Below are positions 1 through 64,000 of a stretch of 64,000 bases of DNA, piece after piece. How positions within the stretch are numbered: the first letter of the stretch is position 1; every line of letters starts with the position of its first letter. The notes under the pieces were generated by a model. That model searched no databases. It was not told the DNA's origin and was given only the letters and a program-made list of their open reading frames with translations. Position numbers and translations under genes: made by a program. This DNA is from Candidatus Omnitrophota bacterium (GTDB lineage: Bacteria > Omnitrophota > Gorgyraeia > Zapsychrales > Fredricksoniimonadaceae). The stretch spans positions 68,266 to 132,265 of the forward strand of contig CAJARJ010000012.1 of assembly GCA_903944345.1 (NCBI GenBank), given 5' to 3'.

Positions 1-118
1 TCTCGTACTCAAAGGGGCTCATGTAATCAAGTGTTGATTGAGCCCCTTTACGATTATAGAACATCTCCACATATTCAAAGATCTTGCTTCTTGTTTCTTC
101 TCTGGTCCTAAACTTGTG

Positions 119-148
119 TTTAATTAGTGACACGCAGAATTGTTTCTT
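119..148. repeat. 30-bp direct-repeat module, left copy (TTAATTAGTGACACGCAGAATTGTTTCTT). The same 30-mer with one mismatch is at 8069..8098.
   Basis: Read directly from the sequence. It contains the 18-mer GTGACACGCAGAATTGTT (128..145). Confidence 0.7.
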
Positions 149-184
149 TCTTGTATCGTATAGATACGTAAATAAATGTAATAA

Positions 185-202
185 AACAATTCTGTGTGTC
201 AC
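185..202. repeat. Inverted partner 18-mer (AACAATTCTGTGTGTCAC) of the 128..145 arm, 39 bp away.
   Basis: It is the reverse complement of GTGACACACAGAATTGTT. An identical 18-mer is at 8173..8190. Confidence 0.7.
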
Positions 203-512
203 CGATTATCTTTACCGATTATCTTTAGCCTATTTTCTTAAAACACGATTTTCTATCAAAAAACTGAAAACCGCACTACTAGAACGGAAATCCATAAAAA
301 TCTTAATCTTGCCCTCGTTAATCTATTTCCGAATCCCCCGATGCGGATTCGTGCTTCCTGATTAACTAGCTTTGGAGCTCCAATCCTTAATGAAACTTTT
401 TGCTGTATTATTGCTTCCTTTGACCAAGATAAATAATTAAAGCAGAACAAAAATGAACTGTGAGCATAGCTTCCTGAAACTTTGGAGATTTCCCTTCTTT
501 AATATGCCTACC

Positions 513-1208
513 TTATTCGCTTGCAAAAGCCCACATTTTTTCAACAGCCGTATCAACTGGTTTAGGCAAATTGCGGTCTTTAATAAAAGCGCCTAATGTC
601 CCTTTAGAACCAGAAACTTCTCTCGCAAGGCATTCAAGTGAAGCCATACTATGTTGAATAGCTCCGGTAACATCAGGTTCCGGTCTTTTTGATAAATCCT
701 CTCCTGCATGTTTTAATTCATTTAAAGCAGTGGGTCGCCCAGAATCATGTAAAAGAGATTTGGCTTCAGTTGTTATTTGCTCATAATCGCCTTCACCTCG
801 CACGGAAAGCACTCCACCTTCCATCTTCCAGCCGATGCCTTTTTTAAGAAAGAAATTATTTAACCCTTTCTCGAAGAACCTATCTGTTGCATCTTTTCGA
901 GCAAAAATTTCACAAATATCATAAACTTCAAACCATTCACAGTTATCAATCAAACCTTCACATTCATTAAGGACATTAGGATCACTCCAATTTTGAGCTT
1001 CATCCGGCAAGGAATCTAGCGCCTCACAAATAATGCTGCGCAAAGCCCTTGCATTAAATCCGCTCTTTAATGCTACGGACAATATTCCTCTTCGCAGAAA
1101 ACCTGGGGCCTCATAACGAACAGTAATGGACACTGTAGGTGCTTGATACCCATGTCTCTCTGAAAATAAAGGTTTTGTATTCATAAGGATTATGTCGCGA
1201 ATAAACAA
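513..1208 (-). CDS. Hypothetical protein (231 aa). Possible abortive-infection/defence-associated protein, but no motif recognised.
   Basis: Long ORF in the AT-rich island. It begins with a TTG start in the ORF track. It lies 6 bp downstream of a small membrane-protein gene on the same strand. Confidence 0.45.
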   Translation of the reverse strand: MFIRDIILMNTKPLFSERHGYQAPTVSITVRYEAPGFLRRGILSVALKSGFNARALRSIICEALDSLPDEAQNWSDPNVLNECEGLIDNCEWFEVYDICEIFARKDATDRFFEKGLNNFFLKKGIGWKMEGGVLSVRGEGDYEQITTEAKSLLHDSGRPTALNELKHAGEDLSKRPEPDVTGAIQHSMASLECLAREVSGSKGTLGAFIKDRNLPKPVDTAVEKMWAFASE

Positions 1209-1214
1209 TTACTT

Positions 1215-1547
1215 TTACCGCTCCTGTCCTTTCAATTTCCCAAGACCTGTATCAATCCAATCTATAATGCGATACGAATATCCGGCAATTCCGATAACTG
1301 TACCAATAGATAAAATTAAATCGACCTTATCCAATGAAGCAACCCGGAAATCTGGATTGCGAATCAAGAGAAGATATAAGCAAACCCACCCGGCTAACGA
1401 ACCTATAAACTCCGACAAAAAGATACCAGACGCCAATATTTTCTCTCCCTTCTTCCAGCTCTTTCCTTCTTCCACACAGCCATGAACACCCCAGAAAACA
1501 CTGGCAACAAGCGATATCCCCAAAAACAACCAAAAAGAAATTTGCAT
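1215..1547 (-). CDS. Small integral membrane protein (110 aa, about 3 predicted TM helices).
   Basis: Hydrophobic segments in the translation. Tightly linked upstream of the 231-aa ORF. Confidence 0.4.
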   Translation of the reverse strand: MQISFWLFLGISLVASVFWGVHGCVEEGKSWKKGEKILASGIFLSEFIGSLAGWVCLYLLLIRNPDFRVASLDKVDLILSIGTVIGIAGYSYRIIDWIDTGLGKLKGQER

Positions 1548-1710
1548 ATTATTCTCTCTTTCAGACTACCATCTTAATCCGTTTAATTGTACCCAATCCA
1601 TCGCTACGCGTTCATATTTCCAAAGATATAGGCCCTAACGCCAAATGAAGGAAAGAAATCATATTTTATCTTTCAAATTACAGTCCGAAACCTACTTTAA
1701 GTCAAATGTG

Positions 1711-2334
1711 TTAGACATTGCCAATATCTAATATCAAACGCGAACCATCCACCTCGGCTCCTATTCCGATTAAACGATCCCACCTCACGATATTGCCCTC
1801 TTTGCATTTATCTCTAAAACATTGAATCTGCTTAGCAAGATTAGAAATAGAATAAACTCGATATGTGATCCAAACCACTTCTCCTTTTGGTACAGATAAC
1901 GATCCAATAATCCGGTCATCCTCAGAACCTGGTTGTATAAAACCTGATTTTGTAATCCAAACATCCATTTCTGTTACCATATCGTCAGGCGCATTGGGTA
2001 TCCAACAAATGCCCTTCTTATGATCAACCTGATTAAGATTAACCTCAGATGATGGTGTAATAATGCGAAATGCTAATATTTCACCAGGTCTCATTTCCTT
2101 TGGGCGTTCCCAGATATCCAGATGCCTTATCTTTGACTTATCAAAAGTGTTTTCTGCGCTATCCCAATACTCTTCTGTAAATCCTATTTGCCAACTACCT
2201 GATTCATGCATACTTGCTTTCAAGGAACCTAAAGAACGACAAGTCAAATAGATATCTGGCGTTGTTTTGGACACAAAACAATTCCAAGTAGCCGCTTCAA
2301 AAGTTCCACTTTTAATGCCAAATCTTAAACACAT
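1711..2334 (-). CDS. Hypothetical protein (207 aa).
   Basis: ORF in the AT-rich island. No recognisable motif. Confidence 0.4.
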   Translation of the reverse strand: MCLRFGIKSGTFEAATWNCFVSKTTPDIYLTCRSLGSLKASMHESGSWQIGFTEEYWDSAENTFDKSKIRHLDIWERPKEMRPGEILAFRIITPSSEVNLNQVDHKKGICWIPNAPDDMVTEMDVWITKSGFIQPGSEDDRIIGSLSVPKGEVVWITYRVYSISNLAKQIQCFRDKCKEGNIVRWDRLIGIGAEVDGSRLILDIGNV

Positions 2335-2543
2335 CTTTTAGAACCCACTCTAAAGAACTTACCAATCGGACAATATTTAACAGATCAAACTTCTCTGCCC
2401 TAGAATTAAACTCAAATGAACCCATGCCAACTCCTCATCATCTAAAAACAAGATAATACTTCTTACCAATTCAATCTAATTTACCAATCTATATTAACCA
2501 AAATAAACACCTTACCAACCAATCCCACCCCTAATAAATAACT

Positions 2544-2656
2544 CCATTTTGCTTGGGGTTGTTCAAGACCCCTCCCCCTATCACAACCTATGGTTGAGGG
2601 GGTGGGGTCTTGAACGAACTGAAGAGCAAAGCGATTCAGAACCCCATGCAAAATGG
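2544..2656. repeat. Nested imperfect inverted repeat / long hairpin. Outer arms 2544..2558 and 2642..2656; inner 19-bp arms 2561..2579 and 2597..2615; side hairpin 2619..2639.
   Basis: Seen in the sequence. GTTCAAGACCCCTCCCCCT pairs with AGGGGGTGGGGTCTTGAAC. CCATTTTGCTTGGGG pairs with CCCCATGCAAAATGG. It lies in a 460-bp intergenic gap. Confidence 0.45.
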
Positions 2657-2793
2657 CAACTTAAGAAATCAAAAGATTACAGGAACATTTCCAATCTGTA
2701 ATTCAGCAGTAATAAATCTGTAATAAGAAACCCTGTAGAAAAAGCGCCAGAAGGCGCCTTCAAAGACATTAAACTAACTTCAACCTAATCTTT

Positions 2794-3522
2794 CTAAACA
2801 GGCTCATCTTTCTTTTGCGCCTTAGCCGCAGCCAACACAAACGCACAGAGGCCAACAAAAATTGCTGCCGCTAAAGCCACCAACAATAACGGACACAAAA
2901 TTCCAGCGATCACATAAAGCAAGAAAAAGAACCCGTCCTTGAGCCAATTAAAACTTTGCTGTTTGACCTTCTTGGCGACAACATCAAACCAGATATCGTT
3001 ATAAAAGTCTATCGGCATGACCTTGTAAGGCGGATTCTCAAAGCAATAAGCATCCGCCTTCTGCAATCCAGTTGCAATTAGCTCAGAACAAAAATAGGAA
3101 TCATTTACATTAAAACAATCACCCAAAAACTTCTTGTCCAACAGGAAATGCAATCCAGCTGGAAGAAAGTTGAACAACGCGAAATAGATCAACGCCCGAA
3201 AATCATACTTCTTTGATTCTTCACCTTTACAAAAAGCTACAACCTTAGCGATAGCCTGTGCATTCGCTTTTATCGGTCGCAGCGCAAGCAGATCTAATTT
3301 CTCCGTCAAATACGCTTCCTTAAAACTCCTTTTGACGATTCCTCCAGGAAATGCCTCAACAACTTGTCCATATCCGATATATAGCGCCGCATGAGTCCAA
3401 CCACGATCCCCATACCCCCTTTTGAAGAAATTGGCCGTTCTGATCGGAAGCGACCCAAGCTCAAATCCCCTGCCGCAGGTCAAAACGACATCGCCCGGTT
3501 GAAGTTTTTCTTCTAAAGACAT
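2794..3522 (-). CDS. YiiX/YaeF (DUF830) family permuted papain-like cysteine peptidase with a C-terminal TM anchor.
   Basis: Motifs GWTHAALYIG and CSELI, with a C-terminal hydrophobic helix. It lies 18 bp downstream of the His-rich ORF on the same strand. Confidence 0.5.
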   Translation of the reverse strand: MSLEEKLQPGDVVLTCGRGFELGSLPIRTANFFKRGYGDRGWTHAALYIGYGQVVEAFPGGIVKRSFKEAYLTEKLDLLALRPIKANAQAIAKVVAFCKGEESKKYDFRALIYFALFNFLPAGLHFLLDKKFLGDCFNVNDSYFCSELIATGLQKADAYCFENPPYKVMPIDFYNDIWFDVVAKKVKQQSFNWLKDGFFFLLYVIAGILCPLLLVALAAAIFVGLCAFVLAAAKAQKKDEPV

Positions 3523-3540
3523 AAATCCCCCCTCATGCCA

Positions 3541-3924
3541 TTAGGCTAAAAATACTGCCTGCTGACGATTTGCTGGCTGCTTAATTACCCAAAGACGATA
3601 CCCTTTTCCATCCGAGTCCGGCTCGCGATCTGGAAGATCTTCATGAGAAATGTATTCCCAATGCACTTCATCAAAGAAATAATGGTGCTCCCTGAAATAA
3701 TGATAAAGCAATACCGCTCGAGCAACATTATACGGTGACAAGAAATGATCAGGATGATGCTGCTTGATGTATTCAAGGTCTAAGCGAAAATGGTATTGAA
3801 AAGAATCTTCCACAATTTTCTGATGACAATTATTATCGCGATAGGAAACGAAACAAATAACATCATCCCAATCGACCCGATCCTGGCTTTGCCTTCCATA
3901 AACCTTCATACAAATCGGAACCAT
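3541..3924 (-). CDS. His-rich hypothetical protein (127 aa). Last gene of the nucleotidyltransferase operon.
   Basis: ORF starts 3 bp after the stop of the upstream nucleotidyltransferase gene. Confidence 0.4.
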   Translation of the reverse strand: MVPICMKVYGRQSQDRVDWDDVICFVSYRDNNCHQKIVEDSFQYHFRLDLEYIKQHHPDHFLSPYNVARAVLLYHYFREHHYFFDEVHWEYISHEDLPDREPDSDGKGYRLWVIKQPANRQQAVFLA

Positions 3925-3927
3925 TTG

Positions 3928-4755
3928 TTACTCCTCACTAAGCTCGCAAGGCAAAGGTAAGAATTCAGCAAACGCAGCCGCCGCTTCAGCCGCAAAGCCC
4001 TTATTCTCTAACGACTGAACACATTGAACAAAATCTTTCAATTTATGAATTAACTCGCGCTTCCTTTCGGCTTCCATGTATCCGATATCAAACCTATCAA
4101 CAAACCGATAGAAGTGAGCACATATTGATTTGGGTGATTCATCAAAAATTGATTCAGCACTCTCAACGATTTCAACCACCTTTTGTTCAATAAAGAACGA
4201 TTCAAAAAGATACCCATTCTTTGCATTCCAATATTTGATTATTCTGACCAGTGGCTTTATGAGCCCAGAAAATTTGGTGTTCACGCTGGAAAGCTTGTCA
4301 TTGAAACCTTTTGGATCTGTATCCATCCAGTCATCCCCACATAACGACTTTACTGGAATCTTCAGCCCGCCCGACCACCGAGATTTTCTTGCCGGAACCA
4401 ACTCAAAGTTAATATGATTCAACGACAATACGATTGCCGGCGCTGACTGCGCGATTTCAGATTTTGCATAGCTTGACTCGACAAAACGACGCAATCTATC
4501 TAAATACGTCTGTGGTCTATTATATGGATCAGCAAAGACTACCATTAAGTCCACATCCGAATTCTGATCGACACTACGAGGTAGAATAGTCCCTCGACTA
4601 TACGATCCAAAAATAAAGCTATCCACAATCTCTTGTCCCAAAGACGTATTTAGCCGCTCTTGTAACGTTGAAATTGATTTCTTAAGGCCGAGCTTCTCGC
4701 CATCGTCAACACCGACAAAATCGACCAATTCTAAAAGGTACCTATTTACCGACAT
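3928..4755 (-). CDS. SMODS/CD-NTase-like nucleotidyltransferase (Pol-beta superfamily), second copy in the operon.
   Basis: Motif GSYSRGTILPRSVDQNSDVDLMVVF (GS...DxD) and a downstream FELVP acidic residue. Start chosen at MSVNRYL with a GGAG ribosome-binding site; it overlaps the upstream gene's stop by 11 bp. Confidence 0.55.
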   Translation of the reverse strand: MSVNRYLLELVDFVGVDDGEKLGLKKSISTLQERLNTSLGQEIVDSFIFGSYSRGTILPRSVDQNSDVDLMVVFADPYNRPQTYLDRLRRFVESSYAKSEIAQSAPAIVLSLNHINFELVPARKSRWSGGLKIPVKSLCGDDWMDTDPKGFNDKLSSVNTKFSGLIKPLVRIIKYWNAKNGYLFESFFIEQKVVEIVESAESIFDESPKSICAHFYRFVDRFDIGYMEAERKRELIHKLKDFVQCVQSLENKGFAAEAAAAFAEFLPLPCELSEE

Positions 4756-5251
4756 GCCCCGCTCCATCCACTCCGTACTGCGATCTGCCGGAATCAATAT
4801 CAGTTTTTGCCAACTCATAATCTTTACGGCCCACCGCCAGTGCGGTCTGATTTAATTCATCTCGCATTCTGGACAATGACAATAACCGTTGCTTTGCGGC
4901 ATTAACATCTGCCTCCACCACTTCTATCTGCCTAAAAATACGTGCCGCATTTCGTAGGGCTAAATATTGTCCGCCATACGTTTTATGCTTTTCCGATCTT
5001 TCCGAAGGGCGTAAAAACGTCAACACTGTCGTTAATGCCGCCGATGCGACAGCACAGGCCACGGCCCAACTGGGAGCCTTCTGAACGACAGAAACACCAG
5101 CCAGTGCGGCAACAACAGAAGCAGGAATTCCAATTAACAAATGATACCCATTCCATCTATCTGCGGCGTTATATTGCCCCTTTGCAGAATGCTCCGAGTC
5201 TTCTTCGATTCTCTTTGCTTCCTTAATCATTTCCTGAATAATTTCAGCCAT
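4742..5251 (-). CDS. SLATT-like 2-TM protein, candidate membrane effector.
   Basis: Two central hydrophobic helices flanked by charged helices. A GGAGG ribosome-binding site sits 5 nt upstream of ATG (MAEIIQEM). Positioned between the two nucleotidyltransferase genes. Confidence 0.45.
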   Translation of the reverse strand: MAEIIQEMIKEAKRIEEDSEHSAKGQYNAADRWNGYHLLIGIPASVVAALAGVSVVQKAPSWAVACAVASAALTTVLTFLRPSERSEKHKTYGGQYLALRNAARIFRQIEVVEADVNAAKQRLLSLSRMRDELNQTALAVGRKDYELAKTDIDSGRSQYGVDGAGHVGK

Positions 5252-5268
5252 ACCGCCTCCAAAATCAA

Positions 5269-6330
5269 TCAAAACGTTTCACCGAAGATTTGCCGCCAAA
5301 GTTCAATCGCCTGATCTTGATTTCCAACCTGCTCAGCCTCAAATGCCAACCGGGCAACGCCAGCCATCTTGTTGACAATAAAACGATGGTGATCGGAAAC
5401 ATCCCCCGGAGAAACCAATGGAGCTTGATTCACAAATGACGACAAACTCCCCGAGCTTATCGCGACATTCACGGCATAGAAAGCAAAAGCAACTGCTTCC
5501 GATACTTTTGCAGCATAGTTTCCAGCGCTATTTGAATCCAGAAACCTCCTCGCTATGGCGAGCTCAACATAGTATGACTGCAACGCTCCGTTCAGCGCCT
5601 CCTTGTTCCAAAACTTGAGTATTTTAATCGCCTTCTTATATGACCGAGCATTATTCTGATGAAGCTTATTAGCAATTTCTTTATCAACTTTCGGATTGGT
5701 TCTAATCCATCCGTCCTGTCCGTCGGGTATTAAATAAAATTTCGCTTCACTTATTGCATCTGGCCGCATAAGAAAACAGGGAACGACATCAAACCCGAGA
5801 CCATCTTCGTCCTCGGTTTCGCCATGGGCCATCGCAATTCTTACGGCCTCCCCGTCAGGACGTACATCTGTTCTCGGATAATGCCTCTGAAGAACAGCAG
5901 ACAACCCACTGATCAGCTTTCTGGAAGATATGTAACTTCCGGACATCCATCGGGCAGTCAGTAAGGGATTGCTCGATAAGACACCATCTGAAACGACTGT
6001 ATAGGGAAGGCGTAATCCATCTTGAAGATAATTGAGACTGTACCCATCTAAAGGAAAATAAATATCAATATCATCAAGCGGCCATATTTTTGTGTGACGT
6101 GCAAACGATCCACCTAAAAAATCCCGATCCTGAACTGACAACACACTCGGAAAAGTTTGATCATTCTGATACTCGGATGATAAAAAATCTCTCAAATGAT
6201 TCTGGCTGTCACTAGCTTTCGACCTAATCCCATCCTCTATATTGATCTGCTTCCTCAACAACTCATCAAATGCACCGTTGACAGCGCTGCTCGCGGATTC
6301 TTTCAAAATAGCATTCAGTAATGCGCTCAT
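5269..6330 (-). CDS. SMODS/CD-NTase-like nucleotidyltransferase (Pol-beta superfamily), first copy, 353 aa.
   Basis: Motif GGSFARHTKIWPLDDIDIYF (GS...DxD) and a third acidic residue in GFDVVP. A GGAGG ribosome-binding site precedes the ATG. Confidence 0.55.
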   Translation of the reverse strand: MSALLNAILKESASSAVNGAFDELLRKQINIEDGIRSKASDSQNHLRDFLSSEYQNDQTFPSVLSVQDRDFLGGSFARHTKIWPLDDIDIYFPLDGYSLNYLQDGLRLPYTVVSDGVLSSNPLLTARWMSGSYISSRKLISGLSAVLQRHYPRTDVRPDGEAVRIAMAHGETEDEDGLGFDVVPCFLMRPDAISEAKFYLIPDGQDGWIRTNPKVDKEIANKLHQNNARSYKKAIKILKFWNKEALNGALQSYYVELAIARRFLDSNSAGNYAAKVSEAVAFAFYAVNVAISSGSLSSFVNQAPLVSPGDVSDHHRFIVNKMAGVARLAFEAEQVGNQDQAIELWRQIFGETF

Positions 6331-6334
6331 CCTT

Positions 6335-6547
6335 CTACCTCCCGTTAATCAAATCATTAAGGGAGGCCACACGCTTATGGTCCAGCAATGTATCCAAATG
6401 CATATCGGCTCGAACGCCAAGATCTACACCATACTTCTTTTCGATAGTGCCAATATGAGTATCGCCTCGCTTCGCGCGAAGCGGTCCTGCTTCAGTTCTC
6501 GATCTGCAACCTCTCATACCTGGAGCATCGTTCTTACATTTACTCAT
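6335..6547 (-). CDS. Small hypothetical protein (70 aa). First gene of the operon.
   Basis: An AGGAGG ribosome-binding site sits 6 nt upstream of ATG (MSKCKND). Its stop is 4 bp before the NTase-1 start. Confidence 0.4.
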   Translation of the reverse strand: MSKCKNDAPGMRGCRSRTEAGPLRAKRGDTHIGTIEKKYGVDLGVRADMHLDTLLDHKRVASLNDLINGR

Positions 6548-6838
6548 GGGAACCTCCTGTGTTTTTATTTGATTAAACTTGACGATTCCCATGTTGACTG
6601 GTCTAATACAGACAAAAAGGGAACAGAAGTCTCGTTTCAAGCGACCTTCCAAATTTCTCTTAAGCCCTCGGTTGCCGCCGAGGGCTTTTTCTTTCTATAA
6701 ATAATGTCTTCTGTATATCATTTCCCACCATTAGTAGTATACATCTCTTAAAGAATACCAATATATTGATTTCCTGTCAAGAATAAAAAACCACTCATAC
6801 GTGTGGCCACAAATCAATATCTTAAAAATTCCATGTTC

Positions 6839-6859
6839 TTTTACGCTTATAGCGTAAAA
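6839..6859. promoter_or_regulatory. Perfect 21-bp palindrome TTTTACGC-TTATA-GCGTAAAA, candidate operator.
   Basis: Seen in the sequence. It lies between the ImmA-like gene and the nucleotidyltransferase operon, inside its promoter region. Confidence 0.4.
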
Positions 6860-6875
6860 CGTAAATAAAAAAATA

Positions 6876-7586
6876 TTACCGCTCTCTAAGATCACGGTAA
6901 CTATCAATACCATTAAGCTGAAGTTCAAAATCATCTTCGGCAAGCGACAACAGCCCCAAGTTCTGTAAACGAATTGTAGCCGCCTGTTTTGAAACGTCGA
7001 ACAACCTCACTAAAGTGTTAACCAAAAACTCGTGATCGTTAGACTTTGATCGAATCTGCTTTACACATTGTTCAAAGATCGACCGTGGCATTAGTAAGGC
7101 TGCCGCTCCCCGATTCGCTTGCCACTCCGTATAATCACCAACCTTGGGCTGATCGTTTCCAACGTCTTCCTTAATTGTATGATTATGACAGAACAGCCTC
7201 CCCGCACCTTGAAAAAGAGGGCCATGAACTAACGCGTGAAACGACTCATGAGCACATGTAAAACGAAAACGCCCGCGCACCTGAACAGCGTTTCTTTCCT
7301 TGTATAAGCCTGCGCTTATCCTAATTAAACATGACTTGTCTTGATTAAAGACAGTCGCGCCTAAGACCCCAGACGGCAAATCAGAATCATCAGGACTGTA
7401 CTCAACGCGCTCCTTAAATAGCCGGTCGATAAAATTTCCGACATCGATGGCAGGACGATTGACATCAATCTTGCCTCCGCAAAAGCGGTAGTACCGCTCC
7501 TCCATGAAGTCATCGATATCAGCTCCCGAACAGATTAACCTCCGTCCGTAAGTAGCCTGATTGTCTGTTATCCAACGCATTGCCAT
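6876..7586 (-). CDS. ImmA/IrrE-family zinc metallopeptidase (CapP-like).
   Basis: HExxH motif (CAHESFHALVH). Immediately downstream of an XRE HTH gene. Confidence 0.6.
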   Translation of the reverse strand: MAMRWITDNQATYGRRLICSGADIDDFMEERYYRFCGGKIDVNRPAIDVGNFIDRLFKERVEYSPDDSDLPSGVLGATVFNQDKSCLIRISAGLYKERNAVQVRGRFRFTCAHESFHALVHGPLFQGAGRLFCHNHTIKEDVGNDQPKVGDYTEWQANRGAAALLMPRSIFEQCVKQIRSKSNDHEFLVNTLVRLFDVSKQAATIRLQNLGLLSLAEDDFELQLNGIDSYRDLRER

Positions 7587-7598
7587 ACTTTGCTCTCA

Positions 7599-7955
7599 TT
7601 ACTTGTCCAATTCCTTCTTTAAACGCTCAAGAACACCCGGGTCAGCTTGAGCCTTCTCTGCTATGCGACGAAACAACACCCCGACCTCTACTTCCTTGTT
7701 CACGGCATCTTCAATAATCGGGTCAACCTTGCCTGCCTTGCCCAACAGCTCTTGCACATCTAGATTCAAAACTTTCGCAAGCTGAACAACAACCTTCCCG
7801 GTTGGAGGATTGCGCCTCCCCTGCTCGATATCATTCAAATATGATACCGAAATGGCGTTTCCATCATCATTAAGTACGGCTTCGCAAACCTTGCGTAAAC
7901 TATATTCCAGCCTGAGCCGCTGTTGCTTTATATTTTGCCCAAATGTAATTACCAT
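7599..7955 (-). CDS. XRE-family helix-turn-helix transcriptional regulator (CapH-like).
   Basis: N-terminal HTH (QQRLRLEYSLRKVCEAV...SYLNDIEQGRR). Paired with the ImmA-like peptidase. Confidence 0.6.
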   Translation of the reverse strand: MVITFGQNIKQQRLRLEYSLRKVCEAVLNDDGNAISVSYLNDIEQGRRNPPTGKVVVQLAKVLNLDVQELLGKAGKVDPIIEDAVNKEVEVGVLFRRIAEKAQADPGVLERLKKELDK

Positions 7956-8068
7956 GTCCTCATAAGCATACAGCGTAACGCTGGAGTGTCAAGAAGAATA
8001 TTGGAGAACCACACTATGACTAATAAATATGGCGGGATTTTAAAACTTACGGATTATCAATATTCTAG

Positions 8069-8098
8069 TTAATTAGTGACACACAGAATTGTTTCTTG
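8069..8098. repeat. 30-bp direct-repeat module, right copy (TTAATTAGTGACACACAGAATTGTTTCTT).
   Basis: 29 of 30 positions identical to 119..148. A TTGACA hexamer sits at 8096..8101. Confidence 0.7.
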
Positions 8099-8172
8099 AC
8101 ATTCTTTACGACAATTAAACTTGTTGCACTCTGGATTTTTTCATTGCAGTAGAATGTAACAGAATGTGATAG

Positions 8173-8190
8173 AACAATTCTGTGTGTCAC
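8173..8190. repeat. Inverted partner 18-mer AACAATTCTGTGTGTCAC, 78 bp from 8077..8094.
   Basis: Identical to 185..202. Confidence 0.7.
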
Positions 8191-8201
8191 CAGTTCCTTA
8201 T

Positions 8202-8222
8202 TGGCTCCCCCGCGAGGGCTCG
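8202..8222 (-). repeat. Duplicated 3' fragment of tRNA-Asn (acceptor/T-stem 18-mer plus an encoded CCA); att-like remnant.
   Basis: CTCCCCCGCGAGGGCTCG at 8205..8222 is identical to 8411..8428, the 3' end of the tRNA-Asn gene. It is preceded by TGG (CCA on the minus strand). Confidence 0.6.
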
Positions 8223-8405
8223 TTGCCTTCCGCTCGCGCTGAAGATCTTGGAAGGGATCCTTTATCAGCGCTCGCTACAGGTCACACCCCCGGCCCGCAC
8301 TCAGACGCTCCTGTTCGTCGCGTCTAGCGGGCCTCCTTTCTCGCCCTCGCTTCCTCCGTTATATCTAATAAAAAAGCCGCCCTGAAAAGGACGGCTTTTT
8401 TATTA
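8223..8405 (+). ncRNA. Candidate small RNA / conserved tRNA-flanking element, copy A.
   Basis: Paralogous to 38530..38735. Conserved hairpin AGACGC-UCCUGUUCGUC-GCGUCU. Ends in an intrinsic terminator. Convergent with the tRNA-Asn gene. Confidence 0.3.
8371..8401. terminator. Bidirectional rho-independent terminator (A-tract, GC hairpin, T-tract).
   Basis: AAAAAAGCCGCCCTGAAAAGGACGGCTTTTTT. It lies between tRNA-Asn (minus strand) and the candidate sRNA (plus strand). Confidence 0.6.
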
Positions 8406-8448
8406 AATAACTCCCCCGCGAGGGCTCGAACCTCGGACACTGTGGTTA

Positions 8449-9002
8449 CGATCTGACTTCAATTACTTGAAGAGTCGGACTTTCTCTTCGCCATACAAAA
8501 CAAAGTATGTTTTGCTTCAGGCGGCGGGTGTAAAGTCTCTGCACTTGCCCGGCCTTTTGACTAAAGGCCTGCTAGCTCAGGATTGACCTGATCTTTATGA
8601 CCAGGCTTTTCCTGACTTAGCCCGCTTGTCACTTCCGCGTTTCCACGGAAGGCTGCTAACTTTGAGAATGAGTTTCCCGGTGACAATTCGCACACAATAT
8701 CATGCACTTATCCAACTCGACTTTAACTCTTTCCCAACTTCGGGTATACCCTTTGCTGGAGATATTAAATTCTTTAACTGTTGGATCAATGTGATGAAAC
8801 TCTAACGCATCGATACAGCGATCATATCCGCAACGCTCACATTTGCCGCCTTTATAGGCAACAGCCATTTCACGCACTTTTTTACGGCGCGCATAAACAG
8901 CTTTAATGAGATATTCACGGCGATCATTGTAAGAACGGTTATCTTTTCTCACGCTGTCTCCTGAAGACTCGACACTCGGTTTGGACCAGCCAAACCTCGT
9001 GA
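8449..9002 (-). mobile_element. Candidate group I self-splicing intron with an HNH homing-endonuclease ORF.
   Basis: Exon 1 ends in U and the intron ends in G. R-like element GCAGAGACUUUA and S-like element AAGAGAAAGUCCGA can form a GACU/AGUC P7 helix. Several hairpins lie in the 3' 250 nt. The ORF has CxxC...HH...CxxCH. Confidence 0.6.
8656..8952 (-). CDS. HNH endonuclease (about 100 aa), encoded inside the intron.
   Basis: CERCGY...EFHHIDP...CANCHRETH. A GTG start has AGGAGA 5 nt upstream. The ORF-track frame is open back into exon 1, up to 9012. Confidence 0.55.
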   Translation of the reverse strand: MRKDNRSYNDRREYLIKAVYARRKKVREMAVAYKGGKCERCGYDRCIDALEFHHIDPTVKEFNISSKGYTRSWERVKVELDKCMILCANCHRETHSQS

Positions 9003-9139
9003 ACAGCCACATGCTCTACCAACTGAGCTACAGGGGAATGAAATTTAAAAGAGCGAATGTTTGCTGCCAAAAAAATATGCGGCAAACGAAAGCGAGATGA
9101 ATTATACAGATATATTTTATCTTGTCAACCACCGAAACG

Positions 9140-9769
9140 CTAAACCTGCACCTGGTCGCGCGCGGGCTCTGTACTCACCGCCCGACGGGACTGCAGCGAC
9201 ATGGTCAGCGTCGACATATCGGCAAACTCCAGCGACCCTCCGGCGGGAATACCCACACCTATGCGCGACACCCTCACCCCGCACGGCTGAAGGAGCTTGA
9301 TAAGGTGCAAAGCCGTAAGCTCGCCTTCCATATCCGCGTCGGTCGCCAGAATAACTTCCTGCACATTCTGCGAGTGGACACGCTGAAGGAGCTTGGCCGT
9401 GTTAAGATCGTCCGGCCCCTGCCCGTCAGAAGGCGAAATAATCCCCAGTAAAACGTAGTACTGCCCCTTGAACGTTCCGGTCTTCTCGATAGCAATCACA
9501 TCCTTGGGGTTCTCGACCACACATATCACCCGCGCGTCCCGGCTGGAATCCATGCACACCGGGCAAATATCGCCTTCCGAAAAATTGTTGCACAGCTTGC
9601 AGAAACGCAGTTTTTCCTTGAGCTCGGCAATGCCGCGCGCCAGGCTCATGGCTTCCTCAGCCGGATTGTTCAGCAGCCACAACACCATGCGCTCGGCACT
9701 GCGGCGCCCCACTCCGGGCAGTTTGACCATGCCTTCAATGAGGTTTTCTATAACACGCGGATAGTTCAT
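9140..9769 (-). CDS. recR: Recombination protein RecR.
   Basis: MNYPRVIENLIEGMVKLPGVGRRSAERM; C4 zinc finger and Toprim domain. 4-bp overlap with dnaX. Confidence 0.85.
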   Translation of the reverse strand: MNYPRVIENLIEGMVKLPGVGRRSAERMVLWLLNNPAEEAMSLARGIAELKEKLRFCKLCNNFSEGDICPVCMDSSRDARVICVVENPKDVIAIEKTGTFKGQYYVLLGIISPSDGQGPDDLNTAKLLQRVHSQNVQEVILATDADMEGELTALHLIKLLQPCGVRVSRIGVGIPAGGSLEFADMSTLTMSLQSRRAVSTEPARDQVQV

Positions 9770-11412
9770 TCGTCATTGATCCATTCGTTGACTATTTCTC
9801 CGTCAAACATCTCCACCGCTTCGTCGGCTACCGGCGTATCCTGCCCCGGCACTTCACTGGCCACCTTGACCGCCAGTTGCACCCGGCCGCCCAGCACTCC
9901 CGAAAAAACATCGGCAATGTAAATAAGGTTTTCGGTGGTGTCCAGATACTCCTTGTTAAAAGCGTCTTCCTGGCTGAAAGCAACCATAATGCGGTTACCG
10001 CTCACCTCAACCGGACGGCCCGGCTGTAAATAGGTGCCCAATGAAATCTTTTTCTGGCTCAAGGCAAAGGTCAGCTCGTTCCATCTTTCCTGCAGATCCG
10101 CCAGAACAAGCGGCTGTCCGCCGGTAAAGGTTTCGTGCGCCGGCTCAGCCAGCGGAGCAATAACCAGAGTGCCTTTGTTATTGTTAAGCATATTGCCTGC
10201 CGGAGGCCTGGGCGCGGCAGAAACAGGAGCCGCAGGCCTTGCCGCCGCAGTTGGCGGGGTCACAGGCCGTTCGGCTGTCCGCACAGGAGCCCTGACAGGA
10301 GCCGGAGCCGTACGCGCCGGAGCTACTGACGCTGCAGACTCGCTCTGGACATCGGCCATAATTTTGGCCGCCGCCAGTTCCAGCGCCAGACGCTGATCTT
10401 CTGTAATACGGGCCACGTCCTGGGAGGCAATAATAATATCCATCGCGCGGATAATCCAGGCCATGGTCTGGCCGGCCGCGACGGCGGTAATTTCTTCTTT
10501 CTGAAGTTTGGGTAAATCCACCAGTCCTTCCAGATCCTTGCCGCCCACCTTGAGCAGCATGACGTGACGGAAATACTGGACAATATCCGAGGAAAAATGC
10601 CGCATGTCCTTGCCGCTTTCGGACACCAGATCCAGCACCTTGAGGCAGCCTGCCATATCCTTGTCCGCCAAAGCGCGCGCAAAAATGGCCAGCTGCTGGG
10701 ATTCAACCAGCCCGAAAAGATCGTTGATCTGCGCCAGGGTAATCTGCGTGCCGCTGGAACTCAGCTGATCCAGAATACTTAAAGCATCCCGCATTCCGCC
10801 TGAAGCAATACGGGCAATGACCGACAAAGCCTCGTCTTCGGCTGTAATGCTTTCTTTGCGGCAGATATCCTTGAGGCAACCGACAATCTTTTCGACCGGA
10901 ATACGCTTGAAATCAAAACGCTGACAGCGCGAAAGAACCGTTGGCGGCAGTTTGGATGGTTCGGTAGTGGCAAAAATGAAAATGACGTGTTCGGGCGGCT
11001 CTTCCAGCGTTTTAAGCAGGGCGTTGAACGCCGCGCCTGAAAGCATGTGCACTTCGTCAATAATATAGACCTTGTACCCGCCCGACATGGGCACCAGGCG
11101 CACATTTTCGCGCAGGACACGCACATCGTCGACACCGTTATTGGAAGCACCGTCAATTTCGATAATATCCAGCGAGGACTGCAAGCCAAGGTCAAGCGAT
11201 GAGGCATCCTTGCCGGCACGGGCATTAAGCTCGCGGGCCAGAATACGGGCACAGGTGGTTTTTCCGGTTCCCCGCGATCCGCAGAAAAGATAGGCATGGC
11301 GCGGGGTTCCCTCGCTCACGGCCTTTTCCAGGATTCGGGTGATATGCTCCTGTCCGATTACATCGGCAAAAGTCTGGGGACGGTACTTACGGGCAAAAAC
11401 AAGGTATGACAT
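9766..11412 (-). CDS. dnaX: DNA polymerase III subunit tau/gamma.
   Basis: Walker A GSRGTGKTT. Pro/Ala-rich linker. C-terminal tau domain. Confidence 0.85.
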   Translation of the reverse strand: MSYLVFARKYRPQTFADVIGQEHITRILEKAVSEGTPRHAYLFCGSRGTGKTTCARILARELNARAGKDASSLDLGLQSSLDIIEIDGASNNGVDDVRVLRENVRLVPMSGGYKVYIIDEVHMLSGAAFNALLKTLEEPPEHVIFIFATTEPSKLPPTVLSRCQRFDFKRIPVEKIVGCLKDICRKESITAEDEALSVIARIASGGMRDALSILDQLSSSGTQITLAQINDLFGLVESQQLAIFARALADKDMAGCLKVLDLVSESGKDMRHFSSDIVQYFRHVMLLKVGGKDLEGLVDLPKLQKEEITAVAAGQTMAWIIRAMDIIIASQDVARITEDQRLALELAAAKIMADVQSESAASVAPARTAPAPVRAPVRTAERPVTPPTAAARPAAPVSAAPRPPAGNMLNNNKGTLVIAPLAEPAHETFTGGQPLVLADLQERWNELTFALSQKKISLGTYLQPGRPVEVSGNRIMVAFSQEDAFNKEYLDTTENLIYIADVFSGVLGGRVQLAVKVASEVPGQDTPVADEAVEMFDGEIVNEWINDE

Positions 11413-11467
11413 ACGAACATTCTCTGCTTTCCGGGGGTATTTTCAAGATTTTTTTCGATATTAGCTA

Positions 11468-13609
11468 TCAGAACTTCATGGTCAAGGAAATACGTTTGCG
11501 CGGCAAATCAACCTCCTTGACCTTGACCGTCACCTTCTGATGCAGTTTGAGCACATCCGAAGGATGTTTGACAAAACGGTCGGCGATCTGGCTGACATGC
11601 ACCAGCCCGTCTTGATGAACCCCGATATCCACAAAAGCGCCAAAATCCGCCATGTTGGTAACAACACCGGGAAGCACCATGTCGGGACGAAGATCTTCTA
11701 CCGTATGCACGTCGTCCTTGAAGTCCACAAACTCGAATTTGGCACGCGGGTCGCGCCCGGGTTTGGCCAGCTCGCTCATAATGTCGCGCAAAGTGGGCAA
11801 CCCCACCTTGTCGTTGACATAGGCGTTAAGATTGATGCGCGAACGCAGTTTGTCGTTACGCATCAGCTCGCGCAAATCAGAGCCGGATTCCTGCACCATG
11901 CGGTTAACCAGATCATAGCTTTCCGGATGGACTGCGCTTGAGTCCAGCGGATTTTCGGCGCCCATAATGCGCAGGAAGCCCGCCGACTGCTCGAATGCCT
12001 TGGCGGTAAACCGTGAAATCGAAAGAAATTGCTGGCGATTGGCAAACGGGCCGTTGGCCTGGCGGTAATTGACCACCGCTTCGGCCAGGGCCGGGCCAAG
12101 CCCCGAAACATACATGAGCAGTTCACGGCTGGCGGTGTTGATATCCACCCCGACATTGTTGACCGAGCTGATAATGACATCGTCCAGCGACTGTTTTAAA
12201 AGGTTCTGATCCACATCGTGCTGGTACTGCCCGACTCCGATATTGCCCGGATCAAGCTTGACCAGTTCGGCCAGCGGGTCCTGCAGGCGGCGGCCAATAG
12301 AAATAGCCCCGCGCACCGTCAGATCGAGATCCGGAAACTCGCGCCGGGCCACTTCGGACGCCGAATAATACGAAGCGCCGCTTTCATTGACCATAACAAT
12401 GCGCAAATCCGCGATACCCAGTCCGCGAATAAAAGCCAGCGTTTCCCGGGAGGCTGTGCCGTTACCGATAGCCACAACCTCAACGGCGTACTGCCGGCAG
12501 AAACGGCGCACCATAGCGGCCGCCTCGGTCTCGCGGGCCGCTCCCTGCCCGATATAAATAGCCTGGTACTCGAGAAATTTCCCCTGTCCGTCAAGCACAG
12601 ACAGTTTGCAGCCGGTGCGCTGGCCCGGATCAACCGCCAGAACCACTTTTGGCCCAAGCACCGGCGCCATCAGAAGCTGGCGCAGGTTGGTCTGGAAGGT
12701 TTTGATGGCATCGGTATCCGCTTTTTCCTTGGTAAGCAGACGCACCTCGTTTTCAATCGAGGGGGCCATGAGCCTTTTATAACAGTCTTCCACCGCCAGG
12801 GTCACTTCACGACCACAGGGAGTTTGCGCGGCCTTGACCACTTGCCTGGCAATAAGGCCGACGGCTTCCTGGTCGTCCACTACAATCCTGAGCATGAGCA
12901 CCTGTTCCTTCTCGCCGCGGCGGGCCGCCAGCACCCGGTGCGAGGGAGCTTTGGACACCTGTTCTTTCCATTCAAAATAATCCCGGAACTTGACCCCTGT
13001 CTCTTCCTTGCCTTTGATGACGCGCGCCTGGAAAGACCCGGTGGCCATAAAAAAATCGCGGACAGCCGAACGGATAACAGCCGTCTCGTTAATCTGCTCG
13101 GCAATAATATCCCGCGCCCCGGCCAGCACAAGATCGACGGTGGCCAGCTCTTTGGCCGGATCCACATACGCCTGGGCGGCGGCACGCGGGTCAAAAGCGG
13201 GATTCTGGGCAAAAATTTCGGCAGCCAGCGGTTCCAGCCCCTTCTCACGGGCAACCGAACCGCGCGTGCGGCGTTTGGGCCGGTAAGGCAGATAAAGATC
13301 TTCCAGGACAGCCAGGGTTTCGGCCTTGTCAATCCGCGCCTTCAAAGCCGGATCAAGCTTGCCCTGTTTTTCGATGGTTTCCAGCACCACCGCGCGGCGT
13401 TTGTCGAGTTCCACCAGCTGTTGACGCCGGTCACGAATGGAGGTAACCACCACTTCGTCCAGCGCCCCCGTGGCTTCCTTGCGGTAACGGGCGATAAAAG
13501 GAATGGTTGCTCCGCCGTCGAGCAAGGACAAAACCGCGCTGACCTGCGCAGGACTGGCCGTAACTTCGCCGGCTATCCGGTGAATATAATCTGCAGTCAT
13601 GGGAGGCAT
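11468..13609 (-). CDS. tex: Transcription accessory protein Tex (S1 domain protein).
   Basis: 713 aa. YqgF/HhH region and a C-terminal S1 domain. Confidence 0.8.
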   Translation of the reverse strand: MPPMTADYIHRIAGEVTASPAQVSAVLSLLDGGATIPFIARYRKEATGALDEVVVTSIRDRRQQLVELDKRRAVVLETIEKQGKLDPALKARIDKAETLAVLEDLYLPYRPKRRTRGSVAREKGLEPLAAEIFAQNPAFDPRAAAQAYVDPAKELATVDLVLAGARDIIAEQINETAVIRSAVRDFFMATGSFQARVIKGKEETGVKFRDYFEWKEQVSKAPSHRVLAARRGEKEQVLMLRIVVDDQEAVGLIARQVVKAAQTPCGREVTLAVEDCYKRLMAPSIENEVRLLTKEKADTDAIKTFQTNLRQLLMAPVLGPKVVLAVDPGQRTGCKLSVLDGQGKFLEYQAIYIGQGAARETEAAAMVRRFCRQYAVEVVAIGNGTASRETLAFIRGLGIADLRIVMVNESGASYYSASEVARREFPDLDLTVRGAISIGRRLQDPLAELVKLDPGNIGVGQYQHDVDQNLLKQSLDDVIISSVNNVGVDINTASRELLMYVSGLGPALAEAVVNYRQANGPFANRQQFLSISRFTAKAFEQSAGFLRIMGAENPLDSSAVHPESYDLVNRMVQESGSDLRELMRNDKLRSRINLNAYVNDKVGLPTLRDIMSELAKPGRDPRAKFEFVDFKDDVHTVEDLRPDMVLPGVVTNMADFGAFVDIGVHQDGLVHVSQIADRFVKHPSDVLKLHQKVTVKVKEVDLPRKRISLTMKF

Positions 13610-13615
13610 TGGCAG

Positions 13616-13891
13616 TTACTTCTTTTCGCCAAGAATGGTCGTGTTGACAAGTTCGTTAAAATGACGCTCGTTGGCCTCGTTAACCGAATTGACCATCTCG
13701 TCATAACGAACCGCCTGGTCTTTAAGATCATCCTCGGCACCGGGAATGGCTACATTGGCATACTCGTTGTTATGCTCACCGACAACCCTTTCCATAGGAG
13801 CCAGAATCCGGTCATACTGCTGTTCGTAAATCTGGGCCAGCGCCGGGACCGAAAGGACCAAAAGCACGAGAATCAAAAGCATATTTTTCAT
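13616..13891 (-). CDS. Small secreted hypothetical protein (91 aa).
   Basis: N-terminal signal-peptide-like segment. Confidence 0.4.
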   Translation of the reverse strand: MKNMLLILVLLVLSVPALAQIYEQQYDRILAPMERVVGEHNNEYANVAIPGAEDDLKDQAVRYDEMVNSVNEANERHFNELVNTTILGEKK

Positions 13892-13928
13892 AAAAGCCGC
13901 CTTTTATTGATAAAGCATTCCTGAGTGT

Positions 13929-16568
13929 TTACACCAGACTGGAAAGTGTGGTTTCCAGCTGGATATTCCGCTCGCGCAATTCCTGCATGCGCTGGCGCTC
14001 TTTGGCAATAACCTCGGCCGGAGCCTTGGCGGTAAAACCCGGATTGGCCAGCCGCCCTTCGATGGACGCGGCGGTTTTTTCCTGCTGAACGATCTGTTCG
14101 CGTACGCGCTTCTTTTCTTTTTCGATATCGATCAGCTCTCCCAGCGGGATAAAGTATTTGATGTCACCGGCCACCCCCACCGCGCAGTTGCGGAAATTGC
14201 CCGCCTGCGGCTGATAGGAAACCTCCGAAAAACGCACCAGTTTGCCGATAACTTCGATATTTTCCCTTAAGAAATCCAGGCGTTCCGGTGAAGCACAGAC
14301 AAACGAGCAAGCCACCAGATCGGCCGGACGGATGTTCCACTGGGAACGGATATTGCGAATGCCGCCGGTAATATCGATCAGCGCGCCAACCGCCGCTTCG
14401 GCTGCCGTATCCTGCAGGAAAGAATCTTCCGCAGGCCATGACTCAAGAGTAAGCACCTTTTCTTCGCCGGTAAAATGCGCGTAAAGTTCTTCGGTGACAA
14501 ACGGAATAAAGGGATGCAGAAGCTTGAGCGTGTTTATAAGAACAAAGAACGCCGTTTTCTGCGTATTGATATCGGAAAAACGTGCCTTGATCATTTCCAG
14601 ATACCAGTCGCAGTAATTCGACCAGAAGAATTCATAAAGAATATTGACCGCTTCGGAATAACGGTACTGCTCGATAGCGCGGGCCGTGTCCTGCACAGCG
14701 CGGGAATACAGCGACAGGATCCAGCGTGAGGGCATGTCGAGCGCGGCGCGGTCGATCTCCTGTGCCGAAGAGGCGCGTCCTTCGGGCGTGACGTTCATAA
14801 GAACAAAGCGTCCGGCATTCCAGAGCTTGTTGCTGAAATTGCGCCCGATCTCGAACTTCTCTTTTGAAATATAAATATCCTGCCCGGAATTAAGGATCAT
14901 GCTAAAACGCAGTGCGTCTGCCCCGAATTCGGCAATGATCTCCAGCGGATCAATGGCATTGCCCAGCGATTTGGACATCTTGCGCCCCTGGGTATCGCGC
15001 ACCGTTCCGTGCAAAACCACATTGCTGAAAGGTGCCTGTCCTCTGAACTCCAGGCCGGCCATGGTCATACGGGCCACCCAGAAAAAGATGATCTCGGGCG
15101 CGGTAAACAGAGTATGCGTCGGATAAAAGTAAGACAAATCCTTGTTCTCGTGCGGCCAGCCCAGCGTGGCAAAAGGCCACAACCAGGAAGAAAACCAGGT
15201 GTCGAGCACGTCAGGGTCCTGCGTCAGCTTTTTAATGGTCCCAAACTGGCGCTGGCACTGCTCCTGGGCCTCCTGCTCGTTGCGGGCTACAAAAGCGTTG
15301 CCCTCCTCGTCGTACCAGACTGGAATGCGGTGCCCCCACCAGATCTGCCGGGAAATACACCAGTCGCGAATATCGACCAGCCAGTTTTCGTAAACCTTTT
15401 CCCAGCGTTTGGGCTGAATAACCGGCTCTCCTCTGCGAAACGCTTCCAGGGCCTTGTCGGCCAGAGGCTTCATTTTGACAAACCACTGACGGGACAAATA
15501 AGGCTCGACAATGGTATCGCAACGGTAACAGCGGCGCACCGCATGCGCGTGCTGTTCAATCTTGACCAGCAATCCGGCTTCGTCCATGGCCTTGACCACG
15601 CGCTTGCGCGCTTCAAAACGGTCCAGCCCGTCGAAAGCTCCGGCATTGGCGTTCATGACCCCGTTGGGGTGCATGATGTTGATAAATTCCAGGTTGTGCC
15701 GCCGGCCCATCGCAAAATCGTTGGGGTCGTGCGCCGGAGTGACCTTGACCGCGCCCGAACCAAAAGACCGATCCACATGGTCGTCGGCAATAACCTTGAT
15801 CTCCCGGTTGACAAGAGGCAGAACAAGGGTTTTGCCGATCAGATCCGTATAACGTTCGTCGGCAGGATTAACCGCAACCGCCGTGTCGCCCAGCATGGTT
15901 TCCGGACGGGTGGTGGCCACCACAATAAACTGCGAAGGGTCATGCTTGAACGGATATTTAAGATGCCATAACTGGCCGCCCGCATCCTTGTGCTCGGCTT
16001 CCTCGTCGGACAGCGCCGTCTGGCAGCGCGGGCACCAGTTGATGATATAGCGTCCCTGGTAAATCAGCCCGCGTTTGTGCAGTTCAATAAAGACTTCACG
16101 GACAGCCTCCGAATACGGCTCGTCCATTGTAAAACGAGTGCGATCCCAGTCACAGGAGCTGCCCAGCTTGTGCAGCTGATTGATAATGGTGTCGCCGTTA
16201 TGACGTTTCCATTCCCAAAGGCGTTCCAGAAATTTTTCGCGCCCCAGCGATTCGCGCGTCTGGCCTTCCTTGGCGATCTGTTTTTCGACCACGTTCTGGG
16301 TGGCAATGCCCGCATGATCTGTGCCGGGCATCCACAAAGTGTCAAACCCCTGCATGCGTTTGTATCGGGTCAGGATATCCTGCAAGGTGTTGTTAAGGGC
16401 ATGCCCCATATGCAGCACTCCGGTGACATTCGGCGGAGGGATGACAATGGTAAAAGCCCCCTTCGGCGAACGACCGGCCACGGCATGAAAAGGTTTCTTT
16501 TCATCCCAGAGTTTGAGTCGCTTTTCTTCAACACTTTTAGGATCGTAACGGCTAGGAATTTCGGACAT
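13929..16568 (-). CDS. valS: Valyl-tRNA synthetase.
   Basis: HMGH and KMSKS motifs. 879 aa. C-terminal coiled coil. Confidence 0.9.
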   Translation of the reverse strand: MSEIPSRYDPKSVEEKRLKLWDEKKPFHAVAGRSPKGAFTIVIPPPNVTGVLHMGHALNNTLQDILTRYKRMQGFDTLWMPGTDHAGIATQNVVEKQIAKEGQTRESLGREKFLERLWEWKRHNGDTIINQLHKLGSSCDWDRTRFTMDEPYSEAVREVFIELHKRGLIYQGRYIINWCPRCQTALSDEEAEHKDAGGQLWHLKYPFKHDPSQFIVVATTRPETMLGDTAVAVNPADERYTDLIGKTLVLPLVNREIKVIADDHVDRSFGSGAVKVTPAHDPNDFAMGRRHNLEFINIMHPNGVMNANAGAFDGLDRFEARKRVVKAMDEAGLLVKIEQHAHAVRRCYRCDTIVEPYLSRQWFVKMKPLADKALEAFRRGEPVIQPKRWEKVYENWLVDIRDWCISRQIWWGHRIPVWYDEEGNAFVARNEQEAQEQCQRQFGTIKKLTQDPDVLDTWFSSWLWPFATLGWPHENKDLSYFYPTHTLFTAPEIIFFWVARMTMAGLEFRGQAPFSNVVLHGTVRDTQGRKMSKSLGNAIDPLEIIAEFGADALRFSMILNSGQDIYISKEKFEIGRNFSNKLWNAGRFVLMNVTPEGRASSAQEIDRAALDMPSRWILSLYSRAVQDTARAIEQYRYSEAVNILYEFFWSNYCDWYLEMIKARFSDINTQKTAFFVLINTLKLLHPFIPFVTEELYAHFTGEEKVLTLESWPAEDSFLQDTAAEAAVGALIDITGGIRNIRSQWNIRPADLVACSFVCASPERLDFLRENIEVIGKLVRFSEVSYQPQAGNFRNCAVGVAGDIKYFIPLGELIDIEKEKKRVREQIVQQEKTAASIEGRLANPGFTAKAPAEVIAKERQRMQELRERNIQLETTLSSLV

Positions 16569-16574
16569 AGGGAT

Positions 16575-18143
16575 TTATTTCTTTTTACCTTTAAGAAGCT
16601 TGTATTCAATGCTGTCCACCAGAGCTTCCCAGGAGGCTTCAATAATGTTTTCGTGAACCCCGACCGTAGTCCAGGTGTCCTGATCGTCCTGCGATTCGAT
16701 GAGAACGCGCACCTTGGCCGCCGTGGCATCGCGGGTATCAAGAACCCTAACCTTGTAGTCGGTCAGGCGCATATCTTTGAGTGAAGGATAAAAACCGGTC
16801 AAAGCATCACGCAAGGCGCGGTCAAGAGCCTCGACTGGCCCCACACTGTCTGCCGCGCTGAAACGCCGGTTGCCCTGCACGTCAATACGTACCGAAGCTT
16901 CCGCCCAGGCACGCCCGTCGGCGGCGCGTTCTGTATGCACCCGGAAACCCTCCAGTTTGAAGAATGGCTGATACTTCTTGAGATGCTTTTTCATGAACAG
17001 CTCAAAAGAAGCATCGGCCCCTTCGTACTGATAGCCGGCCAGCTCTTTTTCCTGTAACGCCTTGAGCAACTGGCTGGCGGTATCGGATTTCTTGTCCATT
17101 TCGACCGAGAACTCGCGGGCTTTCTGCAAAATCGGCATTTTACCGGCCAGTTCCGAAGTAATAAAGCGGCGATGATTGCCAAAAGTTTCCGGATCAAGAT
17201 GCTCGTAGGCTTTTGAATTCTTGAGAATGGCGTCAATATGCACTCCGGCCTTGTGGGCAAACGCCGAATGCCCGACAAAAGGATGATAGTCGGGAATCGG
17301 AAGGTTGGCCACTTCGCTGATAGCATAAGCCACGCTTTTAAGATCTTTGAGCTTCTTCTCGGGCAGAGTCAGGTAGCCCATCTTGGAGGAGAGGATGCCC
17401 ACAATCGTGGAAAGATCGGCATTGCCGCAGCGCTCGCCAAAACCGTTAAACGTTCCCTGCACCTGGATACAGCCGGCATCGACCGCCGCCAGTGAATTGG
17501 CCACAGCCAGATCCATGTCGTTATGCGTATGAATGCCCAGCGGACAGTCCAGAACTTCGCGCACCTCGGCAATGATCCCCGCAATTTCTTCCGGAAGCGA
17601 ACCGCCGTTGGTGTCGCATAAAACGATAATATCAGCGCCCGCATCCCGCGCCGTTTTGATGGCAGACAAGGCATATTCGGCATTATGCTTGTAGCCGTCA
17701 AAAAAATGCTCGGCGTCGTAGATCACTTCACGTTTCTTTTTCTTGAGAAAAGAAACCGAATCGCGGATGATTTCAAGATTATCTTCCAGGGTGGTGCGTA
17801 ACACTTCGGTGACATGCAAATCCCATGACTTTCCGAAAATACAAACCACCGGTGTTTTGGCCGCAATCAGAGCAGCATAATTGGGATCATCACAAGCCTT
17901 GATGCCCTTGCGCCGGGTGGAAGAAAACGCGCTCAACCGGGCATGCTTGAGCGGTGCCTTGACCATAGCGGCAAAAAAATCCCGATCTTTGGGATTGGAC
18001 CCCGGCCAGCCGCCTTCGACATAATGAACTCCGGCTTCGTCCAGACGGCGAGCGATCTTGATCTTGTCGGCCACGGTAAAAGAAACGCCCTCGGCCTGCG
18101 AGCCATCGCGCAATGTGGTGTCGTAAATCTGGATGGTTTTCAT
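16575..18143 (-). CDS. cimA: (R)-citramalate synthase (LeuA-family, short form).
   Basis: IQIYDTTLRDGSQAEGVSF...GGWPGSNPKD, which is close to the Geobacter-type CimA. Start taken at MKTIQIYD. Confidence 0.7.
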   Translation of the reverse strand: MKTIQIYDTTLRDGSQAEGVSFTVADKIKIARRLDEAGVHYVEGGWPGSNPKDRDFFAAMVKAPLKHARLSAFSSTRRKGIKACDDPNYAALIAAKTPVVCIFGKSWDLHVTEVLRTTLEDNLEIIRDSVSFLKKKKREVIYDAEHFFDGYKHNAEYALSAIKTARDAGADIIVLCDTNGGSLPEEIAGIIAEVREVLDCPLGIHTHNDMDLAVANSLAAVDAGCIQVQGTFNGFGERCGNADLSTIVGILSSKMGYLTLPEKKLKDLKSVAYAISEVANLPIPDYHPFVGHSAFAHKAGVHIDAILKNSKAYEHLDPETFGNHRRFITSELAGKMPILQKAREFSVEMDKKSDTASQLLKALQEKELAGYQYEGADASFELFMKKHLKKYQPFFKLEGFRVHTERAADGRAWAEASVRIDVQGNRRFSAADSVGPVEALDRALRDALTGFYPSLKDMRLTDYKVRVLDTRDATAAKVRVLIESQDDQDTWTTVGVHENIIEASWEALVDSIEYKLLKGKKK

Positions 18144-18144
18144 G

Positions 18145-19365
18145 TTATTTTTCAAGTTGAAACGCCTTGTGCAGGATTTTAACCGCACTGTCCACCTTGT
18201 CCAGAGCAATAATACAGGAAATACTGATCTCGGACGTCGAGATCATTTCAATATTGATGGAAGCCTTGGCCAAAGCATCAAACATTCTGGCCGCAATTCC
18301 CTGGTGGGAACGCATGCCCGAACCAACAATGGAAACGCGGGCAATTTCCTTGGAGTGCAGAATCTGTCCGGCCTTGATCTTGGCGGAAGTTTCTTCGGCT
18401 ACCTGGATTGCCTTGGCCAGGTCGGTCTTGGGCACAGTAAAAGAAATGTCGGTCTTGCGGGTATGGCTGACGTTCTGGACAATCACATCAACATTGACGC
18501 CTGCCTCGGCAATAGCCTTGAAAATACGGGCAGAAACCCCCGGCTCGTCCGGAACAGCGCAAATGGTGATCTTGGCTTCGTTCTTGTTTGATGTCACGCC
18601 TGTTACCGCGACATCCTCGATCTTTTTGGTAGTCTTGACGATCATTGTTCCTTCCTCCCTGGAATAGCTTGAGCGCACATGCAGCGGAATATTAAAACGT
18701 TTGGCCACCTCGATGGAACGCGCCTGCATGACCTGCGCTCCCAGCGAAGCCATTTCAAGCATTTCATCAAAGGTGATCTCTTCAAGTTTGCGGGCTTCCG
18801 GCACCAGGCGCGGATCGGTTGTATAAATCCCGGTAACATCGGTATAGATTTCGCAGACATCCGCCTTGATCGCCTTGGCCAAAGCCACCGCGGAAAGGTC
18901 GGAGCCGCCGCGGCCAAGAGTGGTGATCTCCCCTTCTTCGGTGATCCCCTGATAGCCGGCCATGATCACAATCTCACCGGCCTTGAACGCCTTATTGATA
19001 CGCTTGTTGTCCACATGATGCACGCGGGCCTTGAGATGAGTGTTATCGGTCATAACACCAACCTGATAACCGGTCAGGGCCACAGAAGCAAAACCCAGCT
19101 CGCGCACCGCCATAGCCAGAAGCGCACAGCTGATCTGTTCGCCGGTTGACAATAAAAGATCCATTTCACGATCCGCCGGATTTTTGGAAATCTGAAAAGC
19201 CAGGGTCTCCAGATCGTCGGTGGTATCGGCCATGGCCGAAACGACCACGGCAATATCGGTATTTTTGTTTTTATAGGAAACAATCCGTTGAGCAACAGCC
19301 TTGATGCGCTCGGCATCCTTGACGGATGATCCGCCGTATTTCTGAACTACAATTCGTTTTTTCAT
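18145..19365 (-). CDS. lysC: Aspartate kinase.
   Basis: MKKRIVVQKYGGSSV; C-terminal ACT domains. Confidence 0.85.
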   Translation of the reverse strand: MKKRIVVQKYGGSSVKDAERIKAVAQRIVSYKNKNTDIAVVVSAMADTTDDLETLAFQISKNPADREMDLLLSTGEQISCALLAMAVRELGFASVALTGYQVGVMTDNTHLKARVHHVDNKRINKAFKAGEIVIMAGYQGITEEGEITTLGRGGSDLSAVALAKAIKADVCEIYTDVTGIYTTDPRLVPEARKLEEITFDEMLEMASLGAQVMQARSIEVAKRFNIPLHVRSSYSREEGTMIVKTTKKIEDVAVTGVTSNKNEAKITICAVPDEPGVSARIFKAIAEAGVNVDVIVQNVSHTRKTDISFTVPKTDLAKAIQVAEETSAKIKAGQILHSKEIARVSIVGSGMRSHQGIAARMFDALAKASINIEMISTSEISISCIIALDKVDSAVKILHKAFQLEK

Positions 19366-19397
19366 AAATAACCCTTGTTGAAAATAGCGCCTGCTTT

Positions 19398-20594
19398 TCA
19401 GGCCTTTAGCAAACGGCGAACCATGGTCACGCCGCTGTCAAAAATAACTCCCGCCCTGGCTGCAGAAACCTCATTGTAACTGTCCAGACCGTTGTGTTCA
19501 ATACCTTTCCCGTAGATAACGCAGGGAACCGGAACACTGGTATGTGTTCGTTTGGCGATCGGTGTGGGATGATCAGGCGTTACCAGAACACGTGCGTCCT
19601 TGCAAGAACGCACATAATCCAGCACCGGGCCGACTATATGACGGTCAAAGGATTCAACAGCCTCGACTTTGGCCTTCACATCACCATTATGTCCTGCCTC
19701 ATCGGTAGCTTCGACGTGGATATACACCAGATCTTTGGTGGCAAGCGAAGCCAGGCCATAGTCGGCTTTGCCGCGGTAATTGGTATCGTAATAACCGGTG
19801 GCTCCCGGAACATTGATAATATCCAGCCCCACGAGACGGCCGATCCCGTTAACCAGATCCACAGCGGAAATAATCGAGCCGGTCAGGCCATAGCGCTGAG
19901 CGAACGTTTCAAGCGCGGGCTTGCCCCCCTGCCCCCAGAACCAGACAGAATTGGCCGATTCATGCCCGGCCTGAACCCGTCTTTTATTCACAGGATGATC
20001 CTTGAGGATGCCTGCCGCCTTCCTAGCGTAACCGGCCAGAAAGTCTGCCCCCGGCCCCTGGGGAAGATACGGCGCGACCTTGCGCCCCATAATGTCGTGC
20101 GGCGGGGTGCAACGGGTATGGATAAAAGCAGCCGGATCATCTGTCTTGACCACTGCAATATGACGGTAACTTTTACCCGTATAGAATTTTACTTTATCGT
20201 CGGAAAGCTGAGCCGATATGGTCTGCATGATTTCGGCGGCGTCCTCGATAGAAATATGCCCCGCACTGTAATCAATCATGGCCTCATCGTAAATAGTCAC
20301 CAGATTGCAGCGGAACGCAAGCTCGTTGTTTTCAAGAATGATCCCCAGATTGGCCGCTTCGAGCGGCGCCCGGCCGGAAAAACCTTTGGTGGCATCGTAG
20401 CCCATAACGGACATGTTGCCGACATCCGATCCCGGAGCCATTCCGGGAGGAATAATACGCACCATGCCGCTCAAGCCGCCAGCGGCCAGCGCGTCCATAA
20501 AAGGCGTATGCGCCGCCTCAAGCGGAGTTTTGCCGCCGAGAACTTCGAGAGGTTCGTCAGCTACTCCATCAGGTACAAGGATGATATATTTCAT
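19398..20594 (-). CDS. Cofactor-independent phosphoglycerate mutase family protein (ApgM-like).
   Basis: [15 protein letters not shown]... metalloenzyme fold. Clustered with the thr genes. Confidence 0.65.
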   Translation of the reverse strand: MKYIILVPDGVADEPLEVLGGKTPLEAAHTPFMDALAAGGLSGMVRIIPPGMAPGSDVGNMSVMGYDATKGFSGRAPLEAANLGIILENNELAFRCNLVTIYDEAMIDYSAGHISIEDAAEIMQTISAQLSDDKVKFYTGKSYRHIAVVKTDDPAAFIHTRCTPPHDIMGRKVAPYLPQGPGADFLAGYARKAAGILKDHPVNKRRVQAGHESANSVWFWGQGGKPALETFAQRYGLTGSIISAVDLVNGIGRLVGLDIINVPGATGYYDTNYRGKADYGLASLATKDLVYIHVEATDEAGHNGDVKAKVEAVESFDRHIVGPVLDYVRSCKDARVLVTPDHPTPIAKRTHTSVPVPCVIYGKGIEHNGLDSYNEVSAARAGVIFDSGVTMVRRLLKA

Positions 20595-21238
20595 TTTCTT
20601 ATTCTGCCGATCTCGGTTAAAAGAACTTTGGCTATCGCGGCTCTGGAACTTTTTAACGGGGTTAACGTTTTGTCCGCCCGCATAATACAGGCCCGGTAAG
20701 ACGGTGTCAGCGTATTTATCAGAACCAGATCCGCCCGGGAAGAGGCCATAAGACGCGTGGCGGCCGCTGTTCCCTGCTCTATATTGTCGGCCAGCTTGAA
20801 AGCTGCCAGAATCGCTTGCGGCAGCCGGGTTTTGATCGTATCCACCAGTTTGGCCGTGGGCTTGAGCTGCAAGCTCAGGGTCCGGGCAGAAGAAATTTTC
20901 TTGTCAAACAGGCGAACCGGAGCAAAGTCCGAAACCGCAGCCGCATGAATAACACAATCATAGGGCTTGCCGCACTCGGCCTCCAGCGCCGACTGTAATT
21001 CATGATAATAGAAAAACTTTTTTATTGCCACCCCTTTGAGAGGTTCGCACGCGCCAACAGCCCCCTCGAGCAAGGTGACCCTGGCGCCGGCCTCTGACAA
21101 AAGGCGCGCAATAATCCGCCCCATCGCTCCGGTAGAGCGGTTGGTAATAATCCGGGTGCTGTCAATTGCTACAGCCGTGGGACCACTTGTGATCAGCACC
21201 CTGGAGTGATTATAAACCGATCTGCTTGAGGATGGCAT
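20591..21238 (-). CDS. Phosphopantothenate-cysteine ligase (CoaB/DFP C-terminal domain)-like protein. Start uncertain; it overlaps the 3' end of thrC.
   Basis: [27 protein letters not shown] motif. Confidence 0.5.
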
Positions 21239-22265
21239 GAATATCCGCCTTGAGGACAACCGGATCCTGGACACAATGCATGGCCGATTTGGGATCCTTG
21301 AGGCCGTGACCGGTCAATGTACAGACAACCGATTCGCCCGGAGAAAACTTGAAGTACCCGTGGGCGGCAAGCTTAATAACCCCGGCCACAGAGGCGGCAG
21401 AGCCAGGCTCACAAAAAACGCCGTCAGAAGATGCCAGGAGCTGATAAGCCGAAAGAATTTCTTCGTCGGTGACCATATCAATAAGGCCACCGGAATTGTC
21501 GCGGGCGGCAACCGCCGACTGCCAGCTGGCCGGATTGCCGATACGAATAGCCGTGGCAATGGTTTCGGGATCCTTGATGATCCGGTTATGCACAATCGGG
21601 GCCGAACCAGCCGCCTGGAAACCAAGCATGCGCGGCAGTCTCTTGGCAAAACCGGCAGCGTGAAATTCGTTATAACCTTTCCAGTAGGCCGTAATATTGC
21701 CGGCATTCCCCACCGGAATGGCATGGAAGAACGGAGCATCGCCGAGATCTTCAACAATCTCGAAAGCGGCGGTTTTCTGTCCTTCAATACGAAAAGGATT
21801 GAGAGAATTGACCAGCTCTACCGGATGAGCGGAGGTGACTTGTTTGACCAGTTCAAGCGCGTCATCAAAATTTCCGTCAATCGCAATAACCTGGGCACCA
21901 TGGATCATGGCCTGGGCCAGCTTGCCCAGAGCAATATTGCCATTGGGAATAAGAACACAACATTTCATACCGGCACGCGAAGCATAGGCCGCCGCTGCCG
22001 CCGAGGTATTGCCGGTTGAAGCGCACATGACCACGCGCGCGCCTTTTTCAGCAGCCTTGGATATAGCCATGGTCATGCCCCGGTCCTTGAAGGAACCGGT
22101 AGGATTAAGACCTTCGTACTTGAGATAGACTTTAAGTCCGGTTTTCGCGGAAAGTACCGGCGAATGTATGAGGGGCGTATTGCCTTCGGAAAGGCTGATA
22201 ACCGGAGTCTTTTCGGAAACCGGAAGATAACGGCGATAACGTTCAATAAGCCCCTGGTACATCAC
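21210..22265 (-). CDS. thrC: Threonine synthase.
   Basis: PLP-fold motif FKDRGM. 351 aa. Confidence 0.85.
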
Positions 22266-23560
22266 AGACGCTCCATGCGAATGACCACAGGAGTGGCTTT
22301 GGTTTCCTTGAGCTTGACAATCTGCTCGATAGCCTTGCGCAAGGAGCTTTCTTTGGCCATATGCGTAAGCATGACCAGCGGCACCGCCATGTTCTTGCTA
22401 ACAGCTTTCTGGGTAACCGAGGCGATGCTGATGCCCTCGTTGCCGAGAATGCCTGTTATTTTGGAAAGAACGCCGGGCCGGTCAATAACCATCAGGCGGA
22501 TATAATACTCGACTTCAACCTCCGACATCGGCCGCAATTCCAGAACTTCGAATTCTTCGGGATTATCGCCAATCCAGGTGCGGTCGACCAGGTCATTGGC
22601 CAACGCAAGGTTGATTAAATCGCTGAAAACACCCGATGCGGCCGCCATCTGTCCGGCTCCCTGGCCGACCAGAAGAACGTCGCCCAAAGCGTCAGCTTCG
22701 AGCAGAAGCGCATTGTAAACATTCTGAACGGAAGCCAGCGGATGAGTTTTGGCAATCAGGGTCGGATGAACCCGGGCTTCGACTTTACCGTCATTCTTCT
22801 TGGCAATGGCCAACAATTTGATGGCCAGACCAAGCTCATCGGCATATTTGAAATCTTCTGCCCCGATTTCCGTAATACCCTCGGTATAAATGTGCTCCTT
22901 GACCTTGAGAAACTTGCCCATGGCCAAAGCCACCAGCACCGCCAGTTTGTGGGCAGAGTCGGTACCGTTCACGTCAAGGGACGGATCAGATTCGGCATAA
23001 CCTTTTTCCTGGGCCATCTTGACAGCCTGGTCAAAGCTCAGACCGTTCTGGGACATCTGGGTAAGAATATAATTGCAAGTCCCGTTAACAATCCCGAAAA
23101 GCGCGTTATAACGGTTGCCGGCGATGCCCTCGGTAATCGTTTTGATGACCGGAACTCCGGCCAGAACAGCCGATTCAAAATAAACACTGCGTCCCTTGGC
23201 TCTGGCGTAGCGGAATAATTCCTGGCCGTAGCTGGAAATAACCGCCTTGTTGGCCGTTACAACATGTTTGGCATGCTCAAGCGCTCCGTGAATAATTTCG
23301 TAAGCCGGATGAACGCCGCCGATAACCTCGACCACCACATCAATCGCCGGGTCATTGAGGATTTCGTTGTAATTCTTGACGACATTGACCTTGCCCAGCG
23401 ATTTGACCAGTTTGGGGTCCACACGCAAATCGCAGATTGAAGTCAACTGAAGATCGACACCATACTTCGCCCTGACATAAGACGAGCGGCTCTTAATGAG
23501 TTTGGCGACACCCGCTCCGACTGTTCCCAGTCCAACCAGACCAATAGATATACTTTTCAT
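22262..23560 (-). CDS. hom: Homoserine dehydrogenase.
   Basis: N-terminal Rossmann fold GLVGLGTVG and a C-terminal ACT domain. Confidence 0.85.
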
Positions 23561-23561
23561 T

Positions 23562-23930
23562 CTAGAGTTTCCCGGAATTATGATACTGCTCTATTTTATC
23601 AAGCACAGCCAGAACGGCAGAAGGCGCGTCGATAAAACGGACGCGTATTTCGTAAACCATTCCCTTGATCTTCTCCCTGACATGCAGAACCTCGCCATCG
23701 ACCAGAACCGATTGCGACAAAAAGGGCGTGTGCACTTCTATCGCAAGTTTAACTCCTTCTTTGAAAGGAGCCCGGGCAGAAAAACAAAGCCCGCCCTTGG
23801 AAATATTCTCGATCTGGGAAACTTCGTAATTCTGCGAGGGAGAATTCTTGTCGATGAAACGGATAATATAGTTCTTTTTAATACGGGCGAACTGGCGGCG
23901 TTCAGCTCCTTGCGGCTGCTGAGTGGACAT
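23562..23930 (-). CDS. PilZ-domain protein (c-di-GMP receptor-like).
   Basis: RRQFAR and ENISKGG motifs. Confidence 0.55.
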   Translation of the reverse strand: MSTQQPQGAERRQFARIKKNYIIRFIDKNSPSQNYEVSQIENISKGGLCFSARAPFKEGVKLAIEVHTPFLSQSVLVDGEVLHVREKIKGMVYEIRVRFIDAPSAVLAVLDKIEQYHNSGKL

Positions 23931-23961
23931 GCTGCACCCCATTGTAAAAGAAAAAAATTAG

Positions 23962-24034
23962 TCGGAGCGGTGAGATTTGAACCCACGACCTCTTGAACCC
24001 CATTCAAGTGCGCTAGCCAGCTGCGCTACGCCCC
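23962..24034 (-). tRNA. tRNA-Pro(GGG).
   Basis: Cloverleaf folded by hand. Anticodon loop AUGGGGU. T-loop TTCAAAT. Confidence 0.7.
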
Positions 24035-24114
24035 GATTTAAAACAAAATATGTGCTCCTGGAAAACAACAGGGAGCTATTATACAGAAAACATGGCTTGA
24101 GGCAAAGAAAAAAG

Positions 24115-25119
24115 CTATTCCTTCTTTAAAGAACGTCGCATCAGGTCTGCCACCACTTTCTGCGGAGGGCGACGTGTGTACACCATATCATAAACAGCCT
24201 GCGTAATAGGCATATCAATTTTTAATTTACGGGACAACCGGCAGACGGCTTTGGCGGTAACCACACCCTCGGCCACAGATGCCATTCCTGCAAGAATATC
24301 GTCGACCGGACGCCCCTTGCCAATTTCTTCGCCAACATGACGGTTGCGGCTCTGGGGGCTAAAACAGGTTGTGGCCAGATCGCCCAGCCCGGTAAGACCA
24401 TTGAAAGTTTCGGGTTTCGCCTTGAACGCGACACCGAGTCGTTTCATCTCAACCAGTCCTCTGGTCAAAAGGGCGGCCTTGGTATTTGTCCCGAACCCCA
24501 GTCCGTCGCAAACACCGCAAGCGAGCGCTATGATATTCTTGACACTCCCGCAAATCTCGACTCCCAGAACATCGGGATTGGTGTAGACCCGGAAATAATC
24601 GGTACTGAACAAGGCTTGTACCTCGGACATCCAGCGGGCATTGCGCGAGGCTGAAACCGCAGTAGTGGGCACCTTGCGGGCCACTTCAAGGGCAATAGTC
24701 GGCCCTGACAACACCGCCAGCGGCACCTTGCCCAGACGGGCTTCAACGAGCTGGGACATCGTCTTGAAATTCCGGACATCGATCCCCTTGACCACGCTTA
24801 CAAAGGCTTTATTTTTTAACGGCAGTTTTGCAATGCGCTTAAGGACAGGATCAAGATATTGCGAGGGAATAGCAATAATCAGGCAATTATGTCCTGCGAC
24901 CAGGTTCTCGAGTTTATCTGTATAAGTGATCCCCGCCGGCAAAACAATACCAGGCAGAAACCGCGCATTCTCCCGGGTAGCCGCCATCTTGTTAAGGTTC
25001 TCCGGAAATGGTCCCCAGACAGAAACCGCACACCCCTTCTCTGCCAGAAGTTTCGCCAGGGTTGTACCCCAGGCTCCGTCGCCAATAACACCAATTGAGG
25101 AAACAGCCGCTTTTGTCAT
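24115..25119 (-). CDS. gpsA: NAD(P)H-dependent glycerol-3-phosphate dehydrogenase.
   Basis: IGDGAWGTTLA Rossmann fold. 334 aa. Confidence 0.85.
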   Translation of the reverse strand: MTKAAVSSIGVIGDGAWGTTLAKLLAEKGCAVSVWGPFPENLNKMAATRENARFLPGIVLPAGITYTDKLENLVAGHNCLIIAIPSQYLDPVLKRIAKLPLKNKAFVSVVKGIDVRNFKTMSQLVEARLGKVPLAVLSGPTIALEVARKVPTTAVSASRNARWMSEVQALFSTDYFRVYTNPDVLGVEICGSVKNIIALACGVCDGLGFGTNTKAALLTRGLVEMKRLGVAFKAKPETFNGLTGLGDLATTCFSPQSRNRHVGEEIGKGRPVDDILAGMASVAEGVVTAKAVCRLSRKLKIDMPITQAVYDMVYTRRPPQKVVADLMRRSLKKE

Positions 25120-25122
25120 ATC

Positions 25123-26991
25123 TTACCCGTTTTTGTTGACCCGATACAAGACGAAGACCTCATTTTCATGAATTTTTTGCAGGACAACACTGTCGGGTGG
25201 TGCCGCATACTTCATGAAAACAATATAATCCGCCTTGTATTTGATAATTCCGTTATAAAGCGCATCTGACAAAGGCTCGCGGACAAAAACCTTGAACGCA
25301 TCAATATCCAGCATACGGCGGCGCCATTCGACCGCGGCTTTGATATCAAAACCAATAATCCCGCAATCACGATAATCGGTCAGAAGCGTCCGGTCCGAGT
25401 GAATACGAAAACCGCCCATCTCCATATCGTTGGGCGCCATAATAAGAGCGTCTTTGGGGGTATGGCTCTTAACATACTTCTGCATATCCTCCCAGTTGCG
25501 CTGTAACTGCCAGAAGCCGCCCCCCTGCCGGGTCATGTGCAAATACACATAATGGTTATAACAAAAAGAGGAAAACATCACAACAAAAGGCACAAGAAAA
25601 AGGCCTGTCCGCAAGCGGGTGTCCCAGCGTTCGTTACCGCGCAGCAGCATAACACCGAAAGCAAGACAACTTAACCCGCACAGCACCGCCAGCCAACGAA
25701 TCATCTTGATCCCCAGTGTCAGATCCAAAGGCCAGATGAGAACAAGATAAAAACCGGCCACCGCAAAAAAGACCAGCGACATAATCCAGGCGGAACGCCT
25801 GGCAGTCCGCCAGGCATCAGCGAGCAGAACCAGTCCCCCGGTCAAAGCCGCCAGCAATATGTCGGAAAACTCCTTGCCGTTACTGACTGCCAATAAGAGA
25901 CAAAACAAAACAACCTTCCAGAGCGGATCAAACCGGGAACGCCAGACAAGAAGCACTGTGTACCCCGAAAGAAGAATACGGACATACTGCTCATTGCGAA
26001 CCAGGTTAAGATCCAGGACAAAATGGCTGGGGACAACATAGCTGAAAACGTAAGTGGCGCCGACCAGTAACAGCGCAACAAAGGAAATAACCGCAACTTT
26101 ACGGTCCTTGCGAAACAAGGGGTTGACGCACCAGTGCACCATAAAAAGAACCACCGCAAAAATATAACTCTGCAGGCCTTCCAGCAACAGACGTGTATTG
26201 GCAAGTACTTCCGCCAGGGGCTTGTCCCCGAAAATAAAGGTCTGCGGACAGGAAAGTATGTAGAGTTCAATCCAGTTGTCATAAAGAGCCGGATCAGCGT
26301 TCAGGCGGGTTCTAAGAACTCGCTGAAACATCCAGATAATCAACGGCAAGGCACAAAGGACAAACCCCAGACAGGACTGGACAAGGCGCAGCCATTTGCG
26401 GTCTTTGTTAACCAGCAAAAGATAAGCCCCGAGATACACCATCGGAAACAAGGCGTAAAGGGCATGAATATTGGCCGCCAGACCAAAGATACAGGCTGCC
26501 AGAAAAAAACGTTCGCGATAAAAATAATAGATCCCGGCGAAAATGATCGGCAAGGCAAATTCCTGATGGGAAAACGTCCGGTAGATAAGCTCCTCGGTGC
26601 GTCCAATCAGGAAAACCGTGAGCGTACAGAAAAAAGCGGCCGCACGGTCTTTACCTGAAATAAACAGCCATAAACGGAAAATCCAGAAGAAAAAGAAATA
26701 CCGGACAACTACATAAAGAAAAAGATAAACGGCCGGAATGCTGTCTACAGATATGACACGAGATAAAAGAGGATATAAATAGGAGATGAAGTTGGCTTGC
26801 AGGCCATCCACATAATAATCACCAGGGTACAAAGACGGATCAATCAAACGTTTGAGCAGAGGAATTTCCAGATGCTGGTCGTCCCAACCGTAAATGTAAC
26901 GGTTGGTAAGCAAAAAAATCCCCAGGAGCAGGCCGGAAAGAAACCAGTCGCCGGAAAGGAATTTTTTAAGCATTTTGCCAGAAAATATCAT
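25123..26991 (-). CDS. Large polytopic membrane protein (622 aa). Possibly a GT-C-type glycosyltransferase.
   Basis: More than 10 hydrophobic helices followed by a soluble C-terminal domain. Adjacent to a GT2 DPM-synthase-like gene. Confidence 0.45.
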   Translation of the reverse strand: MIFSGKMLKKFLSGDWFLSGLLLGIFLLTNRYIYGWDDQHLEIPLLKRLIDPSLYPGDYYVDGLQANFISYLYPLLSRVISVDSIPAVYLFLYVVVRYFFFFWIFRLWLFISGKDRAAAFFCTLTVFLIGRTEELIYRTFSHQEFALPIIFAGIYYFYRERFFLAACIFGLAANIHALYALFPMVYLGAYLLLVNKDRKWLRLVQSCLGFVLCALPLIIWMFQRVLRTRLNADPALYDNWIELYILSCPQTFIFGDKPLAEVLANTRLLLEGLQSYIFAVVLFMVHWCVNPLFRKDRKVAVISFVALLLVGATYVFSYVVPSHFVLDLNLVRNEQYVRILLSGYTVLLVWRSRFDPLWKVVLFCLLLAVSNGKEFSDILLAALTGGLVLLADAWRTARRSAWIMSLVFFAVAGFYLVLIWPLDLTLGIKMIRWLAVLCGLSCLAFGVMLLRGNERWDTRLRTGLFLVPFVVMFSSFCYNHYVYLHMTRQGGGFWQLQRNWEDMQKYVKSHTPKDALIMAPNDMEMGGFRIHSDRTLLTDYRDCGIIGFDIKAAVEWRRRMLDIDAFKVFVREPLSDALYNGIIKYKADYIVFMKYAAPPDSVVLQKIHENEVFVLYRVNKNG

Positions 26992-27006
26992 GAGAAAACT
27001 GCAGAT

Positions 27007-27711
27007 TTAGCGCCAACAGAAAATCTCGCGCAGGATTTCGAAATAGTAGGCCGCCCCCCATTTGAGAACCTGCAATTTCCGCTCGCCGCCTTCACGTTTG
27101 GGTTCGTCGCCAGGAATGTCCACCAGCTTCAGCCGTCGTTTGGCGGCTCGTATGGAAAGAAGCGGTTCCCAGCTGATATTTGTGTGAAAAAGTTTCTCTT
27201 CAAAAGAAAAACTGCTGTCCTTGTCCAGATCCAGCTCGGTAATCAGGTTTTTGCGGTAGATACGGTAAATGACCATGGCATCTGTATAGGCGGCACGATG
27301 GAAAAAATTGATCGAACCGGTAAAAAGCCAATTACCAAAACCGGTTACCGCATCGTCGTCGTAACTTTTGGCGCCCTGGGCATAACGGGAAACGATCACC
27401 ATATCGTAACCTTCGTTGAACTTGTCGATGCAGGGCTTAAGCAGTTCGGGAATCGAATTGCCGTCAGGACTGAATGTGAGGATGGCCTCACCCTTGATGT
27501 GCGGTAATGCATCCATGTAGGCACCGCGAATGCCGGGCGTCTTTTGCAGGACAACATCATAACCCATCTGGCGCGCAAGCTCAACCGTGCGGTCTTTGGA
27601 GTTGCCGTCGACAACCAAAATCTGGTCAAAAAGGCTTTTGTCGACTCTGGGCATGATAGTCTTCATCCCATCTTCTTCGTTCAAAGTCGGGATAAGGAGA
27701 GTAACTTTCAT
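27007..27711 (-). CDS. Family 2 glycosyltransferase (polyprenol-phosphate sugar synthase-like).
   Basis: LLIPTLNEE...VVDGNSKD...D motifs. 234 aa. Confidence 0.7.
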   Translation of the reverse strand: MKVTLLIPTLNEEDGMKTIMPRVDKSLFDQILVVDGNSKDRTVELARQMGYDVVLQKTPGIRGAYMDALPHIKGEAILTFSPDGNSIPELLKPCIDKFNEGYDMVIVSRYAQGAKSYDDDAVTGFGNWLFTGSINFFHRAAYTDAMVIYRIYRKNLITELDLDKDSSFSFEEKLFHTNISWEPLLSIRAAKRRLKLVDIPGDEPKREGGERKLQVLKWGAAYYFEILREIFCWR

Positions 27712-27738
27712 GCAGCCTCTGCTTGGATTAGAAAAAAA

Positions 27739-27812
27739 TGGAGCGAGGGACGGGAATCGAACCCGCGTGACCAGCTTGGAAGGCTAGCGTTCTACCATTG
27801 AACTACCCTCGC
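27739..27812 (-). tRNA. tRNA-Gly(UCC), CCA encoded.
   Basis: Cloverleaf folded by hand. Anticodon loop CUUCCAA. Confidence 0.75.
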
Positions 27813-27878
27813 AAAAAAAGCCTTGAAAGAGGAATATATATCAAGGAGAAAAGATAGTCAAGACCGATAGTTTAAATT

Positions 27879-29426
27879 TTAGCGGCCTGGTAACTCTATG
27901 TCCAACAAAATTCCTGCCAGGTTCCGGGCAATCAGGCGGTTGCCATGCGCAGTGCAATGACCGAAATCTCCGGCAAAATTATCCGAAAAGTACCTGGCAA
28001 AGCCTTCCTTGGCCAGAGCGGAGATAAAACTGGTGCGGTTTTCGACAAAAACAATCCCGCTGTCAGCCGAAAATATGGCGCGCAAGGGCTCCAGACGGCG
28101 CACGGGATATTGCATGACAACCATGCGTGCGCCTGAAGCGCGCACTGCATCAACTATCCGGTTATAATTGTGGACTGTCACCGGCAAATACTGGTCCATG
28201 CGTTTCTGCTGTACGACCGCCTCGTTACGATATACCTGGGCAGCCGCCGTTTTCCCCTGTTTTTCGCACACCTCGGCCAAAAGAATAATGGTGGTGTGAT
28301 CCCAGCCATTAAGCTGCCGGGCCTGAAGCAGAGCCTGTTCTGCCTCGGCATAAAAGCCATGTTCGTCAAGCATTGCCCCGATTTCCAGATAAATCCACTC
28401 CGAACTTATTTTGAGCGACACCAGACGCATAAAAACATTCCTGGCGTCAGTGACTTTGCCTAGCCCCAGAAGCACCTTGCCCATTTCAAGCAGAAAAAAA
28501 GGCTCATCCGGCGCAAACCCCAGCATGCGATCAAGCAGAACAAGAGCGTTTGTGTAACGACCCAGCATCCTGAGGGACCGTATATATTCCATAATAATGA
28601 GCGGATCATTCACGCGCAATGACAAAGCCTCGTCAAAAATATCCAGAGCCTTTTGGTAATGCCCGTTAAATGTCTGCAAAAAACCGATTTCTTTCAGAAG
28701 AACAAACATGCGCTCGTCCAGAAGCTCCTTGCGACGGGCAAGCTCCTTGCTCAGCTCCTGCGGAAGGTCTGTCCGGGACAGGTCAGACTCAACGTCCTGC
28801 CTGAGCTTCCTGAGAACCACCAGGTCATCACTCAGTCCGGAAAGTCCGCGCTGAGGAGTTACGGGCAGATGCTGCTCCACAACTGCTGATGACAAATCCG
28901 GTGAAACGCCCTCGCCTGTGCCCAAACGCCGGGAAAGATGCTGGCCCAGAAGTCCAAAAAACTTGACAACTCTCAACCGCCTGAAAAACTCCGCCGGACC
29001 TGGGCGCCCCCCAACCGGCAGGGTGGCAGCTGCGTCATTTACGCCAATCATGCCAACCACAATATGAGGACGATACTGCTTCAGATCGCGTAACAGCTGA
29101 TCGTAAATGTCATAGGAATTCTTGCTGACCATCCCCCGGTTGATAACCTTGTAGGATATTGAGGAGGATTTATCGTTAAGAAGACGTTCAAGAAATGCCG
29201 GATAGGAATTAACACCACCCAGAGCCGTAGTGGACTCTCCGATACACAGAATCCGAACCTCGTTAGAATCAAAGGAAACCCTGTTGGCCTGCTGCTGGCG
29301 AAAAAGGAAAATAGCCCCGCCAACCCGAAAAAGAAGCTCCAGCAAGACAAGCGCGAAAAGAACTCCAAAGAAAAAAAGAAACAACTTCGCGCGTAATGTT
29401 GTGCCCACAGCCTCGGTCGTAATCAT
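27879..29426 (-). CDS. TPR-repeat protein with split SGNH/GDSL-hydrolase-like N- and C-terminal segments and an N-terminal TM.
   Basis: GES(TT) block, central TPR repeats, and a C-terminal DxxH block (GDFGHCTAHG). Confidence 0.45.
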   Translation of the reverse strand: MITTEAVGTTLRAKLFLFFFGVLFALVLLELLFRVGGAIFLFRQQQANRVSFDSNEVRILCIGESTTALGGVNSYPAFLERLLNDKSSSISYKVINRGMVSKNSYDIYDQLLRDLKQYRPHIVVGMIGVNDAAATLPVGGRPGPAEFFRRLRVVKFFGLLGQHLSRRLGTGEGVSPDLSSAVVEQHLPVTPQRGLSGLSDDLVVLRKLRQDVESDLSRTDLPQELSKELARRKELLDERMFVLLKEIGFLQTFNGHYQKALDIFDEALSLRVNDPLIIMEYIRSLRMLGRYTNALVLLDRMLGFAPDEPFFLLEMGKVLLGLGKVTDARNVFMRLVSLKISSEWIYLEIGAMLDEHGFYAEAEQALLQARQLNGWDHTTIILLAEVCEKQGKTAAAQVYRNEAVVQQKRMDQYLPVTVHNYNRIVDAVRASGARMVVMQYPVRRLEPLRAIFSADSGIVFVENRTSFISALAKEGFARYFSDNFAGDFGHCTAHGNRLIARNLAGILLDIELPGR

Positions 29427-29935
29427 CAGTTTCCGGGAGTACCGATAAGATCGATGGTTTGCCCCTCGGGATTGGTCAACGGGACTTCCCCTTCGAGGAT
29501 ATTGACGCCATTGCGAGTTTCGCTGATTTCCGCCCCCACCATGATCTCGTCGCCAGCGCTCATTTCGAGCGAAGAGCCTGTTGTAAGCATAACCTGGGCA
29601 TCACCGGCCAGCACCTGAATTGTAGCAGAATTGGTAAAGTCGTAACTAATATCCACAATAACACCCGGGACCATCAGCACAGTCTGAAATCCTGCTGTAA
29701 CCTGAACCGTGGAAATATCCGTAGTCGAAATCTCGGCTTCCCCGCTGAGAACCTCGATCGCTGCCCCCTCCGGAACGGGAGGAAGGGTTTCTCCTGGTAA
29801 ATATGTACGCACATCTCCGGACGAAAGGATGACCTTGAACTCTCCTGTGCGCTTGCCGACATTGATAGCGGCCTGGGACACATTGTCAAACGCAAAAAGA
29901 ACAAACAGCGATGAAAGAAAAAGTCTGGAAAACAT
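29426..29935 (-). CDS. Secreted hypothetical protein.
   Basis: Signal peptide MFSRLFLSSLFVLFAF. Repetitive beta-rich sequence. Confidence 0.4.
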   Translation of the reverse strand: MFSRLFLSSLFVLFAFDNVSQAAINVGKRTGEFKVILSSGDVRTYLPGETLPPVPEGAAIEVLSGEAEISTTDISTVQVTAGFQTVLMVPGVIVDISYDFTNSATIQVLAGDAQVMLTTGSSLEMSAGDEIMVGAEISETRNGVNILEGEVPLTNPEGQTIDLIGTPGN

Positions 29936-30030
29936 AATTCCTCCTTTTAAGATCCGGATAAAAAAGAGCAAAGACCGCCTGCAATCAAACGGTACGCCCT
30001 TCCTAAAGCTAACATAGCGATACCATGAAA

Positions 30031-31707
30031 TCAACGCAGAAGTCCGGATTCTCCAGAGTCAACACTCATCAACTCCTCGGCCCGGGCCAGCGCATCCTTC
30101 ATGCTGAAAAGAACGTTCTTTTCTCCAATCATCTCGTAAAGATTGGTTTTGACCATTTCATTCAGCGGCTGCAGATGTATTCCTGTCACCAGCAGATGAA
30201 TCCCCTTGCGCCGGGAACGATCATAAAAACTTTTCAGAGCATGCATCCCTGATGAATCGATCAAAGGCACATCCTTGAAACGAAGAATTCGAACCTGTGG
30301 TTTACGGCTGACCTGACGGTCAACCTCGTCAAAGCTGTTGGCTGCACCAAAAAACAAGGGGCCATTGATTTCATAAACATCAACCCCGGGAGGAACATGA
30401 AACTCGGGTAACGGGGTTTCCTGACGGGTTTCCTGCTGACTGAACTCGTGCGCTATTACCCGAATAGCCGTTGCATCTGACATGCGTTTCATGAAAATAA
30501 AAGCCGACATCACCACCCCGGCCTCGATAGCAACATTAAGATCCACAAAAATAGTCAAACCAAAAGTAGCCAAAAGCACCAGTCGCCCGCCATTGGACCA
30601 TTTGAGCAATTCAACGAAAGAACGCCATTCACTCATATGGTAGGCAACAACCACCAGAATGCCGGCCAAACACGCCAAAGGAACAAATCTGATCCAGTAG
30701 CCGAAAAACAGCATAATTAAAAGAACTGTCACTGCGTGAACAATGCCAGCAACAGGCGTTCTCCCCCCATTTTTAACATTGGTAACTGTACGAGCGATCG
30801 CTCCGGTCGCAGGGATGCCTCCAAACAGGGCCGAAGCAATATTAGCCACACCCTGACCGATCAACTCGGTATTGGAGCGATGACGACCGCCGATCATCCC
30901 GTCAGCAACAATGGCTGATAAAAGGGATTCAATCGCCCCCAGCAGAGCTATGGCGACAGCCGGCTGAAAAAGTTCCCTGATTCTGGCAAGAGAAAACGCG
31001 GGCCAATGCGGCACCGGTAAAGTATGCGGCAACTCACCAAACCGGCTGCCAATAGTCTCGACCGGAAGGCCCAGAAAAGCCGCCAGTGCCGAAACCGATA
31101 CCAGAGCAATGAGCGCTCCGGGAATACGTTTGGAAAAACGGGGAAAGATAATAATAATCCCCACCGTCAAAAACGCCAAAGCCAGTGCATAAAGATTTAT
31201 AGTGGATATATGTTCAATAAAAACTTGCCACTTCTCCAGGAACTCGGCCGGAACCTGGGCTATCTCAAGACCCAGGAAGTCCTTGACCTGGGATGAAAAG
31301 ATAATAACCGCAATCCCGCTGGTAAAACCCACAATAACGGAATGCGGAATGAACTTGACCATAGTGCCCAGACCGGACAACCCCATGATCAATAATAGAA
31401 ACCCCGCCATTAACGTGGCAATCACCAGCCCGTCAAAGCCGTGCTTCTGGACGATACCGTACACAATTACAACAAAAGCCCCGGTAGGCCCCCCGATCTG
31501 AACCCGGCTGCCTCCCAGCACAGACACAAGAAAACCGGCTATAACCGCCGTGAATAACCCCTTGTCCGGAGAAACACCGGAAGCGATGGCAAAAGCAATG
31601 GCCAGCGGAATGGCCACGACACCAACCACAAATCCGGCGATACAATCAGCAACAAACTGATCCTTGTTGTAATCCTTAAGACAGGTGAACAACTTCGGGG
31701 CAAACAT
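30031..31707 (-). CDS. SulP-family anion transporter with a C-terminal STAS domain.
   Basis: 558 aa. Multiple TM helices plus STAS. Confidence 0.8.
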   Translation of the reverse strand: MFAPKLFTCLKDYNKDQFVADCIAGFVVGVVAIPLAIAFAIASGVSPDKGLFTAVIAGFLVSVLGGSRVQIGGPTGAFVVIVYGIVQKHGFDGLVIATLMAGFLLLIMGLSGLGTMVKFIPHSVIVGFTSGIAVIIFSSQVKDFLGLEIAQVPAEFLEKWQVFIEHISTINLYALALAFLTVGIIIIFPRFSKRIPGALIALVSVSALAAFLGLPVETIGSRFGELPHTLPVPHWPAFSLARIRELFQPAVAIALLGAIESLLSAIVADGMIGGRHRSNTELIGQGVANIASALFGGIPATGAIARTVTNVKNGGRTPVAGIVHAVTVLLIMLFFGYWIRFVPLACLAGILVVVAYHMSEWRSFVELLKWSNGGRLVLLATFGLTIFVDLNVAIEAGVVMSAFIFMKRMSDATAIRVIAHEFSQQETRQETPLPEFHVPPGVDVYEINGPLFFGAANSFDEVDRQVSRKPQVRILRFKDVPLIDSSGMHALKSFYDRSRRKGIHLLVTGIHLQPLNEMVKTNLYEMIGEKNVLFSMKDALARAEELMSVDSGESGLLR

Positions 31708-31780
31708 AAAACAACCTTTCTGTTACTGCGACTTGACAAGCAAAAGCCAGACTATACAGCTCGGCCAGCACCGAAAAATA

Positions 31781-32104
31781 TTACTTTTCCTGTCGCTTGA
31801 GAAGATTAATACATCTGACTACGATAAATATCGCAACAGCTATAATGAAAAAATCAATAACATTATTAATGAAGAGGCCATAATTCAATGTCACAGCTGG
31901 CACATCCGGTGCGGCTGCTTTAAGAACCAGTTTCAGATTCTTGAAGTCAACACCGCCAAGAAGCAAGCCGACCGGCGGCATGATAATATCGGTCACCAGC
32001 GAACTGACGATTTTCCCGAAACCGGCACCAATCACTATACCCACAGCCATATCCACTGCATTACCCTTGACTGCAAACTCCTGAAATTCCTTGACGATAG
32101 ACAT
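31781..32104 (-). CDS. mscL: Large-conductance mechanosensitive channel.
   Basis: [28 protein letters not shown]. Confidence 0.85.
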
Positions 32105-32178
32105 GTATTTGTCCTTTCAATAATAATGGTTTGCGTTAAGTTAAATTATTATAACCATGCTCTTTGGAAAACAGGGAA

Positions 32179-35100
32179 TCAGAATAAATCTTTTTTCTTT
32201 GCCCGCCATTCCAGCCGGCTAAGAAGAAGATAAACGCAGGGCACAACAAAGAGAGAGAAAAATGTAGAAACAACCGTGCCACCGATGATGGTCAGACCCA
32301 TTGGAGTACGCGTTTCCTGGCCGATACTGTTGCCAATAACCAGCGGCAGGGCCGCGGCCACAGTCGCCACCGAGGTCATCACAATCGGACGCAAGCGGAT
32401 CGGGCATGCGTGAACAAGCGCTTGCTGGACACTGAGGGCAGGACTGGATCGGCGAACCTGGTTGGTGAATTCTACAAGCAGGATGGCATTCTTTTTAGCG
32501 ATACCCATAAGAACAATGATGCCAATAAAACTGAAAAGATTGAGCGAAATACCGGTCATCCACAAAATAAGAAACACGCCCGTAAAGCTAAAGGGCAGCG
32601 ACATAAGCACCGTCACCGGATGCACAAAGGAATTAAACTGAATAGCCAGGATCATATAGGCGACCATGATCCCCATGACTAGCGCTCCCCCCAGACTTTT
32701 GAAAGTCTCGGTAAGACCGGCAGACGCACCTTCCAGAGCCAGATGATAGTCTTCCGGTAGAATTTCACGGGCAATGGCCTGAGCACGCGCCACAACCTGA
32801 CCCTGGGCATAGCCTCCGGCCGTATTACCAAAAATACCAATCGCGCGCTGACGGTTGATACGCGTAATAGACTGATAGGAAGACGACTCGCTGATATCCA
32901 CCAGCCGGGATAATGAAACCAGGTTGCCAAACTGGTTACGGACAAAAATCTTTTCTATATCTTTGGCAGAAGAGACGTATTCCTGAGGAAGCTTGATCCT
33001 GACATCATAGCGCTTGGCTTCGGCTGTATAACGACTTTGACGCGTTCCGGCCACAGCAACATTAAGAGTGCTGGCCACTGACTCAATGGAAACCCCATGC
33101 TCCGCCATCTTCTCGCGATTCGGGCGGATCAACAGTTCCGGAAGACCGCTGCGAAAGTCTGTGTCCATCTCCTGCGCAAAACCTTCGTCGGTCAGACGCT
33201 TGATGAGTTCGGCAGATTTCTTTTCCAGAATACCCAGGTCAGGTCCGGTCATAATAAAAGAAAGCGGATTAAGACGCCCGCTGGTCAGGTTGCGGGCCGA
33301 AATGTCGCGCATCGTCACGCGCACCCCTTTGACTTCCTTGAACCGTGCACGCAAATCCTCCATCACCTGCTGATGATTTTTTGCCCTGTACTTGCGGTCT
33401 TTAAGGGTGACCGGAAAAGACATCTGGTTGACTTCGGATGCGCCTCCCCCTCCGCCGATCGAAACCAGAAAACCCTCAACCTCGGGCTGAGCACTTATGA
33501 TAGTCTCCAGTGCTAGGGCTTTCTGCCGGGTTGTTTCCAGAGAGGTTCCAGGGGGAGTCTGTGCGCTAACAAAAATAAAATTCTGATCCTGCGCCGGAAC
33601 GAACTCCTGCTTGACGAGGGGCACCAGAAGCAGGGATCCGGCAAAGATGGCCAATGTTATGCCCACCACAAGCCAGGGCACACGAAGGATCCGCTGCAGG
33701 CCCCCCTGATAAACGCAAGCAAGCCTGCTTGAAACGACCTCAAGCCAGTGTTCAAAACGCGAAATTTTCGGCGCGGTGCCCAGCAGGGCCGCGGCCCGCA
33801 TCGGAGTGATCGTAACGGCTTCGAGCAAAGATAACATAACCGCGGCAGACATGGTTACGCCAAACTGGTAAAAGAATTTTCCGATAATCCCGTCCATAAA
33901 AACCACCGGAAGGAACACCGCCACAACCGCCAGACTTGCTGCCGTAGCCGCAGGCAAAATCTCGATAGCTCCGTCATAAGCCGCCTGGGCCGGAAGTTTA
34001 CCCATGCGGTAATGCCGCACAATATTTTCAAGGAGCATAATGGCATCGTCCACAACAATCGAAACCGCCAAAGTCAACGCCAGAAGGGTAAAAAGATTGA
34101 GAGTAAAGCCGGAGAAATATATGACCAGAAACGTTCCGATGATCGAAGTGGGAATGGAAAAAAGGATATTCAAGGCGGCCTGCCAGCTGCCCAAAAACAG
34201 CAGACAAACCAGAATCGTTACCACGCTTGCCGTGATCAATTTGCTGTAGGTTGTATGAACTACCGCCTCTGTCGGCTTGGTAAAATTAGCGTTTACACGA
34301 TAATGGTAGCCTTCCGGCAGGTGTGCTTCCAGTTCCTTGAGCTTTCGCTCGATAGCCCGGCCAACCTCTACTTCGTTGGAGCCTCTCTGCTTGCGGACAG
34401 ATGCGCTGACAGCTTCCTTGCCATTGACCCGCGCCAGACGGCGGATATCCGAAAGGCCGTCTTCTATCGCCGCCATATCGCCCAACCGATAAACCTTGTC
34501 CTGTATCACTTGCCCGCCACGCCTGAGGATCTGGATATTCTTCATTTCCTCAATACCGGCAACTTCTCCCATCCAACGCACACGCAACTCGCGGCTCTCC
34601 TGCGTGTACTGTCCCGCGGCAGTCTCCAGATGCTGGGACTGCAAGGCATCGGCCAGATCCAGAACAGTCAGGTCGGCTTCTTTTAATTTAAGCGGGTCAG
34701 GCCAGATGCGCACATTGCGTTCACTAAACCCGCCAATAGAAACCTCGCCAACCCCGTGCACAAAACGCAGCTGGTCGAGAAAATAATTATCCATAAACAG
34801 AATCACATCGCGGACAGGTCTGTCGGCATAAAGCGAAACAAACATAATCGGCGATTCTTCAGGATTCTTTTTACGAATAACCGGCGGATCTACCTCTGAT
34901 GGCAACCGCAGCTGGCTCAATGCCGCCTGGACTTCCTGGAGTGCGATATCCACATCACGATTGATATCAAAATCCAGACGAATCGATCCCTGGCCCTGAC
35001 GAACCGTGGATTTCATCTCGACAAGCCCCTCGATCGAAAGCAGGCGCTGTTCCATCTGGTCGATAATATCCGACTCGATTACCTCGGGAGCAGCACCTTC

Positions 35101-35253
35101 ATAAGACACAGAAATATCAAGAATAGGAAAATCGATATCGGGCATTTGGCTGATGCCCAGACGATTGAGGGCAATAGCACCAAAAATAATCAGCGCGGAC
35201 ATAAGAATCCACGCAAAAACGGTACGCTCAATAGCTAAGCGGATAAGGTTCAT
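32179..35253 (-). CDS. RND efflux transporter (AcrB/HAE family).
   Basis: 1024 aa, 12-TM RND architecture. Confidence 0.85.
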   Translation of the reverse strand: MNLIRLAIERTVFAWILMSALIIFGAIALNRLGISQMPDIDFPILDISVSYEGAAPEVIESDIIDQMEQRLLSIEGLVEMKSTVRQGQGSIRLDFDINRDVDIALQEVQAALSQLRLPSEVDPPVIRKKNPEESPIMFVSLYADRPVRDVILFMDNYFLDQLRFVHGVGEVSIGGFSERNVRIWPDPLKLKEADLTVLDLADALQSQHLETAAGQYTQESRELRVRWMGEVAGIEEMKNIQILRRGGQVIQDKVYRLGDMAAIEDGLSDIRRLARVNGKEAVSASVRKQRGSNEVEVGRAIERKLKELEAHLPEGYHYRVNANFTKPTEAVVHTTYSKLITASVVTILVCLLFLGSWQAALNILFSIPTSIIGTFLVIYFSGFTLNLFTLLALTLAVSIVVDDAIMLLENIVRHYRMGKLPAQAAYDGAIEILPAATAASLAVVAVFLPVVFMDGIIGKFFYQFGVTMSAAVMLSLLEAVTITPMRAAALLGTAPKISRFEHWLEVVSSRLACVYQGGLQRILRVPWLVVGITLAIFAGSLLLVPLVKQEFVPAQDQNFIFVSAQTPPGTSLETTRQKALALETIISAQPEVEGFLVSIGGGGGASEVNQMSFPVTLKDRKYRAKNHQQVMEDLRARFKEVKGVRVTMRDISARNLTSGRLNPLSFIMTGPDLGILEKKSAELIKRLTDEGFAQEMDTDFRSGLPELLIRPNREKMAEHGVSIESVASTLNVAVAGTRQSRYTAEAKRYDVRIKLPQEYVSSAKDIEKIFVRNQFGNLVSLSRLVDISESSSYQSITRINRQRAIGIFGNTAGGYAQGQVVARAQAIAREILPEDYHLALEGASAGLTETFKSLGGALVMGIMVAYMILAIQFNSFVHPVTVLMSLPFSFTGVFLILWMTGISLNLFSFIGIIVLMGIAKKNAILLVEFTNQVRRSSPALSVQQALVHACPIRLRPIVMTSVATVAAALPLVIGNSIGQETRTPMGLTIIGGTVVSTFFSLFVVPCVYLLLSRLEWRAKKKDLF

Positions 35254-36677
35254 GGCGCAACACTCCCCCGCATAACAAAAAGACGGGCCCGGGCTTCTGT
35301 CTGACGGAGTTGGCGCAGCTGCTCAAGCACCAGCAGTTGACTCTCGGCTGCGTCTTGTTCAAAAGTGATGGCCTGAAACGCTGTGGAACGCCCTTTCTCG
35401 AAACGTAAACGCTCCTCGCGGCTCTTGTCATGCTGAAGTCTGGACAACTCCCTGGCAATTCCAAGGCGCTGCTTTTGCTCGCTGAGCGTCCTTTCCAGTT
35501 CAGACCACTGGATAGAGGACTGTCTTTCCAGCTTTTGCGCCCGAATTTCACCCGAACTGGCGGCAATATCGGCACTCTCCCGTGCCTTACGAATCAGACT
35601 GCGGCCCAAAGGAACAGAAAACACAATACCGATCTGATGATAGTCATTGTGTCGGGAGAAAGCCTGATCCCTGGCTCCCGATAATGACGGATGGAACCCC
35701 TGCTGACCATATGAATACCCGAGTTCCAGCCGGGGCTTTAACTGATCCGAGGCCAGACGGGCCTTGGCTTTAAGCAATCCGGCTTCGGACCGGGACTGCA
35801 GACTCCGGATGAGCACAGGGTATTCCGGAGCAAAATCCGCCCGGGCCGCCAACGAGACGAGAGGACGTTCATTCTCCAGATCCATATCCTCGGGAACAAG
35901 GTCACCTGGAAAAGAAATCTGCTCTTTAAGACGAGCCTGACTGGCCTTGAGGGTGTCTGCGGCCAGCTGAAGCTGTAATTCACGACCGGAAACCAATGCC
36001 TGGGCCTGAAGAATATCCACACGCTCGGCGGCTGAACGATTAAAACGCTCCTCTATCCAGGAAAGAATCCGCCGGCTTCGTTCGAGGTTTTCCTCGCGAA
36101 TGACAAGTTCCTGTCGGGTAGCGGCGATATCCCAATACAATTCTTCGAATACCGCAAGAGCTTCCTGCCGCTGAAGCAGAAGAGCCAGCAAACGGCTTTG
36201 CTGTTCGTTCCAGTCGCGTTCACGCCGGAGAGCTGTCTGGCGGCCAAAAGCATCCTGCCATAATGACTGGGAAACACCCAGCTGCCAGTTTAGAAGGCTT
36301 TGCGCATCATCCGTCGAAAGATAATCTGCTGTTTCCAGATAAGACGATGCGTCCAGGCGTGTGCCCGTTGCAGTGGGTTTACTCAAAAGAATTTCGGTGC
36401 TTTGGCCGGATAATTTTCGATTTGAAGAAGAGCTGGGGCGATTATCCCAGAATTTCTGCAGTCCGACACTCATGGTTGGAGCAAGTTCCAGATCGCGGGC
36501 GGAAATCTCCAGATCAAGTACCTGGATATCCTGCCGGATAGCTCGCAGGTCTTCCGAGCCGGAAAGAACCTGCTCCAAAAATGAATCCAGGGTCATGGCC
36601 ATGACCCCAGGTAACGGCATAGCAATAATAACAAGAAAAGCCGCCAGAACACCACGAAGGAATATGATAAGGATCAT
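35250..36677 (-). CDS. Outer membrane efflux protein (TolC/OMF family).
   Basis: 475 aa, signal peptide, tandem OEP repeats. 4-bp overlap with the RND gene. Confidence 0.7.
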   Translation of the reverse strand: MILIIFLRGVLAAFLVIIAMPLPGVMAMTLDSFLEQVLSGSEDLRAIRQDIQVLDLEISARDLELAPTMSVGLQKFWDNRPSSSSNRKLSGQSTEILLSKPTATGTRLDASSYLETADYLSTDDAQSLLNWQLGVSQSLWQDAFGRQTALRRERDWNEQQSRLLALLLQRQEALAVFEELYWDIAATRQELVIREENLERSRRILSWIEERFNRSAAERVDILQAQALVSGRELQLQLAADTLKASQARLKEQISFPGDLVPEDMDLENERPLVSLAARADFAPEYPVLIRSLQSRSEAGLLKAKARLASDQLKPRLELGYSYGQQGFHPSLSGARDQAFSRHNDYHQIGIVFSVPLGRSLIRKARESADIAASSGEIRAQKLERQSSIQWSELERTLSEQKQRLGIARELSRLQHDKSREERLRFEKGRSTAFQAITFEQDAAESQLLVLEQLRQLRQTEARARLFVMRGSVAP

Positions 36678-36922
36678 TACAGAACATTATTATAGATAGC
36701 CCTGCAAGTCAATCCTATTTTAAGCCCGATGGATCTTTATATTGCCCTAAAGACCCCCAGCTCACTGGCTGGCCGGATCAATTCGATCTGAGGCTCAAAC
36801 CCGTTAATTTGCACCTGCGAGAAATCCTGCTGGCTGGCCGGAAGAGGGACACCGTTGCCATCACGCAGAATCTGCATATCCAAAGACCTCTCGGCGAAAC
36901 CTCATCGATCAGAATAAGCCGA

Positions 36923-37345
36923 CTATTGAAGATCCCGATGCAAATACGGCAATCTTGTTCCAACTGATTCTGAAACAACCTCGACCGACCAGAAGGCATT
37001 GACCCACAGCCCAACGATTTTCTGCCTGGGGTAATAGCTCTTGAGGCGCTCAACAGAATCTCTGATCTGTTGACGATGAACCCTTTCATCCACCGGATTA
37101 CCCCGGCAATCATGATGACCAACAATAAACAAACGTGTTGATTGGTTAACATTCACCGAGATCGCAATGCTACGCAAAATTTCACCAATATCTTTCTGAG
37201 CAGACAGAACAGCATCCATCCCGGCCTCTGTAATGACATCAACAAAATCGACAGGATAATTAGCCTTGATCCACTGCAAAACCGGTAATTGCACCCGTCC
37301 ATCCATGCAATTCAAGCAAGTGGCCCTCACATCCATAAGATCCAT
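36923..37345 (-). CDS. Small Cys/His-motif protein, possibly beta-carbonic-anhydrase-like.
   Basis: CMDGRV and VGHHDCRG resemble the beta-CA zinc-ligand blocks (CxDxR, HxxC). Only 140 aa, with an in-frame stop 9 codons upstream of the ATG. Confidence 0.3.
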
Positions 37346-37609
37346 TCCTTCCTCGTCGACAAGGTATTGTTATGATGTCCTGTCGTTCCCCTTCTGTAAA
37401 TCGCTTGTACTCCCCCGCGTCTGGCGAGATACTCGCGGGCGATCCACTGCGGCATGAATCCTGTCTGCCATGCGCCAGTGTGCTAATTAGGAATAAGAAC
37501 ATGCCTTGTTTGCAGCGTTTCCATTATTTTTATTTCGGATGACTATACTCTTGACTTATACATCCGTAAAACTTATAGTTTCTATGAATAACATCTATAA
37601 TATCTAATT

Positions 37610-38506
37610 ATGATCCCATTTAACTACCACCACCTTTTTTACTTCTATACGATCGCGCGAACTGGCTCGATTGCAAAAGCCTGCCAGAAACTAAATCTTG
37701 CCCAGCCTACCATCAGCACACAGCTGAAACAGTTTGAACGGGATATTAAGGCCAAATTATTTATCAGGGAAAAGAAGAGACTGACCCTCACTGAAGAAGG
37801 CCGGCATGTTCTGTTCTACGCGACAGAGATTTTTGATGTGGGACGTGAAATGATGGACAGCATGAATGACTATTCCTTGCACGGCGGACTGAAGATTCAG
37901 ATCGGAATATCAAATCTGGTCCCTAAAGCCATCGTGGATGCTCTTCTGCAGTTCCTGTACAAGACAGCCCCAGAAGTTTACATATCCGTCTATGAAGACA
38001 AAACCGAGACACTCCTTGAGGGACTAAGAACACACCTTCTGGATATAGCCGTTTCTGATACAATAAAGCTTTCCCACGACGAAGCTGATATCGAGCACCA
38101 CCTAGCAGCCAAATTACCGATCCTATTCTGCGCAAACCAAAGCCTGGCACTGAAATACAAACGATTTCCTAAAGATCTGAACGAAGCGCCGATAATATTC
38201 CCAACAAACCAAAGTCGCACACACGAAGCCTTGCATGAATTCTTTATTCGTCACAAGATTGAACCCAGGATAGTAGGCGAAATCCAGGATGTTGAACTTG
38301 TCAGGCGACTGGTTCTTGCTGGCATCGGGATCGCCCCGCTTAACAAATTCACCGTGACCCAGGCACCAAGCAAAGAGCCTCTCGTCATCCTGAACCCCAA
38401 AGCACAGCCATCCATCTTTGAGCATATTTATCTTCTGACCAAGAAGCGCAAAAAGAAGCACCCTCTGGTACCTCGCATCATTGAGCATTTCCCAACAATT
38501 TACTAG
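37610..38506 (+). CDS. LysR-family transcriptional regulator.
   Basis: N-terminal HTH YHHLFYFYTIARTGSIAKA. 298 aa. Divergent from the 140-aa gene. Confidence 0.8.
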   Translation: MIPFNYHHLFYFYTIARTGSIAKACQKLNLAQPTISTQLKQFERDIKAKLFIREKKRLTLTEEGRHVLFYATEIFDVGREMMDSMNDYSLHGGLKIQIGISNLVPKAIVDALLQFLYKTAPEVYISVYEDKTETLLEGLRTHLLDIAVSDTIKLSHDEADIEHHLAAKLPILFCANQSLALKYKRFPKDLNEAPIIFPTNQSRTHEALHEFFIRHKIEPRIVGEIQDVELVRRLVLAGIGIAPLNKFTVTQAPSKEPLVILNPKAQPSIFEHIYLLTKKRKKKHPLVPRIIEHFPTIY

Positions 38507-38529
38507 CCTAACTCTGCCTGAGCGTTGCC

Positions 38530-38735
38530 CTCTCAGCGGTACGGACATCTGCCAGTCGCTCGGACAATTTTCGCTCGCCTCGTTCTTCAACTCGCTTGGT
38601 GGCAGATATCCTGCCCGCTTGCGGGCAACCACAAGGCCTTTAGGATGCTCCTGTTCGTCGCATCCAGCGGGGCTCCTCTTCGAATCCTTTCTTATAAATT
38701 AAGAAAGCCTTCCGGATTCCCGGAAGGCTTTTCAA
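38530..38735 (+). ncRNA. Candidate small RNA / conserved tRNA-flanking element, copy B.
   Basis: Shares GCTCCTGTTCGTCGC-R-TC-Y-AGCGGG with 8223..8405. The hairpin GGAUGC-loop-GCAUCC is a compensatory variant of copy A. Ends in terminator 38706..38733. Confidence 0.3.
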
Positions 38736-38739
38736 ATAA

Positions 38740-38822
38740 TGGGCAGGAAAGGATTCGAACCTTTGAAGCGCGAGCGCAACAGATTTACAGTCTGTCCCCT
38801 TTGGCCACTTGGGTACCTACCC
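38740..38822 (-). tRNA. tRNA-Tyr(GUA), long variable arm.
   Basis: Cloverleaf folded by hand. Anticodon loop CUGUAAA. T-loop GGTTCGAATCC. Confidence 0.75.
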
Positions 38823-38837
38823 TTACAACTAAATACA

Positions 38838-38910
38838 AGCCGACGAGAGGAGTCGAACCCCCGACCAGCGGTTTACAAAACCGCTGCTCTACCAACTGAG
38901 CTACGTCGGC
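38838..38910 (-). tRNA. tRNA-Thr(UGU).
   Basis: Cloverleaf folded by hand. Anticodon loop UUUGUAA. Similar to E. coli tRNA-Thr(UGU). Confidence 0.75.
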
Positions 38911-39058
38911 GCGAACTCCAAAAATCATATTGCCAGAACTACGAAACGGGCTGTAATATAGCAAAATGATAAATTGATGTAAAGAAAGTTCTTTACCGGT
39001 TTTATTACCGCGACAGATCGACAATTGCACAAACCGGAATTGTTGCTATGATAACGCA

Positions 39059-40726
39059 ATGTTAAACACTCTGACAATAAAAAATTTCGGCATCATCGAA
39101 AGCGCCGAACTCTCATTTCTGAAAGGACTCAATATCCTTACCGGAGAGACTGGCGCCGGAAAATCTATCCTTATCGACGCCCTGCGCTGTGCCCTGGGTG
39201 AACGCTTCCAGTCTTCATTCCTGCGCGATCAGACCGACCAATGCCTGGTTGAAGCCGTTTTCTCCCTGTCTTTCGAAACCGCTACCAGCATTCCTCTGCT
39301 GGCAGACTTCCCCTGCGATGACAACAACCTTATTATCCAGAGAACCTGTTCCCGTGACGGAAAAAATAAAATAAAGATCAACGGCCTGACTGCAACATCG
39401 ACACAGCTTAAAGAAATAGGTGATCATCTGGTTGATATCCACGGCCCCTATGATCATCAACAGCTGTTGGCCGAACCCATGCATCTTAAAATCCTTGATG
39501 CGCTAACCAACTTCGGGAAAGCAAAACCCGAGTACACCCAGACTTACAACGAATACGACACACTCCTGAACAGACTCAAGGAACTTCGTCAGCTGGCCCA
39601 AACCCGCGATCGCGATATTGATCTGCTTACCCATCAGGTCAAGGAACTGGAACAGGTCCCGTTGACCGAAGAACATCTGGAAACAATCCGCCAGGAACAA
39701 GTGCGCATTGATAACTCCGAAAAACTTTACTCGCTCATGTCGCAGGTGCTTGGCGCACTGGATAACGATGAAAACGGACTGGAAACCATGCTGGCCCGCT
39801 CAAGCCGTCCGCTGGATCATTTGACCGTTATCGATCCGGCCAGCGCTCCTTTTCTGGAACAACTTACCAACCTCCAGGAAAATAGCCGGGAACTTCTGCA
39901 AAATCTGCGCCATTACGCCGATGCCCTCAGCTTCGACCAGGATCGCGCCGAAGAAATCAGCCGGACGGCAGACGCCTATCACGACATCCTGCGCAAATTT
40001 GGGCCAACCCTGGCTGACGCCCGCGCCTTCTTTGAACAGGCCCGAAGCAAACTTCTGCTCTTGTCAGGTTTTGAGCAAAATGAAGAAGAACTTAAAGAAG
40101 CTCTTTCGGCTACCGAGAAAAAGCTTTCCCTCCTGGCCTCCCAACTGACCAAGGCCAGGACCAAAACTGCAGTTATGCTCAAGAAAACTATCGAAACTGA
40201 ACTCCAGGAACTCGGATTCAAATCGGTTATTTTCGAAGCCCGTCAGGAAAAAACTGCATTTAATCCGGATGGTCACGACAAATTCGTTTTTTACATTTCT
40301 CCTAACACCGGCGAAACACTCAAACCTCTGGCCCAGATTGTATCTTCCGGGGAGTCTGCCCGGATCATGCTCGCCATAAAAAAAGCCCTTATGAAAGTCG
40401 ACCCAGTCCCAGTTCTTATCTTTGACGAGATTGATGCCCAGATCGGCGGAAGACTTGGAACAATTACAGGAAAAAAATTAAAGGAGATCGCTGCCCACCG
40501 TCAGGTCATCCTGATTACTCACCTGCCGCAGATCGCCGCTTTCGCGGATCAGCATTTCAAGATCGCCAAACAGGTTCGTTCCGGCAGGACTCTTACCGAG
40601 GTGACCTCACTTGCCCCGGATAGCCGTCTGGTTGAACTGGCGCATATGATGAGCGGTGACAAAACCTCAACCATTGCCCTCGAACATGCCAAAGACATGC
40701 TATTGCAGGCCGAAAGAAAACTTTAA
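39059..40726 (+). CDS. recN: DNA repair protein RecN.
   Basis: MLNTLTIKNFGII...GETGAGKS, SMC-like, 555 aa. Confidence 0.85.
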   Translation: MLNTLTIKNFGIIESAELSFLKGLNILTGETGAGKSILIDALRCALGERFQSSFLRDQTDQCLVEAVFSLSFETATSIPLLADFPCDDNNLIIQRTCSRDGKNKIKINGLTATSTQLKEIGDHLVDIHGPYDHQQLLAEPMHLKILDALTNFGKAKPEYTQTYNEYDTLLNRLKELRQLAQTRDRDIDLLTHQVKELEQVPLTEEHLETIRQEQVRIDNSEKLYSLMSQVLGALDNDENGLETMLARSSRPLDHLTVIDPASAPFLEQLTNLQENSRELLQNLRHYADALSFDQDRAEEISRTADAYHDILRKFGPTLADARAFFEQARSKLLLLSGFEQNEEELKEALSATEKKLSLLASQLTKARTKTAVMLKKTIETELQELGFKSVIFEARQEKTAFNPDGHDKFVFYISPNTGETLKPLAQIVSSGESARIMLAIKKALMKVDPVPVLIFDEIDAQIGGRLGTITGKKLKEIAAHRQVILITHLPQIAAFADQHFKIAKQVRSGRTLTEVTSLAPDSRLVELAHMMSGDKTSTIALEHAKDMLLQAERKL

Positions 40727-40867
40727 AATCCCGCACAAATAGCCTTTGCGTTCCTTTTTGTCATATGCTAACTTATTTGCCTGTTATTTGACCCGGTTTT
40801 TTCACTTAGCAAACAAAAAGTCCGGGTTTCACTTTTACTCTCACAATCCATCAGAAGGAGTTTTTGT

Positions 40868-42073
40868 ATGAAAAAAATAGGTATCCTTACTTCCGGCGGC
40901 GACTGCGGCGGGCTTAACGGCGTGGTCAAAGGCGCAGCCCAGATGGCTAACAGCCTTGGCATCACCCCTTATGTCATCACCAACGGCTACGCTGGTCTTT
41001 ACAATCTCATTGATCTTGAGAAAATCACTGCCCTTACCCCCGAGCGTACCGACAAAATCGGAGCCAATCTGGCCGGATCCGAAGCCGGACATTCCAGGGT
41101 TAAAGTCAAAAAAATCGAAGATCCAAAGAAATACGAGCGTATCAAGGCTGGTATGAAAAAGTTCGGCATCGACGGCCTGGTTATTTCCGGCGGCGACGAT
41201 TCCGGTTCGGTTATGGTTGACCTTTTCGAAAACGGGATTTCCTGTGTCCATGTGCCCAAAACAATGGATCTCGACTTGCAGACCTACTCAGTCGGGGCCG
41301 ACTCCACCATCAACAAAATCGCCACTTACGTTGAAGAACTAAAAACCACCGCCTCAACCCACAACCGTATTATGGTTCTGGAAGTATTTGGCCGCTATGC
41401 CGGACACACGGCTTTCCGCGGAGGCATAGCCGGCGATGCCGATGCGATTCTGATCCCGGAAGTCCCCTCCGACTTTGACGTGCTCTACAAACATATGAAA
41501 GCCCGTTATTTTGACCGCATCCTCAAGAGCGATGTTCTGGCTGGCCAATACATGATTGTCGTAGCGGAAGGTCTCAAAACTGCCGACGGTTCCGAAATTT
41601 ATGATGAATCTGCCGGTGTAGACTCTTTCGGGCATAAAAAACTGGCTGGCGCCGCCAAGTATGTCTGCCAGGAATTATCCAAACGTCTTAAAGCAGACCC
41701 GGAAATCAAAGCGCTCATGCAGAAGGCCGGCATGTATGTGGAAAAAATGAACGAAATCCCTGAAGTGCGTTCGGTTGTCCCCGGACACCTGGTGCGCTGC
41801 GGTCACTCTTCCGCTTATGACGTCTGTTTCGGCAAGGAAGCTGGCGCTGCTGGCGTTCTTTTGCTTAACAAGGGAATCACCGGTATCACCGTTGTTGGCG
41901 TTGACGGCAAGAACGTAAAATATATGGAATCCAAGAAAGCCATCGAACAACGGCACGTTGATCTTGATCAGGTGTCTGTCTATGAACAGATGGGCATCTG
42001 CTTTGGTCGCCCCGCGGCAGGATATACGCCCGAATTCTCTAAAGTTGAAGGTCGTATCAGCCGTCATATGTAA
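40868..42073 (+). CDS. pfk: 6-phosphofructokinase (PFK family, 401 aa).
   Basis: GILTSGGDCGGLN and GGDDSG motifs. Confidence 0.75.
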   Translation: MKKIGILTSGGDCGGLNGVVKGAAQMANSLGITPYVITNGYAGLYNLIDLEKITALTPERTDKIGANLAGSEAGHSRVKVKKIEDPKKYERIKAGMKKFGIDGLVISGGDDSGSVMVDLFENGISCVHVPKTMDLDLQTYSVGADSTINKIATYVEELKTTASTHNRIMVLEVFGRYAGHTAFRGGIAGDADAILIPEVPSDFDVLYKHMKARYFDRILKSDVLAGQYMIVVAEGLKTADGSEIYDESAGVDSFGHKKLAGAAKYVCQELSKRLKADPEIKALMQKAGMYVEKMNEIPEVRSVVPGHLVRCGHSSAYDVCFGKEAGAAGVLLLNKGITGITVVGVDGKNVKYMESKKAIEQRHVDLDQVSVYEQMGICFGRPAAGYTPEFSKVEGRISRHM

Positions 42074-42104
42074 TGCTCAACAAAACATAACACGCTACAA
42101 AAAA

Positions 42105-42136
42105 AGACCTTGAGCCAAGCTCAGGGTCTTTTTTAT
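42105..42136. terminator. Rho-independent terminator between convergent pfk and the kinase gene.
   Basis: AAAAAAGACCTTGAGCCAAGCTCAGGGTCTTTTTT. Confidence 0.6.
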
Positions 42137-42154
42137 TATCAGACAAAACTGATT

Positions 42155-44827
42155 CTAGAACACACCCTTCTGGAGCGCCCTGATACCCAACAGGATCGGG
42201 ACAAAGCCTGAAGACCCGCGATACGCGAGATCGTCAAATGAAGCAAAACCTTCAACAACCCTCCCTGATTCAGTATCTTCATCGAAAACCTGGTCAATTC
42301 CGGCCAGATCAAGACCACCTTTAAGACCCGTGTCTGCTGCAGAACTGGCGTTGAGCTCCTGGGCACTGTCAGGGGGTATTCCCATCTCTTGTAAAATCAT
42401 GTCAATCTGTCCAATCATCACCTTGACACTCCCCTGACGCTTTTGAGGGTCGACATTCATGGCCTGCCGCACCAGAGTATCTATCATTCCCTCTATTTTA
42501 TCTTTCATATCCGGAGCAAGTGAAACATCCGACCACATCATTTCGGGAAGAGTATGTATGTAAGCAGATTTAAAGTGCAAACCTCCCTCAAACATTTCTG
42601 TCCTTAAATGTGGCGGCTTTAAGGGTTCCTGAATCATCAAAAACATCAGCTTGCCAAGCGCATAAATATCACGGGCCGGCGCCCATATACTTTCCCGAGC
42701 AATATTTTCTTCCAGCTCTTCCGGAGCAATAAATGCCCGGGTGCCCATGAGTTTTTCTCCTGAATCCCTGGGACTACAAAGGGGGATAGCCAGCTCAAAG
42801 TCGATCAAACGGACATTTTCCAAGTCGTCAATCATGAAATTCTCGGGTTTAATATCCCGATGCAAGTATCCAATCTCGTGCAGCCAGTCAACCGCCACAA
42901 GCATCTTGCGCATTAAACGCAAACGCCCAACAATCGCTGTTTCAAAGGCATCACTCAAATATGAAGTAACATTTGAACCTTCTATATATTCCATGACCAA
43001 TACAGCCCTTCCTCCTTCACGGAAGAACGCTACGAAAGCCGGAATATAACTCCTTGTAAAACGCGATGCCACGCCAGACAAACTTCGTAAAATATTATTT
43101 TCATTATGGAGATAACCAGGGGAATGCGTTGATGACGGCTCGATTTCCTGTTTGATGACAAACATCTTCCCCTCTTTCTCACCAAGCCAGGTAATATTGT
43201 GCCGGCTGGTCTCAAGAGTTCGCCTGATTTCATAGTCACCAATAAAATGAACATCTTTAAGAAAAACAGCCTCTTTTCTCATTCCCTCACCCCAGAAACT
43301 CCATTGCCTGATAACCTGCACCAGTAAGCCGTCGAGCCAGTAACGCTGCTCGGGAGGCAGATTTTTCTTGAACGTTGCCAGTTGCGCACGAAAACCCGGG
43401 CCCTGATCAAGCAGTTGCATAATATTCTTGCCGAAAAAGTCTTCCTGTGCGAGAAACAAAACCCACCCTCCAAAAATTTCTTGCAACATTACTCCCTTTT
43501 CCTTCTCGATCTCTTCACCGATAACCTGCCAGAACGCCTGCTTAAATTCCGGCTGAACACTTCCTGACTTATAATAGGCATAAAATTCACGAGGCCATTC
43601 TTCAAAACTCATCCTGAATGACAACTGTCGAAATCTGTCGCGAATCTGATCCTTGAGCTCAACCTGCGCAAGGTCTGCCCGACTACCGAGACCAACCTCC
43701 TCTAAAGAACGCAAACCCACATCGACAATCCGTGCCGTTGATGAAAAACCTCTCAATTCGTCACTTGTCGGATGCAGGTCATGTTGCAGGAATAACTGTC
43801 CCAGGTCGAAATTCATACCACCTGAAGTGTAGCGGCGTACAAGCAAATCCTCTCCAGTATCAAGTTCATCGTCAATGATAACGTCAAAAACACCCTCGCT
43901 AAAATTCTCGGCATACTGCTGCCATACCCTTTCAGCCATTCCGGGATCATTCAGACTAATCCCTTCAACTTTTCCGTGATTTACATAATCTTCACTGAGA
44001 AGCCCGGTCCTAATCCTGCGCTTGTACCATGCGGCAAGGATCAACGCCCCGTAAATCTGACGCAAAACCCGAAACGACTCTCCTTCGTCCACCTGTTTCT
44101 GAATTGCCGGTACGACCAGCTCACGCATCACCCGGACGCCAATTGCATCGACGGTATTTCCACCCATTTGAAAACCACTCTTCCGCGCCAGATAATCTTC
44201 CTCCAGCATGACCTTCAGGCGTGCGCGGCGCAACATGACCATTGACAAGTTGCCATTTTCAAGAATCCCTGCCAACTCAGGAACAATCCACACGCGATGC
44301 TGCATCTTGAAATCAACATCGGTCGTTCCGTACAGCTCTTGTGCTTTCCGGTAAATCATGCGCCAGAAAGCTTTACCTGACGGGTTTCCGGGATGAAGGG
44401 TTTCAGACATAATCTGCTTGAGAGTATAATCCTGCTCAAGAAGGTCTCGCCCGAGTTCTGTGCGCGAAAGTCCTACAGGGAGAATACGATCACGTTCCAC
44501 TGGACTAAGGTTAACCCAAAGATCCCGATCGGGAATTGTCAGGGCTGCAAAAAAATATTTGATCAACCGCATCGACTCGAGATCGCTGCCGGAAGCTTGA
44601 TCAACCATAAAGCTAAAACGTAAAGGATCATCCTTGAAAATTCTCATGCCTACAAGCCGCGGCTCAACTGCAGTTAATGATGACGACACTGCCGACGAAG
44701 GAAGAGAAAACTGGGCTGGTGCACAGTAACCAAAGAATGGAAGCTGAACACAGAAACAAAGCAATGTCACACATCTGGTGCAAAATAATAAGAACCTGTG
44801 CATCATAAATCCTGTCAAAGTTAACAC
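42155..44827 (-). CDS. Large protein (890 aa) with an N-terminal hydrophobic signal/anchor, a roughly 550-aa domain of unknown function, and a C-terminal Hanks-type Ser/Thr kinase-like domain.
   Basis: HRDIKPEN catalytic loop, DFE in place of DFG, APE motif, FVIK lysine. Degenerate Gly loop. Confidence 0.55.
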   Translation of the reverse strand: MLTLTGFMMHRFLLFCTRCVTLLCFCVQLPFFGYCAPAQFSLPSSAVSSSLTAVEPRLVGMRIFKDDPLRFSFMVDQASGSDLESMRLIKYFFAALTIPDRDLWVNLSPVERDRILPVGLSRTELGRDLLEQDYTLKQIMSETLHPGNPSGKAFWRMIYRKAQELYGTTDVDFKMQHRVWIVPELAGILENGNLSMVMLRRARLKVMLEEDYLARKSGFQMGGNTVDAIGVRVMRELVVPAIQKQVDEGESFRVLRQIYGALILAAWYKRRIRTGLLSEDYVNHGKVEGISLNDPGMAERVWQQYAENFSEGVFDVIIDDELDTGEDLLVRRYTSGGMNFDLGQLFLQHDLHPTSDELRGFSSTARIVDVGLRSLEEVGLGSRADLAQVELKDQIRDRFRQLSFRMSFEEWPREFYAYYKSGSVQPEFKQAFWQVIGEEIEKEKGVMLQEIFGGWVLFLAQEDFFGKNIMQLLDQGPGFRAQLATFKKNLPPEQRYWLDGLLVQVIRQWSFWGEGMRKEAVFLKDVHFIGDYEIRRTLETSRHNITWLGEKEGKMFVIKQEIEPSSTHSPGYLHNENNILRSLSGVASRFTRSYIPAFVAFFREGGRAVLVMEYIEGSNVTSYLSDAFETAIVGRLRLMRKMLVAVDWLHEIGYLHRDIKPENFMIDDLENVRLIDFELAIPLCSPRDSGEKLMGTRAFIAPEELEENIARESIWAPARDIYALGKLMFLMIQEPLKPPHLRTEMFEGGLHFKSAYIHTLPEMMWSDVSLAPDMKDKIEGMIDTLVRQAMNVDPQKRQGSVKVMIGQIDMILQEMGIPPDSAQELNASSAADTGLKGGLDLAGIDQVFDEDTESGRVVEGFASFDDLAYRGSSGFVPILLGIRALQKGVF

Positions 44828-45045
44828 CCGGGATTGAATATTTGTTCAAGCAAGGAAAATATAGAACATAATGTATGTAAAATCAATATACGCAATACCA
44901 TGACAACAGATGTCATTGATTTGATGACATAAAATAAAAACAGGGTGTCCGGTCATTCCAAAAAACGCCCCCAGTCCTTCCCCCGCCCGGGAGAAGTGCA
45001 ATTTTTGGCCGGACACCCCTTGAAACTAATACCCGACGCTACTCT

Positions 45046-45306
45046 TCAGGCAGCCTGATAATGCCCAATAACAGCATCGGTGAGACCTTCAAATATTTCA
45101 GTACTCTTGCAAACAACCTGATCGTACCAGCGATTGTCCTTGCCCTGTTCCTGTGGCATAGAAACAAACACACCTTTCTTCCCTTCAATAACCCGAACCC
45201 CTTTGATAACCAAAGCATCATTGACCGAAACATCGGCAAACGCTTTGAGATTACCTGCATCCGGCAGACGATACATCTTTTCGACTTTAAACTTGATTTC
45301 TTGCAT
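45046..45306 (-). CDS. spoVG: SpoVG family protein.
   Basis: MQEIKFKVEKMYRLPDAGNLKAFADVSVNDALVIKGVRVIEGKKGVFVSMP. A GGGGGGG ribosome-binding site precedes the ATG. Confidence 0.75.
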   Translation of the reverse strand: MQEIKFKVEKMYRLPDAGNLKAFADVSVNDALVIKGVRVIEGKKGVFVSMPQEQGKDNRWYDQVVCKSTEIFEGLTDAVIGHYQAA

Positions 45307-45344
45307 TATCCCCCCCAATTGTTGATTATTTGTCAAATCACAAG

Positions 45345-45375
45345 AGTATAATATTGCAATTTGCTCAAATGTCAA
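45345..45375 (-). promoter_or_regulatory. Putative sigma70-type promoter for spoVG (TTGACA, 16-17 nt spacer, TATTAT).
   Basis: Hexamers read on the minus strand about 40 nt upstream of the start codon. Confidence 0.35.
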
Positions 45376-45660
45376 GAGCTACTTTTGATCTTAAATCAAA
45401 ATTGGTAATAGAACTCTTAGCCGAAGAACTCCTTGCACAAAGAATAGGCGAAAACCTAAAGAGGGGATTTAACAAACTGACGTCGTATTCCTGTTTTCTT
45501 AGCTGCAGATTTATACCCTCTGAAAAATAATGAATAAAAAAAAACGAAGCGGCATTGATAATAGTTCAATAAATGCTAAAATGAAAAAAATCGGACGACA
45601 GTTCCTCACGTAAAATCCGAACCAATACAATGATAACACTGCTTCTCTGGAGAAATAAAG

Positions 45661-46203
45661 ATGCGTATCGGCGAACAAATAAAAAAATACCGCTCCATGC
45701 GTTCCATGTCTCTTACCAAACTTTCCGAGGCCAGCGGAGTCCAGATTGCCACGCTCTCCCGGATCGAGAACGGAAAAATGACCGGAACTCTGGCCTCACA
45801 CATGAGCATTGCCGAAGCTTTGGGCGTTGAATTTACCGAACTTTATCGTAACGTTGAAACTGCGGCTCAGCCCCCCCAGGAAGACCCGCTCGAAATCGTT
45901 ACCTCTCTGGACGGGAAAATATCCCGGGAAATCCTGGCCAGAAATCTTTCTAACCACAAGATGCTCCCGTCTTTGATAAAGATTGCTCCCGAAACCTCTG
46001 CTCCTTCAGAATCTTTCTCTTTGGGCAGCGAGCGTTTTATTTATGTACTGGAAGGAAACATAAATCTTACGGTGAACGGAAGAACAGCCGCACTGGAACC
46101 TGGCATGTCCCTGCTCTTTAATGCCAGCGCCACTCATTCAATAAGCAACAATACAGCTTCGCCCGCCAGAATACTGTCGGTAACAACTCCGGTTAATCTA
46201 TGA
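45661..46203 (+). CDS. XRE-family HTH regulator with a C-terminal cupin domain.
   Basis: LTKLSEASGVQIATLSRIENGK HTH. Cupin G(X)5HXH-like C-terminal region. Confidence 0.7.
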   Translation: MRIGEQIKKYRSMRSMSLTKLSEASGVQIATLSRIENGKMTGTLASHMSIAEALGVEFTELYRNVETAAQPPQEDPLEIVTSLDGKISREILARNLSNHKMLPSLIKIAPETSAPSESFSLGSERFIYVLEGNINLTVNGRTAALEPGMSLLFNASATHSISNNTASPARILSVTTPVNL

Positions 46204-46559
46204 GCAGTATCCTGGTTTTTCATACCAACGAAAGCACACGTGATGCCTTGCGCGACATACTGGCGAATCGTTATAATGTGATTGCGGTACATGATGCGCG
46301 CCAATGTCTGGATGTTTTCGAACAAAAAGCTCCCGTGGCTCTGGCCTTTCTGGAAGCCTCCTCTGAGGTTGAGACCGAAACCCTGATTGCCAAGGCACTG
46401 GAGAAAAAGAACCCTGTTATTGTGGTCGCGGTGGCTTCTGCGGAGAATGAAAACTTCGGCGTCAACGCCGTACGCTGCGGAGCGGAAGGATATATCCTGA
46501 CTCCTCTGAGAAAAGATGAGATTCTTGCGATTGCCCGGAAGGCAGATCCGGACAGTTAA
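46200..46559 (+). CDS. Receiver-like (CheY-fold) domain protein lacking the canonical acidic pocket (pseudo-receiver).
   Basis: 119 aa. (beta-alpha)5-like pattern, but ILVFHTNE replaces DD and ALAFLEAS sits at the phospho-Asp position. 4-bp overlap with the upstream gene. Confidence 0.4.
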   Translation: MSSILVFHTNESTRDALRDILANRYNVIAVHDARQCLDVFEQKAPVALAFLEASSEVETETLIAKALEKKNPVIVVAVASAENENFGVNAVRCGAEGYILTPLRKDEILAIARKADPDS

Positions 46560-46593
46560 TGCAAATAGACACAATCCGGCGCCGTCTTACAAA

Positions 46594-47766
46594 TCAAAGA
46601 TTCATTTCGCCGGTTGTTTTTAATTCGGAAGAAGGATAATAAAAAGTCAGAATACTGCGGTAATCGTGCCCCTGTTTGGCCATTCCATAGGCACCCCATT
46701 GGCAAAGACCTACGCCATGACCCCAGCCTTTGCCTGAGATATCCACAAACCAGCCTTTCATCGTGACTGTGAAAAGACTGCTTCGGATCAAATTCGGACC
46801 TATGGCTTCCCGAAAAGTCTTGCCGTCTATGGTGATCGATTTCCCCGTCCGATCCTGAATGCTCAGTTTTCGCACACGTCCAGTCGAATTACGTTCGACA
46901 ACCTTGATCTCCTTGATCAGCCCGGTCTGGTAACCTTTGGCCGCCAGTTTTTCCTGGATATCCTTCAGACGAAAATTCCGGTCCCATTTGTAACTGGGCA
47001 GATCAAGCGAATAGACCGACTTGACGCCCCCTCTTAACGGGGCGATATTAATATCCCATAATTCAGCGGCATTTTCGGTAATCCCCCCCGAGTTGGCATG
47101 AAAAAAGGCGGGTAAAACCTTGTTCTGGTAGACAAGGATTTCACCCCGCGTCTTTCTCACCGCCAGACTGGTGCGATATCTTTCCGCATCACGGCCACCG
47201 TAAACCTGGGAGTAACTGTCCCCCGTAAGATCATAGTCACGGGTGCCAGACTTCTGCATGGAATAAATAGCATAGGAACGAACCGCAACTGCCTGGGCCT
47301 TGATGGCCTCCAGCGGCCATTGGTCTGAAATCTCATGATACAAAACACCGGAAACATACTGCTCAAGATCAATAGTATTGACTACCGAAAAATTATTGCC
47401 CTCCCGGATGATCGTCACCGATCCCCGATAATACTTACCGTTAACGGCCAGCGTACCATTACGCCGGGGCTCGACCAGAATACGGTTGGCCCGCAAGAGT
47501 TGTTTCTTGCCCAACCGGAAAGAGTCCTTTTCACGCAATAATTCTGACAACCATAGACGATCACCTTCAAGAAGTACATTCGAGCTCGAAGGATCTGTAA
47601 TTTTGAATGCCCCGTTAACCGCTATCGTACAGCGAGCAATGGCACGATGGATAGCCACACGGACATTGATCTCACCGGCATGCGAAGAATAATGCGGTGT
47701 AAAAAGAAGAAAAAGAGAGACAGCTAACATTAAAAAAATCCTGGAAATCCTGCTTAACAAAATCAT
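46594..47766 (-). CDS. SpoIID/LytB-domain protein (amidase enhancer-like).
   Basis: Signal peptide plus SpoIID domain. 390 aa. Confidence 0.65.
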   Translation of the reverse strand: MILLSRISRIFLMLAVSLFLLFTPHYSSHAGEINVRVAIHRAIARCTIAVNGAFKITDPSSSNVLLEGDRLWLSELLREKDSFRLGKKQLLRANRILVEPRRNGTLAVNGKYYRGSVTIIREGNNFSVVNTIDLEQYVSGVLYHEISDQWPLEAIKAQAVAVRSYAIYSMQKSGTRDYDLTGDSYSQVYGGRDAERYRTSLAVRKTRGEILVYQNKVLPAFFHANSGGITENAAELWDINIAPLRGGVKSVYSLDLPSYKWDRNFRLKDIQEKLAAKGYQTGLIKEIKVVERNSTGRVRKLSIQDRTGKSITIDGKTFREAIGPNLIRSSLFTVTMKGWFVDISGKGWGHGVGLCQWGAYGMAKQGHDYRSILTFYYPSSELKTTGEMNL

Positions 47767-48788
47767 CAGAACAGATCCCTCCTCCCGCCCTGGGGCAAGC
47801 CGAAATGAAGGCGGGCCTTATCGGTGGCTTCGCGGCCGCGCGATGTCCTGCGCAAAAAACCTGCCTTAAGCAAATACGGTTCTACCACATCGGCAATCGA
47901 GTCGGTTTCCTCGTTCAACGTGGCCGCGAGCGCCTCAATTCCTACCGGACCGCCGCTGTAAGTTTCGATAATCACTCTCAGGGTTTTGCGAGCAAGCTCA
48001 TCAAGCCCTTCCTGATCTACTTTCAGCGCAGCCATAGCCTGTTCCACGGCAGAAACAGTAACTTTCTTGCCCTTGGTGCGAACCAAAGCAAAATCCCGGA
48101 CTCTTTTAAGGAGTCTGATGGCAATTCGAGGCGTACCCCGCGAACGGCGGGCGATCTCAAGGGCCGCCGCGAAATCCAGCTCCACGGTCAACCTTGAAGC
48201 CGCATTAATCACAATAGTGGACAGGTCTTCCGGTTCATAAAAATCCAGATGATGCAGAATACCAAAACGATCCCTCAAAGGAGCGGCCAACAAACCGCTG
48301 CGGGTGGTCGCTCCGATCAGGGTAAAAGGTTTTAAATTAAAGTTGATAGTTTTGGCATACGGCCCCTTATCAACAATAAAATCGATCTTGAAATTCTCCA
48401 TAGCCGGATAAAGAAATTCCTCAACGGGCTTGGCAAGACGGTGGATCTCGTCAATGAAAAGGACATCACCAGCCTGGAGATTGGTAAGAATTCCTATAAA
48501 ATCGCCGGCTCGCTGTATTGCCGGACCCGAAGTATAAGTGAGCCGACTGTTCATTTCATGCGTAATAATATGAGCAAGCGAGGTCTTGCCAAGCCCGGGC
48601 GGACCGGAGAAAAGCATATGCTCCAAGGGCTCTCCCCGGCTCAAAGCAGCCTCAATAGCTATCTTGATATTATCAACCACAGACTTCTGACCGATAAAGT
48701 CACAAAGACGTTCCGGACGAACCGAAATGCTGGTGACCAGATCCTCTTCCGTCTCCTGGTTCAGGACTATACGTTTGATTTCTTCCAT
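47766..48788 (-). CDS. ruvB: Holliday junction branch migration ATPase RuvB.
   Basis: GPPGLGKTSLA; 340 aa. Confidence 0.9.
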   Translation of the reverse strand: MEEIKRIVLNQETEEDLVTSISVRPERLCDFIGQKSVVDNIKIAIEAALSRGEPLEHMLFSGPPGLGKTSLAHIITHEMNSRLTYTSGPAIQRAGDFIGILTNLQAGDVLFIDEIHRLAKPVEEFLYPAMENFKIDFIVDKGPYAKTINFNLKPFTLIGATTRSGLLAAPLRDRFGILHHLDFYEPEDLSTIVINAASRLTVELDFAAALEIARRSRGTPRIAIRLLKRVRDFALVRTKGKKVTVSAVEQAMAALKVDQEGLDELARKTLRVIIETYSGGPVGIEALAATLNEETDSIADVVEPYLLKAGFLRRTSRGREATDKARLHFGLPQGGRRDLF

Positions 48789-48800
48789 AAATCCGGCCCT

Positions 48801-49601
48801 CTAGACAGCGGGTGGAATAACGTCGGGATTTGCAACCGCCTCGCCCGTAGCAGACTGGGCAGGATGCGGAACAACCTTTATCTGGTCTGTATTGCGCAGC
48901 AATTCGATATCCGAAAAAACTCTCTTCTGAACTATAACCAGTTCTTTCATGCGGCAAAGTTCCAGTACGGCCATGAACGTCACAATCACTTCCATCTTGC
49001 TGGAAGCCCGCTCAAAAAGCTCATCCAGACGCACCGATGTCTGGGCCAGAAGGACATGCAGAATCTGGTGAACTTTCTCCTCGACTGTAAACTCTTCACG
49101 CACAATTTCGTAAGTGGTCTTCTCGGGTTTTCTCTGAAGAGCTTTGCTCAGGGATGTGACCAGGTCAAAAAGATTGGCTTCAAAATAAACCTCTTTGGAT
49201 TCTTCCCGGATCTGCTGGGCAGCCTCGGTGTCAATCCTGCGGGGGAAAAGGTCAGAACGTTGCTCTCCGCGAAGGCGCAACTCTTCGGCGGCCTCACGAA
49301 TACGCTGATATTCTTCGATCTTGCGCACCAGTTCAGCGCGAGGATCTTCCTGTTCTTCCTCGGCAGAGGGATCCGGAGGAAGCAGCATTCTGGACTTGAT
49401 CCGCAACAGTTCGGCCGCCATCACCAGAAACTCGCCAATCCCGTCAAGATCCATCATCTTCATGACTTCTATATACTGGATATATTGCTCGGTGACGGCT
49501 ACGATAGGGATATCATAGATATTGATCTCGTCTTTTTTGATGAGATACAATAACAGATCAAGAGGCCCCTCAAAAAAGTCGAGATGAAGTTTGCAGCTCA
49601 T
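48801..49601 (-). CDS. scpA: Segregation and condensation protein A.
   Basis: FEGPLDLLLYLIKKDEINIYDIPI. Confidence 0.8.
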   Translation of the reverse strand: MSCKLHLDFFEGPLDLLLYLIKKDEINIYDIPIVAVTEQYIQYIEVMKMMDLDGIGEFLVMAAELLRIKSRMLLPPDPSAEEEQEDPRAELVRKIEEYQRIREAAEELRLRGEQRSDLFPRRIDTEAAQQIREESKEVYFEANLFDLVTSLSKALQRKPEKTTYEIVREEFTVEEKVHQILHVLLAQTSVRLDELFERASSKMEVIVTFMAVLELCRMKELVIVQKRVFSDIELLRNTDQIKVVPHPAQSATGEAVANPDVIPPAV

Positions 49602-50578
49602 CCGAAAACCGCCTCCCGAACCTCGCGCATGGTAGCCTGAGCCAGAAGACGGGCCTGCTCGGCTCCCCGATCCAGAATATTCTGAACATAAGAAAGATCC
49701 TGGGTGAGCCTGGTACGACGCTCGCGAATCGGACGCAAATACTCGATAATGGCCTCAGCTAAAATCTTTTTACAGTCCGTACAACCTTTGGTTGCACCGG
49801 AACACCAGGAAATGACGTCCTCGGCCCGCTCGGGGCAAAAAGCCTTGTAATACGAAAAAACATTACACTCCTGGGGATGCCCGGGATCGGTCAGACGTAT
49901 ACGCCTGGGATCCGTGATCATGCTGCGAACTTTTTTGACTATCTCTTCCGGAGAATCGGAAAGATTAATGGCATTCTGATAACTCTTGGACATCTTGCGC
50001 CCATCCATGCCCAATAAACGCGATGTAGGCGTCAAGATAGCCTTGCAATCCGTAAAAAACTCGCGTTTATATATAAAATTGAATCTGCGCGCAATTTCCC
50101 TGGTCAACTCCAGATGCGGCAGCTGGTCTTCTCCAATTGGAACAGCCTGGGCTTTGTAAAGAAGAATGTCGGCCGCCTGCAAAACCGGATAACCAAGAAA
50201 GGCGTACGTCTGCAAATCGCGGGAAGTAATTTCGCGTAATTGCTCTTTGTAAGTAGGATTACGTTCAAGCCATCCGAGCGGTGTCAGGCAGGAAAGAACC
50301 ATCTGTAATTCCAGATGTTCAGGAACACGGGACTGGACAAAAACAATCGAACGCTCGGGATCAACACCGCAAGCCAACCAGTCAATGGCCATATCAAGAA
50401 TGTCGGCCTTGATACGGGAGGTGTTTTCATATTCACCCATCAGAGCATGCCAGTCCACTATAGAATAGACACAACGATGCGTTTCCTGAAGGGTGACCCA
50501 GCTCTGAAGCGCTCCGACAAGATGGCCAAGATGAAGCTTGCCGGTTGGCCGCATTCCACTGAAAACCGTCTGTATCAT
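49598..50578 (-). CDS. trpS: Tryptophanyl-tRNA synthetase.
   Basis: FSGMRPTGKLHLGH and KMSKS. Confidence 0.9.
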   Translation of the reverse strand: MIQTVFSGMRPTGKLHLGHLVGALQSWVTLQETHRCVYSIVDWHALMGEYENTSRIKADILDMAIDWLACGVDPERSIVFVQSRVPEHLELQMVLSCLTPLGWLERNPTYKEQLREITSRDLQTYAFLGYPVLQAADILLYKAQAVPIGEDQLPHLELTREIARRFNFIYKREFFTDCKAILTPTSRLLGMDGRKMSKSYQNAINLSDSPEEIVKKVRSMITDPRRIRLTDPGHPQECNVFSYYKAFCPERAEDVISWCSGATKGCTDCKKILAEAIIEYLRPIRERRTRLTQDLSYVQNILDRGAEQARLLAQATMREVREAVFG

Positions 50579-53091
50579 AGTTTGCGTGCGATCTGCTCGA
50601 TCTGGAATGCCTCAATAAGATCGCCTACCTGGTACTTGTCAAAACCGCTGACAGAAATTCCGCATTCAAACCCTTCATTGACTTCCCGCACATCGTCCTT
50701 GAAGCGCTTGAGAGCGGAAATCTTTCCGGTATGGATAACTTCCGTATTACGTATCACATCCACGTCCAGTTTCTGCTTCATTTTGCCTTTGAGCATAAAG
50801 CAACCCGCAACAGTGCCCGACTTGGAAAGCTTGAACACCTGACGAATTTCGGCCCGTGCAATAAAATGACGCTTGAGTTCGGGACGCAGAAGACCTTCAA
50901 GAGCAGACTTCACATCATTGACCGCGTCATAAATAATATTGTATTTTCTGATCTCGACCGAAGTCTTGAGCAATTCGTCCTCGGCATCCGAACTGGTGGG
51001 CACATTAAAAGCAATAATGATCGCTTTCGAAACCGCCGCCAGGATGATGTCCGAAGAATTGATACTGCCTACAGCTGTATGAATAAAACGGATGGCGACT
51101 TCCTTGTTCTCGGCCGGTATTTTCAACAGAGAATCACGAATAGCCTCGAGTGAACCCTGCACATCCGCCTTAAGAATAATATTCAGATCCCTGACCTCTC
51201 CGGTAAGACGTTTGGCCAACACATCCTCGAGGGTAACCTTGGAGGTAGAGCGCAGACGTTCCGCCTTGAGCTTTTCTTCACGCTCAGCCGCAATATCACG
51301 GGCTGTCCGCTCATCCTGGACGACAAAAAACTTCTCTCCCGCCTCAGGAACCGCTGATAGCCCAAGAACCTCGACCGGACGTGAAGGCCCCGCTTCGCGC
51401 ACATTCCGCTTGCGGTCGTCAAACATAGCCTTAACTCTTCCGTAATACGGACCAACCACCAGAATATCACCTTCTTTTAATGTTCCACTTTGAACAATCA
51501 ACGTGGCCATTGCCCCCTTGCCGGCACTCATATGTGCTTCGACAACAATACCAGCGGCCTTTTTAGAAGGATTCGCTCTAAGTTCCAACATCTCTGACTC
51601 AAGCAAAATCATTTCGAGCAACTGGTCAATCCCCTGTCCGGTATGTGCGGAAACAGGAATCATCACCGTCTTCCCGCCCCAGTCTTCAGGCATAAGCTCA
51701 TGCTGCATCAGCTGCTTTTTGGCAGCATCTATATCGACATCAGGACGATCAACCTTGTTGAGCGCGACCACAATCGGAACTCCCGCTGCACGAGCGTGAT
51801 CAATAGCTTCAATCGTCTGGGGCATAACCCCTTCGTTAGCCGCCACAACCAGAACTACAATATCGGTAATATGTGCTCCGCGGGAACGCATGGCCGTAAA
51901 GGCCGCGTGGCCAGGAGTATCAAGAAAAGTAATCGTGCCACGCGGAATATGCACAGAATAAGCCTGAATATGCTGGGTGATTCCTCCATGCTCACTATTT
52001 GCGACTTTCGTTTTGCGGATCGCATCGAGCAATGAAGTCTTTCCGTGATCAACGTGTCCCATAAATGTCACCACAGGCGCTCGCGGCAACAAAAGGGAAG
52101 GATCATCTTTTTCCTGCTCATGCGTGGCCATCTGCTGCTGCTCGGATGTTTTAGCCTGCACCAGATTATAACCAAACTCGCGACAAAGTTTTCCTGCCAA
52201 TTCTTCCCCGAGATTCTGGTTGATATTGGCAAAAACACCCGTGCCCATAAGAATCTTGAGCAAGGCATTGGCTTTCTGTTGAAGCTTGAACGCCAGATCA
52301 CCAACCGAAACAGGCAACTTAATCTCCAGATCCTGCAACGGACCATCACGTTTAAGCTCGGGTGGCGGAGGTGCATCCGGAAGTTTGACATCGGTTTTGG
52401 ATGGCTGATACGGCCTGGCCCCATCAGGTGAGGAGGGATCAATACGTTTCTTGCCATGCGTCAAAGGCTTGACCGCCACAAATTCCGGCTGAGGCGCTGC
52501 ATTCTTGACAATCTTTCGGGTAACTTTGGTAACAACTTTTTTACCATTTTCGTAAGTGACTCTTTCCTCAGTCACCGTTTCAAACTGGCGAGAATCCTGG
52601 GCAACCACAGGTGCTGCCGGCACAGACTCGACAACAGGAACATTTTCCAGATCGGACAAACGAGCAACCTTGGGCAGATTCTGCCGGAGCACCTGGACAG
52701 GCTTCTTGTCCTGTGCCTGAATATCTGCTGCCGACGGCTGCGGTTCATTTTCAGTCTCAGTTCCGATCCGGGAAATTTCCTGCGAAGAAATAACCGGAGC
52801 TGGAAGCTCAACTTCGTTAGGAAGCTTAACGGGATCAGACTCGTTCTTAAGCTTTGCCTCTTTGGCAGCGGCAGCTACAGGAGCTTTCTTGACTGCAGGC
52901 TTGCGAACCGGCTTTTTGGGCGCTTCCTTGACCAAAAGTCCTTTTTCTTCCAACTCCCCTTTCAACAGAGCGATAACCGCCGGACTCAACTCCTGGTCTT
53001 CGCCCTTGACCCTTAACTTCATGTTTTTCAGGGTGGAAATAAGGACATCTTCGGTAATATTAATCTTTTTGGCCAGGTCACGCAAAAGCAT
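50575..53091 (-). CDS. infB: Translation initiation factor IF-2.
   Basis: [13 protein letters not shown]-domain; 838 aa. Confidence 0.9.
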
Positions 53092-53132
53092 AATTAATGT
53101 CTTTCTCCGCGTATAAAAGCAGTGGTAAAATT

Positions 53133-54206
53133 CTATTTATCTTCGCTTGCCTCGTCATTATCCTGCGCATCGGAAAGTTCTCCCGCAGGCTGTTCGGATG
53201 TTTTTTCTTCGACAACCTCTTCAATGACTTCTTCTGTCTGTTCAGTCCCCGCCTTGAGATGCTCTTCCCATTGTTTGGCAGAAAAAATGTCCAGCTCCCA
53301 GCCTACAAGCTTGCTGGCCAGGCGAACATTCTGTCCGTAACGCCCGATCGAAATGGAAAGCTGATCGTCAGCGACGATAATATTAACCTTTTTCTCTGCG
53401 GGAAGAAGCTGAATCTGGGAAATCTCAGCGGGAGAAAGAGCCGCCTGGATGTATTCCTTGATATCAGACGAATACCGTACAATATCAATCTTTTCCCCGT
53501 GCAGTTCATTGACAATATTCTTGACCCGTGAACCGCGCATCCCCACACATGCTCCAACGCAATCAACCTTATCATCCTTGGAATAAACCGAAATCTTCGT
53601 CCGCTCGCCCGGATCGCGGGCAATGGCCTTGACCTCGATAATACCTTCAAAAATCTCGGGGACTTCCAGTTCAAACAGGCGCTTGACAAAATTTGGATGC
53701 GCACGGGAAAGAATAATCTGCGGGCCACGTGACTCACGCTGAACCTCAAGGACAAGAGCACGGGCACGATCTCCCTGACGGAACTCTTCCTTGCCGCACA
53801 TCTCGCTGCGCGGGATAATGGCTTCAGCCTTGCCCAGATCCACAATCACATTGCCGCGATCAAAACGGTAAACGCTACCCGAAATAATAGCCCCGAGACG
53901 GGCACTGTATTCGGCATAAATAACATCTTTTTCCGCTTCGCGGATCTTCTGGAAAACAACCTGTTTGGCTGTTTGCGCCGCGATACGACCAAATTCGCTG
54001 GAGCGAATTTCCTGTCCGTTAGCATAGGCTGTAATCTTGCCGCTCTTCAGGTCAAGTTTTGCTGTAACATCTTCTTCCTTGTCTACAGTCCAGACCTTGC
54101 GTGCGGCCGAAGCGACCGCGGCCTCTACCGCCTGAATAAGGACATCCTTGCTGATGCCTTTATCGCGTTCGATCTGTTCCAGGATGGCCATCAGTTCGCT
54201 TTCCAT
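53133..54206 (-). CDS. nusA: Transcription termination/antitermination factor NusA (with an acidic C-terminal tail).
   Basis: S1 and KH domains; 357 aa. Confidence 0.85.
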   Translation of the reverse strand: MESELMAILEQIERDKGISKDVLIQAVEAAVASAARKVWTVDKEEDVTAKLDLKSGKITAYANGQEIRSSEFGRIAAQTAKQVVFQKIREAEKDVIYAEYSARLGAIISGSVYRFDRGNVIVDLGKAEAIIPRSEMCGKEEFRQGDRARALVLEVQRESRGPQIILSRAHPNFVKRLFELEVPEIFEGIIEVKAIARDPGERTKISVYSKDDKVDCVGACVGMRGSRVKNIVNELHGEKIDIVRYSSDIKEYIQAALSPAEISQIQLLPAEKKVNIIVADDQLSISIGRYGQNVRLASKLVGWELDIFSAKQWEEHLKAGTEQTEEVIEEVVEEKTSEQPAGELSDAQDNDEASEDK

Positions 54207-54218
54207 GAGTCAGTACTC

Positions 54219-54680
54219 CTAAATAATTACCTGTTTACCTTTTTTCAGAACGCAGAACGGGATCAGGCAGTCCTCTTTCTTCGTCCTTATCACAAAATGT
54301 TCTTCAGTGACATCCACCAGCTCTCCCTGCCACTGTGTCTTGCCGTTACACGCCTCAGCCAGAAAAACCAGCACATCCCGGCCAACAACCCGGCGGAAAT
54401 CACGATATCCCAACAAATCGCGATCAAGCCCCGGGGAAGATACTTCGAGAGTATATTTGCCGTCAGGAAGAACTTCCTCATAGATCTGCTCGTCAACCTG
54501 ACGATTAAGGGACGAACAGTCATCTATCGTAACACCGCCTGTCGGGCGGTCGGCATACAAACGGATCGAAACACCATTGCGGGATACACTAAGAGCTGTT
54601 TCGACAAGATCAAGACCCAATCCGGCTGCTTTTGCTTCGGCTATCTTTGCAACAGTCTGTTTCAGGTCTTCTGTATCCAA
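54219..54680 (-). CDS. rimP: Ribosome maturation factor RimP.
   Basis: 153 aa, upstream of nusA. Confidence 0.75.
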   Translation of the reverse strand: MDTEDLKQTVAKIAEAKAAGLGLDLVETALSVSRNGVSIRLYADRPTGGVTIDDCSSLNRQVDEQIYEEVLPDGKYTLEVSSPGLDRDLLGYRDFRRVVGRDVLVFLAEACNGKTQWQGELVDVTEEHFVIRTKKEDCLIPFCVLKKGKQVII

Positions 54681-54690
54681 AATTATTGCC

Positions 54691-55875
54691 TCATTGTGAC
54701 ATCAACGATTTGATCCTGGCCAACACATTCTCACAAGCAACCGTCTCGGAAGCCGCACAGGAACGCGACCTGATTTCGACCGCTCCCTGGGCAAGGCTGC
54801 GCTTGCCGATAACAATGCGCAAAGGTATCCCGACAAGATCGGCGTCATTGAACTTGAAGCCTGCGCTTTCATCGCGGTCGTCCATTAAAACATCAATCCC
54901 CGATTTTGTCAACTCATCATAATAAGACTGCGCCAATGACATGACCTGTGGATCGGTCGTCTGCAAAGGCAGGATTTCGACCGAGAAAGGTGCAACCGCC
55001 AAAGGCCAGACAATCCCCTTTTCATCATGATGGACTTCAATTATAGTTGCCAAAAGACGGCTTACCCCGATCCCGTAACATCCCATGATTAAAGGATGCT
55101 GTTTGCCCTGTTCGTCAACATAAAGAGCGCCAAGGGCTTCGGAGTATTTCGTTCCCAGCTGAAAAATATGCCCAACTTCAATACACTGCTGTTCAGTGCC
55201 ATCTGCCGCCTTGACCTTATCCTCGCCAATCGGGGCAGGGACAAGAAACTCATGAGAAACACGCCCCCCCATGGCCCCCGAATCCGCCTCGGCAATAACC
55301 GGATCCAGACCGCAGCGGGCAAAAATATTTTTGTATGCCTGAAACATGGCATCGTAATTCTTCTGTAATCCGGCCATGCTGGTGTCAAAACTATAAGCGT
55401 CTTTCATGATAAACTCGCAAGCCCGGACTACACCAAAACGCGGACGTGTTTCATCTCGAAACTTGGTCTGAATCTGATACAGTGTGACGGGAAGCTGGCG
55501 ATAGGAATGAACAAAAGCTTTGACCAGATCGGTAATAATTTCCTCATGAGTAGGCCCCAGACACATGGCCGTTCCGCGCTTGGTATTAAACTGGATCATA
55601 ACCTCGGCCAGAGTTTTATCCCGGCCGGTTTTCTGCCAGACATCCAGCGGCTGAAGCGCTGGCATAAGGAGTTCATGTGCTCCCGCCGCGTTCATTTCCT
55701 TGCGGATAATCTCGGAAATCTTGCCCAATACACGCAAACCCAAAGGCAGATAGGAATAAACTCCGGAAGTCAGCATGTGCACAAGACCTGCCCGCAGAAG
55801 CAGGCGATGGCTGGCGGCCTCTGTTCCGGCAGGGACCTCTTTAATCGTTGGAATAAAATACTGCGACCATTTCAT
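54691..55875 (-). CDS. proS: Prolyl-tRNA synthetase (short form without editing insertion).
   Basis: Class II motifs. Start at MKWSQYF. Confidence 0.75.
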   Translation of the reverse strand: MKWSQYFIPTIKEVPAGTEAASHRLLLRAGLVHMLTSGVYSYLPLGLRVLGKISEIIRKEMNAAGAHELLMPALQPLDVWQKTGRDKTLAEVMIQFNTKRGTAMCLGPTHEEIITDLVKAFVHSYRQLPVTLYQIQTKFRDETRPRFGVVRACEFIMKDAYSFDTSMAGLQKNYDAMFQAYKNIFARCGLDPVIAEADSGAMGGRVSHEFLVPAPIGEDKVKAADGTEQQCIEVGHIFQLGTKYSEALGALYVDEQGKQHPLIMGCYGIGVSRLLATIIEVHHDEKGIVWPLAVAPFSVEILPLQTTDPQVMSLAQSYYDELTKSGIDVLMDDRDESAGFKFNDADLVGIPLRIVIGKRSLAQGAVEIRSRSCAASETVACENVLARIKSLMSQ

Positions 55876-55885
55876 AATTACCTCT

Positions 55886-57190
55886 CTAGGCTGAAAAGAA
55901 ATCTTCCGGAAGCCGGACATTACGTTTAACAAATTTATCATGAAACGATGGCAGTTTGCGATTCATTTTCCAGTGACCATGCACCTTGCCATCATCTTCA
56001 ATACGATCCCGGACAAAAACAAAAACATCTTCCAGTGTGGCCAAATCCCTTTCCCGGTCAAACCTTAAATCAGTCACATTGACCACCCGGCGAACACCAT
56101 CCATGAATAACTCGACGTAAACGATAAGATCAATGGAAGTCGCGATCTGCCGCCGGATCTGATCCCCGCTCAGGCGAATCCCCGACATGAGCATCATGGT
56201 GATCATACGGTTAAAGCATTCTTCGGGAGAATCCGCGTGAATGATGGCCATGGTACCGGAATGCCCTGAAGAAATCGACTGGATCATATCCAGAATTTCT
56301 TCTCCGCGAACCTCACCAATAATGATACGGTCCGGACGCATACGCAGACAATTGACAAAAAGATCCCTGATCGAAACCAGGCCCTTGCCTTCGATATTGA
56401 CCGCCTTGGACTGCAGCGCCACCACATGTTCCTGCAAAAGCCGCAGCTCAGCCGTATCCTCGATAGTGATAATGCGCTCTTCCTCCGGAATATGGCGAGA
56501 AAGAACATTGAGCATGGTCGTCTTGCCAGACCCCGTCGCTCCGCAAAAAATAATATTCAACTTGGCTTTAACCGCCGCCAGCAGAAAGGTGGAAATCTGC
56601 GGACTCATGGTTCCCAGTTCAATCAGGTTTTCAACTGTTCCTATGTCCCGCGAAAATTTACGAATTGTGATAATCGGACCAATAATGGAACAAGGAGGAA
56701 TGATCACATTGATACGTGACCCGTCGGGCATCGCAAAATCAACATAAGGCTGGGATTCATCCACACGCCGGCTTGAGCCTGAGGACGCCAGCATCTTTTG
56801 TATGGTATGCATAAGATGGGCATTGTCGTCAAACCTGACGTCTGTCTTTAAAATATGTCCGGCCTTCTGGATATAAACCTGCTTGTAACCGTTGATCATG
56901 ATCTCGGTGACATCATTGTCTTCCATGAAAGGACGTATCGGACCCAGACTCATGACCGCACTGGCCAGCTCACGAATGAGCCGGGCGCGATTCTCGAAGG
57001 AGACTTCCATTTCAATCTCTTTGCAAAGACTGGTTACGGACCGGTCAACAAACAAGCGTAGCTGGTCTTCGTTCAGAGAATCTTTGACTTTAAGAAAGTC
57101 GGTCTTCGAGATCAGATAACGATGTATACGGGACTTAACTTCTTCGTAGTCATTAATACTCCCGTTATTATTGTTGTTATTCATCGTCAA
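55886..57190 (-). CDS. CpaF/TadA-family secretion ATPase (T2SSE fold) with an N-terminal poly-Asn tract.
   Basis: Walker A GATGSGKTT, Walker B RIIIGEVRG, His box GHSGTMAIIHA. Confidence 0.7.
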   Translation of the reverse strand: MTMNNNNNNGSINDYEEVKSRIHRYLISKTDFLKVKDSLNEDQLRLFVDRSVTSLCKEIEMEVSFENRARLIRELASAVMSLGPIRPFMEDNDVTEIMINGYKQVYIQKAGHILKTDVRFDDNAHLMHTIQKMLASSGSSRRVDESQPYVDFAMPDGSRINVIIPPCSIIGPIITIRKFSRDIGTVENLIELGTMSPQISTFLLAAVKAKLNIIFCGATGSGKTTMLNVLSRHIPEEERIITIEDTAELRLLQEHVVALQSKAVNIEGKGLVSIRDLFVNCLRMRPDRIIIGEVRGEEILDMIQSISSGHSGTMAIIHADSPEECFNRMITMMLMSGIRLSGDQIRRQIATSIDLIVYVELFMDGVRRVVNVTDLRFDRERDLATLEDVFVFVRDRIEDDGKVHGHWKMNRKLPSFHDKFVKRNVRLPEDFFSA

Positions 57191-58308
57191 CCTTTCGTTG
57201 GCAGGAAGGATAATATTTTATCAATTAGGCCAATGCGTTCAAAGTCCAGATAAAAAACAAAAACAGCCAGTACAATAATAAGGGCGAAACCGGCTTTATT
57301 CAAAAGATCATCCGCTTTATCAGATAACGGACGCCCGCGCAACTTCTCCAGTCCGTTAAGAAAAATATGCCCCCCGTCCAGCGGGATAAGCGGCAGAAGG
57401 TTAAAAATCGCCAGACTGGCGCTGATAACCCCTACGATGTGCAGAAGAAAAGCGAAGCCGACTCCGGCAGCGAACTTGATGATAAAGAAAATCCCGATCA
57501 ATCCGGTCATTCCCTCACGGGCAGCACGCTGTCCGGTTATCATCTGCCAGAATGCCTGGTAAGTTTTTGCTGTCACCATCCAGAGTTCTTTAGCCCCTTC
57601 AACCAACGCACGCCCGAAACCGTATCGGCGGACAAAACGGCTGTCCGGCTTGATATCTTCGTCAGGTTTGATACCAATTCTGGAAACCGGACGTTCCCTC
57701 CCGAACAGATCTTTACCCTTTTCTACCACTGGAACAACTTGCAGGGCCGTCGCCTCTCCTGCGCGGTCAAGGGATAACTGCAAGGGGGCACCCTTGGCAT
57801 CAGCTATAATATCCTGCATCTCCCCCCAACCAGACACCGTCGTTCCATTAACCGCCAGGATGGTATCGCCTGAGCGCAAGCCCGCCAAAGCCGCCGGAGA
57901 GCCGCTGATCACAGTGCCTATGCGTGCCGGCATGGCTGTCACGGCTGCATCCATATCCAGATAGCCAAGCATAAACACAAGAGTGAAACAGACATAAGCA
58001 AAAACATAGTTAACCACCGGCCCCATAACCGCGATCAACGCCCTGTGCCCTGGAGACTTGGTAAAAAACTCATCCGAGGCCCCCTGACATTTACCACGCT
58101 CATCGCCAGACATTTTTACATAACCACCCAAAGGAATCAGGCATAACCGGAAACTGGTGCCGTCAAATGTCCAGGACGTCAGTTTGGGACCAAAACCCAA
58201 AGCGAACTCCTCAACCCTGACTCCAAGCTTTTTAGCAGCGAAATAATGCCCTGCTTCGTGCACGATAATCAAAAGTCCGAGAATGACTGCAAAAACAAGA
58301 ATCATCAT
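57187..58308 (-). CDS. rseP: RIP site-2 metalloprotease (RseP/RasP family).
   Basis: HEAGHY motif, PDZ domain, LDG motif. Confidence 0.8.
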   Translation of the reverse strand: MMILVFAVILGLLIIVHEAGHYFAAKKLGVRVEEFALGFGPKLTSWTFDGTSFRLCLIPLGGYVKMSGDERGKCQGASDEFFTKSPGHRALIAVMGPVVNYVFAYVCFTLVFMLGYLDMDAAVTAMPARIGTVISGSPAALAGLRSGDTILAVNGTTVSGWGEMQDIIADAKGAPLQLSLDRAGEATALQVVPVVEKGKDLFGRERPVSRIGIKPDEDIKPDSRFVRRYGFGRALVEGAKELWMVTAKTYQAFWQMITGQRAAREGMTGLIGIFFIIKFAAGVGFAFLLHIVGVISASLAIFNLLPLIPLDGGHIFLNGLEKLRGRPLSDKADDLLNKAGFALIIVLAVFVFYLDFERIGLIDKILSFLPTKG

Positions 58309-59468
58309 TTTATTCCCTTCAGAAAATCTTCAGTTTTCAAACGCGCCCAGGCATCCGCACAGCGGATATCCTCAAGTGAAGGTGCCGCAACACTACGATG
58401 CGCCATAACCGTCTTTTCAACCAGTCGGAAAATCCCGCTTAACCGAATGCGATTTTTTAAGAAAGCTTCTACAGCAACTTCATCGGCGGCATTGAGAACG
58501 GCCGGGAATGTCCCGCCTTTGCGGGCAGCATAATAAGCCAGCTCAAGAGCAGGAAATGATTTGGTGTCCGGAAGCTCAAAATGCAATTTACCTATGGAGG
58601 CCAGATCAAGTGGCTTGAGCGCACTTTTCATCCGCCGGGGATACGTCAAGGCATACTGCAAAGGAAGTCGCATATCGGTAATACCCAACTGTGCCAGCCA
58701 GGCTCCATCCACAAACTCGACCAGCGAATGAATAATCGCTTCAGGATGCACAAGAACTTTAACTTTATCCACACTCATATTAAACAAACGCATGGCTTCA
58801 ATCACCTCAAAGCCTTTGTTCATTAGTGTGGCTGAATCAACAGTAATTTTGGTTCCCATCTTCCAGCGCGGATGCGCCAGGATCCGGTCAACAGAAACCT
58901 TGTCATGCTCGCGCCGCGGAAGACCGCGCAAAGCTCCCCCGGATGCGGTCAGATGCAGCGCCCGGACAGACAACGGATCACAATCGTGCAAACACTGGAA
59001 TATGGCGCTTTGCTCGCTGTCCACAGGGATTACCCTGGCGCCGCTCTGTGCGGCCGCTTGCATAATAATATGACCGGCGATCACCAGCGCTTCCTTGTTG
59101 GCCGGTGCAATTGTTTTTCCCGCCCGGGCCGCCGCCAGAAAAGGATCCAGCGCAACTGCACCAGTCAGGGCAATCACCACAATATCCGCCTCCTTGAGAG
59201 CCGCCATCCGGGACAAGGAATCAGGCGAAGTATCCGATATCTTTCTTCGGGTTACGCCGCTGGCTTTTGCTACAAAATCAATATGCTCGGGAGCTATAGC
59301 AGCATAGCGGGGTTTAAACTGCCTGAGCTGCCGTGCAAAAAGTAATTTATTGTTAAAAGCACTTAAAGCAAGAACCTCGAAACGCTCCGGCATCCGTGCG
59401 ATAACATCAAGAGTATTGATGCCCACAGATCCTGTCGAACCGAGAATTACAACGCGTTTCCTGGGCAT
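58305..59468 (-). CDS. dxr: 1-deoxy-D-xylulose 5-phosphate reductoisomerase.
   Basis: VVILGSTGSVGINTLDV. Confidence 0.9.
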   Translation of the reverse strand: MPRKRVVILGSTGSVGINTLDVIARMPERFEVLALSAFNNKLLFARQLRQFKPRYAAIAPEHIDFVAKASGVTRRKISDTSPDSLSRMAALKEADIVVIALTGAVALDPFLAAARAGKTIAPANKEALVIAGHIIMQAAAQSGARVIPVDSEQSAIFQCLHDCDPLSVRALHLTASGGALRGLPRREHDKVSVDRILAHPRWKMGTKITVDSATLMNKGFEVIEAMRLFNMSVDKVKVLVHPEAIIHSLVEFVDGAWLAQLGITDMRLPLQYALTYPRRMKSALKPLDLASIGKLHFELPDTKSFPALELAYYAARKGGTFPAVLNAADEVAVEAFLKNRIRLSGIFRLVEKTVMAHRSVAAPSLEDIRCADAWARLKTEDFLKGIK

Positions 59469-59473
59469 GAATA

Positions 59474-60295
59474 TTAGAGCTGAGTTAATGTTGAACTCAT
59501 ATACAAATAAAAGGCAGGTGCGGAAAATAAAAGACTGTCAATAATATCCAGCACCCCTCCCATCCCTGGCAGTAATCGCCCCGAATCCTTGACATTACAA
59601 TCTCGCTTAAGCAAAGACTCGGAAAGATCCCCCAACTGACCAAGTCCTCCGAAAAAACACCCCATCAACGCAACAAGTGAAACTGTAAAATATGGAACCG
59701 GCGGAAGCCAGGAACGACACAAAACCGCTACCAGAGCGCTCAGAAAAAGTCCGCCCAACGTCCCCTCCACCGATTTGTTCGGACTGACTCTGGGCAAGAG
59801 CGGATGCTTACCAAAAGCACTGCCAATCAGATAGCCGCCGACATCTCCGGCTTTGGTCACAAGGATAATGAATGCCAGCAGCTTGGCGCCTTCCATACCA
59901 GGCAAAAGAAGACGAATCTTGACCAGAAAACTGAAAAACCACGACACATAAATAACCCCGAACATAGTCGTGGAAAGACCAAGAATCGCGTTACGATTAT
60001 CGTTACGCGCAAACTGCATAAGAAGTATAAGCAGGAAACCGCAAACAATAAACAGCAATTCCCAATTTCTTGTCAGCTCAAATCGGAAAAAGATAGATAA
60101 AGGAATCAGAAGTCCGATAAAGATTCCGGTGTAACTGTAGATAGGAATGTCTTTCTTCTTGATCAGATAAAAAAATTCGTAAAGACCACCGGCAGTCAAA
60201 AAAAGAGCGAGAAGAATAAAAACAAATGGATTAAAAATAGCCAGGGTGGTAACTCCTACCCCGATTACACTGCTAATCAGTCGCGAATAACTCAT
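59474..60295 (-). CDS. cdsA: Phosphatidate cytidylyltransferase.
   Basis: 273 aa polytopic protein with a C-terminal CTP-transferase signature. Confidence 0.8.
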   Translation of the reverse strand: MSYSRLISSVIGVGVTTLAIFNPFVFILLALFLTAGGLYEFFYLIKKKDIPIYSYTGIFIGLLIPLSIFFRFELTRNWELLFIVCGFLLILLMQFARNDNRNAILGLSTTMFGVIYVSWFFSFLVKIRLLLPGMEGAKLLAFIILVTKAGDVGGYLIGSAFGKHPLLPRVSPNKSVEGTLGGLFLSALVAVLCRSWLPPVPYFTVSLVALMGCFFGGLGQLGDLSESLLKRDCNVKDSGRLLPGMGGVLDIIDSLLFSAPAFYLYMSSTLTQL

Positions 60296-61035
60296 CTGGA
60301 ATCCTCCACCCCGGTTCCGGAAACCGCCCCGAAACGACGGGAACGCCGCTGAAACTCGGCAACCGCCTTGTTAAGTTCCGCCGCATCGAAATCAGGCCAG
60401 AATTTGTCCACAAAATAAAATTCGGCATACGATAGCTGCCATAACAAAAAGTTGCTGATCCTGATTTCACCGGAAGTCCGTATAAGCAAATCCGGATCGG
60501 GCAGCCCTCCCGTGTAAAGGCGCGAGGAAATCAAATCCTCTGTAATCTCACCCGGAGTTAATTTCCCGGAAACACAATCCAAAGAAACAGACCGCACGGC
60601 ATCCAGAATCTCCTGACGACTGCCATAATTAAAGGCCACATTGAGCACCAGCCCGGTATTGCCGGCGGTTTTCTGCATGGCCCGGTCAAAAACAGCAAGA
60701 ACCGCAGGCGGCACACCCTGCCGACGACCGCAATGCCTGAAAACAACCCCGTTGTCGTGCAACTTCTTCAGCTTTGATTCAAGAGCCATAATCAGGGTGC
60801 GCATCAACATATTAACCTCGGCCTCCGGCCTTGACCAGTTCTCGGTAGAGAACGTATACAGGGTCAAAACCTTGACGCCCAGCCTGCTAGCTTCCAAAAC
60901 AATCTCGTCGACTCTTTTGACACCTTCCAGATGCCCCTGCGGACGCGACAAACCACGCGATTTAGCCCATCTTCCGTTACCATCCATGATAACAGCGATA
61001 TGAACAGGAACAAGCTTTCCGGCATTATTCTTCAT
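60292..61035 (-). CDS. uppS: Undecaprenyl diphosphate synthase.
   Basis: HIAVIMDGNGRWA. Start at MKNNAG. Confidence 0.85.
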   Translation of the reverse strand: MKNNAGKLVPVHIAVIMDGNGRWAKSRGLSRPQGHLEGVKRVDEIVLEASRLGVKVLTLYTFSTENWSRPEAEVNMLMRTLIMALESKLKKLHDNGVVFRHCGRRQGVPPAVLAVFDRAMQKTAGNTGLVLNVAFNYGSRQEILDAVRSVSLDCVSGKLTPGEITEDLISSRLYTGGLPDPDLLIRTSGEIRISNFLLWQLSYAEFYFVDKFWPDFDAAELNKAVAEFQRRSRRFGAVSGTGVEDSR

Positions 61036-61124
61036 GGTTCCACCAAAAAAATGGGGGATAGAATCCCCCATACCAGTTTTTGCCTGCGACGTATGTGCCC
61101 AAGGCAATTTAAAGTCTGCAAAAA

Positions 61125-61550
61125 CTACGGTGAAGAAACAGGGTTCGTTTGCGAGCCCTCATTCATGCCCGCATCTTCCACCAAAGCGGATTGGGCAGCC
61201 CGGGAATCCAGCAAAGCTTTTTCTTTCCTGGCAAGCTCAAGATCCTTCTCTAAAGAAGACTTCGCGCGATCCAGCTCCTGCATCTGACTTTTTAACCTGG
61301 CGGCCTGGCTCTTTTCCTTATCCAGCACTTCCTGGCTTTTGGAAAGCTTCACCTGAGTTGTCTGCAAATCCGCTTCAAGCTTTTTTATGCGATATTCACT
61401 CTTTTGCAGCTCTTCTTCGGCAATCATTCGGCTGTAACGTTCCTGCTCAAGAATTTTGGTGACATCCGCATTCTCGCGATTAAAACGAAAAAGCAGGATA
61501 AAACTGATAATTGCCGAAACCAGAATCAATCCGATAACAAAGTTTTTCAC
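61125..61550 (-). CDS. Membrane-anchored coiled-coil protein (141 aa).
   Basis: N-terminal TM followed by heptad-rich sequence. Confidence 0.45.
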   Translation of the reverse strand: MKNFVIGLILVSAIISFILLFRFNRENADVTKILEQERYSRMIAEEELQKSEYRIKKLEADLQTTQVKLSKSQEVLDKEKSQAARLKSQMQELDRAKSSLEKDLELARKEKALLDSRAAQSALVEDAGMNEGSQTNPVSSP

Positions 61551-61570
61551 CAGGAAAACCTTATTCAGGG

Positions 61571-62188
61571 TTAATGCTGCACAGAACCATCTTTTGTCAA
61601 CCGGGGCAGAATGACAATTTCGACCCGGCGGTTTCGCTGACGGCCTTCTTTTGTGTCATTAGAGATCACCGGACGGTACTCGCCATAACCGATCACCGCA
61701 AGGCGCTGCGGAGCAACGCCCTTTCCGGTTAAATGATGCAAAACACTCAAGGCCCGGGCAACCGAAAGTTCCCAGTTGGACTTCCAGCCCGAGCGACTGA
61801 TCGATTCGTTATCCGTATGCCCCTCTATTCCGACATCCAGATCAGGAACTGTCGAGCCCAGAACAGCGGCAACTTTCTCAAGCCTGGCAAAAGAATTGGG
61901 CTTGAGCTCCGAGCGCCCCGAGTCAAACAGAACCTCAGCAACAAATGAAATTACAAGGCCTTTCTCCAGCATTTCGATACGAACTTCCTTGTCTGCAATC
62001 TCGTTGGCCAGGCGATCCTCAAGATCCTTCTGGGCACGTTCCATCTCGCTTAACTCGTTCTTGAGATAAGTGATCTTTTCAGATTCAGCCAGACGCCCTT
62101 TTCCGGAGAAAGCGGCACAACCGGAACAAACGAAAACCAGCAACAAAAAAGAGAAGCAATAGTGCAGAGAAGACATCCGGACATTCAT
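61571..62188 (-). CDS. OmpA/MotB C-terminal-domain (peptidoglycan-binding) lipoprotein with an N-terminal coiled coil.
   Basis: OmpA_C motifs (NxxLSxxRA...R...). Signal peptide with a Cys. Confidence 0.6.
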   Translation of the reverse strand: MNVRMSSLHYCFSFLLLVFVCSGCAAFSGKGRLAESEKITYLKNELSEMERAQKDLEDRLANEIADKEVRIEMLEKGLVISFVAEVLFDSGRSELKPNSFARLEKVAAVLGSTVPDLDVGIEGHTDNESISRSGWKSNWELSVARALSVLHHLTGKGVAPQRLAVIGYGEYRPVISNDTKEGRQRNRRVEIVILPRLTKDGSVQH

Positions 62189-62272
62189 AGAAATCCTCTT
62201 GATTTTTTTCAAACTAACATAGCCAATTGGCAAAGTCAAGCTGCACAAAGGCAATCTTTACACCGAAATAGC

Positions 62273-63544
62273 CTAACGGACAATAATTTCATCACGTTCC
62301 GATCCGATAGAAATATATTTGATCGGAACACCGACCAAAGCTTCCAGACGCTTGATATAAGAACGCGCCTGTACGGGAAGCCTGGAAAACTCACGAATAG
62401 CGCCCAAAGGCTTCTGCCAGCCCGGCATTTCCTCGTAAACAGGCTTGGCCCCGCAAAGAACTTCGTAATCATGCGGGAAATCGCTAAAAAGCTTGCCTTT
62501 ATATTTGTAACCCGTACACAACCGGATGGTCTTGAGTTCATCAAGAACATCCAGCTTCATAATGGCCAGTTCATCAAACCCTCCGGTAATGGCAGCGTAA
62601 CGTACAAGTACGCTGTCAAACCAGCCACAGCGGCGAGCTCTTCCGGTTGTAGCCCCGAATTCCTTGCCGCGCGAGCGAATCTCGTCATCCATCTCCTTGC
62701 CGAACTCGGTAGGGAAAGGCCCCTCACCAACTCGCGTTGTATAGGCCTTGACCGCAGCAATCACCTTGTCAATCCTGGTAGGCGCAACTCCACTCCCGCT
62801 GGCAGCTCCACCAACAGTTGTGTTGGAAGAAGTAACAAAAGGATAGGTCCCGAAATCAATGTCAAGAAAAGCCCCCTGGGCGCCTTCGAAAAGAACGGAC
62901 GATTTACGATTGATGGCATCATTAATAAACAAAGCGGTATCACAGACATACGGCTTAAGCCGGCGCGCGTAGGCCTGGTATTCGTCATGAATGGAATCAA
63001 ACGAAAACCCTTCCTGGGAGAAAACCTTTTTGAAGTATTCGTTCTTTTCTTTCAGATTATCTTTCAGCTTGGCCGAAAAGACACGCGGATTCATCAAATC
63101 CACCATACGTATCCCGCAACGAGTGACTTTATCCGCATAACAAGGGCCAATCCCGCGTCCTGTGGTACCTATCTTGTGTTCCCGGATGTTTTCGCGTAAC
63201 CCGTCAAGAATACGATGATACGGCATGACCACGTGACTGTTGACCGCAATCTTGAGCTTGTCGGGTGTAACCCTGATGCCGCGCTTTTTCAAGCCGTCGA
63301 TTTCTTCGAGCAGGGCCTTGGGATCAACCACAACACCGTTGCCGATCACACACACTTTTCCGTCGCGCAAGATCGCGGAAGGAAGTAGATGAAAAACATA
63401 GCGTTCCTGACCAACAATCACCGTATGCCCGGCATTACTTCCGCCCTGATAGCGGACGGTAACGTCCACATCTTTCGAAAGAATGTCGATCAGCTTGCCT
63501 TTACCTTCATCCCCCCACTGGGCCCCGACCACCACTATGTTCAT
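62273..63544 (-). CDS. purA: Adenylosuccinate synthetase.
   Basis: VVVGAQWGDEGKGK. Confidence 0.9.
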   Translation of the reverse strand: MNIVVVGAQWGDEGKGKLIDILSKDVDVTVRYQGGSNAGHTVIVGQERYVFHLLPSAILRDGKVCVIGNGVVVDPKALLEEIDGLKKRGIRVTPDKLKIAVNSHVVMPYHRILDGLRENIREHKIGTTGRGIGPCYADKVTRCGIRMVDLMNPRVFSAKLKDNLKEKNEYFKKVFSQEGFSFDSIHDEYQAYARRLKPYVCDTALFINDAINRKSSVLFEGAQGAFLDIDFGTYPFVTSSNTTVGGAASGSGVAPTRIDKVIAAVKAYTTRVGEGPFPTEFGKEMDDEIRSRGKEFGATTGRARRCGWFDSVLVRYAAITGGFDELAIMKLDVLDELKTIRLCTGYKYKGKLFSDFPHDYEVLCGAKPVYEEMPGWQKPLGAIREFSRLPVQARSYIKRLEALVGVPIKYISIGSERDEIIVR

Positions 63545-63572
63545 TATTTACCTGTCTTCCTGATATGCTGTT

Positions 63573-63977
63573 TCACAAAAGAAAAAATAGTCCGATCCCG
63601 ACCGCTCCCAAAAAAGCGGCTGACACAGCCAACAACAAAGAACGATACCGGCCAAGCCCCTGCGGCCGCTGCGCCATTTCGAGTAAAGCCTCACCCATCA
63701 ATGGCAGGGCAATCAAAAGAAAGCACTTGAACAACTGATACACGAAAAGAGCAAATAAAATACCGACAGCTCTCCCCGGAAAAACAACATTTAAGGCCAA
63801 CGCACTCACGTGATAACTGGGCGGCCAGACAGCAGCAGTCCAGGCCCATAACAAAGCCAATACCACAGCCGCCAGTGCCGCAAAAGCCGGAGGCCAGCTG
63901 ATTCGCGGCAAGGCCAGGAGTTCAAATTCACGCCGGGGACCTATTCCATACAAACCACACCATTTGGACACAAACAA
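63573..63977 (-). CDS. Hydrophobic membrane protein. Possibly N-terminally incomplete at the window edge.
   Basis: ORF with several TM helices. Confidence 0.3.
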   Translation of the reverse strand: MFVSKWCGLYGIGPRREFELLALPRISWPPAFAALAAVVLALLWAWTAAVWPPSYHVSALALNVVFPGRAVGILFALFVYQLFKCFLLIALPLMGEALLEMAQRPQGLGRYRSLLLAVSAAFLGAVGIGLFFLL

Positions 63978-64000
63978 TGCCGAATAAAAAATCAGTCCGC

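Follow-up and report, generated by a model that had tools for sequence, protein, structure and literature searches.

What are the two short, hairpin-forming regions that face the 3' ends of tRNA genes in this part of an Omnitrophota genome? In the window, by which is meant the whole stretch of 64,000 nucleotides (64 kb) that was analysed, the motif GCTCCTGTTCGTCGC occurs exactly twice without mismatch, at 8307-8321 and 38647-38661 and both times on the plus strand, and its three other matches each carry 3 mismatches, which is chance level. The exact motif is followed in each region by AGCGGG-S-CTCC. The associated stem reads AGACGC/GCGTCT in the first region (copy A) and GGATGC/GCATCC in the second (copy B), a set of compensatory changes around the identical 11-nt loop TCCTGTTCGTC, and a strong terminator palindrome (8362-8409 and 38704-38731) lies between each region and a convergent gene, for tRNA-Asn and tRNA-Tyr respectively. 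The initial annotation had recorded these features, and they stand, as does its doubt about the overlapping small ORFs (8182-8385 and 38481-38702), which are non-coding: the cores of homologous elements measure 83, 85, 86, 87, 89, 107 or 108 nt, and these lengths, together with insertions and deletions in the hairpins that are not multiples of three, break any reading frame and rule out a protein product. Its picture of two paralogous sRNA genes has to be given up, as the two regions belong instead to a repeat that goes with tRNA 3' ends and has 45 copies or more. The element of ~180 nt that it described is a real unit but was drawn too narrowly, copy A spanning 8202-8410, and two sets of features are absent from it, namely an 18-nt direct repeat, CTCCCCCGCGAGGGCTCG, and inverted partial tRNA copies at 8338-8350 and 38679-38691.

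Both copies belong to a family of short, non-coding cassettes in Omnitrophota that has apparently gone undescribed so far. A covariance model, R1, built from homologues in other genomes only and run with filters off over the 64 kb, returned exactly two matches, copy A at 8207-8351 (67.8 bits, E 1.6e-15) and copy B at 38558-38692 (29 bits, E 2e-5). The copy A locus contains the following features.

8202-8222, minus strand: distal (displaced) copy of the tRNA-Asn 3' end, reading nt 56-73 and then CCA
8205-8222 and 8411-8428: exact 18-nt direct repeat CTCCCCCGCGAGGGCTCG, the tRNA-Asn 3' end
8212-8350: three-way junction, closing stem 8212-8219 (GCGAGGGC) with 8343-8350 (GCCCTCGC), from folds and the R1 match
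8222-8285: arm A, a long, lineage-specific form of the family's variable hairpin arm, from the fold and the covariance model
8292-8333: arm B, comprising P1, P2 and the conserved loop
8292-8298 with 8327-8333: helix P1, GGCCCGC/GCGGGCC, a compensated variant of the family's GCCCCGC/GCGGGGC
8303-8308 with 8320-8325: helix P2, with loop 8309-8319 (TCCTGTTCGTC)
8338-8350, plus strand: inverted partial copy of tRNA-Asn (T-loop, 3' strand of the T-stem, first acceptor base)
8362-8409: spacer between cassette and tRNA-Asn, a palindromic A-run, hairpin and T-run resembling a bidirectional terminator
8411-9037, minus strand: tRNA-Asn(GUU) gene, with 5' exon 9037-9002, group I intron 9001-8448 and 3' exon 8447-8411

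The direct repeat has a chance expectation of 0.03, the inverted piece reads TTCTCGCCCTCGC against TTCGAGCCCTCGC in tRNA-Asn, the arms of the spacer palindrome are 22 nt long and 91% complementary, and the junction folds with z -3.8 on the plus strand and -4.75 on the minus strand. The tRNA-Asn gene was not called by ARAGORN because it is split by a 554-nt group I intron (Rfam RF00028) containing an HNH ORF; the joined exons, 9037-9002 and 8447-8411, form tRNA-Asn(GUU), and a simple promoter scan places a promoter with 12/12 consensus positions at 9128-9101. Literature searches on group I introns in bacterial tRNA-Asn genes returned nothing relevant. The displaced copy ends in CCAAT like the intact tRNA-Asn genes of relatives, which often end GGGGGAGccaatt, while the gene-side copy has no CCA and is followed by the terminator; the CCA of the displaced copy is therefore better explained as the ancestral end of the tRNA-Asn gene. 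A defence-type island encoding AbiJ, two SMODS proteins and an ImmA/HTH protein adjoins this locus.

The second locus is less well preserved.

38558-38692: core of copy B, decayed but orthologous to the intact tRNA-Tyr cassette of MAG nHGRbin18 (L043), 29 bits
38643-38648 with 38660-38665: helix P2, with loop 38649-38659; the 3' strand of P1 lies at 38667-38673
38679-38691, plus strand: inverted partial copy of tRNA-Tyr (T-loop, 3' strand of the T-stem, 1 further nt)
38704-38731: palindromic terminator hairpin, conserved with L043
38740-38822, minus strand: tRNA-Tyr(GUA), last gene of a tRNA-Thr/tRNA-Tyr pair

Here the sequence of arm A has been replaced and 18 nt are inserted between P1 and P2, and no distal direct copy of the tRNA-Tyr 3' end survives in the window; the inverted piece is complementary to 38747-38759 at 13 of 13 positions.

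Across the family the layout is constant, running from a reverse-complement copy of tRNA nt ~56-76 through the core and a sense copy of the T-loop and T-stem to a spacer or terminator and then the tRNA gene. The cassettes are non-coding and measure about 130-230 bp, with a conserved core of about 85-110 nt made up of arm A and arm B; the hairpin first noticed is helix P2 of arm B. The tRNA tail, from nt ~56 to the 3' end and in some cases extended by a few bases of flank, is present twice in the same orientation, once at the gene, which it completes, and once displaced to the far side, with the cassette in between. In 25 loci these direct repeats are about 13-27 nt long, or 45-48 nt in L141, with an inner end that always falls in the T-loop and an outer end between -5 and +7 nt from the tRNA 3' end. 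The inverted copy, of up to 21-23 nt, reproduces even non-palindromic T-loops (TTCAAGT, TTCAATT, TTCGATT, TTCGACT), and since the inverted repeats copy the local tRNA, they differ at every locus. It pairs with the displaced copy on either strand and closes the three-way junction by a stem that is the T-stem duplex of the neighbouring tRNA, sometimes with the acceptor stem (8 bp in copy A, up to 17-21 bp elsewhere); the core stands in place of the T-loop itself. A CCA comes after the displaced copy in copy A, L002, L007 and L134 and is lacking there at Ser, Gln and His loci. Palindromic terminators of the A-run, hairpin and T-run type stand downstream of the core in both window copies and at about 9 other loci (among them L006, L043, L047, L078, L082, L088, L089 and L136), whereas most members have no hairpin between core and tRNA and carry 12-30-nt A/T spacers instead. 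The motif CTCC recurs in the internal loops of arm A, in the P2 loop and at the 3' junction.

Among the sampled loci 45 copies in Omnitrophota MAGs, several per MAG, match the covariance model, and nearly all of them have the 3' end of a convergent tRNA gene at a distance of 24-84 nt, with 18 anticodons represented. ARAGORN calls the convergent gene 24-84 nt downstream in 26 contexts; a 27th, at 235 nt, is the outer unit of a tandem pair, and further associations, at contig ends or beside genes divided by introns, can be recognised by eye. A cassette is found at the same tRNA locus in several MAGs (Gln-CTG four times, Tyr four times, Ser-CGA three times), core subtypes cluster partly by genome, and orthologous sites hold different subtypes. 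In one MAG labelled Planctomycetia the same core occurs as a dispersed repeat of ~200 bp with its own flanks, no nearby tRNA and no tRNA mimicry of any kind. Minihelix-only palindromes are absent behind the other tRNAs of the window (Pro, Gly). The search of Rfam that the initial annotation had proposed as a check yielded no family for the element: with Rfam 15 at the gathering threshold the window gives nothing beyond its tRNAs and its group I intron, copy A at E<=10 gives only sub-threshold matches driven by its terminator, and the canonical member L124 gives nothing relevant at E<=5. Literature searches on structured repeats flanking tRNA genes and on miniature integrative elements returned nothing relevant. 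A search with an exact 29-mer matched no source genome, and the nearest RecR, 74% identical, comes from an Omnitrophota MAG.

The variation of the hairpin's pairs was followed in an alignment of homologous loci, a check also proposed at the outset. Over 43 distinct homologues, giving about 790 core cells, 5 of the 6 pairs of P2 change on both sides and 97.5% of P2 cells pair; all pairing cells taken together pair in 93% of cases against 84% in shuffles, and the observed score was reached by 0 of 500 shuffles. Arm A and helix P1 are almost invariant in sequence, while P2 varies freely yet stays Watson-Crick paired around its conserved loop. Judged from these substitutions, the P2 hairpin is under selection for pairing, and the invariance of arm A and P1 across distant MAGs suggests a sequence-specific function. 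The core cells include 6 G.T against 8 A.C wobbles, with no G.T in P2. Wobbles that are so rare and so evenly divided between the strands mean that complementarity holds on both, as expected for DNA hairpins, a pattern unlike that of a strand-specific RNA; the earlier argument for selection on structure is upheld as regards the pairing, while the wobbles favour neither strand. If the cassettes are DNA elements, as proposed below, the covarying hairpin would be something that their structure requires and would not speak for an sRNA standing by itself. Of the two folds, that of the minus strand is in every case the more stable (z -4.0 and -4.75 for the window copies).

In appearance the cassettes are closer to small DNA insertions than to a typical sRNA gene. 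An orthologous tRNA-Val(CAC) site is empty in L004 and filled in L077, tandem units are found in L078, where the two are 100% identical, and in L091, copy B, L136, L140, L005 and L013 are decayed or truncated, and 6 contigs end inside the element; taken together, these findings point to a DNA cassette that is inserted or duplicated. We tentatively read the cassettes as non-autonomous, non-coding DNA elements inserted or duplicated at the position of nt 55/56 in the tRNA T-loop, a reading to be taken seriously that stops somewhat short of being probable. The folded single strand, more likely DNA than RNA, would be acted on by a recombinase or nuclease whose gene lies elsewhere in the genome; integration in the T-loop would keep the tRNA gene intact, since the tRNA tail and the terminator end up on the gene side; and direct repeats, once present, may drive tandem amplification and precise loss. 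Many copies are nevertheless old and structurally maintained, as follows from the compensatory differences within one genome and from the occupation of the same tRNA loci in several MAGs, and this would fit a host function too; the sequence-specific function suggested by the invariance of arm A and P1 likewise tells against the reading.

Several observations count against insertion. Genes for a recombinase, transposase, HUH protein or RT do not recur within 5 kb of the copies, where neighbouring proteins reflect only the synteny of orthologous tRNA loci, and the annotated genes of the window include none; searches of plasmids, phages and viral (IMG/VR) contigs gave neither a similar sequence nor an autonomous relative of full length. 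No single integration model covers all loci: spacer and distal flank are the same in L141, as a simple long target-site duplication would predict, yet have nothing in common in copy A, the first L078 copy and L174, for which that model fails. Nor does the DNA-cassette reading explain how an inverted copy arises at each new tRNA. Two candidate derivations of the layout, fold-back synthesis at the T-arm palindrome and an attR with an insertion in its overlap, were both rejected on the ground that the inverted piece has non-palindromic T-loops in sense orientation, which places the axis of symmetry inside the core.

The best surviving alternative, though an unlikely one, is a functional non-coding RNA on the minus strand, that of the tRNA, transcribed together with the tRNA or by read-through of its gene. 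The 5' end of this RNA (the antisense T-loop and T-stem) would pair with its 3' end (the copy of tRNA nt 56-76) to form an acceptor/T-stem minihelix that caps the two-hairpin core. RNase P, RNase Z or the CCA-adding enzyme might recognise this cap, much as in the case of the tRNA-like "t-elements" by which transcripts are punctuated, and it would either provide the RNA with defined, stable ends or serve the tRNA operon as a signal for processing or termination. About half of the loci have only a T-rich spacer of 12-30 nt, without a hairpin, between tRNA and cassette, and a T-run follows the displaced tRNA tail as it does real tRNA genes; in L043, L082, L088 and L009 the mimicry takes in the whole of the acceptor stem and T-stem, 17-21 bp. 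The greater stability of the minus-strand fold, the retention of arm A, P1 and P2-loop sequence across distant MAGs and the old, orthologous occupancy of the same loci would also be expected. At both window copies and at least 9 other loci, however, a strong terminator separates tRNA and cassette and leaves no room for a promoter, and the minus strand has no excess of G.U (8 against 6). Decay and truncation affect precisely the would-be tRNA-like 3' end (copy B, L136, L140), the Planctomycetia-labelled copies do without tRNA mimicry, and the core takes the place of the T-loop, so that a defining element of tRNA-elbow recognition is missing.

The initial annotation's own candidate, an sRNA of about 150-200 nt that would run towards the tRNA gene on the plus strand and stop at a shared bidirectional terminator, is distinctly improbable. 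The P2 loop or the four CUCC(U) motifs, which resemble anti-Shine-Dalgarno sequences, would be its functional sites, and the covariation of P2, the recurrence of CTCC and the terminators directly downstream of the core in the window copies and the loci named above are in its favour. Yet a simple scan for sigma-70-like promoters, the same that finds the tRNA-Asn promoter, called none on the plus strand upstream of copy A or copy B, a negative of limited weight for so simple a scan, and little speaks for transcription of the plus strand. In the majority of members a terminator is missing and the RNA would continue antisense into the tRNA, there is no plus-strand wobble excess (6 G.T in all, 0 in P2), and the direct and inverted tRNA-tail copies, the tandem units and the filled and empty sites would be left unexplained.

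That the similarity might instead reflect the arm regions of tRNA-integrating elements had been raised from the start, and the homologues are indeed always found beside att-like tRNA repeats, but no integrase was found nearby. In its strict form this explanation would make the cassettes inert scars, the attL/attR and arm-region remains of larger islands or prophages after internal deletion, with the conserved core a former arm region beside attP that has no present activity or function. Direct repeats running from T-loop to tRNA 3' end are what the att sites of tRNA-integrating elements look like, the defence-type island borders copy A, and the displaced copy at that locus resembles the ancestral 3' end. 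We nonetheless consider it very doubtful, as a longer version with genes between the repeats was seen in 0 of about 40 loci, the same minimal architecture recurs at 18 tRNA anticodons, the identical tandem units of L078 are recent, and compensatory changes, a conserved loop and invariant helices indicate continuing constraint.

Least credible of the four is an RNA-mediated, SINE-like or retro-element, in which a nick in the DNA encoding the T-loop would receive the reverse transcript of a structured RNA, with variable target duplications as in target-primed reverse transcription and an inverted copy made by snap-back synthesis. It would account for the varying outer end of the duplication (45-48 nt including flank in L141), for an inverted copy of varying length that ends abruptly, and for a conserved internal structure with termini derived from the target; against this, none of the copies has an RT gene nearby or a 3' tail, poly(A)-like or otherwise, and in most loci the spacer does not repeat the distal flank. 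Priming by a mature tRNA, in the manner of a retroviral primer-binding site, was rejected, since at Ser, Gln and His, where the tRNA gene does not encode CCA, the displaced copies have no CCA either, and the repeats include genomic flank bases.

Returning to the inserted DNA cassette, its nearest parallels lie in several quite different systems. Tyrosine integrases reportedly use att sites at the T-loop sublocation of tRNA genes, and the cassettes share with tRNA-gene-integrating islands and prophages the direct repeats from T-loop to 3' end, the intact gene, the displaced 3' copy on the far side and serial stacking. They differ from such islands in having only 130-230 bp, with no genes or integrase between the repeats, one conserved core across 18 anticodons, an extra inverted copy of the tRNA tail, and an interior that is a conserved fold rather than cargo. 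Like MITEs and REP/BIME repeats they are short, non-coding, multi-copy, hairpin-forming and disruptive to assembly, with copies that appear, decay and amplify, and the multi-copy, non-coding character and filled/empty polymorphism expected of a MITE are all found. In MITEs, however, the terminal inverted repeats are conserved and the interior drifts, whereas the cassettes keep their interior and take their termini from the local target; there are no terminal inverted repeats common to all copies, no autonomous IS partner was found, the target is strictly a tRNA T-loop, and in place of a short target duplication of fixed length there is one of 13-48 nt with a variable outer end.

The cassettes resemble integron attC sites and CTX-phi attP(+) in that two inverted segments ~90 nt apart can fold into a stem that imitates the duplex target site, the stems covary around a few conserved positions, and tandem cassettes lie beside a fixed site; the direct repeats measure 18-45 bp against 6-7 bp there, and the stem imitates only the half of the tRNA gene from T-loop to 3' end. 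By eye the cassette borders show no R/L box consensus GTTRRRY of the attC type, and the T-loop reads GTTCGAA. With plant mitochondrial t-elements, mascRNA-type mimics and acceptor/T-arm minihelices the cassettes share a closing stem that is a real T-stem with or without the acceptor stem, followed on the tRNA strand by the discriminator base and a T-run; they are unlike these in that a two-hairpin junction replaces the T-loop and that the mimicry often extends to just 8-12 bp. The PATEs derived from IS200/IS605 may be similar in being non-coding, in having two closely adjacent hairpins and in a possible single-strand DNA biology. IS200/IS605 elements themselves, unlike the cassettes, are not known to make target duplications or to carry terminal inverted repeats, and no TnpA or TnpB gene was found near the latter. 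The core also contains GCGCCCTCC, which may resemble the nick region of a MOBQ oriT, though no argument here is built on it.

A bolder proposal, which we regard as possible though rather unlikely, is that these are a new class of gene-less mobile cassette whose ends are re-tailored to each target tRNA minihelix and which is moved in trans by a putative Omnitrophota enzyme acting at the T-loop, or else, equally novel, an RNA family capped by the minihelix of the neighbouring tRNA; either, if true, would represent a principle of targeting or maturation not described for bacterial elements. If the cassettes are mobile, a gene-less element of 130-230 bp can target many different tRNA genes without damaging them, and carries a direct and an inverted copy of each target's tail, a solution distinct from that of integrase-bearing islands and from that of MITEs and one that points to a trans-acting enzyme recognising the T-loop region, possibly on folded single-stranded DNA. 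If they are RNAs, they would constitute a new tRNA-linked class of non-coding RNA in a poorly known and largely uncultured phylum. On either account they break MAG assemblies at tRNA loci, their partial tRNA copies can mislead predictors of att sites and islands, and the R1 covariance model provides a compact marker for Omnitrophota contigs. In the relatives represented by L161, L172 and L174 the tRNA-Asn gene is occupied by different non-coding inserts in the same layout, with two units in series in L174.

It is clear that the two window copies belong to a real and reproducible family, a miniature tRNA-site cassette of unusual architecture that lies, as a short non-coding unit, behind the 3' end of a tRNA gene. 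On the window's plus strand the order of parts is the same in every unit, namely left piece, core, right piece, spacer and tRNA gene:

Left piece: the local tRNA in reverse complement, starting near nt 56 (T-loop) and reaching the 3' end; a few flanking bases are often included
Core, 85-110 nt: GGCGCCC-(variable hairpin)-GGGTCGGCC-AYYC-GCCCCGC-N4-5-(6-bp stem)-UCC-N4-6-GUC-(stem)-N0-1-GCGGGGC-TCC
Right piece: the local tRNA in sense orientation, beginning at nt 53/54 and taking in the T-stem 3' strand, usually about 12 nt, up to 21-23 nt in the homologous loci L043, L082 and L009
Spacer: an A/T-rich stretch of 12-30 nt, in other units a palindromic terminator

The direct repeat formed by left piece and gene measures 13-27 nt (45 nt in L141), and its inner end falls in the T-loop without exception. 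Non-palindromic T-loops (TTCAAGT, TTCAATT, TTCGATT, TTCGACT) are reproduced faithfully in the right piece, which is therefore a genuine copy of the tRNA tail in inverted orientation. Left and right piece pair with each other on either strand, closing a three-way junction with the core hairpins, arm A and arm B (helices P1 and P2). In three different tRNAs and MAGs (copy A, 8338-8344; L004; L089) the T-loop TTCGAGY appears in the inverted copy as TTCTCGY, the middle GA becoming TC, which leaves two mismatched nucleotides where the closing stem meets the core; in L088, TTCGACT reads TTCTCCC. The spacer matches the distal flank in L141, and does not in copy A, the first L078 copy or L174.

Copy A (8202-8410, beside tRNA-Asn) and copy B (38558-38692, beside tRNA-Tyr) had been recognised in the initial annotation by a shared motif, a hairpin with compensatory stems and terminators shared with convergent tRNA genes, and this observation was correct, all of these features having been located. 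The 15-mer GCTCCTGTTCGTCGC matches exactly at 8307-8321 and 38647-38661, both on the plus strand, and three further matches in the window occur only at three mismatches, the chance level. The P2 stems are AGACGC/GCGTCT in copy A and GGATGC/GCATCC in copy B around an identical loop, TCCTGTTCGTC, and AGCGGG-S-CTCC follows in both. The adjoining features are:

8362-8409: palindromic A-run/hairpin/T-run site of copy A
38704-38731: palindromic A-run/hairpin/T-run site of copy B
38740-38822, minus strand: tRNA-Tyr

Not previously reported were a perfect 18-nt direct repeat that covers the 3' end of tRNA-Asn (8205-8222 and 8411-8428; chance expectation 0.03) and inverted T-loop/T-stem copies directly after each core, of tRNA-Asn at 8338-8350 (11 of 13 positions matching) and of tRNA-Tyr at 38679-38691 (13 of 13). 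With filters off, R1, the covariance model built here, finds exactly two matches in the window, at 8207-8351 (67.8 bits) and 38558-38692 (29 bits). Copy A folds into the family three-way junction (z -3.8 and -4.75), with a compensated change in P1 (GGCCCGC/GCGGGCC). In copy B, an orthologue of the intact tRNA-Tyr cassette in MAG nHGRbin18 (L043), decay has spared the tRNA, terminator, right piece and arm B; the arm A sequence is replaced, and an 18-nt insertion separates P1 from P2.

In GTDB representative genomes and JGI metagenomes, exact-pattern scanning places the motif almost exclusively in Candidatus Omnitrophota MAGs, and there was no match in IMG/VR, PLSDB or phage genomes. The Rfam search proposed earlier returned no matching family in Rfam 15, and full-text literature searches yielded no description. 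Following an nhmmer profile, R1 was built from 18 copies, none from the window, and recovers 45 among the collected loci. The link to tRNA 3' ends is tight: in 26 contexts ARAGORN calls a convergent tRNA gene whose distance downstream from the core is 24-84 nt, in a 27th, where the core belongs to the outer of two tandem units, the distance is 235 nt, and several further tRNA-linked copies were recognised by eye at contig ends or interrupted genes. The tRNAs concerned are Asn, Tyr, Ser (four anticodons), Gln (two), Val (two), Pro, Met, Lys, Arg, His, Asp, Gly and Trp.

Behind two cassettes (L027:1250-1340, minus strand; L005:2200-2290) there stands, in place of a tRNA, a shared sequence (cgggtagtcgt.gacg...acttgtgaaact.taccgcaaacg) that has no Rfam match at the gathering threshold and that precedes an HTH/toxin-antitoxin-like gene pair in L005. 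In MAG ERP125453_co1_223, labelled Planctomycetia (L096, L121, L131, L139), the core is a dispersed repeat of about 200 bp with its own conserved flanks and no tRNA within 400 nt. These flanks comprise a closing stem, GCGAGGGGC/GCCCCCTCGC, and an extra hairpin, and a REP-like palindrome, CCAGAGGGAACCGAGGGTTCCCTCTGG, often adjoins the repeat.

Turnover is evident at several sites, and the pattern points to insertion and duplication. A tRNA-Val(CAC) site is filled in L077 and empty in L004 between orthologous outer flanks, L078 carries a tandem pair of 100% identical units, and L091 and L001 have an older degenerate unit upstream. Truncated copies occur in L005, L013, L136 and L140, and six contigs end inside the element. 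Core subtypes group partly by genome, and the orthologous tRNA-Pro sites of L002 and L007 hold different subtypes beside a conserved spacer.

Structure is constrained as well. Across 43 distinct copies in a model-guided alignment, itself fitted to the R1 structure, 93% of cells pair, versus 84% in shuffles and at most 53% with partners slid by 1-3 columns; double-sided changes occur at 17 pairs, and none of 500 shuffles reaches the observed score. Covariation in the closing stem, however, is an automatic result of the way the flanks arise. Arm A and P1 are almost invariant. The covariation anticipated for the hairpin first noticed, P2, is borne out among homologous loci (double changes at five of six pairs; 97.5% pairing).

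These data are compatible with a non-autonomous DNA element recombined at T-loop position 55/56, the preferred but tentative reading, to which we give somewhat less than an even chance. The folded cassette strand would present a stem imitating the T-stem/acceptor duplex of the target tRNA gene, an enzyme encoded elsewhere would recombine it at that position, and the tRNA gene would be left intact. For an RNA made from one strand, a clear excess of G.U on that strand is usual; DNA hairpins or palindromes are complementary on both. Wobbles in the three core helices are scarce and strand-symmetric, with 6 G.T (plus-strand wobble) and 8 A.C (minus-strand wobble) in about 790 cells, and 0 G.T and 2 A.C in P2. 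A minihelix-capped RNA on the tRNA strand, which the paired tRNA-derived pieces could close, is unlikely, and the plus-strand sRNA originally proposed, its covarying hairpin notwithstanding, is improbable. Inert att scars, quite improbable given the structural constraint, would share the T-loop-to-3'-end direct repeats; homologs always adjoining att sites and integrases had been named as evidence against the sRNA, and the repeats are indeed present, with no protein family recurring within 5 kb of cassette copies. An RNA-mediated, SINE-like element is very improbable. Its variant with mature tRNA as primer is rejected, because displaced copies (the far-side direct repeats) of tRNA genes without encoded CCA likewise lack CCA.

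The DNA-element reading invites comparison with known systems. tRNA-integrating islands recombine at the T-loop, as the cassettes would, and share the T-loop-to-3'-end repeats, but the integrase and cargo that define them are absent from the cassettes. MITEs behave similarly in copy number, although conserved and variable parts are reversed. Integron attC and CTX-phi attP(+) likewise offer a folded site with a target-mimicking stem, but their consensus boxes are not seen by eye at the cassette borders. That cassettes represent a new principle is doubtful.

ARAGORN calls no tRNA-Asn in the window because a group I intron splits the gene:

8411-9037, minus strand: tRNA-Asn(GUU), with a 554-nt group I intron (9001-8448) after the anticodon, containing an HNH endonuclease ORF
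8456-8711, minus strand: group I intron match, RF00028 (60.9 bits)
9101-9128, minus strand: tRNA-Asn promoter, perfect sigma-70 consensus, TTGACA-16-TATAAT (12/12)

Joining 9037-9002 to 8447-8411 yields the 73-nt tRNA. The perfect promoter makes E. coli-type promoter scans informative in this organism. RecR followed by an intron-bearing tRNA-Asn recurs in at least seven other Omnitrophota MAGs (L146, L150, L154, L158, L159, L161, L162), and a literature text search turned up no description of such introns in bacterial tRNA-Asn genes. A tRNA-Lys-like gene beside a cassette (L101:600-716, minus strand) appears broken directly after the anticodon region and may be another intron-split tRNA.

The RecR-to-tRNA-Asn order is kept in Omnitrophota, and 0 of 39 related loci have a type-1 core there, which makes copy A lineage-specific. 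In about half of the relatives, tRNA-Asn encodes CCA and then AT(T), for example GGGGGAGccaatt, resembling GGGGGAGccaataagg of the displaced copy in the window, where the gene-side tail lacks CCA and runs into the palindromic terminator. These sequences suggest that the displaced copy represents the ancestral gene end and that gene-side tail and terminator are new arrivals. Three relatives (L161:3970-4130, L172:7440-7640, L174:5765-6000) have a different non-coding insert behind tRNA-Asn with a common hairpin, GAAGAACCTWATGCSGAAGGCATRRGGTTC, laid out as in the window (gene without CCA, palindromic terminator, insert, displaced tail). In L174 two of these units stand one behind the other, and L145 and L177 share a third insert type; small structured inserts thus recur more generally at the T-loop position in these genomes.

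Annotation of the window gives housekeeping genes and, left of copy A, a defence-type island; no recombinase, transposase or RT is among the annotated genes. The island (513-7955) lies directly beyond the displaced tRNA copy and also holds several ORFs without a Pfam match:

513-1208, minus strand: AbiJ N-terminal domain protein
3928-4818 and 5269-6330, minus strand: two SMODS nucleotidyltransferases
6876-7586, minus strand: ImmA/IrrE peptidase
7599-7955, minus strand: HTH regulator

Between the promoter region of the HTH gene and copy A lies a 35-nt inverted repeat (8071-8105/8161-8195; 83% complementary, 55 nt apart), a possible operator or further small repeat.

Follow-up and report, generated by a model that had tools for sequence, protein, structure and literature searches.

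A tRNA-Asn(GUU) gene probably interrupted at position 35/36 by a mobile group I intron with an HNH endonuclease gene

The DNA analysed here very probably contains a stand-alone tRNA-Asn(GUU) gene that possesses its own promoter and terminator and in whose anticodon a mobile, self-splicing group I intron separates nucleotides 35 and 36. In the following, the window denotes the whole 64-kb stretch of DNA that was analysed. The gene is located on the minus strand and comprises the following elements, given in the order of transcription:

9101..9128, minus strand: sigma-70-type promoter of the tRNA gene, consisting of TTGACA, a 16-nt spacer and TATAAT, with 12 of 12 consensus positions matched
9003..9037, minus strand: tRNA-Asn exon 1 (nucleotides 1-35, 35 nt) with the 3' end GGCUGU; U35 precedes the 5' splice site
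8449..9002, minus strand: group I intron of 554 nt that starts with UCACGA and ends with AGAUCG, the terminal G being position 8449
8411..8448, minus strand: tRNA-Asn exon 2 (nucleotides 36-73, 38 nt) with the 5' end UAACC and the discriminator G; CCA is not encoded
8370..8396, minus strand: intrinsic terminator with an 8-bp G+C-rich stem followed by a U run (-21 kcal/mol, z = -6.5 in folding)

When the two exons (9037..9003 and 8448..8411, minus strand) were joined, ARAGORN called a 73-nt tRNA-Asn(gtt), and the ligated exons yield the anticodon loop CUGUUAA with the anticodon GUU, just as an earlier note on this DNA had read them. The promoter is located about 60 nt upstream of exon 1. The terminator at 8370..8396 was not listed by a pattern scan and was recovered by folding. 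The split copy is the sole tRNA-Asn gene found within the 64-kb window. In its default mode, ARAGORN detected no tRNA at this locus of the window and reported only Pro, Gly, Tyr and Thr genes elsewhere, while the mode allowing introns returned a tRNA-Thr(cgt) with the intron description i(35,554) at the locus. The 3' end of the tRNA recurs as an exact 17-nt repeat with CCA behind it, 189 nt downstream of the gene and on the border of a low-GC island that contains CBASS-type genes. This repeat was considered as the mark of a rearrangement that formed a pseudogene, and an attachment-site repeat of the adjacent low-GC island was found to fit better.

The decisive feature of the locus, and the strongest evidence for an intron, is a 10-nt internal guide sequence, overlooked in the earlier note, that is predicted to form both P1 and P10. 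This guide and the elements in front of it in the intron are:

8978..8996, minus strand: hairpin GGUUUGG-CUGGU-CCAAACC at the 5' end of the P1 loop (-8.9 kcal/mol, z = -1.6, weak when taken alone)
8959..8962, minus strand: ribosome-binding site GGAG, 6 nt before the GTG start codon, as read from the sequence
8656..8952, minus strand: HNH endonuclease ORF of 98 aa with the GTG start at 8952 and the TAG stop at 8658..8656, located wholly inside the P1 loop
8651..8660, minus strand: internal guide sequence GUUAGCAGCC, intron positions 343-352, with 10 of 10 positions matched

In P1, the guide nucleotides GCAGCC (8656..8651) pair with GGCUGU of exon 1 and place a G·U pair at U35 and the 5' splice site, and in P10 the nucleotides GUUA pair with UAAC of exon 2. 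By pairing with both exons (GGCUGU|UAAC), the guide spans the junction GGCUGU|UAACC between nucleotides 35 and 36, where the insertion had been placed before. P10 is accompanied by a compensatory change from G-C to A-U in one aligned sequence. The bases at the splice sites follow the group I rules, with U as the last base of exon 1 and G as the last base of the intron; both had been noted previously and are evident on reading the sequence. The splice-site rules and the P1/P10 pairing together ruled out the tRNA-Thr(cgt) call of ARAGORN. The check with the Rfam model RF00028 (Intron_gpI), which has a gathering score of 50 bits, was run and matched positions 8711..8456 of the minus strand with 60.9 bits (E = 5.5e-13), in agreement with the earlier assignment of the 554-nt insert to group I. 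The ligated junction in the mature tRNA-Asn is predicted to read GGCUGUUAACC.

Because the guide begins 343 nt into the intron, the ORF is placed in the P1 loop, and the stop codon of the ORF overlaps the guide as part of GUUAG. Two counterpoints to the splicing model arise from this arrangement, namely that P1 has to close over a 342-nt loop and that ribosomes completing the ORF would occupy the guide sequence. An ORF-less relative (L009) possesses a hairpin at the same place as the hairpin at 8978..8996 of the window.

From the guide to its 3' end, the intron represents a compact ribozyme of about 210 nt with the helices P2, P3, P4, P5, P6/P6a, P7, P8 and P9. The complete intron can be described as a compact ribozyme whose P1 loop has received about 335 additional nucleotides. 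The core elements, along with the changes observed in related introns, are:

8632..8651, minus strand: P2 hairpin with a GAAA tetraloop, compensatory changes in 8 of 8 pairs
8625..8621 with 8528..8524, minus strand: P3, enclosing P4, P5, P6/P6a and the 5' strand of P7, compensatory changes in 3 of 5 pairs
8615..8611 with 8581..8577, minus strand: P4, invariant
8605..8587, minus strand: P5, compensatory changes in 5 of 6 pairs
8576..8543, minus strand: P6/P6a, compensatory changes in 3 of 5 pairs of P6
8541..8534, minus strand: 5' strand of P7, invariant
8490..8522, minus strand: P8 hairpin, compensatory changes in 2 of 3 outer pairs
8476..8481, minus strand: 3' strand of P7, AGUCCG, invariant, with J8/7 GAAGAGAA directly before it
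8457..8472, minus strand: P9 hairpin with a GUAA tetraloop, compensatory changes in 5 of 6 pairs

P9 is followed by eight more bases, the last of which is the terminal G. In the alignment to RF00028, GCAGAGACUUUAC falls on the consensus J6/7-P7 and GAAGAGAAAGUCC on the consensus J8/7-P7', in line with the earlier note, which had recognized these segments as R-like and S-like elements forming the P7 pairing GACU/AGUC. Covariation was evaluated with a set of 23 non-identical related cores of the same type, in which the pairs were counted. Standard pairs occupied 95.9% of the cells, compared with 30-43% when the 3' partners were slid by 1-3 columns. Changes on both sides were detected in 27 of the 48 pairs, and none of 500 shuffles reached the observed values on any measure. 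These data support the view that P2, P3, P5, P6, P8 and P9 are maintained by compensatory substitutions in the related introns. P4 and P7 match the consensus and can pair, with all 11 of their pairs being invariant across the 23 cores; covariation is uninformative on these two helices because their pairs never vary.

With respect to the subgroup, P7.1 and P7.2 are absent in the window core, in which P7 continues through UUUACA to P3' without a break and GAGACUUUACA leads straight into CCCGC of P3'. Aligned with the window core, the published tRNA-Asn introns labelled IA1 contain about 35 extra nucleotides between P7 and P3'. The separation of the P7 strands amounts to 39-60 nt in most loci with a compact core versus 74-100 nt in most loci with an extended core. 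From its architecture, the window core is provisionally regarded as IC3-like and grouped with the published IC3 examples.

The ORF in the P1 loop encodes a small HNH protein. Its own ribosome-binding site and GUG start had been recognized correctly before, while the length of 100 aa given at that time included two upstream codons and has to be corrected to 98 aa. The protein matched Pfam PF01844 (HNH) marginally, with 22.0 bits against a cut-off of 21.4, and no NCBIfam model matched it. A sequence search of the PDB yielded a weak match to McrA, restricted to the C-terminal motif (E = 2e-4). In the protein databases, 7,337 sequences matched at E <= 0.001, and each of the top 120 of these showed at least 67% identity. 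Among 27 homologues with 64-86% identity, the residues C40, C43, H55, H56, C85, C89, N91, C92, H93 and H97 are invariant, a set that includes both CxxC pairs, the HH residues and the N...H residues. The AlphaFold model of the protein has a pLDDT of 90.2. A Foldseek comparison with the PDB gave weak matches (best E = 0.06, TM 0.33-0.44), the top 30 or so of which were all HNH nucleases, including Cap5, Gme HNH, T4 endonuclease VII and the HNH domain of Cas9. Many of the database homologues carry C-terminal tails (...HAKLAAS...) that represent the translated guide and P2 (AAG UUA GCA GCC), and their longer N-termini result from an in-frame ATG inside exon 1 (9012). The intact reading frame and the strong conservation argue for continuing selection on the HNH protein.

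An alignment of the HNH family was used to scan one genome per species, which resulted in at least 569 matching stretches, and the best 80 loci were examined. The majority of these 80 loci belong to Omnitrophota, and the others to Planctomycetia, Nitrospira, Acidobacteriota, Elusimicrobia, Melainabacteria, Bacteroidota, Aerophobetes, Patescibacteria and further lineages. A tRNA-Asn(GUU) gene split at the same phosphodiester was found in all 78 complete loci among the best 80 of at least 569; in the remaining two the contigs end before exon 2, with the same exon 1 being present. All 15 relatives that were tested exceeded the RF00028 threshold, with scores of 52.8-101.3 bits. The closest relatives of the window core among the matches listed are from Omnitrophota and Planctomycetia genome bins. 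Judged from these nearest relatives, the host is probably a bacterium resembling Omnitrophota. Near-identical copies of the locus occur in several metagenome assemblies with the gene order tex, dnaX, recR, split tRNA and HTH/M78 genes, and the intron is present in all of these near-identical contigs (L001-L004). Within the best 80 of at least 569 loci, the same HNH family was observed together with a compact core in Omnitrophota, Planctomycetia and Melainabacteria and together with an extended core in Nitrospira, Acidobacteriota, Elusimicrobia and Bacteroidota. A strict 10-of-10 guide match is absent from those relatives whose 3' end is of the other type; comparison with published sequences showed that they have a guide of the form (N)GCAGCU and a weak P10.

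The orthologous insertion site was compared by using RecR (9140..9769) as query to retrieve related loci from metagenomes, in which the tRNA-Asn gene downstream of recR was inspected. At 11 of these recR-linked loci the tRNA-Asn gene is intronless, with GGCTGTTAACC being uninterrupted. Four loci contain verified introns that lack an ORF, with lengths of 219 nt (L110), 375 nt (L101), 276 nt (L108) and 247 nt (L111), and the guide of L110 is located only 4 nt past the splice site. A verified HNH intron of 548 nt is present in L094, and putative split-tRNA calls were obtained for L118 (306-nt intron) and L119 (555 nt). Alleles with no intron, with an ORF-less intron and with an HNH intron thus all occur, which constitutes a presence/absence polymorphism at the orthologous site. 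The ligated exons of the window are identical to the 11 intronless recR-linked genes at 64-70 of 73 positions, and the differences in the anticodon stem are compensatory. The three allele states together with the conserved exons therefore form the pattern expected of a homing element and speak against a pseudogene.

By analogy with the general group I mechanism and with the in vitro behaviour of a member of the same intron class, P1 would form across the ORF after transcription, and free guanosine would attack after U35. The terminal G (8449) would subsequently enter the G-binding site in P7, and the exon ligation guided by P10 would deliver mature tRNA-Asn and the free intron. As judged from the behaviour of the endonuclease family, the HNH protein, made from either the precursor or the excised intron, would cleave tRNA-Asn genes that lack an intron at or near GGCTGT/TAACC. 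The intron would then spread by homing, with the intron-bearing copy used for repair.

An alternative that is regarded as unlikely leaves the splicing reaction untouched and assumes that the HNH protein no longer acts as a homing endonuclease, because it is inactive, serves as a splicing helper or is drifting to loss. Such a state is expected of the homing cycle once a population is saturated. The intron is indeed fixed in the near-identical contigs L001-L004, so no empty sites are left locally, and the presence of ORF-less and degenerate versions in relatives, along with the marginal Pfam score, would fit the same assumption. The reading frame of the window, however, is intact and retains its ribosome-binding site and start codon, the catalytic and zinc-binding residues are all invariant at 64-86% identity across phyla, and related lineages often have an intronless target at the orthologous locus.

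Far less probable is an insertion-inactivated tRNA pseudogene, in which the insert would be a dead intron or another mobile element, with the functional tRNA-Asn gene residing elsewhere. The view of the genome comprises 64 kb, and the 17-nt copy of the tRNA 3' end located 189 nt downstream could be taken to indicate that the locus was once rearranged. This assumption is contradicted by the intact consensus promoter and strong terminator, by the perfect complementarity in P1 and P10 and by the core helices that are kept by compensatory changes. Moreover, the exons are conserved to the same degree as the intronless alleles and show compensatory changes in their anticodon stem, the same arrangement is found in 78 of 78 complete loci (among the best 80 of at least 569), and intron-bearing and intronless copies of one anticodon rarely coexist (PMC13011429). 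The proposal that the gene encodes a tRNA-Thr(CGU) with the intron inserted two bases upstream, at 33/34, is hardly credible. It derives from the intron mode of ARAGORN with its tRNA-Thr(cgt) i(35,554) assignment, but it would let the intron end in U instead of G and would leave neither the G·U pair nor the P1/P10 match over 10 nt. The tRNA body matches the intronless tRNA-Asn genes at the orthologous locus, and an identical two-base misassignment has been disproved by sequencing of spliced products (PMC13011429). The split tRNA-Asn(GUU) gene with a mobile, self-splicing intron remains the preferred reading of the locus.

The tRNA-Asn intron at 35/36 had at first been taken as unusual, whereas it belongs to a class that is already described. 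As cited by Nakagawa et al. (PMC13011429), introns at this site of tRNA-Asn represent the class 'Asn.4Ug' of Williams 2020 (bioRxiv 10.1101/2020.01.27.920355), a study that expanded the bacterial tRNA intron types to 21 settings; the four known types enumerated in the earlier note (Leu, fMet, Arg and Ile) reflect the state before 2020. Nakagawa et al. 2026 (mSystems, PMC13011429) showed that one tRNA-Asn 35/36 intron, from GCA_016700035.1, self-splices precisely in vitro, with a G-to-C mutation of its terminal G blocking exon ligation, and recorded HNH genes in four Patescibacteria tRNA-Asn 35/36 introns. The Asn.4Ug class agrees with the window in the host gene, the phosphodiester GGCUGU|UAACC, U(-1) and the terminal G, and its members are likewise misannotated as tRNA-Thr by ARAGORN, the two-base shift being documented and disproved by the sequencing of spliced products (PMC13011429). 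The window intron is accordingly a fresh example of the described Asn 35/36 class. The additions made by it are modest and consist of the combination of a compact core with an HNH gene, of the lineage of the host and of how broadly such introns are distributed.

Several published introns enable a closer comparison. In the Patescibacteria assembly GCA_000503835.1 (Table S5, PMC13011429) the same HNH family occupies the same place in the P1 loop as in the window and precedes a GCAGCU guide and a GAAA-capped P2. The published HNH-bearing Asn 35/36 members are all from Patescibacteria and are labelled IA1, whereas the window core is compact. The fully readable published Asn 35/36 cores, which are from Nitrospirota and Bipolaricaulota, contain extra helices between P7 and P3' that the window core lacks. 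Among the published sequences compared, the closest to the window core, with 59.6% identity, is the IC3-labelled intron of the Bacillota_A assembly GCA_022846035.1 (Table S5, PMC13011429), which is inserted at the same site, has the guide AUUAGCAGCC and a GAAA-capped P2, and runs through ...GUAGAGACUUUACAC... directly into P3' like the window core. Unlike the window intron, it is 210 nt long, ORF-less and found in a different phylum.

The classic IC3 tRNA introns, exemplified by the cyanobacterial tRNA-Leu(UAA) intron, share the motifs UCAGGGAAACC, AAUCCUGAGC, GUGCAGAGACU and AGAGAGUCC with the window. The tRNA-Leu(UAA) intron and the window intron each have a compact core of roughly 200 nt in the anticodon loop, a GNRA-capped P2 and P9, and a P1/P10 arrangement that mimics the anticodon stem-loop. 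Their sequences are 49% identical, and they differ in the tRNA and in the insertion position, the classic IC3 tRNA introns being inserted at 34/35 or 36/37 and usually lacking an ORF. The Azoarcus tRNA-Ile intron is another classic compact IC3 intron in an anticodon loop to which that of the window can be likened. The introns of tRNA-fMet, with a PD-(D/E)XK enzyme, and of tRNA-Arg(CCU), with a LAGLIDADG enzyme (PMC13011429), resemble the window intron in being mobile, located in the anticodon loop and equipped with an own endonuclease, but differ from it in the endonuclease family, the host tRNA and the insertion position.

The window provides a clean, intact case of a mobile group I intron whose host tRNA gene may be single-copy and essential; should the genome contain no second tRNA-Asn gene, splicing would be essential. 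The chief importance of the locus is for genome annotation, as standard tRNA finders either miss the gene or call it tRNA-Thr. The genome would therefore seem to be devoid of tRNA-Asn, and estimates of the completeness of metagenome bins would be distorted.

The comparative by-products of the analysis, comprising the free-standing HNH genes, the phage linkage, the two cores and the likeness of the guide, are the part that specialists might follow. In L005 and L009, the closest genome relatives among the matches listed, the intron lacks an ORF and a free-standing HNH gene lies in front of the promoter of the tRNA gene. In L051, where the intron is likewise ORF-less, a free-standing HNH gene is located downstream of the tRNA. 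These loci can be compared with collaborative homing or endonuclease-gene invasion (PMC3984707), in which free-standing enzymes target the insertion site of an intron; the window differs from collaborative homing in that its HNH gene is located inside the intron. Phage contigs contain HNH relatives with 50-68% identity that are free-standing in tRNA arrays. In 40 of the 64 dereplicated phage loci the tRNA nearest to the HNH gene is a tRNA-Asn, with Asn accounting for only 57 of the 427 tRNAs present there, and this tRNA-Asn is intronless and usually located 3-15 nt downstream of the free-standing HNH gene. The linkage (40 of 64) therefore points to tRNA-Asn DNA as the target of the family. The free-standing phage HNH genes can be likened to T4 SegB in a phage tRNA cluster (PMC2330249), which, however, is a GIY-YIG enzyme.

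A tentative reading of these observations, held with somewhat less than even confidence, is that the HNH lineage represents a homing endonuclease specific for tRNA-Asn genes that moves among three settings (phage, bacterial free-standing and P1 loop). It may reside free-standing in phage tRNA arrays beside tRNA-Asn, free-standing near bacterial tRNA-Asn genes that hold an ORF-less intron, or in the P1 loop of two ribozyme backbones, one compact and IC3-like and the other extended and IA-like, at the same insertion site. If true, HEG-bearing Asn 35/36 introns would be widespread well beyond Patescibacteria and would spread horizontally, which conflicts with a published conclusion of limited transfer that was based on complete genomes only. 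Among complete genomes, HEG-encoding IA introns at 35/36 were restricted to Patescibacteria, and the authors considered that draft genomes might reveal more of them (PMC13011429). According to the same study, a genome rarely has both an intron-bearing and an intronless copy for one anticodon. The HNH-bearing Asn 35/36 introns beyond Patescibacteria and their free-standing phage kin extend the published picture, and the series of alleles and free-standing genes provides natural material on how a homing endonuclease gene enters an intron. Read as DNA of the opposite strand, the guide is GGCTGCTAAC and agrees with the homing site GGCTGTTAAC at 9 of 10 positions. In the sense of the endonuclease-gene invasion idea (PMC3984707), this near-copy would account for the position of the ORF directly beside the guide, and the resemblance may be the reason why the HNH gene entered the intron at this point.

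A comparison of the genome loci retrieved with the HNH protein (L005-L084) indicated that two ribozyme architectures occupying one and the same tRNA-Asn site share the HNH family as well as the position of its gene in the P1 loop. A compact core, in which P7 leads straight into P3', is present in the window and in most of the loci from Omnitrophota, Planctomycetia and Melainabacteria. An extended core with extra helices following P7 is found in loci from Nitrospira, Acidobacteriota, Elusimicrobia, Bacteroidota and Nomurabacteria, and it matches the published introns labelled as IA1.

The HNH gene is not confined to the intron in all bacterial relatives. In three of the genome loci the tRNA-Asn gene is interrupted at the same site as in the window (35/36) by a short intron devoid of an ORF, whereas the HNH gene, located inside the intron in the window, lies outside of it:
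L005, 1495..2294: free-standing HNH gene upstream of the tRNA-Asn promoter; intron of 312 nt
L009, 1501..2216: free-standing HNH gene upstream of the tRNA-Asn promoter; intron of 236 nt
L051, 1023..1785: HNH gene downstream of the tRNA; intron of 251 nt

In the window, the guide sequence (positions 8651..8660) shares bases with the stop codon of the ORF (GUUAG). The opposite DNA strand of the guide, GGCTGCTAAC, differs by one base from the presumed homing site, GGCTGTTAAC, and this resemblance could explain why the HNH gene directly adjoins the guide. In many relatives the HNH reading frame continues through the guide and P2, and database proteins therefore carry '...LAAS...' tails. The 347-nt Asn 35/36 intron of GCA_958295805.1 (Nitrospirota) was published as 'ORF-less' (PMC13011429, Table S5), but the nucleotides that separate its guide, GCAGCU, from the 5' splice site translate to ...CADCHRR... 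and resemble the degraded remains of this HNH gene. Such a remnant, if true, would fit a loss of the HEG after fixation.

The search of viral contigs from IMG/VR yielded at least 577 HNH relatives with 50-68% identity that are free-standing inside phage tRNA arrays, including the following members of the set L165-L244:
L166, 1501..1824: viral HNH gene
L188, 1501..1869: viral HNH gene
After dereplication to 64 loci, the nearest tRNA is an uninterrupted tRNA-Asn(GUU) gene in 40 of them; in most cases the stop codon of the HNH gene precedes it by 3-15 nt. The anticodon stems of many of these phage genes differ from the bacterial GG/CC, a deviation that might protect them from cleavage.

The linkage of recR to a downstream tRNA-Asn gene is kept in relatives with 55-66% RecR identity (metagenome loci L087-L119). 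The tRNA gene in these loci is intronless, contains the HNH intron or is split by an ORF-less intron, for which both core types occur. Some of the intronless alleles encode the 3' CCA, which is absent from the window gene. Standard tRNA detection fails at window positions 8411..9037, as default ARAGORN called nothing there; in intron mode, tRNA-Thr was called for this gene (cgt) and for many members of the intron family (cgt/tgt; loci L085-L164). Genome bins carrying the 35/36 intron would accordingly seem to be devoid of tRNA-Asn.

The 17-nt 3' end of the tRNA-Asn gene, GAGCCCTCGCGGGGGAG, recurs 189 nt downstream of the gene and is followed there by CCA (chance expectation, 0.01 matches). Past this repeat, the G+C content drops from 53-59% to 37-46%. 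The region 1..8200, which contains defence-type genes, resembles a genomic island that has inserted at tRNA-Asn, although the window showed neither an integrase nor a second boundary:
8202..8221, minus strand: exact copy of the 17-nt tRNA-Asn 3' end plus CCA
1..8200: HTH and M78 peptidase pair (CapH/CapP-like)
1..8200: two CBASS oligonucleotide cyclases, one 2TM effector and a PDC-S32 candidate
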